This document shows, one piece after another, positions 1-20,000 of a stretch of DNA of 20,000 nucleotides (its first letter is position 1; each line of letters opens with the position of its first letter). Both the position numbers and the translations under genes were made by a program. The stretch comes from Basidiobolus ranarum (taxonomy: Eukaryota): contig JASJQH010006878.1 of assembly GCA_040143965.1 (NCBI GenBank), positions 54,159 through 74,158 of the forward strand, in the 5' to 3' direction. The notes under the pieces were generated by a model. That model was not told the origin of the DNA and did no database searches. It saw only the letters and a program-made list of their open reading frames with translations.

Positions 1-970
1 GACAAACTCGGGTCATATTGAATATGAGCTAGATATCCAGGAATGTTAATGGAATCCATGATAAACATTTCCCATCAAACTTACGAGAGTTCGTAGATTT
101 TTCTTTAACAATAAACAATGAGCAAAAGAAAATCGTAATAAGATAAATGAGTGTATACACATACCTAAAGAAGAGATGATGTTTTTCCCTTTAGAATATT
201 CGGGTTTAATCATAATTCTATTATTTACGTGATCTCCAGAATCCTGAAATATTAATGTTAAACATAATCCCAAGAATGTTTTGATGGTTATTTTGACAAT
301 CCACTTACTTGATCGACATCCATAATTTCCATTTTAGCCTTTCCTTTACTTTTGGTTTTACGCCGTTTATTTCTAATCGGGCTATTGGGAGTATCGTCCT
401 GTTTCGTGTCTACGCCCTCTTTCACCGGGTAGGGATATGCCTGAGAGAGGTTGGGGATTGGTTCGCATTGCCATTCACTGTGTTGCTTTTCTTGAGATAA
501 GGCTATAATGGTGGTTGGAAGTTTGAGAATTTAACCAATATAGTAAAAAGGAGGCACTAGTTACCAGCCCCTGTCATTTCTTCGTATGAATCGAGTAATT
601 CTTGATATGCATCGGCTAGTTCCCCGGTTGATTCCATTTTATTCAGTCCTCTCTTAGTTATTGGAGTTTTACAAAGTGGACATTTTGCTAGATTCATTTG
701 AAGCGATTGGTGTATGCATTCTTCACAGAATAAATGGTTGCATTGGGTTGAATAAGGATCTCGTAGAATTCCCAGGCTAATGAAGATAACATATGTGAAT
801 AGTTAAATTATAGAGCTCTTCTTCGAGAATATATTGGTCATTTAAAAAGACTACCAAATTGGACAATTGAGTTCTGCTGCCATTCGTCGTAGAAGACCAC
901 TTACAGTTTTTGGGATTTCCTCATTCACCAAGACTGATTGAGAGAGGATTGTATTTTGCTCCAAAGACAT
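1..970 (-). CDS. C3HC4 RING E3 ligase with a BRCA1-like N-terminus (3' part lies beyond the window edge). Predicted exons 970-855, 776-565, 502-309, 243-165, 102-85, 28-<1
   Basis: Manual splicing (all GT-AG, phases consistent) gives MSLEQNTILSQSVLVNEEIPKTVSGLLRRMAAELNCPICLGILRDPYSTQCNHLFCEECIHQSLQMNLAKCPLCKTPITKRGLNKMESTGELADAYQELLDSYEEMTGA... All 8 zinc ligands are present. It closely resembles the human BRCA1 RING (CPICL..IKEPVSTKCDHIFC..C...CPLCKNDITKRSL). A basic NLS-like stretch (RNKRRKTKSKGK) follows. Confidence 0.8.
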
Positions 971-1371
971 ATGTAAGAGTTTAAAGCAAAGTTCGGTGTG
1001 ATATACAGTAGAAACTACGGTAACGAAAAATACTATTTGCTATGTTGAAGTTCAAAAAGATATTATGCCCTCTTGTCTCGAATTTCTGGTTAGTTCATTA
1101 CCATAGTAGCAGTCAAAATCACAACAAATCTTTGAAACAAAAGCTAGCAGAGGGTAGAAAAGCTAACTGCGCCATTGCTTAACTTAATTCAACTTTCTCT
1201 ATAATGAATAAATTAAATCCATTCCAAAGGGGTCATCAAATCACGGTTTTATAAAAAAATCTGAGGTTTTTTTATGCTTTCACGCGATCGTATCATTAAG
1301 TAATAGTAGCATTCACACCAAAAAGATTTAGTTGCTATTTACCTTGTTCTCCTAGAGTATTTCTCGACGAG

Positions 1372-3956
1372 ATGCCGGGTCAAAATCTCAAAAGTAACGT
1401 CGACAATGATGACAGCTCGTCTCTATTTATGATTGTATCCTTTTTATATAGTCCAACATACTAGTTTAGCCTATCTATACTTTACATACGTTTAATTCCT
1501 TAACACTGATCTATAGAGCGAAGAAGACATCGCATATGAAGAAGACCTTTTACGAAACCCTTATACCCTTAAAAGTTGGTTGAGATATTTGGATCACAAG
1601 AGTAACTCTTCACTCCAACATAAAATCTTTATCTATGAAAGAGCTGTCAAAGAACTCCCTGGTTCTTATAAGCTTTGGAAAGCTTACTTGGATCTTAGAC
1701 GTTCTATCCTCAAGGGTAAGAATCCTGTAAGCTTTGCTCCCGCATATGAAAAAGTGAACAATTGCTTTGAAAGAGCTTTAGTTTTATTACACAAGGTATG
1801 CCACTTCAGAAACCCCCATTCGCATCCACTACTTTGATTTTAACTAGATGCTTTGAAACTATAGATGCCTCGTATCTGGCTTGACTATTGTCACTTTTTG
1901 ATCAATCAAGGGTATGTTACAAAAACCCGTAGAGTTTTTGATCGCGCACTTCGTGCTCTTCCCATTACCCAGCATTCTAGAGTATGGGAATTATACTTAA
2001 GATTTGCGCGTCTGGTTGGTGGTGAAACCTCGTTACGTATTTACAAACGCTATCTTCAATTAGAACCTGACCATGTAGAGGAGTATGTTGATTTACTCAT
2101 TTCCTTAAAACGATACGACGAGGCCACCACTAAGCTTGCCGTAATAGCTAATGACGATAAATTCAAATCGTTACATGGAAAGTCTAAATATCAGCTGTGG
2201 ATGGAGCTCTGTGATATTGCTTGTAAACATCCCACAGAAATTAAGACCTTAAATATCGAACCTATTATTCGTGATGGAATTAAACGATTTACCGATCAGG
2301 TAGGAAAATTGTGGAATTCTTTAGCTAGATACTGGATAATGCAAAATCAATTCGAAAAAGCTAGAGACGTATACGAAGAGGGGATAAATTCTGTCATGAC
2401 AGTTCGTGATTTTACTCAAGTCTTCGATGCATACGCTGAATTTGAAGAGTCTGTTATCACATCTAAAATGGAATTGGTTGCTGAGCGAGCAGAAGATGGT
2501 GAACAAGATCCCGAGGAAGATTTGGATCTTGACTTAAGATTGATGAGATTTGAAAAATTAATGGATAGACGGCCATTCCTTGTCAACGATGTTCTCCTTA
2601 GACAAAACCCTAACAATGTCAGCGAATGGGAAAAACGTGTTGCCTTGTGGAAAGATAATGCTGAAAAGATTGTTGAGACATACACAACAGCCATAGCTAC
2701 TATAAATCCCAAGAAAGCCACTGGTAAACTCAATCAATTATGGGTGAACTTTGCTAAGTTTTACGAAAAAGGAGGTAACTTGGAAACAGCCCGTGCCGTT
2801 TTTGAAAAAGGAGTTTTGGTCAACTTCAAGTCTGTGAATGATTTGGCCGATCTCTGGTGTGAATATGCCGAAATGGAACTTCGACATGAGAATTTCGATA
2901 GGGCTGCTGAGATCATGGGTCGCGCGACTGCTCCTCCAAAGAACACCAAAGTCAGTTACCATGATGAATCGATACCGGTCCAAAATCGTGTCTTTAAAGC
3001 TTTGAAGCTCTGGTCGTTTTATGTTGATCTTGAAGAAAGTATTGGTTCTGTTGAATCCACTCGTGCTGTATATGACCGTGTTTTAGACTTGAAGATTGCT
3101 ACACCACAGATCATCATCAATTACGCCGCTTTTCTGGAAGAAAACAAATACTTTGAAGAGAGTTTCAAAGTATATGAGCGGGGTGTTGAGTTGTTCAACC
3201 ATCCAGTGGCTTTCGAAATATGGAATATCTACCTCTCCAAGTTCCTTGAACGCTTTGGCGGCTCCAAGCTTGAGCGCGCCCGAGATCTCTTCGAACAAGC
3301 ATTGGAGAAGTGTCCTGCTAAATTTGCCAAACCTCTTTATTTGATGTATGGCAAACTTGAAGAAGAACACGGTTTAGCCAAGCATGCCATGAAGATTTAT
3401 GATCGTGCTACTAGAGCAGTCTCTGATGAAGACAGATTTGAAATGTTTAATTTCTATATCGCCAAGGCCAGTGCCTCATTTGGTATCGCATCTACCCGCG
3501 AAATTTATGAACGTTCGGTGGAGGTTTTACCAGATCACCAAGCCAGAGAAATGTGTATGAGATATGCCGAGTTAGAAGTTAAGCTTGGCGAAATTGACCG
3601 TGCTAGAGCTTTATATGCATTTGGATCTCAGTTCTGCGATCCTCGAGTAAGTGTTAGTTGTTTAAGAGGATCTTTCTTCATAGTGTTGACCCTTATTTCT
3701 ATTTTAGATTGTACCTACGTTCTGGAAGATCTGGGAGAATTTCGAAATTAAGCATGGTAATGAGGATACTTACAAGGAGATGCTTCGCATCAAGAGAAGT
3801 GTTCAAGCACAATATAACACGGAGGTTAATTTCATCTCGGCTCAAATGATCGCTACTCGCCAGGAACAGCAGCAACAAGAAACTGAATCTAAGGCACCAG
3901 CAAGCACTGAAGTAGCTGGATCTGGAGAAATTGATATCGACGATATGGATCTCTAA
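1372..3956 (+). CDS. SYF1: Pre-mRNA splicing factor SYF1/XAB2 (HAT/TPR repeats), ~790 aa. Exons 1372-1434, 1517-1795, 1865-3646, 3708-3956
   Basis: Typical motifs: [85 protein letters not shown]. Three GT-AG introns join the ORFs in frame. Confidence 0.96.
1435..1516 (+). other. U12-type (minor spliceosome) GT-AG intron, SYF1 intron 1
   Basis: 5' splice site GTATCCTTT (1435-1443), branch sequence TTCCTTAAC (1496-1504) ending 12 nt before the intron end, and no polypyrimidine tract. Both signals match the U12 consensus exactly. Removing the intron keeps the reading frame. Confidence 0.9.
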
Positions 3957-4217
3957 TGGAAAGGATGATTGGAAGCCACGGAAGCGGCCCCTCTGTTTTT
4001 TACATGTTTTGATTTGAAGTCACCTATAAATGCAAATTCAATATATAAAAACTAGCTGTAAAATAGGAATCATTCAAGTTAATGTTTTCAGTGTATGGAT
4101 TTATTGAAACAGCGGAATTCACTTGCGCACACCAATTCTCATGATATATATAGTCGCATAACATGTCTATAAATTATAGGCGTATGTGAATAGTCGGTGT
4201 AGCTTGTATATCCTTCG

Positions 4218-5434
4218 TTATTGAGCTTTTAATAATTGTTCTTTTTCCATGGTGATCAGTTTGGCAAGACGTGTAGCTATGTTTTTTCCTGGAACGTTCC
4301 AAGTTTCACAGAATTTCTCAGCAACCTCACGAGGATCGTCAAATTCGTGTAGAACAATGGTTTTTCTCCCACCATCATGAATTTCGATATCTAACAACAT
4401 AATGATTTCCCCTTGCTCTATCCCTTGTGCAGTCTCTTCCTCACTTTCAGATGTAACATGCTGTGGATTTTTGGTAGTTGCCACTTCCGAAGCTGGGGGT
4501 TTTGTCGACTCCGATGGCTTATCTGAATTATAAGTAATGATCTCTTCAGCCGCATCTATTAGGTATTCCTGAGAGTCGTCATCTTCTGTAGGATCACTCC
4601 AATATTCTAACCCATCTATATCAGAACTACAATCGAATAACGTGCATTTTCGTTCAGTCTCTTCCAATTCCAACTCTGAAAACCCATCTATGATTATCCC
4701 TATTTTTTGATATTCGTCTTGCTCTGCCAAGTCATCCCAAGGTGTGGATAGCTTCCTTTCCGTGGATTGAAAATTTTTACTTGCATTCGGTTTGGGGTAT
4801 TTTTGAACTTCTTTACGCCTATTATGCTCTATGTACTCCGGCTTGAAATTTTTTCCTTGTCTATGTAATTGACCTGATCCTACTTCATACTCTGAAGTCT
4901 TTTTAATCGATACCGGCACATTAAATGATTGATTTTTTCTATTCTTGTTCTTATGTTTAGGAAGCGCTCTATTATCTGGGTTTGGTTTGTAGTTTTTTCC
5001 TATACGATGAAGACCACCAGCTTCTACTTCTCCGGCCGCTAACTTGCTCTTTTGAGGTCCTATGGTATGCCAAGCTGAAACGGCATGCTTTGGAAGCTTT
5101 GTAGAACTGGAATTGACATTCTTATAATCCTCCATTGTATCTAAATCACACGAACCATGGTCACTAAAACTTGGCTTGCCCTTTGTATAGTCAAATAGAT
5201 AACGATCTGTGGTATTTAGTTTATCTGTTTATATTTGTTTATCGAAATATAGGCTTTCTTACTTTTACCGGAGACATGTTTTTCTTTTCTTGGCCTACCT
5301 CCTTCGTTAATTGGTTTATAATTTTTACCAAGTCGATGCAAACCACCCAAAGCGACTGTTCCCTCTCTTCGATCACTTTCAACGGGACCTAAGGAATGCC
5401 AGGCTGATATTCTGTCCTGTTTAAGCTCGGACAT
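4218..5434 (-). CDS. Hypothetical protein (~386 aa) with 2.5 copies of a 32-aa N-terminal repeat, an acidic low-complexity middle and a compact PFU-like C-terminal domain. Exons 5434-5263 (alternative donor 5269) and 5206-4218
   Basis: ORFs 5216-5434 and 4218-5135 share the motif SAWHxxGP...GGLHRxGKNYKP. A 56-nt gtaaga...cag intron joins them in frame. Confidence 0.75.
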
Positions 5435-5883
5435 GCTATCTTTCTTCGTATCTGAAGGGGTTAATAAACAATATTTAAAGGATGGAATTAAAATAATAGA
5501 CTAAAGAAAATGGCTGGCCAATGCTCCAGTGTGTGGTTGCCAGAACAAAAAAGAGAATAATCAAACTCAAAGGGACTCTTTATTGAATCTCCTTGTCCAT
5601 TTGTTCGCTTAAATCAATAGACATGCGAGCGATAAAATGGTTTGATTAAAAATGAAATGATGGAATAATCACAATCATCACTCAAGGTTATATATATGTG
5701 AACCTTAATCCAGAAAAGAGGCACAAGTTGAGCGAACTTCATGACTGCTAATTTTCAGGATTTATTTAACCCCAGCTAAGATAAAATCTAACGTTTATTT
5801 CTACGAGAAAATAGCCATTGGTATTGCGTGAGTTAAAAGCAAGGCATTTTTGTCATCTGAAATGCAAATTGAGTCCAGTAAGT

Positions 5884-6571
5884 CTAATCCGTTCCAGTCA
5901 ATCCTTCGGACTTGTGGTTAGTTACAGTATGTTCAGCTCCAACTGATTTCAAATTTTCGATCTACATGACTTGAGATGTTATATGAAATGTGGAATATTG
6001 GCTGTAATAAGGCTATTGATTACCAAAGTGTAGTTACTCATCTCCCCTTCATATCGCGCTTTATCTTGGACTGCCAATTCAGCATAAGGCTACTCAATAA
6101 AGTTAGTACAAACACCCACAAATCCCAGAAATCTAGTGAGTACCTTTTTTTCGTCTTCACCCATAGTTTTCCACCTGGCTGCCAAAAGCTTTACCAAATC
6201 AGATGGTGAAGCATCGGGGTTGTTTTCTTTCTCAGACGCTCTGGTTCGTATGTTGGTTAGTATCTGTGTATATATGGTAAGCACTTTGCTTTTTATATTT
6301 GTAAAGACTACCTCTGCTCTGTTGCGAAGATTATGTACGAGCTTCTTGGCCTCTTCGGACGATCTTTCTTTCGGTCATCGTCGCCTTTGTCTGTCTTGGA
6401 TTTTCTTCCTCTCTTGACACCTTTTTCATTTGAGGTATTGGATTGAAGTCTTTTTGGCTTTGATACTACGTTACATATCACCTTTTGCATACTATAGGAT
6501 TTTTGGGTGCCTGCGTCGATACGTTTGCTCGTTAATTCGTTGGAGATTTTCTTTACTCCTGAGTATTCCAT
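5884..6571 (-). CDS. Single HMG-box protein (Nhp6/HMGB-type), ~166 aa. Exons 6571-6312, 6240-6144, 6089-6024, 5961-5884
   Basis: Spliced HMG box: KDRPKRPRSSYIIFATEQRASEKENNPDASPSDLVKLLAARWKTMGEDEKKPYAELAVQDKARYEGEM, preceded by a basic N-terminal region. The start codon and last exon are less certain. Confidence 0.85.
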
Positions 6572-6901
6572 AGTCTTCTCTATGAAGAATTTGGTCAAGA
6601 ACTGAAAGTACCAATTCAATGTGCGTTGGTTGGCATTTTTATGCTCATCTTGGCCTATCGCATCACCTGATATTGCGCCGCACATGGTAAATAGATGCAG
6701 TTTAGAATATATGCTTCACCATAAACCTTGAGTCATTGATCTTCAATAAGCATAGCATTCATTCAAGTTGAAGTGATGATTTCAAGGATTCATTAGAAAA
6801 TAACCCTGCGAAGACTACAATATTACAGTAAATCGAATCAAGTTTATTCATCAGATTTTCACTAGTTCACTGCGACTTTGAGTAAATGCAAACTACTCAG
6901 A

Positions 6902-7611
6902 TTATGATTTTTGATAATGTTTTTGTGTAGAAGGAGCAACCCCAAATTCCTCTGGAATGTCGATTTTATGCTCAATACATATTACTTTGATAAGAGCATG
7001 GTGGTGAACTAAAATTGAGCACTGATTAGACCAATAATTTCAGCTATACCAAATACATCAAACTTGACTACTTACTAGCGTGATGAATACAGAACCATAA
7101 CTCTCTTCCATAATTTGACAAGAATTCGGATTCTTTATCTTCAGTGCTATTAACAATTGCGAGTAAACGAACAGGTGTATCGAGCGACATAGTATTGTTT
7201 AGTATTTTGGTCTGAAGTTTCTCGATTTCTTGAATAGCTATCTGTTTATCTGTCTCCATAGGAACCTAAGTACGGAAGTTAAGTTATTGAAGCCAAAAAA
7301 AACCAACCTTGAATAATAGTTCATACATTACGGTCGCGAGAGTCATAATCAACTGCCCAGATAGTTTGTCCATTTTGAATGCATGGAGTGTCCGGCTTAT
7401 TTACCAGAAGCAGTCTATAATGATCAACCAAGTGTCGTACATGCTTTGCAATGTTACTCTTTGGAACAAAAACTGATTCCTTTGTAAACAAGAGTGCGTC
7501 TGGAAGTGACTCCAGAAGAGCTTTACTTTGTTGTAACACTTCAGCGGCAACTGAGCCAAGCTCGTAGTCCTTGTCCGTCTTCTCGGTAGGTACACTTGTG
7601 TTCTTTGTCAT
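6902..7611 (-). CDS. DinB/YfiT-like four-helix-bundle putative metalloenzyme, ~193 aa. Exons 7611-7327, 7265-7076, 7008-6902
   Basis: Motifs SNIAKHVRHLVDHY, VDYDSRDR, RELWFCIHHAIHHHALIK and FGVAPST match the bacterial DinB-family pattern (SIGxHxRHxxDHY...DYDxRxR...RELxFxxxHxxHH...FGxAPST). Confidence 0.85.
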
Positions 7612-7944
7612 TTCGAATCTTCTTGTTTTACAGGCTTAACTCTAGTACGATGTATATATAGAAAGAGTTGGTAGAGATGTAAGTATGTGTTACACTCTAC
7701 AAATATGCTTTAAAGGCAACACTCATCCCGTCATTACCTGCATGTGACTTGGTACTCCAGTTTTACCTCAAACCTTTAATGACAAATCAGGTTTATTGTA
7801 GCATATCACCTCAACTGACGCAAGTCACATATCATTGTTTACTTACTCAAATCAGTTAAATATTGTGGGGACGCATATTACATAGCCATTCAATTCTGAA
7901 TCAATACTTTACTACTGTATGAAATGATCAATATGTCATGAGTA

Positions 7945-7965
7945 TTAAATTAAATTAAATTAAAT
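7945..7965. repeat. (TTAAA)4 pentanucleotide microsatellite in AT-rich intergenic DNA
   Basis: ttaaattaaattaaattaaat read directly from the sequence. Confidence 0.7.
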
Positions 7966-8295
7966 CAACTACGATTCATATCCCTGGAAATTAATCATGA
8001 ATTTAAACGGTATTTATAAAATTGATTAAAACCAACCTTTTGATGTAAAGTTAAACAATTCATAACTGTGATTTATTCTATATTTAAAATGAAGTTAACT
8101 TGATTCCAAATATTCTTGGGGCTTGGATTAAAAAAACTAGTGTGAAATTAATCAGCTTACGTAGTCGTCACCACCTAGGAGAGAAGCAACGCGCAATACT
8201 ACTTCTCCTGGTCTTGAACTAATAAAGATTATCGACAGAAGTAAGAGCAGAAATATTTATACTTAACGCATCCAAGTCATATATATACATACAAG

Positions 8296-9720
8296 ATGGT
8301 TCTCGAAGCTACTATGCTCATGTAAAGTTTCATTCTCATAATCGTACATCTAATTCCATGTTTATCAGGATCCTTACAATCGTTTACCTCCTACTTGTAA
8401 CATATATAGTTTAGATAACTCCGAATGGATGAGAAATGGCGATTACACTCCCACTCGATTGGAAGCCCAAGGAGACGCTGTCAACTTGATTTTCAACTCA
8501 AAGTTTCAATCTAATCCCGAAAATACTGTTGGTTTAATGACGATGGCAAGAAAAGGGTTTGTATTTATTTAAAAAGATGTGTGTGTGTGTGACTTCTTAA
8601 ATTTACACAGATTTTTTTTCTTCATGTAGTCCTGAAGTGTTGGTCACTTTAACTCGCGATGTAGGGAAAATTCTAAATGCTCTTCATAATATCAAGGTGG
8701 AAGGAAACTCCAACCTGACTACTGGAATCCAAATTGCTCAGGTTTGTGTTTATTTTAAGATACTCTTTATTTTTACTCCTTTGTTGACTTATTCACTTGT
8801 CTGTCGAAACTATACAGCTTGCATTGAAGCACAGACAGAATAAAAATCAGCAACAACGTATCATTGTCTTCGTTGGTAGTCCAGTATCAACCGATGAGAA
8901 AAGTTTAGTAAAGTTGGCCAAGAAAATGAAGAAAAACAATATCGCCATTGACGTCATCAACTTTGGTGAAGAAGGAGAAAATACCAGTAAACTTGAAGCT
9001 TTTATAACTGCTGTTAATAGTAATGATAATAGGTAAGACATAAACTTGCTTTACTTCATTCAGGAAATACAGCGATATATTAATGTATCTTTAATATTTT
9101 CTAGTCATCTTGTTACTATCCCACCAGGTCCTCATATTCTCAGCGATATTCTCCTATCCTCACCTATTTTCGCCGGCGAAGGTAGCTCCGTGCCCGGATA
9201 TAGTGGCTCTGGAGGCTCCTATGAACTTGGCGTGGATCCTAACCTTGATCCTGAACTTGCTCTCGCTCTTCGTATTTCTCTTGAAGAAGAAAAAGCTCGT
9301 CAAGAACAAGAATCTGCCAAGACTACCCAAGATAAAGAGGGCAACCTTGCCACTCCTCAAGCTACAGCCTCATCAGCTAATGCTGGCAACAGTGAAGAAG
9401 ATATGTTAGCCCAAGCCTTAGCCATGTCTATGGATAATGCTGATGGTAAGGATATTCAAATGGAAGATGTACCCGAGGAAGCATTGACCGAGGAGGAACA
9501 AATTGCTCGTGCCATCTCTTTATCCATGCAATCCGAATCCAACGACCAAAGTAACGCAGAAACCACATCCTCTGACTCCACCTTTATGAATTCAGTTTTA
9601 GAATCCCTCCCAGGCGTTGATCCAAATGACCCACGCGTTAAAAGTGCCTTACAAGGACTTTCCAGCAATCCCGATTCTGATAAAAAAGAGAAACAGAATG
9701 ATGATGAAAAGAAGGAGTAA
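8296..9720 (+). CDS. RPN10: 26S proteasome ubiquitin receptor Rpn10/PSMD4, ~371 aa. Exons 8296-8321, 8410-8556, 8630-8741, 8818-9032, 9105-9720
   Basis: vWA N-terminus [29 protein letters not shown], then [59 protein letters not shown], further UIMs and LPGVDPND. Confidence 0.97.
8578..8591. repeat. (TG)7 dinucleotide microsatellite in RPN10 intron 2
   Basis: tgtgtgtgtgtgtg read directly from the sequence. Confidence 0.7.
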
Positions 9721-10342
9721 AATACTCACCAATAATTCCTTTCATTAATTGATTATTTATACTTCTTGATATTTACCCAACATAAAATTTCAACGAACAC
9801 ATTGTATTCTTTGAATCTAGTTTCATTGTGATGAAAAGCAAAAGCCCAACCGACAAATCATTTTCTCACATAAAACGTGTATTTGTAATCAATCATTAGA
9901 GTGAAAGATTGGAATTCACTATTTCAATATAATTTTTTACTTCACATGAGATATTGAATTCCATTTATTGATAGAATTTAAAAATACCAGTTCTAAGTAA
10001 AAATTTCAGTGTTGTTTCGTGAAACTTTAAAATTCATTTAAAATGGAAAAAATTCAATCTGATCATGCTACATAATGATAATGATATAATTCCGCAATTC
10101 TTGGTTGCATTCATCTTCATGATGCACATCCTGTTATCCAATGTTATAATGGTTGAGAGTACTCATTAGAAAATACTGCTCAAACTTGCACTACCCCCCC
10201 TCATCCGGTTTCAATTGATATTAATCTAATATGAGGAGCCCAAGTTTGATAACCCCTGGCCTAATAGAGGAAGTCCAGTTCTCTCTATACTATAAGTTGA
10301 GGAGTGTTGGCGTCTTTTTTCTTTACTTGAAACAGAAATTGA

Positions 10343-11749
<1,407 letters not shown>

Positions 11750-12042
11750 TAAGACTACATGATGCATGTTTTTGTACACCATTCACTTTCTCTTGTCTTC
11801 TCACCTACCTACCTTTTTTCTATTCCATGTATAGTAATTCACGTTCTGTCCCATAAATCAAGAGTATCACAATCTCGGGAATAAAATATACATTCAACAA
11901 TTATCCAATGGATAGAGTTGACTTTATTATTATTAGAAGACAGTTAATTATATGATACAATTTTAGTTGACATTCAAATCTATAGTGATGTAACCATTAT
12001 TAAAGGGTTAAGGTTAGGGTTTTAGTATGGGGGAAAGGCTGT

Positions 12043-13353
12043 TTATACAGAGCCACAAACAGCAGACTGCTTAGGTTCTTCAGGCTCGAATAGCATCTCT
12101 ACATCTTCGAATTCTGGTAGATTTTCCAAACAGGATTGCTGACGGAAAAGGTGTAAATAGGCATCGGTTCCATAGCCTTCCATTGACACTACATTTAGAT
12201 CGCCACCAAAGTATCTGGAGATAAGTCTAGCTACCGATAAACCATGGCCATACCCCACCAAGGGTATATCCATATAATGGTTAAAGTCGGTACCCATCAG
12301 AGAAGACCCGTTGTTGGATGGCATAGAATAGGTATATCTCCATAGGTGGTTGATTTTAGACATAGGGATGCCTCCACCAACATCGGACACTTTAATGGTG
12401 ACATCCTCACCACCAGCAACAATAACGATCTTCACAGGTGGTAGACGATTGGAATGCTGGTGGGTCTCAACAGTTGCTTTGAGAGAGTTTTTCAGGATTT
12501 CGAACAAGCTACGATGTAAATACTCTTCTATGTAAAGAGGAGAGACGTTGTTATTTTTGGAAATGATCTCTACCTCGGGTGCTTCAAAGCCATATTGGTT
12601 GGAGCAAATTCTACGAGCATCATGGGCAGCTTTCTTTGCCACAACCAATGGAGAGACTTTCTCGACGATACTACGTTCCCTCTCGTGGAGAGAAACATGT
12701 TCACTTAGTAGAGTTCGAGTGCCTAGAGCCATAGTGTAATATTTATCAAAGAACTGTTTGAAGTTATTCTCAGTGAAATCGATTTTTTTGTTGGTAGTAT
12801 CCAAAAGTTCTTGCAATCCACGGCCAATAGAGAGATTGTTTACTCTCTGACGTTGCTGTAACTCTTTCAATAGCTCAGTGAAGTCTCTTTCTTCTGATTG
12901 TGACATTGGCTTTGGTGTCGCGGATAGCATTGCGATATCTTCAACGTATCTCTCGGAGATCTTTTGAAATGTGGGTAAATTCGACAAGTTATATGGGACA
13001 TCGTGTGCATTGATCATCTTTAGGGTTTGAGTAAGTCTAATAGGCAACTCCTGGTGCAGGAACTGTGCAGTCAATAGTGGATTGTGTGTCTTTGCCACGT
13101 GATTACCGAAAGAAAAGAGGTGTTGTAGCTAGAATTATAAGTGTCAGTTAGTACTCACGGCGTACATTTTCACTATTCTCAAGAGACTCGAGAAACTTAC
13201 CGAGACACGGGTGATCTTGGAGTTTGCTAGTCTAATAATATGGCCTTTAGGAAGGGCTTGAAGAGCAGAAGTAGGAATCATAATGCTAACTACTTGTATG
13301 AAGTTCGGGTGTGGTAAATGCATCGGGAGGCTGTCGACTTTTATAACAATCAT
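12043..13353 (-). CDS. Alpha-ketoacid dehydrogenase kinase (PDK/BCKDK family, GHKL fold), ~412 aa. Exons 13353-13201, 13128-12043
   Basis: VSLQHLFSFG, FLHQELPIRL, N-box FEILKNSLKATVE, G1 KVSDVGGGIP, G2 PLVGYGHGLSVARLISRYFGGDLNVVSMEGYGTDAYL. One gtaagt...tag intron, in frame. The start codon is uncertain. Confidence 0.9.
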
Positions 13354-13732
13354 TGGGTCGCAACCAGACTATCGGGAGAATTTTAGTGCTTGGTGTCTAC
13401 CTAATCAACACTAATCTCAGGAGATTTCTTTAGAGGCCTCAAGCGTGATTCTATTCCAAAATCTCGAACGAGAAGTACAGCAAATCAGGGAATTCGCTAT
13501 ATAAAAATGGAGATGGCGACCCCACTGATAAGAGAGATTGGGTGTTTTGATAGACTGCGCTATATTTGGTTAGGTATTTAGATCTTATCACAAAGCGTTG
13601 ACAGATTAACACCGCCAATCCATGGAAGAACTAAATACTATAATTCGAACTTAATTATAGCAGATTCATTGGATTCGCTAGAGATGCAGAATCAACGGAA
13701 TCACTCATTGTTTGCGGATGTCTAGAAACGTG

Positions 13733-13790
13733 ATCGGCCTACACAAAAAGACATCGGCCTAGAATACTCGCCCTAGATTACTCGCCCAGA
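13733..13790. repeat. Short direct repeats in the divergent PDK/RdRP intergenic region
   Basis: ATCGGCCTA at 13733 and 13753; tandem 14-mer CCTAGA(A/T)TACTCGC at 13758-13771 and 13772-13785, plus a partial copy. Confidence 0.6.
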
Positions 13791-14061
13791 GCCATGTGGA
13801 GATCGTTTCAAGAAACCAAATGGCCACGATTATTTGATAAAAAAATCAAAGCAACTGACGACACCTGGAATGCACATTGTGGCATGAGCATGACATGGGC
13901 CATTTATAGAAATTCTAATATACGGTAATCTTCATCATCTTAGCTAATCAAAAGTGTGAAATTATGTATGCAACATGAATAAATTTTTACTCATTTTCTA
14001 ATTCCATGATTCATTATGAAGACTTCGTGATTGAAAGCTTAATGGGACCTAGCATCTCACC

Positions 14062-17000
14062 ATGTCCAATAAAGAGGTAACTACTCTGAACACATACTAC
14101 TAGCGTTTGTTCTTGTGGAGCTAATAATTTCTTAGTTGAAAACGTTCTTTGACTTTGATGAGAGCTTTGTACTTAGGATCCGACGACCGAAAAAGCCATA
14201 CTTAGGGCCACTTTCATTCAGTTGTGTCAGTACATATGGTATCCATGATGTGGGTATTTTCGTTCAAAACCTTCCACCTACTATGAAAGCTGCAGAGATA
14301 AAAAAGTTTTTTTCTACTTGGGGGGATGTTACCTATTGTGATATTTTAAAGAACAAATATACTTCGAATAGCAATAGAGCTATTGTTTGTTTCAGACCTC
14401 CACCGGTTTCTTTAAGTTTCATGGATGAAAACCTTCAACCTTTGCACAATGGAAGAAGAGGAGAATGTCTATATATGGATTTAACTACAAATACTGCCCA
14501 GAAACTAAACCTTAGAGAAAAAGGGGAATCTGCCAAATCCCAAATTCGGTTCGATGCTCTTGATTTTAGCATGGGAGTTATCTCAAATGACAACAGGTTC
14601 GTGAGTGCGTGGAAACCCTCAGGTGAGAGTATCTTTGAGATAGATTACCATAAACGAATTATATACGTAAAATTTCGTCACAAGGACCAATTGTACAGAG
14701 TGGGGGTCATGTTTAATGAGATTTACAAAGGAATTGTGTTGGATGATAGTGATACGAACAAGTATGTATTGTACATACAGTTTTCTCGTCCCCCTTTCTT
14801 GTGGCACAAACAAGATTCGCTAGCATTACTTCTATCAACATTTGAAAATTGGAATGAAGAGAACTCGTGGCAACGTGCTTCACATATCATTAATCAGGAT
14901 TCGAATAGCACAGAAGTGGACGATTCAAGAATCAGTATTGGTGACTTTTTTGCTTATCGAATTAGTCTTCCTTTGTCGAATTCTTATGGAGAGTTATTTA
15001 AGGATTCTATTGATGATTTAATGCGATACAACCTTGTACCTCATGGAGTTGCAGTTCAACCTCCCACGGTGACGGATATTTCGAAGCTGGAGACAATTGA
15101 TATTGCCACATTACTACCGTTTAAGTTATACTACTTGATAGTGTGTCTGATATGCGCACAGAAGATAAGTTTATACAGCCTTTCCGAAGAATGTATTACC
15201 TATGTGAATAGTCTAGATCCTGATATGGCCGAGCATATATTTATGCGTATGATAGAGACTGAAGACTTGCTCGAAAACCCTTTGACTTTTATTCAGCAGG
15301 CAGTCTCAAGGCTTAGTAATGGCTACATCAAATTGGATGAAGTTCCTACGTACAATACGTGGATTCGCAGGGCCATCGTTACTCCAAGCAGAATCTACTA
15401 TCTACCACCAACTCTAGAGGTATCCAATAGAGTGGTGAGGCATTTTCATAAGCAGCAAGATTACTTCATCCGAGTGATATTTTCTGATGAGCACTTTGAG
15501 AAAGTTGGCACTAATCGATTACTTTATCAACCAATATTCGATCGAATCGAAGAGTTAATGAACAAGGGATTTTATCTCGCTGGTCGTCATTATAGATTCC
15601 TAGCCTTTTCTTCTTCGCAACTTCGTGAGCATTGTTGTTGGTTCTTTGCCGATACACCCGATGGAATTGATGTGGATTTCATACGTTCGTGGATGGGTGA
15701 TTTCAGTGAAATCAAAAATGTGGCTAAACATGCCGCTCGTATGGGACAATGCTTCTCCAGTACTCGGCCGGTGAAAACTCTAAAAAAAGAGCAAATTCAA
15801 GAGATACCGGATGTCATTCGAAATGGATATCTATTCTCAGATGGAGTTGGAAAGATCTCTATGTCGTTAGCTAAGGAGATTGCCGATCTTTATAAACGTG
15901 ACTCAGTTTCTGGTGCATTCCAGATTCGTCTTGGTGGCTATAAAGGAGTGTTGGCGGTTGCTCCCGAGAGCGAGATGGGTGATTGTTTGGTTCAATTGCG
16001 TCCAAGTCAAAAGAAATTCAACTCAGATCATCGTGCCCTGGAGATCATCAAAACCGCTGAGTTTATGCCAGCTTATCTGAACCGACAAGTAATCGTATTG
16101 CTGACTACCCTGGGCGTTCCTGACTCAGTGTTTATAGCATTACAAGAGGCATATTTGCGGGAAATGGAGGAGATTATCCATGATGAAGTGTTGGCCCTTA
16201 AAATCTTAGCACTTCATTGTAGTTCCAGTTGGATCATTGGGCCTTTAAGGAAAATGATTCAAAGTGGATTTCTGAAATATGGAGATAATTTTACGAAATC
16301 CATACTATCGTTACTGAGAATTAATGTTCTGAAAGATATTAAATACCGGGCGAGAGTACCAATCGAATTAGGGGCTCATTTAATGGGCGTTATGGACGAA
16401 ACCCAAACGCTTCGAGAAAATCAAATATCGCTTCGCTTTACTGATCCTAAACAGAACAATCTCATTAGAAGTTACGTTGGACCCGCTCTCGTTGTCCGAA
16501 ACCCATGTCTACATCCCGGTGATATTCACATGGTTGAAGCTGTCGATTGTCCACAACATCACTCTCTCATAAATTGTGTCGTCTTCTCCTCACAAGGCAG
16601 CCGAGACTTGCCAAGTCAATGCAGTGGTGGAGATCTGGATGGAGATACGTATATGGTTTTATGGGACGAACGTCTCTTTCCACCTCGTAAGGTACCACCA
16701 GTAAGCTATACTAAGCAGCAGAATGATGTAGTCAGTAAGGTTACAATCGAGGACACCGCCAAATTTTTCGTAAATTACATTGTTTCCGATAATCTGGGCG
16801 AGATTGCAAATGCCCATCTATCTTGGGCTGATCAGTCTTTAGCGTCTGCTTCATCAACCGAATGCACTTGGCTGGTTCATCTACATTCCAAAGCAGTGGA
16901 TTTTGTTAAAACCGGAATACCTGCGGAGTTCAGTTACTCCTTACGTCCGAAGTTGTGGCCAGATTTCATGGAGAAACCAAGCAGATTTACATACTCATCT

Positions 17001-17651
17001 GTTAGAGCTCTGGGTAAAATGTACAGAGACGGAGCCATGAAGCTACAAGGGAAGAGCAGACACCCGCCAATCACGGATGTGGAGGAAGTTCAGTTTGACT
17101 CCAAATTAATCGTGACTGGATATGACAAATACGTAGTAGAAGCTAGACGTTTGAAACACGAATACGACCTAACTCTAAAGAATGTCATGAATCAATTTGG
17201 AATAGAAAGTGAGGGAGAAGTCGTTTCTGGGTTTATTCAAAGTTATCCTCCTACAATGATCCGAAAGAAGGAAAAGACAGCGCTTCGAGAAACACTAAGC
17301 AATACTATCAACGTAATCTGGAGAACCTTCCGTAAACATTTTCATGATGAATTTCCGAAACCTACAGTGAAAGATGAGCGGCTAACGGCTGCGATGCAAT
17401 TGGAACGTAGAAGAAAGGCGAGTGCTTGGTACTATGTGACATATAATTCGAATGAGATCTCGCATCAGAAAAATCGGTATTATTATGGAGCTAACGATGA
17501 AACCATCCTAAATCCTCTTTCTGCGACCAATTTTAGTTTGTGCTATGGAGACAAGAAAGAAAAACCAATTTTCATATCCTTTCCTTGGATTGTACATGAT
17601 ATTTTATGCGAGATTCTGCTAGAAGCGACATTGTTCCGTAAAGCCAATTAA
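14062..17651 (+). CDS. Eukaryotic RNAi RNA-dependent RNA polymerase with an N-terminal RRM-like region, ~1176 aa. Exons 14062-14076, 14136-17651
   Basis: Motifs LEVSNRVVRHF, FLAFSSSQLRE, KHAARMGQCFSST, FSDGVGKIS, AFQIRLGGYKG, RNPCLHPGD, catalytic SGGDLDGD (DLDGD at 16632-16646) and HSKAVDFVKTG. The ORF track's TTG start sits directly after a tag acceptor; the upstream exon is ATG TCC AAT AAA GAG|gtaact. Confidence 0.95.
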
Positions 17652-17810
17652 TAAATCAGAGGCCAAGTTTATTGGGAATATTATCTTCCGTGCATCAACG
17701 TGCCCATCCATTGATTTACTTCGTAGAAGAAAGATACACTGTAAATTTACAAAATGGGGGATAGAAATAGAACTAAGGTGTGTGAGTTGAGGTTTAGCAA
17801 GTAGTACAGT

Positions 17811-19286
17811 TCACACGGTATTGGATGACCCAATATAGAGTAGAGAATGGAAGGCTGTGTAAAGAGCGGGTAAGTATACGGAAGGTCCAATGAAAGAATC
17901 AGTTTTACTTACGTTGTCGACAAATGGGGCATTTGCTACTTTGACACCTCAAGACCTCTGCACATTCTTTGCATAAGCACATATGTCGACATGGCAAAAC
18001 GGTAGTATCGCGTAGATCCGACATACAAATCACACATTCGCGAGCAGATGAAGGGTCATCCTCGTTGGTTTGAAGAGTATCTTGGTGTGATTGTGACTCT
18101 GAAAAGCCATAAATCTCTTGCAAGACAAAAGAGATCCCATTGATCTAATTGATGAAAGATGAATAAACTTGAAGATAAACAAAGCAACTCCTTGATCGTT
18201 ACCTTAACTTTTTGCTTCAGAGTCTGAATATCATATGTTCCTTCACTATTTACTGTCAAACTTATAAATGTGGATAGTGTATCAGGAACTTTGTCTACAT
18301 AATGTCGTTAATCATCAAGAGCCTTCATTGTAGACCTATTGAAATATACGTACCACCAGTGGTAATTGTTTCCAGCACAATGATTAAGGGATAACACAGG
18401 CTGCTTCGGTGGGTAGACGAAGTATCGTCCTGTATGATGATGCTATCTAAAGTTGGCTCCTTGAGTTCGAATCCGACTTCGTCTTCAGTATTTTGGTCAT
18501 TTTCAGGCTTGGGTGAATATTCATTCTTCGGTATATTCAATACAAGGTCACCCGGTTGAAACTTGTGAATGTCCAGTAATTGGTCGTTGGGCAAATAAAA
18601 CTTTTGGTTCAGTCCTGACTGAAAATTGAAAGTTGGAATAGTCTGTGAGGGGTACTTGAGTTTGTAGCTAAAGAGTATTGTGAGTGAAACTAATTATTTT
18701 AGTACGATAGATAAAGTAATGTACCCAACGCTGGTATCTTCATTTCCCCAAACCTCTTGCGCACACCAATAAAGTTTAATCTTGCAAGGATACAGGGAAT
18801 CAAAGGTAAATTCTATATTGTATTTGTTCCCAACCAGTCCTTCTTCATCATGAAAGTCGGTTTTAATAAGACTTAGAGTGGGGATTTTCAAGTTAATACT
18901 TGAACGAAATACTGTACAAGAGGACTTTATGCGTACCCGTAAGTAATTGCAAGTCAAATCCGAAATCAATATTAAGAAAAACTTACGTCTCGTCCACCAG
19001 TGCCATTGAGTGGTTCTGTGGTACTAGAGCCTACGCTGGTCTCATTTGCCTGAGTGCCTACACTTGCTTCACCTCTAGTAGTGCCAGAGCTCTCAGTAGC
19101 ATTTTCATCTATAAGGGCGAAGTGGGGACCAAAATACAAAGCTTGGGATAAAGAAAGATCTGCTGTCTCTGGTAAACTAAAGTTTCGCCCTTCTTCATGA
19201 TTGGTAACTTCCGGATGTTCTCTCGGAGTAAAGGAGAATATTGAACGAATACGTGCCGACAGAACGTCGAAAGTGCCGTTGGACAT
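17811..19286 (-). CDS. MGRN1/RNF157/LOG2-family RING E3 ubiquitin ligase, ~393 aa. Exons 19286-18987, 18924-18725, 18667-18354, 18294-18203, 18144-17913, 17854-17811
   Basis: RSSINLK, YNIEFTFDS, GLNQKF, YPLIIVLE, LKQKVKINGISFVLQEIYG, and RING [48 protein letters not shown]. Five GT-AG introns, phase-consistent. Confidence 0.92.
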
Positions 19287-19879
19287 TTTTCCAGCAAGGG
19301 GGTAAAAAGTTAAGAAAGGATAATCTAGAAGAATTTAGAGACTACAAGCTTTACTGTATCTATATTGTTGGAGTATGGAATAGTGTGACGCCTATTTTGT
19401 TCTTAATTTGTAGAAACTTTTAATGGCCCCTGGCATTATAATGAACCAAGTTTAATATGTATTATTCTGGTGTATGGCCAAATTATAGTGTGTCAGGTGA
19501 TGTATGAAATTCAGTTTTTGTTTAGATTCGCTCCATTAAGAGACTGTGGATTAAGGCTTAAACACATTTGAGTATTTTCTGATTAGGGTAAGGGTTTGTG
19601 GTTTATTATCATACCGTATGTGCTTAGCTCGCAAGCAGAATTCCCATGATATCGGCAGACATCCAGATAGTCCTCATCTCCTCTATTTCAACCATTTACC
19701 ATAAAGGCGTGACTGCTCAGCTTGTATTATGGACTTGTATGTAACCCACCGATCAACTCAATCCTCATATTGATACCAGTAGACGAAGGTTTAATTACAA
19801 TAAATTATGTTTTTTAGATCAAGTTCTGTATTGGCTTTATTACATTATATTTTACATAGAGTGTTGATACTAACAGGTC

Positions 19880-20000
19880 TCAGTTAGAATTAGCATCCAT
19901 GCGGGCATCTCCTTTGGTAGCTCCAACCTTGCCTTCAGCTTGCATCTGCTCGTTGCCGATGGCTGAACCGACAGTGTCCTTGACATTACCCTTGAGTTTC
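19880..20000 (-). CDS. CsbD-like small hydrophilic stress protein, 3' end only
   Basis: The minus frame reads KLKGNVKDTVGSAIGNEQMQAEGKVGATKGDARMDANSN*, matching the CsbD pattern (KGxxKExxGxxxGNxxxxAEG...KG). Not in the ORF track. Confidence 0.8.
   Translation of the reverse strand, partial: KLKGNVKDTVGSAIGNEQMQAEGKVGATKGDARMDANSN

Follow-up and report, generated by a model that had tools for sequence, protein, structure and literature searches.

We analyzed a 20,000-nt window of the genome of Basidiobolus ranarum, a species that the NCBI taxonomy places in Basidiobolomycota. The gene under study lies on the forward strand and encodes the splicing factor SYF1 (XAB2) in four coding exons. Its parts are:

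1372-1434, forward strand: SYF1 coding exon 1, 21 codons, beginning with the first ATG of the open frame; the spliced translation is that of database protein P0001
1435-1516, forward strand: intron 1, predicted U12-type (minor) GT-AG intron, 82 nt, phase 0; the combined pattern is unique in the window
1517-1795, forward strand: exon 2, 93 codons; Pfam HAT_Syf1_CNRKL1_N, E = 3.9e-36
1796-1864, forward strand: intron 2, U2-type, 69 nt, GTATGC...TATAG
1865-3646, forward strand: exon 3, 594 codons
3647-3707, forward strand: intron 3, U2-type, 61 nt, GTAAGT...TTTTAG
3708-3956, forward strand: exon 4, ending with the stop codon TAA at 3954-3956

Joining the segments 1372-1434, 1517-1795, 1865-3646, and 3708-3956 gave 790 codons plus a stop codon. 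The resulting protein and P0001, named 'pre-mRNA-splicing factor syf1 [Basidiobolus ranarum]', have identical sequences; P0001 was the best match at 100% identity (4493 proteins at E ≤ 1e-30 among 8000 scored candidates). P0001 is possibly an ab initio gene call, and its agreement with our model is not transcript evidence, because any gene caller would accept a GT-AG intron. Over its full length the protein is covered by the N, M, and C families of HAT_Syf1 in Pfam, namely PF23233 (E = 3.9e-36 and 1.9e-46), PF23220 (1.3e-108), and PF23231 (6.9e-174 and 1.4e-23). In a PDB search the human SYF1 chain 5mqf_M matched residues 20-758 with an E value of 6.2e-301, and further spliceosomal SYF1/cwf3 chains were also matched. 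The Pfam families and the match to the human chain confirm the gene as SYF1, the name given to it in the first-pass annotation.

Several other genes share the window. At 14136-17651 (forward strand), 1171 codons without interruption code for an RNA-dependent RNA polymerase (PF05183, E = 1.1e-187) that has an RRM at its N-terminus; it looks like an intronless RNAi-type polymerase beside neighbours that appear rich in introns. VWA_2 and UIM domains spread across at least four open segments at 8354-9720 (forward strand) have the look of a gene for an Rpn10/PSMD4-like ubiquitin receptor of the proteasome, interrupted by several short introns. Pfam also identified a mitochondrial PDK/BCKDK-type kinase at 12043-13368 (reverse strand), an M24 metallopeptidase at 10343-11749 (forward strand), RING-finger genes at 557-802 and 17905-18144 (both reverse strand), and an HMG-box gene at 6090-6374 (reverse strand). 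For the 336-codon frame at 4218-5228 (reverse strand) no Pfam match was found.

U12-type GT-AG introns have the 5' splice site consensus RTATCCTT and the branch-site consensus TTCCTTRAY; the distance from the branch site to the 3' splice site is roughly 10-20 nt, and a polypyrimidine tract is absent. The first intron of SYF1 reads ...TTT ATG ATT/GTATCCTTTTTATATAG...TTTAATTCCTTAACACTGATCTATAG/AGC GAA GAA... (slashes mark the splice junctions), and its signals lie as follows:

1435-1443, forward strand: 5' splice site GTATCCTTT, which fits the U12 consensus RTATCCTT and stands directly at the exon boundary
1496-1504, forward strand: branch-site motif TTCCTTAAC, with A1502 or A1503 as the candidate branch adenosine
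1515-1516, forward strand: 3' splice site AG, 13-14 nt past the branch adenosine, without a pyrimidine tract

The exact U12 donor and the exact branch motif close to the AG, as described before for this intron, were thus found again at these coordinates. Counted to G1516, where the intron ends, the distance is 14 nt for A1502 and 13 nt for A1503, and the 12-nt spacer ACTGATCTATAG between the branch adenosines and the AG is not rich in pyrimidines. The donor has C at positions +5 and +6; GTATGC and GTAAGT are the U2-type donors of the other two SYF1 introns. Donor, branch motif, short distance, and lack of a tract all place the intron in the U12-type GT-AG subtype.

We compared these signals with chance expectation in the window. 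Over the two strands RTATCCTT matched five times, where shuffled sequence averaged 2.0; the donor alone is not significant, because 10 of 200 shuffles also reached five matches. The motif TCCTTAAC had one exact match in the window, among 25 sites with at most one mismatch (19.1 expected). When donor, branch motif, and AG were required in the right order and spacing, the window contained a single match and none of the 200 shuffles contained any. The RTATCCTT sites at 4208 and 17574 (forward strand) and at 9448 and 18786 (reverse strand) have no branch-site partner, lie in coding or intergenic context, and were rejected, and a looser script scan of the window found no second credible U12 candidate. 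At the first of these sites, 4208-4215, the sequence ATATCCTT corresponds to the consensus of AT-AC-type minor donors; it lies between the SYF1 stop codon and the reverse-strand frame 4218-5228 and, lacking a branch-site partner, most likely arose by chance. It had also been claimed that every other intron in the window is of the U2 type. This holds for the other two introns of SYF1 (GTATGC at 1796 and GTAAGT at 3647). For the neighbouring genes it rests on a frame-joining heuristic, which returned donors of the GTAAGT, GTATG, and GTAAC types and is too noisy for a clean list of introns.

We conclude, with a probability of about 0.88, that 1435-1516 is a genuine U12-type GT-AG intron, the first of B. 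ranarum SYF1/XAB2, and that it would be removed by the minor spliceosome. From the signals and the published data on a sister species we infer the following course of splicing in vivo. As in U12-type splicing elsewhere, the U11/U12 di-snRNP would recognise GTATCCTTT and TTCCTTAAC together, the branch would form at A1502 or A1503, and exon 1 (1372-1434), which supplies the start codon along with residues 1-21, would be ligated in phase 0 to exon 2, which begins at 1517.

The GT-AG termini would also suit removal of a merely U12-like intron by the major (U2-type) spliceosome, or the minor system of this lineage might be defective. We regard both possibilities as very unlikely. The donor has no G at +5 and a pyrimidine tract is absent, and 13-14 nt separate the exact 9-nt branch motif from the AG; that both motifs were kept exact is hard to explain without recognition by U11/U12. 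A defective minor system could be argued from Basidiobolus meristosporus, for which U4atac is uncertain, the reported gene being putative, divergent, of low confidence, and detected only at a lowered threshold (PMC11347168). Against this, genes for U11, U12, and U6atac are reported in B. meristosporus (PMC11347168), as well as more than 230 such introns, with 249 and 237 counted in two surveys (PMC10639083 and Olthof et al. 2024, PMC11347168, respectively). The published surveys give this species the highest density of minor introns in fungi (PMC10639083, PMC11347168). The claim of the first-pass annotation that B. ranarum has a working U11/U12 system draws its support from these reports on its congener. 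U11, U12, and U6atac are likewise present in several mucoromycote and zoopagomycote fungi (PMC11347168). The 20-kb window itself had no Rfam match at the gathering score.

A further reading holds that the gene model is wrong, that 1435-1516 is no intron, and that SYF1 starts elsewhere. Exon 1 comprises just 21 codons, most of which (residues 1-17) encode sequence that is not conserved, as such a reading would have it; we nevertheless consider it the least probable of all, because the end of exon 1 aligns with a motif conserved in orthologs, the frame of exon 2 is closed directly upstream, the N-terminus of P0001 is identical, and the splice signals are exact. The C-terminal LFMI of exon 1 aligns with [YFL][ML]I of the orthologs. 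The isoleucine at the junction is invariant in the six aligned orthologs from early-diverging fungi, where hydrophobic residues precede it. By motif, the junction was placed in 44 of the first 61 matches; 39 of these orthologs have isoleucine there, three have N or T instead, and in two the protein begins right at the junction. The position of the junction agrees both with the identity to P0001 and with the conserved ortholog motif.

Three other SYF1 predictions vary at this point. Those of Paraglomus occultum (P0007) and Circinella minor (P0024), both labelled 'partial', start at the residue right after the junction, and that of P. brasilianum (P0008) has unrelated sequence ahead of it. This suggests that an intron may also interrupt SYF1 at this junction in Paraglomus and Circinella, with a first exon that the gene callers missed.

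The earlier claim that the SYF1 protein depends on removal of intron 1 was borne out by the reading frames. TAG at 1514-1516 closes the exon-2 frame immediately upstream, so that the conserved N-terminal HAT repeat can be reached by splicing only, and ATG 1372 is the earliest ATG of the exon-1 frame, which opens at 1300. If the intron is retained, translation begins with MPGQ... and meets a stop within the intron:

1462-1464, forward strand: TAG, first in-frame stop upon retention of intron 1, 30 codons in

An early in-frame TAG had been predicted before at 1468-1470; the stop exists, but that coordinate is off by six, as 1468-1470 reads AGC. As judged from the frames, an alternative start for SYF1 would be impossible, with one stop upstream of exon 2 and another upon retention. 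An essential gene of the core spliceosome would be inexpressible unless a minor intron is removed.

The retention stop had led the first-pass annotation to propose that the intron could act as a rate-limiting switch coupling the two spliceosomes. In its fuller form, the idea is that the intron is regulated and slowly spliced, and that the stop sets the dosage of SYF1 and ties the supply of the NTC to the activity of the minor spliceosome. In animals, a rate-limiting control through the slow splicing of minor introns has been proposed, and in B. ranarum the retained intron runs into TAG after 30 codons with no in-frame restart nearby. The sole basis for the switch is a premature stop, such as would arise from any phase-0 intron that contains a stop and is retained, and we did not adopt the idea. 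SYF1 works elsewhere without a minor intron at this position, which among the 80 loci described below holds a U2-type intron in two and is read through in 77. A Basidiobolus genome has about 250 minor introns, and the presence of one in a splicing gene calls for no special cause. In Rhizophagus, a study reported no link of minor splicing to proliferation, and its authors argue for neutral retention (PMC10639083). We therefore rate regulation of this kind as unlikely. Constitutive removal is the simpler expectation: the intron would belong to the roughly 240-250 minor introns that characterise the genus and would need no special regulatory role. SYF1 is also a component of the catalytic minor spliceosome, and so any dependence of the kind proposed would be a feedback loop and not a coupling of separate machines.

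We then asked whether other SYF1 genes have an intron at this position. Metagenome contigs scanned with the N-terminal alignment yielded 351 confirmed relatives, and the best 80 of the 351 were examined, the junction being located by motif in 66 and by tblastn and inspection in 14. This is a small sample, in which many loci look like transcripts and some are genomic by their flanks. The sequence is continuous across the junction in 77 of the 80 loci, including plant-like ones, which read ...DLYP/SEDDLLYEE, and animal-like ones, which read MPEIIF/EEEDLPYEE; one locus (L018) begins at a contig edge. In the remaining two, L036 and L031, an intron interrupts the gene precisely at the junction, and in each case the donor marks it as U2-type:

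L036: ...SINI/GTACGA...(140 nt)...TTTTTTAG/TDKDVAFEE
L031: ...VLLI/GTAAGT...(64 nt)...CTTTAG/TPEDLPYEE

L036 is Mortierellaceae-like, with 81% identity to P0019 of Linnemannia elongata, a protein annotated with the same join, ...SINI/LDKD, at its N-terminus. L031 belongs to an unplaced lineage and has at most about 54% identity to any SYF1 among the 120 matches listed. A comparison of the intron type in orthologs, as suggested at the outset, thus found the position occupied in two of the best 80 of 351 loci, and occupied by U2-type introns in both; this is the new observation of our study. A Mortierellaceae-like fungus and another lineage share the position, and the plant and animal loci examined have no intron there. 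No credible pair of U12 donor and branch site was found in the 80 SYF1 loci (302,250 nt), which contained only loose chance pairs. One of these, at position 2231 of L049, was rejected because it lies outside the coding match between flanks that are not coding, and GTATCCT in L074-L076 turned out to be the coding sequence of ...DLYP/S.

Inside the L036 intron (794-933) stands an exact TCCTTGAC that agrees with TCCTTRAY, the consensus of U12 branch sites. It is too distant from the 3' splice site, 41 nt upstream of it, to act in U12 branching. A rough estimate puts the expected frequency of such 8-mers at about one per 10 kb, and the motif could be left over from a former minor intron or be a product of chance.

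Because L036 and L031 carry an intron exactly there, the position predates Basidiobolus; its minor identity has so far been seen in B. ranarum only, within the small sample covered here. Two histories would account for this pattern. The more likely is that an ancestral U12 intron was kept in Basidiobolus and turned into a U2-type intron elsewhere, a direction that may fit the exact TCCTTGAC inside the L036 intron. A conversion from U2 to U12, or another lineage-specific gain of minor identity, at an old fungal position in Basidiobolus seems doubtful to us. If it were true, it would offer a concrete, datable example of how Basidiobolus became the fungus richest in minor introns, and it would bear on the low minor-intron density that has been reconstructed as ancestral for Zoopagomycota (PMC10639083). 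As the intron types at a single position contrast, SYF1 intron 1 is a handy single-locus marker for retention versus gain of minor introns in Basidiobolus.

The distribution of minor introns in fungi agrees with the earlier statement that Dikarya lost the minor spliceosome and that some early-diverging fungi kept it: the available text of Larue & Roy (2023; PMC10639083) reports no convincing minor introns in Ascomycota and Basidiomycota, and 205 minor introns with all four minor snRNAs in Rhizophagus irregularis. It is already known that Basidiobolus is the fungal genus richest in minor introns. Since roughly one in 180 introns there is minor, a U12 intron in a 20-kb Basidiobolus window is unremarkable. 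In our literature search no title or opening of an abstract pointed to an earlier account of a minor intron in SYF1/XAB2, and the names 'XAB2' and 'SYF1' do not occur in one text supplement of Olthof et al. 2024 (PMC11347168). Our results add, on raw sequence, a second Basidiobolus species with textbook minor introns, as expected from the biology of the genus, and SYF1 intron 1 could serve as a natural reporter of minor-spliceosome activity in a fungus.

Compared with known systems, SYF1 intron 1 shares with the U12-type GT-AG introns of animals and plants the RTATCCTT donor, TTCCTTRAY near the 3' splice site, and the absence of a pyrimidine tract. At 82 nt it is short beside the U12-type introns of animals, and its phase 0 is the rarest among minor introns, in animals and plants as well as in Rhizophagus (PMC10639083), which is a weak statistical point against the U12 reading. 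The introns of L036 and L031 are identical to it in position and phase, following an ...I codon and preceding [ST]xxD[ILV]xxEE, and differ from the U12-type intron of B. ranarum in having U2-type donors, GTACGA (140 nt) and GTAAGT (64 nt). Rhizophagus irregularis is also an early-diverging fungus with minor introns, whose motifs closely track the animal and plant consensus (PMC10639083), but it belongs to a phylum other than that of B. ranarum. The Rhizophagus-like contig L001 (about 94% identical to P0004/P0005) is continuous across the site and is uninformative on the presence or type of an intron there, because it may be transcript or genomic. The closest known counterparts are the minor introns of B. 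meristosporus, a different species of the same genus with introns of the same class as SYF1 intron 1.
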